From: Candidatus Jordarchaeales archaeon
GTDB lineage: Archaea; Asgardarchaeota; Jordiarchaeia; Jordiarchaeales; Freyrarchaeaceae
Direction of reading: 5' to 3'
Length of the DNA stretch: 5,349 nt
NCBI GenBank assembly: GCA_038858525.1
Contig: JAWCFL010000022.1
Span: 11,137-16,485, forward strand
Position numbers and translations under genes: made by a program. Under the pieces are notes generated by a model. That model searched no databases. It was not told the origin of the DNA and saw nothing but the letters and a program-made list of their open reading frames with translations. Positions within the stretch are counted from its first letter, which is position 1. Each line of letters starts with the position of its first letter. Below are positions 1-5,349 of this stretch, one piece after another.

Positions 1-96
1 TGTGCCTACGGCTTTAAGAGGCCGCCAGCACCTGTAAGGCTAGCTGAGGCCGATAAGCTCATAGCGGAGTTCTTAGGGAACAGCTCCGAACATTAA
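1..96 (+). CDS. ino1: 3' end of probable myo-inositol-1-phosphate (inositol-3-phosphate) synthase, partial
   Basis: Frame 1 is open from the window edge to TAA at 94-96 and reads CAYGFKRPPAPVRLAEADKLIAEFLGNSSEH*. This resembles the C-terminal 'S/C-A-Y-x-x-K-x-P-P...A...(I/L)xEF(I/L)' signature of the actinobacterial/archaeal Ino1 type (recalled, not searched). Only 31 residues are visible. Confidence 0.6.
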   Translation, partial: CAYGFKRPPAPVRLAEADKLIAEFLGNSSEH

Positions 97-103
97 CATC
101 CAC

Positions 104-108
104 TTTTT
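104..108 (+). terminator. Possible oligo-T terminator between the convergent ino1-like and ubiA-like genes
   Basis: T5 run 7 nt after the stop at 96, in the 19-nt gap between convergent stops. Archaeal intrinsic terminators are oligo-U tracts. Confidence 0.3.
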
Positions 109-115
109 ATGTTAT

Positions 116-1033
116 TCATGAGGCGAGCGTGGCGAGAAGCAATATTACTCCCCAGCAGATCATCAAGTATGGCTGGACCTTTTTCTGGTAAACATAGACC
201 ACGTAGACGGGCGTCTTGGGCTGAATAAGCAGAAAGTTCAGAACTTGCATGAAGAGCAAGATTGCCACTGGAAGCCAGTCAATGTTAAAGCGCCACGCTG
301 CTACCACCGTTAGAGTAATCCCTATTAAGATAAACATGCTGGAAGCTATTCTACCCTTTTCAAGGGAACCAAGCCTCACAATGCTCGTTTTGACTCCTGC
401 ATCGCTGTCGAAGACATAGTCCCCGAGCATGTTTTGAAGCTGAAAGATACATGATATGAAGAAGAAGGCTAAGGCGTAAGCGTAAGTCATGTTGTTCGGC
501 GATCCACCTCGGAAGTAGGCTCCCAGCAGAACTAGGAGCGACCCTAGGAAGAAGCCATGGGATACCACGTCTAAAAGTGGCTTCTCTTTAAGCCTAAATG
601 GGGGTGCCGAGTAGAGTAACCCTAGTATAAGACATGCCAGCGATAACAGCGCTCCTTCCAATCCACAAGTATATGCGAAGAAGGCAGCCGAGATGATGCC
701 TATGATTGAAGAGAAGGCGATCGCCCCCTTCACGCTCACTTCCTCTGCTGCGACGAGGTTGCTGGTTTTGCCAGCCAATCTATCCTCTTCAACATCAAAT
801 ATGTTGTTCACGGCAAATGAGAACCCATTAAGGAGAACTGAAAAGAAACCTAAAACAACAAAGTTCATGAAGAACTCTGGAAGAGTGAATTCTCTTAGTG
901 TTGTGGCCCACCCTAAGATCACTAAGCTAGCCCAGCTTGCCGCGTTCCACGGCCTACAGTTAAGAAAGAGCTTCCAAATCATAATTGGGTAAGCAACAGG
1001 TGGAGGTTGTCCACTTAAAGTCTCCTCACTCAA
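116..1033 (-). CDS. UbiA-superfamily intramembrane prenyltransferase, substrate unknown
   Basis: 305-aa multi-TM hydrophobic protein with an N-terminal RP motif (CRPWN), first Asp-rich motif NNIFDVEED, the YSAPPFRLK loop and second motif NMLGDYVFD-x-x-x-G-x-x-T. The TTG start at 1033 has a GGTGAT RBS (1045-1040) 6 nt upstream. Confidence 0.9.
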   Translation of the reverse strand: MSEETLSGQPPPVAYPIMIWKLFLNCRPWNAASWASLVILGWATTLREFTLPEFFMNFVVLGFFSVLLNGFSFAVNNIFDVEEDRLAGKTSNLVAAEEVSVKGAIAFSSIIGIISAAFFAYTCGLEGALLSLACLILGLLYSAPPFRLKEKPLLDVVSHGFFLGSLLVLLGAYFRGGSPNNMTYAYALAFFFISCIFQLQNMLGDYVFDSDAGVKTSIVRLGSLEKGRIASSMFILIGITLTVVAAWRFNIDWLPVAILLFMQVLNFLLIQPKTPVYVVYVYQKKVQPYLMICWGVILLLATLAS

Positions 1034-1080
1034 ACGGTCATCACCAGTCTACTTGTTGGCGTTTATTGTTATCTTACTTA

Positions 1081-1094
1081 AATATAAACTTTCA
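1081..1094 (-). promoter_or_regulatory. Candidate BRE/TATA promoter for the ubiA-like gene
   Basis: The minus strand reads TGAAAG-TTTATATT (TATA at 1088-1081). Typical spacing puts the TSS near 1059, giving a short 5'UTR that contains the GGTGAT RBS. Confidence 0.55.
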
Positions 1095-1171
1095 GAGGGG
1101 CCTCGCTCAGGTTTGTAGCCTTCCTAAGTGAACGTTAGAGGCTTTTGATGTGCTTTAAACATAGGTTGAAT

Positions 1172-1190
1172 GATAAAATATTTTAAATAT
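1172..1190 (+). promoter_or_regulatory. Candidate BRE/TATA promoter for metV-metF-like operon
   Basis: GATAAAA-TA-TTTTAAAT at 1172-1188. The expected TSS is about 1210, upstream of the G-rich RBS (1227-1232) and the TTG at 1242. Confidence 0.5.
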
Positions 1191-1241
1191 GTTTAGTAAG
1201 TAGTTTTGTCTTTAGGTCAGTTACATTGGGGGTTTTTGGGT

Positions 1242-1886
1242 TTGATAATTACGGTGGCTAAGTCGGATGAGGAGGTAAGGCGGGCGCTTGAGCCATACCG
1301 TGACATAGTGGTCATTGGGTGTGGCACATGTGCTACCATATGCAGAACTGGCGGTGAGGATCAGGTGAAGGAGATGGTTGAAAAGCTTGTAGGGTGGGGT
1401 AAAAACGTTCTTGCTTCGATGGTCGTGGAATCCCCCTGCGACGTCAGGATAGACAAACGCGACCTCAGGAGAATCGAGGACGAGGTTGAGAAGGCTGACG
1501 CCCTTCTCGTTATGTCCTGTGGTGTGGGGGTGCAGGCTGTAGGCGAAGCCAGTGGAAAGAAGGTTTTGGCTGCTCTTGACACCGTTTTCCTTGGAGAGGT
1601 GGAGCATATAGGGCGCTTCTTGGAGAGATGCAGGGAGTGCGGGATGTGTGTTCTCAACGAAACCGAGGGACTGTGTCCCATGGTTCTATGCGCTAAGGGG
1701 CTCATGAATGGGCCATGTGAAGACATGATTAACGGAAAGTGTGGCGTCATAGAGAACGACGTCGACTGCGTGTGGGTTAAGGTTTGGGAGAGAATGAAGA
1801 ATGAGGGGAGAGAGGACGCCTTCCTCAGAGTTAACCCTCCCCTTGACAGAAGCGTCAAGGTTGGAGCAATGAAGGTTACGTGGTGA
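1242..1886 (+). CDS. metV: MetV, Fe-S/Cys-rich small subunit of MetVF-type methylenetetrahydrofolate reductase (MTHFR C-terminal-like domain protein)
   Basis: The start is moved from 1206 to TTG 1242 (MIITVAKSDEEV, matching the MIIT-x-x-K family N-terminus). Motifs GCGTCATICRTGGE, SCGVG, RCRECGMCVL and GLCPMVLCAKGLMNGPC...GKC...DCVW are present, 13 Cys in total. 214 aa, directly coupled to a metF-like gene. Confidence 0.9.
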   Translation: MIITVAKSDEEVRRALEPYRDIVVIGCGTCATICRTGGEDQVKEMVEKLVGWGKNVLASMVVESPCDVRIDKRDLRRIEDEVEKADALLVMSCGVGVQAVGEASGKKVLAALDTVFLGEVEHIGRFLERCRECGMCVLNETEGLCPMVLCAKGLMNGPCEDMINGKCGVIENDVDCVWVKVWERMKNEGREDAFLRVNPPLDRSVKVGAMKVTW

Positions 1887-2785
1887 TGGAATTGAAGCTT
1901 AAGGATTCTTTAAGGAAGGGCTTCACTCTGATTGGGCAGGTTAACTCAGCAAGAACTGTTGATGTAAACGTAGTAGTGAACGCTGTTAAATCCATGGGCA
2001 AAGTCTCCGCTGTTATAGTTTCAGAGCCTCAGGGAGTGCTGGGTGCAGCTAATACCGCTGTTGTTTCCGGCGTGGTGAAGAGGGAAACAGGGATGGAGGT
2101 CATTTGTCAACTCACGTGTAGGGACAGGAACAGGGCAGCTCTCCTTTCAGATGTGCTAGCAGCTAAAATGCTCGGCGTCGACTGTTTTCTCGTAACTGAT
2201 GGTAGTCACCCGAAGACGAGCGATATCCCTCAGGCGATGGCGGTCTTCGACTTGGACTCCGCTCAGCTAGTCCAAATGATCAAGCACCTCTCAGAAAAGG
2301 GTGAAACTCCAGCAGGCCACAAGGCTGAAGGGCAGCTTAACCTCTGCGTTGGGACCATTGCGTTCCCAGCGGCATCACCCATCGAGGTTGAAGTTAGAAG
2401 GCTGGAGAGAATGGCTAGACTTGGACTGGACTTCATGGTTACTTATCCCACCTTCAGCATAGAGGCACTGAACAGGTTCCAAAGTGAGACTAAAAGGCTT
2501 GATGTTCCAGTAATAGTCGGGATAAGAATGCTGCAAGACGTAAGAGACGCTCGGCGCCTCAACGAGGATCCACGAGTAACAGTTCCACCAGAGCTGATAG
2601 CTTCACTCGAAAAGGCTGAGACGCTGAAGGGCGAGGGAAAAGCGAATGCCTGCCTGGAGGCGAACCTCAACTTCTTTGAGGGATTCATTGAAGCAGTTAA
2701 AAGTAGCGGGTTCGCGGGTTGCAGTATACATGCCCCCGGAATAGAGCAGGCTGTAAGCCGACTAGTATCAAAACTTAAAACCTAA
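1886..2785 (+). CDS. metF: MetF-like (acetogen/MetVF-type MTHFR large subunit) protein with divergent active site
   Basis: 299 aa from ATG 1886, which overlaps the metV stop (TGATG). It keeps the subfamily motifs QLTCRDRNR, VFDLDS-x-QL, VPVIVGI and VTVP-x-E-L-I. Several catalytic positions are substituted (see findings), so the family call is firm but MTHFR activity is doubtful. Confidence 0.8.
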   Translation: MELKLKDSLRKGFTLIGQVNSARTVDVNVVVNAVKSMGKVSAVIVSEPQGVLGAANTAVVSGVVKRETGMEVICQLTCRDRNRAALLSDVLAAKMLGVDCFLVTDGSHPKTSDIPQAMAVFDLDSAQLVQMIKHLSEKGETPAGHKAEGQLNLCVGTIAFPAASPIEVEVRRLERMARLGLDFMVTYPTFSIEALNRFQSETKRLDVPVIVGIRMLQDVRDARRLNEDPRVTVPPELIASLEKAETLKGEGKANACLEANLNFFEGFIEAVKSSGFAGCSIHAPGIEQAVSRLVSKLKT

Positions 2786-2814
2786 CCTTCCTTCTTTAGC
2801 ATTTCCCCTTTTTT
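2786..2814 (+). terminator. Pyrimidine-rich/oligo-T terminator after metF-like gene
   Basis: CCTTCCTTCTTTAGCATTTCCCCTTTTTT immediately follows the stop and ends in T6 (2809-2814). Confidence 0.55.
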
Positions 2815-2851
2815 GTGAGGATTTCATGAGAAAAACTAAAAAGCCTGCTCT

Positions 2852-2865
2852 CAAGAATTATACAT
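2852..2865 (+). promoter_or_regulatory. Candidate BRE/TATA promoter for DUF47 gene
   Basis: CAAGAA-TTATACAT gives a predicted TSS near 2887, just upstream of the GGAGG at 2895-2899. Confidence 0.35.
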
Positions 2866-2906
2866 AATCTCTCATTTTTGAGAGAGCATTGATTGGAGGA
2901 TTATTT

Positions 2907-2942
2907 ATGAAGAGTGTTTTCAGGTTTCTAAGGTGGTTGTAA
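2907..2942 (+). other. Candidate upstream mini-ORF (MKSVFRFLRWL) coupled to the DUF47 gene
   Basis: GGAGG (2895-2899) lies 7 nt before ATG 2907. The stop TAA 2940-2942 overlaps the DUF47 ATG (TAATG). Confidence 0.35.
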
Positions 2943-3619
2943 TGCCTGACCTGGCCGGCTGGTTCAGAATCAGAAGAGAGGAAAAATCCATTCACCTGAT
3001 CGATGAGCACAGCAGGAAAGTGTTCAGCTGCGTTATGGAACTCGTCAATTTAGTTGACTTAGTTATGAACGAAGGAAGCCCAGAAGAGGTTTTTATCGTT
3101 GCGCGTAGGATAAATGAGATGGAGCATGAAGCTGACATTATGAGAAGAAATGTTCTCGACGTTCTCTCAGAGGGAAAGCTCGACCCATCTGAAAGAGAAG
3201 ACCTAGTGCACCTCACGAAGAGGCTTGACGCCATCGCCAATAACGCCAACGCTGCAGCCAGAAGGATCTCTATCCTTAACCTGAACTACGTCCGAATGCT
3301 AGGCGAACCCTTCACCAAAATGGTAAGTGACGCTAAAAAATGTGTGGAAAAGCTTATGGAAACCATAGACGCCCTCAAGGATGGGCATGACGTTTCATTC
3401 CTAATTGACGAGGTGGAACGCGCCGAGTTTGAAGTGGACCAGGATCACCTTGCACTAAGAAAGGCGCTCCAAGACTGGAAGCACGGCGACGTTCCGCCTT
3501 TCACAGCGATAACCCTAAGCAACCTGATAGATTTTGTCGAGGGAATAGCGGACTCCGCCGAAGACACCGCGGACTTCATAAGGCTAGTCTCCATAAAGAA
3601 ACCACAAAAACACAAATGA
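2942..3619 (+). CDS. DUF47 / PhoU-like putative phosphate transport regulator (TIGR00153-like)
   Basis: All-helical 225-aa protein with repeated acidic motifs EHEADIMRR, REDLVHLTKRLDAIA, EFEVDQ and EGIADSAEDTAD typical of DUF47. ATG 2942 is preferred over GTG 2933 because AGGTGG (2931-2936) sits 5 nt upstream. Confidence 0.85.
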   Translation: MPDLAGWFRIRREEKSIHLIDEHSRKVFSCVMELVNLVDLVMNEGSPEEVFIVARRINEMEHEADIMRRNVLDVLSEGKLDPSEREDLVHLTKRLDAIANNANAAARRISILNLNYVRMLGEPFTKMVSDAKKCVEKLMETIDALKDGHDVSFLIDEVERAEFEVDQDHLALRKALQDWKHGDVPPFTAITLSNLIDFVEGIADSAEDTADFIRLVSIKKPQKHK

Positions 3620-3900
3620 CGACTCCCAACAAATACCCTCCTCTAGATACTCTCGCTTTAAAAAATTACCGGCGTCAGCTCCCTGAAAGCTTCACTAACT
3701 CGCCATTATCGTTAAACTTTATCAGCCACTGTCTTCCTTTAAACAGTTCAGAATAGCTCCACTATGAGAAGCCCAGCTCGGAAGCCATACTTGTTCCCTG
3801 CGTGGCCGCGTATCTCCGTTTTTTAAATCATCTTGTAGGAAAGAAAAATAAAAACTCCATTTTAATTGCATTTATCCAAAGTTTCTAGTGGTGGGTCGCC

Positions 3901-4173
3901 TTGAAGGTTAGGGCAAGAGTTGTTGTGAGTGGAAGAGTTCAAGGTGTCTTCTTCAGGGATACTGCTAGGAGGGAAGCCAAGCTTAGAGGAGTAACTGGAT
4001 GGATTAAGAACCGTCCGGATGGGCGCGTGGAGGCAGTATTTGAGGGAGAAAAAGACGCTGTTGAAGCGCTTATCGATTTCTGCAGGAGGGGGCCACCCGC
4101 AGCAAGAGTAACCAACATAGAAGTCTTCTGGGAGGAATATAAAGGGGAATTCAAGGACTTCAGGATAAAATAA
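3901..4173 (+). CDS. acyP: Acylphosphatase
   Basis: 90 aa with the phosphate-binding loop [10 protein letters not shown] (catalytic Arg) and [12 protein letters not shown] (catalytic Asn), plus the C-terminal [10 protein letters not shown] start with GTGGTGGG upstream. Confidence 0.95.
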
Positions 4174-4179
4174 CTAGAC

Positions 4180-4701
4180 TCACCATTTTTCATAGTGTAC
4201 TACGCGCTCTAACGGTATTCTGGGCGGCATCGCTGGCGTTCTCCTAGATTTGCCTACTGGTATTATCGCCAATGGTCTCACTTCGTCTGGCAACTCAAGT
4301 ATCTCCCATACCCTCCTTTCATCGAAGGCTCCAACCCAGCATGTTGCTAGCCCCATCGCAGTCGCCGCCAGTAGAATGTTCTGCGTGGCCGCAGCGGTGT
4401 CCTGTATTACGTAAAGGTTCGCTCCTCGAGACCCATAATGAGCCGCCGTCCTCGGAACATTGGCGCACACAACTATTACTACAGGTGCTTCCGCTACGAA
4501 CCTCTGCCCAAGAGCAGCATTTGACAAAGCCTCCTTACGCTTCTTATCCCTCACAATCACAAACTCCCACGGCTGACAGTTCCCAGCTGAAGGGGCGAGT
4601 ATCGCCGCCTCCAGCAGTCTTCTTACCTCCCCGTCGGAAACATCCTCGTCAAGGTAACTTCGGACACTCCTTCTTGTCCTAACAACCTCGAAGAAATCCA
4701 C
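4180..4701 (-). CDS. Nitroreductase-family FMN-dependent oxidoreductase (NADH oxidase-like)
   Basis: 173 aa with RRSVRSY, APSAGNCQPWEF, QNILLAATAMGLATCWVGAF and R-x-P-L-E-x-V-V motifs. GTG start with a perfect GGAGGTG RBS (4715-4709) 7 nt upstream. Confidence 0.93.
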   Translation of the reverse strand: MDFFEVVRTRRSVRSYLDEDVSDGEVRRLLEAAILAPSAGNCQPWEFVIVRDKKRKEALSNAALGQRFVAEAPVVIVVCANVPRTAAHYGSRGANLYVIQDTAAATQNILLAATAMGLATCWVGAFDERRVWEILELPDEVRPLAIIPVGKSRRTPAMPPRIPLERVVHYEKW

Positions 4702-4934
4702 CCAACACCACCTCCTCCAATCAACATCACACGTTAATGTTCTTCAACGTCCACAACGAAGAAAACCAACGTCAACCCTAAACTACTCTTCTAATCCTTT
4801 TAGCTCTTTCCAAAAGACGAATCACAGACAAAACTTTAAGATGTTGAATCTTTCCTGTCGGTTTAATTCAATGTTATACACGCCTGAACGCGGGTGGGCT
4901 TTCACTTTATAGCGTCGCCCGGCAAAAGAGCTAT

Positions 4935-4997
4935 ATGTGCTTTCTGGGCTTGGAAAAGTTGCTGGTTTGCGTGCTGGCGGCTTTTCTTGTGCGTTGA
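4935..4997 (+). other. Candidate leaderless hydrophobic mini-ORF (MCFLGLEKLLVCVLAAFLVR)
   Basis: The ATG lies 29 nt downstream of the first T of TTTATA (4906-4911), and the stop abuts the RBS of the OsmC-family gene. There is no homology evidence. Confidence 0.2.
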
Positions 4998-5011
4998 AGG
5001 GGTGGGCTGTT

Positions 5012-5349
5012 TTGAATGAACCAGTTCTTATGGCTGAAGCAGAATTGAAGTGGCATGAAAAATTTAAGTTCGAAGCTAAAATAGATGGATTTCCATCTCT
5101 ACTAATGGATGAGCCCCGGGAGATAGGTGGTGACGCGTCCGGGCTCAGCCCTCTCGACCTCCTAGCGGCATCGATTGGTGGTTGCCTATCAGCGGCATTA
5201 ATGTTCTGCTTCAGAAAGGCGAGGCTTTCTCCTCAAGGTGTCTCTGTGAAGTCTAAAGCTGTCGTTGTGAGGGAAAATGGATACCTCAGAGTCAAGAACG
5301 TAGACGTTGAGCTAAACGTGGAGCTCGACAGTGAAACAGCCAAGAAGGC
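5012..5349 (+). CDS. OsmC/Ohr-family protein, 3'-truncated by window edge (absent from the ORF track)
   Basis: From TTG 5012 (RBS-like GGGGTG upstream; alternative ATG 5030) the frame reads MNEPVLMAEAELKWHEKFKFEAKIDGFPSLLMDEPREIGGDASGLSPLDLLAASIGGCLSAALMFCFRKARL...KK. It contains the DEP-x-x-x-GG-x-x-x-G-x-S-P-x-x-LL-x-A-x-x-G-x-C OsmC-like signature. The second family Cys would lie beyond the window. Confidence 0.88.
   Translation, partial: MNEPVLMAEAELKWHEKFKFEAKIDGFPSLLMDEPREIGGDASGLSPLDLLAASIGGCLSAALMFCFRKARLSPQGVSVKSKAVVVRENGYLRVKNVDVELNVELDSETAKK

Follow-up and report, generated by a model that had tools for sequence, protein, structure and literature searches.

A MetF homologue with a replaced catalytic set, retained beside MetV in a family of Freyarchaeia

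Closest described systems and layout of the locus

The methylene-tetrahydropterin reductases MTHFR, Mfr and Mer use equivalent residues at three positions: a Glu at position A is the catalytic acid, an Asp or Glu at position D binds N3/NH2 of the pterin, and a Gln at position C binds N1/N8 (PMC11094777). In Escherichia coli MTHFR, D120 and Q183 anchor the pterin, while S26, H273, E28 and T59 make up a quartet (PMC9900621; PMC11868366), defined as Ser-His-Glu-Thr in PMC9900621. Only 0.01% of the activity is left in the E. coli E28Q enzyme; Mfr and Mer with the equivalent Glu to Gln exchange retain 0.2% and 0.4%, respectively (PMC11094777). In the MetFV enzyme of Clostridium ljungdahlii, FMN is bound by MetF and two [4Fe-4S] clusters are bound by MetV (PMC8515935).

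We analyzed a stretch of 5,349 nucleotides (the window) from a Candidatus Jordarchaeales archaeon, which carries a metV gene followed by a metF homologue, here termed metF* (product MetF*). The locus resembles C. ljungdahlii MetFV in the gene pair itself, the protein sizes, the domains PF12225 and PF02219, the CRDRNR and VFDLDS motifs, and the Cys pattern of MetV. Unlike in that system, the MetF* equivalents of E28, D120, Q183, S26, T59, H273, K172, and A177 are all replaced. The genes and flanking elements are:

1181..1189, + strand: TTTTAAATA, possible archaeal TATA box 5' of metV
1242..1886, + strand: metV, Fe-S subunit, 214 aa from TTG 1242, PF12225 at 94.8 bits
1886..2785, + strand: metF*, MTHFR-fold protein with its catalytic set replaced (PF02219, AF2, Foldseek, hhalign)
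2809..2814, + strand: run of six T past the metF* stop, possible archaeal terminator

The metF* frame (1886-2785) is open and encodes 299 aa matching PF02219 at 59.8 bits (cut-off 24). Its ATG (1886-1888) overlaps the metV stop TGA (1884-1886) in a TGATG. This coupling, the full length and both motifs had been listed as kept in a preliminary description of this DNA, and all were seen in the ORF and in the clade alignment. The metV frame is already open from TTG 1206; its start was placed at TTG 1242 because database homologs begin with MIITVAK. The putative TATA box TTTTAAATA lies 53 nt ahead of this TTG. The AF2 model of MetF* reached a pLDDT of 90.6, and its best Foldseek matches were MTHFR barrels (Thermus thermophilus MTHFR, E 4.5e-16, TM 0.77). 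Scores fell below the NCBIfam MTHFR equivalog cut-offs (TIGR00676, 49.4 vs 293.7; NF006396, 133.9 vs 453).

We denote by f1 the family of Freyarchaeia (Asgard archaea) that carries the variant, with five genomes (G000-G004) in two genera, and by f2 its sister family. The nearest sequence neighborhood of MetF*, at 31-38% identity, is the 'ANME-1/Bathyarchaeota/Asgard-type' archaeal MetF with MetV (PMC9012536). Such MetFs, one of which is carried by f2 in the same mer-metV-metF cluster, keep TGE..P, TGDH, QTQ, and GxH, whereas the f1 clade lacks them. The presence of metVF* near hdrA-mvhD, hdrB, hdrC, and a polyferredoxin gene recalls the six-subunit HdrCBA-MvhD-MetFV complex of Moorella thermoacetica (Mock et al. 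2014, as summarized in PMC9012536). In f1, however, the hdr genes are divergent and 4-9 kb away, with mer, inositol-1-phosphate synthase and UbiA genes in between.

Two further proteins share single traits with MetF*. The engineered inactive E. coli mutant Glu28Gln (PDB 1ZP4) has Gln at the catalytic-acid site in the same fold, but it keeps D120 and Q183 and binds FAD and CH3-H4folate, whereas MetF* lacks both anchors. The mycobacterial flavin-independent Mfr (PMC11094777) is likewise an MTHFR fold departing from the flavoprotein paradigm, but it keeps Glu9 and Gln177, is active with NADH and has no MetV partner; a PDB sequence search with MetF* (P0001) gave no match to Mfr. In the literature we found no description of the variant, and nothing relevant on archaeal MetF- or MTHFR-like proteins without catalytic residues.

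Active-site residues of MetF*

Residue equivalences were derived with hhalign from a 35-sequence profile compared with E. coli K-12 MetF (L002:1617-2507; probability 98.8%). The MetF*/E. coli pairs were Q18/E28, S107/D120, Y187/Q183, M176/K172, and S280/H273, and a 177-sequence MAFFT alignment concurred. Together with the codons (CAG 1937-1939 for Q18, AGT 2204-2206 for S107, TAT 2444-2446 for Y187, ATG 2411-2413 for M176, AGT 2723-2725 for S280), this confirmed the five replacements previously proposed for this gene. The sites and motifs are, with residue frequencies among clade sequences and other family members:

1931..1939, + strand: I16-G17-Q18, sites of E. coli S26 and catalytic acid E28 (hhalign, alignment); I16 and Q18 in 7/7 of the clade; family T 86%, E 92%
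2015..2017, + strand: I44, site of E. coli T59 (quartet, flavin side; alignment); clade I 6/7, L 1/7; family N 85%
2117..2134, + strand: CRDRNR motif, residues 78-83, retained, invariant in clade
2195..2209, + strand: L4 loop T104-D105-G106-S107-H108, S107 at the E. coli D120 site (hhalign, alignment); position 107 in clade S 5/7, G 2/7; family D 93%
2243..2260, + strand: VFDLDS motif, residues 120-125, retained, invariant in clade
2411..2413, + strand: M176, site of E. coli K172; family K 94%
2426..2428, + strand: L181, site of E. coli A177 (human A222); clade L 7/7; family A 86%
2444..2446, + strand: Y187, site of E. coli Q183 (pterin anchor; hhalign, alignment); clade Y 6/7, H 1/7; family Q 91%
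2573..2575, + strand: R230, clade-specific Arg, 7/7; family Gly 89%
2723..2731, + strand: S280-I281-H282, S280 at the E. coli H273 site (hhalign, alignment); position 280 in clade S 6/7, C 1/7; family H 83%

The columns of E28, D120, Q183, K172, and H273 are highly conserved in 169 other family members (E 92%, D 93%, Q 91%, K 94%, H 83%), so their joint replacement is far from chance variation. The Ser-His-Glu-Thr quartet (S26, H273, E28, T59) reads I16, S280, Q18, I44 in MetF*, and both pterin anchors are replaced. Further swaps hit columns conserved to at least 85%: T to I16, PP to SA (21-22), N to I44, D to E47, N to C100, G to S112, A to L181, S to D218, and G to R230. Less conserved columns were also affected (Q to V185, 80%; M to H282, 74%). 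Some of the polar residues are nearly fixed in the clade, namely D105 (6/7; GAT 2198-2200), H282 (6/7; CAT 2729-2731), and D218 (5/7). The joint loss of the pterin-facing residues with persistence of scaffold and MetV, first noted for the single sequence, thus holds clade-wide.

Judged by the E28Q, D120N, and Q183A/E mutants of distant homologs (PMC11094777), MetF* is probably no longer a methylenetetrahydrofolate reductase. Flavin binding is probably weakened as well, since four flavin-side positions are altered (equivalents of T59, D120, K172, and A177). The preliminary description had also considered that the enzyme might act on a modified archaeal C1 carrier. This is unlikely, because E/D/Q persist in archaeal MetFs that share the H4MPT/Mer context, and Mer relies on Glu/Asp/Gln equivalents as well (PMC11094777).

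Distribution, orthology, and selection

The variant was found in all five f1 genomes, with one match each at 71-100% identity, and is their sole MTHFR-family gene. Full-length open metF* frames also occur on further metagenome contigs (ENA, NCBI, JGI, Logan), and a search among 1.84 billion representatives returned one close cluster (72%), the next match being at 33%. The f2 MetF is canonical (TGEIEPE) and 38% identical to MetF*. In the MetF tree f1 is sister to f2 (SH-aLRT 90), and both families share the order hdrA/mvhD–mer–metV–metF. On tree and synteny, MetF* is the in-place ortholog of the canonical f2 MetF and not a paralog, which had been one of the options raised before. In G000, neither a second metF or metV (Pfam search; tblastn with six diverse MetFs) nor a counterpart of P0390, a divergent MTHFR-like gene that f2 carries in second place, was found. 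A mer gene, which the preliminary description had proposed to look for, is present: at 3 kb upstream of metVF* there is a true mer (TIGR03555, 430 bits).

The f1 stem in this MetF tree has a length of 1.59, vs 0.19. Compared across the cluster, the f1 stems measure about 1.3 for MetF, 0.49 for MetV and 0.24 for Mer, i.e. the MetF stem is 5-6 times and the MetV stem about twice that of Mer. Genome-wide fast evolution of f1 was rejected for this cluster, as the f1 stem of Mer (0.24) is shorter than the f2 branch. The 33-aa insertion apparent in the Mer of G000 has no biological meaning, the sequence there being a run of N.

Evolutionary rates were computed within families, dS being saturated between f1 and f2. 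NG86 dN/dS was 0.08-0.14 for MetF* and 0.05-0.10 for MetV within f1, and 0.03-0.07 for the f2 MetF. Fixation in five genomes together with purifying selection rules out strain-specific decay and assembly error. A conserved archaeal clade under purifying selection, one of the outcomes foreseen in the preliminary description, is therefore what was found, and the opposite case, close relatives with E/D/Q intact, does not occur within f1. MetF* is a candidate pseudoenzyme: its catalytic residues are gone while the frame stays open and under purifying selection across species, and the loss of the ancestral activity is predicted from the mutants of homologs.

Constraint is unevenly distributed over the protein. 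In a comparison covering only seven distinct clade sequences, 34 retained family-conserved sites showed a pairwise identity of 0.98 within f1, while 20 swapped sites showed 0.73, matching the whole-protein value (0.71); at the same 20 sites, canonical archaeal sequences from a group of comparable depth reached 0.94. The predicted MetV interface stood at 0.79. Constraint now rests on the barrel core and the CRDRNR/VFDLDS surface, and has left the old active-site positions.

Three candidate causes in C1 metabolism were tried, and none was adopted. Redundancy with Mer is not sufficient, as f2, with its canonical MetF, has mer too, directly upstream of metVF. Loss of a folate enzyme does not discriminate the families either: f1 and f2 both have FolD, CdhD/E, and Pterin_bind, and Fhs and a MetH-type domain were found in neither. 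MetE-type methionine synthase was found in none of the f1 genomes (0/5) and in all those of f2 (6/6). However, the phylum holds canonical MetF without MetE as well as MetE without MetF, and f1/f2 is a single event, which makes MetE loss a lead only.

MetV and possible functions of the pair

Consistent with the claim that MetV is intact, it matches PF12225 (94.8 bits) and keeps 12 of 12 family-invariant cysteines, and the metV-metF pair is conserved in 12 loci. Nonetheless, 13 of 81 family-conserved MetV columns carry clade-specific swaps, clustering around the Cys motifs and the predicted interface (G160E, G161D, E168G, R149L): G160E, G161D, and Y182W fall inside the predicted interface with MetF*, and E168G and R149L beside cluster cysteines.

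The predicted MetV-MetF* complex had an ipSAE of 0.79 (best control 0.02); among solved complexes 58 of 80 attain the mark applied, and among mismatched pairs 2 of 110, counts that are approximate with our own alignments. Model runs share at least 93% of contacts, with partner pLDDT of at least 90. No MetV-like chain was found by PDB sequence search, which makes it unlikely that the model recalls a solved MetFV structure. The lowest-error contacts join MetF* residues 119 and 121-127 to MetV 151-157, 197, 200, and 203. R79 and R83 of CRDRNR, and also R230, lie within the predicted interface. In the model, L4 residues 104-108 contact MetV, and the MetV loop 151-165 with its new E160/D161 extends to L4. 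The Cys-rich loop at the C-terminal end of MetV is predicted to sit on the CRDRNR/VFDLDS surface.

Our main reading, to which we assign a probability of roughly 0.5, is that MetF* is a catalytically disabled MetF kept by selection as the folded partner of MetV. Relaxation of the individual sites that once formed the active site favors such a dead structural partner. MetF* would have come down by vertical descent as the MetF subunit of a methylene-tetrahydropterin reductase of the MetFV type (Fe-S plus flavin), and the residues needed by all known enzymes of this reduction would have been lost on the f1 stem. Reduction of methylene-H4F or methylene-H4MPT would then be left to Mer, with MetF* serving as scaffold, or possibly as electron-transfer partner, for MetV, and the pair perhaps acting with the neighboring HdrA-MvhD/HdrBC/polyferredoxin products.

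The co-acceleration of MetV favors the main rival reading, which we regard as possible although less likely: MetV/MetF* may still catalyze redox chemistry with Fe-S and perhaps flavin, its pocket and MetV-facing loop having been rebuilt together for a substrate that is not a methylene-pterin, and it may be fed by the neighboring Hdr-type complex. Mer shows no burst on the f1 stem, MetF* and MetV do, and purifying selection followed. Invariant polar or charged swaps (Q18, S21, R230) and mostly invariant ones (Y187, D105, H282, D218), taken with the MetV burst, resemble a co-adapted new site more than plain loss; the new pocket residues R230, Y187, D105, H282, and D218 are fixed or nearly so, the MetV swaps lie in the predicted interface or beside cluster cysteines, and hdrA-mvhD, polyferredoxin, and hdrCB genes are conserved 4-9 kb upstream. 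However, the swapped sites evolve at background rate and tolerate D105G, S107G, E47K, M176A, Y187H, and H282Y. Moreover, there is no substrate candidate or pathway-gene neighbor pointing to a new reaction, and UbiA and inositol-1-phosphate synthase genes now part metVF* from mer. About as probable to us is a specific form of this idea, a new Fe-S-dependent oxidoreductase for a non-pterin substrate working with HdrA-MvhD/HdrBC/polyferredoxin, in which the barrel pocket (MetF* Q18, D105, Y187, D218, R230, H282) and the MetV cluster loop (E160, D161, G168, L149) were rebuilt together. If true, it would be a previously unknown electron-bifurcation-linked reaction in Asgard archaea.

We consider it improbable that MetF* still reduces methylene-H4F or -H4MPT by catalytic groups shifted by two residues (D105, H282, D/N20) or supplied by MetV. 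D105 and H282, both new and largely conserved, stand two residues off the canonical positions in the same strands or loops; position 20 is Asp in 6/7 clade members; the MetV loop with E160/D161 reaches L4 in the model; and the presence of FolD, CdhD/E, and a pterin-binding protein indicates that C1 carriers are in use. Against this, Glu to Gln at position A costs three independent classes of reductase 99.6-99.99% of their activity (PMC11094777), the two pterin anchors were lost together, and Mer already covers the methylene-pterin step. D105 and H282, once put forward as compensating residues, vary in the clade (Gly at 105 in P0004, Tyr at 282 in P0003), and the MetF* of the window has Asn at 20, a position whose acid is no compensating novelty, being inherited from canonical relatives (TGELEPE) that keep E18.

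A gene decaying toward loss, or an artefact of assembly or binning, is very improbable and largely refuted. In favor of this reading, the dN/dS of MetF* is about twice that of the f2 MetF, f1 genomes are small (1.7-2.7 Mb vs 3.5-3.8 Mb) and MetE was not found in them, but five genomes of two genera and further metagenome contigs all have an open, full-length frame, dN/dS stays low (0.08-0.14), identity within the clade is 98% at the 34 family-conserved sites, and translational coupling to metV is retained.

The f1 gene is annotated as 'methylenetetrahydrofolate reductase' but lacks everything known to be needed for the reaction, and for these organisms a pathway map that scores MetF* as an MTHFR is probably in error. 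Several other MetF-family representatives also lack the catalytic Glu, one of them paired with MetV, which suggests that such proteins may form a recurring, overlooked class. The two sister families, with an active-type and a rewritten MetF in the same gene cluster, constitute a natural experiment that makes testable both the non-catalytic contribution of MetV and the MetFV interface, and the change of function in Hdr-linked MetFV modules.

Gene layout and orthology of metF*

The window (contig C22 of genome G000, G000:C22:11137-16485; the genome is 2.09 Mb and 92.7% complete) contains seven recognisable genes:

116-1033, minus strand: UbiA-type prenyltransferase
1206-1886 (open reading frame; probable start TTG 1242): metV (PF12225, 94.8 bits)
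1886-2785: MetF homolog, metF* (PF02219, 59.8 bits)
2933-3619: DUF47/PhoU_div protein
3901-4173: acylphosphatase
4180-4701, minus strand: nitroreductase
4937 to window end: OsmC-like protein

The metV stop overlaps the metF* start (TGATG), and close relatives of both proteins carry the NCBI name Candidatus Freyarchaeota. The metV reading frame is longest when begun at TTG 1206. MIITVAK, the start of its homologs and of the database gene models, corresponds to TTG 1242, and a TTTTAAATA box (1181-1189) would place the transcript start between these two codons.

A divergent block is located 3-10 kb upstream of metV (G000:C22:2653-9400, locus L025):

hdrB (CCG domains), minus strand
hdrC-like gene, minus strand
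polyferredoxin (443 aa), minus strand
hdrA-mvhD fusion (793 aa), minus strand
mer, a true member (TIGR03555, 430 bits), plus strand

Its hdrA-mvhD/polyferredoxin/hdrCB part, 4-9 kb away, is conserved. The same block was detected in G002 and G004, two further genomes of the window's family (f1, comprising two genera). In G006, a genome of the sister family (f2), polyferredoxin, hdrA-mvhD and mer are present; hdrB and hdrC were not seen within the stretch fetched. The location of mer beside metV-metF is recurrent among many Asgard relatives. An apparent 33-residue insertion in the G000 Mer (G000:C22:~9089-9187) is a run of N, from an assembly gap or from bases withheld; the remainder is 94% identical to Mer of the same-genus genome G002.

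Gene order in f1 is hdrB, hdrC, polyferredoxin and hdrA-mvhD (all minus), followed by mer, inositol-1-phosphate synthase, UbiA (minus), metV and metF*; in f2, hdrA-mvhD (minus) is followed by contiguous mer-metV-metF. The two f1 genes between mer and metV encode the UbiA-family prenyltransferase and a myo-inositol-1-phosphate synthase (G000:C22:10048-~11240). Given this conserved order, MetF* is the ortholog of the canonical f2 MetF and not, as the preliminary description had considered, a paralog. Compared with a complete f2 genome, identity is 68% for HdrA-MvhD, 56% for polyferredoxin, 56% for Mer, 60% for MetV and 38% for MetF. It is also the sole copy in G000: neither a second PF02219 match nor, by tblastn with six diverse MetFs, a second metF was found, so that of the second metF or mer raised earlier only the mer exists.

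Among 40 related genomes scanned, the other f1 genomes carry exactly one copy (four of four, 71-81% identity), and f2 genomes one canonical MetF with TGEIEPEK (six of six, 38%). Six more database proteins (70-81% identity) share IGQV(D/N)S, (T/V)(D/G)G(S/G)HP, VT(Y/H)PTF, (L/I)ER(M/A) and GC(S/C)(I/L)(H/Y). Among 1.84 billion representatives (50% identity), there was a single other close cluster (72%); the next match reached only 33%.

Replaced residues and their constraint

All codons of metF* cited in the preliminary description were read directly at their positions, and alignment of E. coli K-12 metF to a family profile of 35 sequences (hhalign, 98.8% probability) confirmed the equivalences Q18=E28, S107=D120, Y187=Q183, M176=K172 and S280=H273. 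In the other 169 members of a 177-sequence alignment, these columns are E (92%), D (93%), Q (91%), K (94%) and H (83%). Further swaps are I16 (E. coli S26), S21-A22 (PP), I44 (E. coli T59), E47, C100, S112, L181 (E. coli A177), V185, D218, R230 and H282. Since the S26, H273, E28 and T59 equivalents are all swapped, nothing is left of the Ser-His-Glu-Thr quartet known from MTHFR (PMC9900621), and both pterin anchors are replaced too. The AF2 model, confident at pLDDT 90.6, is structurally closest to MTHFR barrels (T. thermophilus, human and E. coli; TM 0.67-0.78); the fold is intact.

The Glu of the E28 column (position A) is common to FAD-MTHFR, flavin-free Mfr and F420-dependent Mer; with Gln in its place they retain 0.01%, 0.2% and 0.4% of kcat, respectively. 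For D120N the residual kcat is 0.3% and Km is more than 40-fold higher, and Q183A/E raises Km more than 250-fold (PMC11094777). A reverse-acting MTHFR also retains these residues (PMC11868366). MetFs of ANME-1, Bathyarchaeota and Asgard archaea occurring with MetV form one archaeal group of unproven function (PMC9012536). In a paper on Freyarchaeia the gene is simply tallied as an MTHFR (PMC11291895); the genome studied there probably belongs to the f2 type. We found no description in the literature of MetF homologs without the catalytic set.

In a maximum-likelihood tree of 74 sequences, the f1 MetF clade is sister to f2 (SH-aLRT 90), with stems of 1.59 (f1) versus 0.19 (f2) substitutions per site. 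Small LG trees gave f1 stem lengths of about 1.3 for MetF, 0.49 for MetV and 0.24 for Mer. The acceleration is specific to MetV and above all MetF, and does not extend to the genome as a whole. NG86 dN/dS was 0.08-0.14 for MetF* and 0.05-0.10 for MetV within f1, and 0.03-0.07 for canonical MetF within f2; these values show purifying selection on metF*, relaxed roughly twofold relative to canonical MetF. With the variant present in all five f1 genomes and so constrained, decay or an assembly artefact was rejected and is essentially excluded.

Constraint differed between classes of sites. The 34 retained family-conserved sites, including CRDRNR and VFDLD, showed 0.98 pairwise identity within f1; the 20 swapped ones showed 0.73, indistinguishable from the whole protein (0.71), compared with 0.94 at the same sites in a comparably deep canonical archaeal group (0.65 overall). 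Non-conservative changes were tolerated (D105G, S107G, E47K, M176A, Y187H, H282Y), while I16, Q18, S21, L181 and R230 are still invariant in the clade. The former active-site positions have, as a class, lost their special constraint.

The MetV partner and competing readings

In MetFV enzymes, FMN is bound by MetF and the [4Fe-4S] clusters are held by MetV (PMC8515935). MetV identities form a smooth series (f1 83-98%; f2 59-62%; Verstraete-, Bathy- and Thermoproteota 45-55%), and 12 of 12 invariant cysteines are kept. Thirteen of 81 family-conserved columns carry f1-specific swaps, clustered in the C-terminal domain (G142E, R149L, G160E, G161D, E168G, Y182W). Those fixed near Cys motifs (window 1242-1886, residues 142-185), at positions that are nearly invariant in other MetVs, change NGPCGG to NGPCED, C-E-V to C-G-V and T-R-C to V-L-C, besides Y182W; the Glu of C-E-V is 100% conserved outside f1.

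A co-folding model built from the two alignments supports, as a prediction rather than a measurement, binding of MetV to MetF*: ipSAE was 0.79 in three runs (best control 0.02). Of 80 solved complexes, 58 reached that mark, as did 2 of 110 mismatched pairs, rough counts since own alignments were used. The runs share at least 93% of contacts, with partner pLDDT of at least 90. A sequence search found no MetV-like chain in the PDB, so recall of a solved structure is unlikely. On the MetV side, the predicted interface is formed by residues 151-165 (the KGLMNGPCEDMING loop) and 191-203, and on the MetF* side by R79/R83 (CRDRNR), 104-108 (L4 loop including S107), 119-127 (VFDLDS), Y187 and 229-230. 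CRDRNR and VFDLDS, retained as originally claimed, may have been kept because they dock MetV in this model.

We give roughly even odds (about 0.5) to MetF* being a catalytically disabled MetF retained as MetV's folded partner; methylene-H4MPT reduction would be left to Mer. Joint rebuilding of the pair into a different oxidoreductase is the main rival, a tentative one. It would account for the co-acceleration of MetV, the predicted location of its swaps in the interface and the new polar residues fixed in MetF*, but the pocket evolves at the background rate and the context gives no hint to a substrate. That MetF* is still an MTHFR with displaced residues appears improbable: the proposed compensators D105 and H282 are indeed offset by two residues from the canonical sites, but one clade member lacks D105 and one lacks H282, and the window's own MetF* has Asn, not Asp, at position 20.

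Other non-canonical MetFs and C1 gene content

Several metagenome MetF-family members also lack the position-A Glu (P0144 K, P0142 Q, P0147 T, P0238 Y, P0257 H, P0225 A, P0196 A), and T-x-P replaces T-Q in several of them. P0144 (L031:1267-2139) has an 8-nt overlap with a PF12225 metV; P0257 (L032:123-1037) is followed by a ferredoxin-like gene. The sister family f2 has another MTHFR-like gene that is very divergent, P0390 (280 aa; PF02219, 38.8 bits), with Leu at the E28 position and without CRDRNR; it was seen in G006 directly upstream of mer (L027:9808-11229). It is preceded by P0391 (190 aa), which belongs to no known family, and no counterpart of P0390 was found in G000. Weaker second and third MTHFR-like matches occur near mer in genomes G021 and G031. 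Non-canonical MetFs may be a recurring class.

Other C1 genes do not tell f1 from f2: FolD, CdhD/E and Pterin_bind occur in each, and neither yielded Fhs or a MetH-type domain. In a further family, f15 (G026, G036), a MetE-type gene directly adjoins a MetF-like gene. Among G000-G010, the MetE-type methionine synthase domain (PF01717) was detected in all six f2 genomes and in none from f1 (five genomes, 73-95% complete), a contrast that is a single event and does not hold generally in the phylum. It offers a lead: once methionine synthesis was lost, methyl-pterin made by MetF may no longer have been needed.
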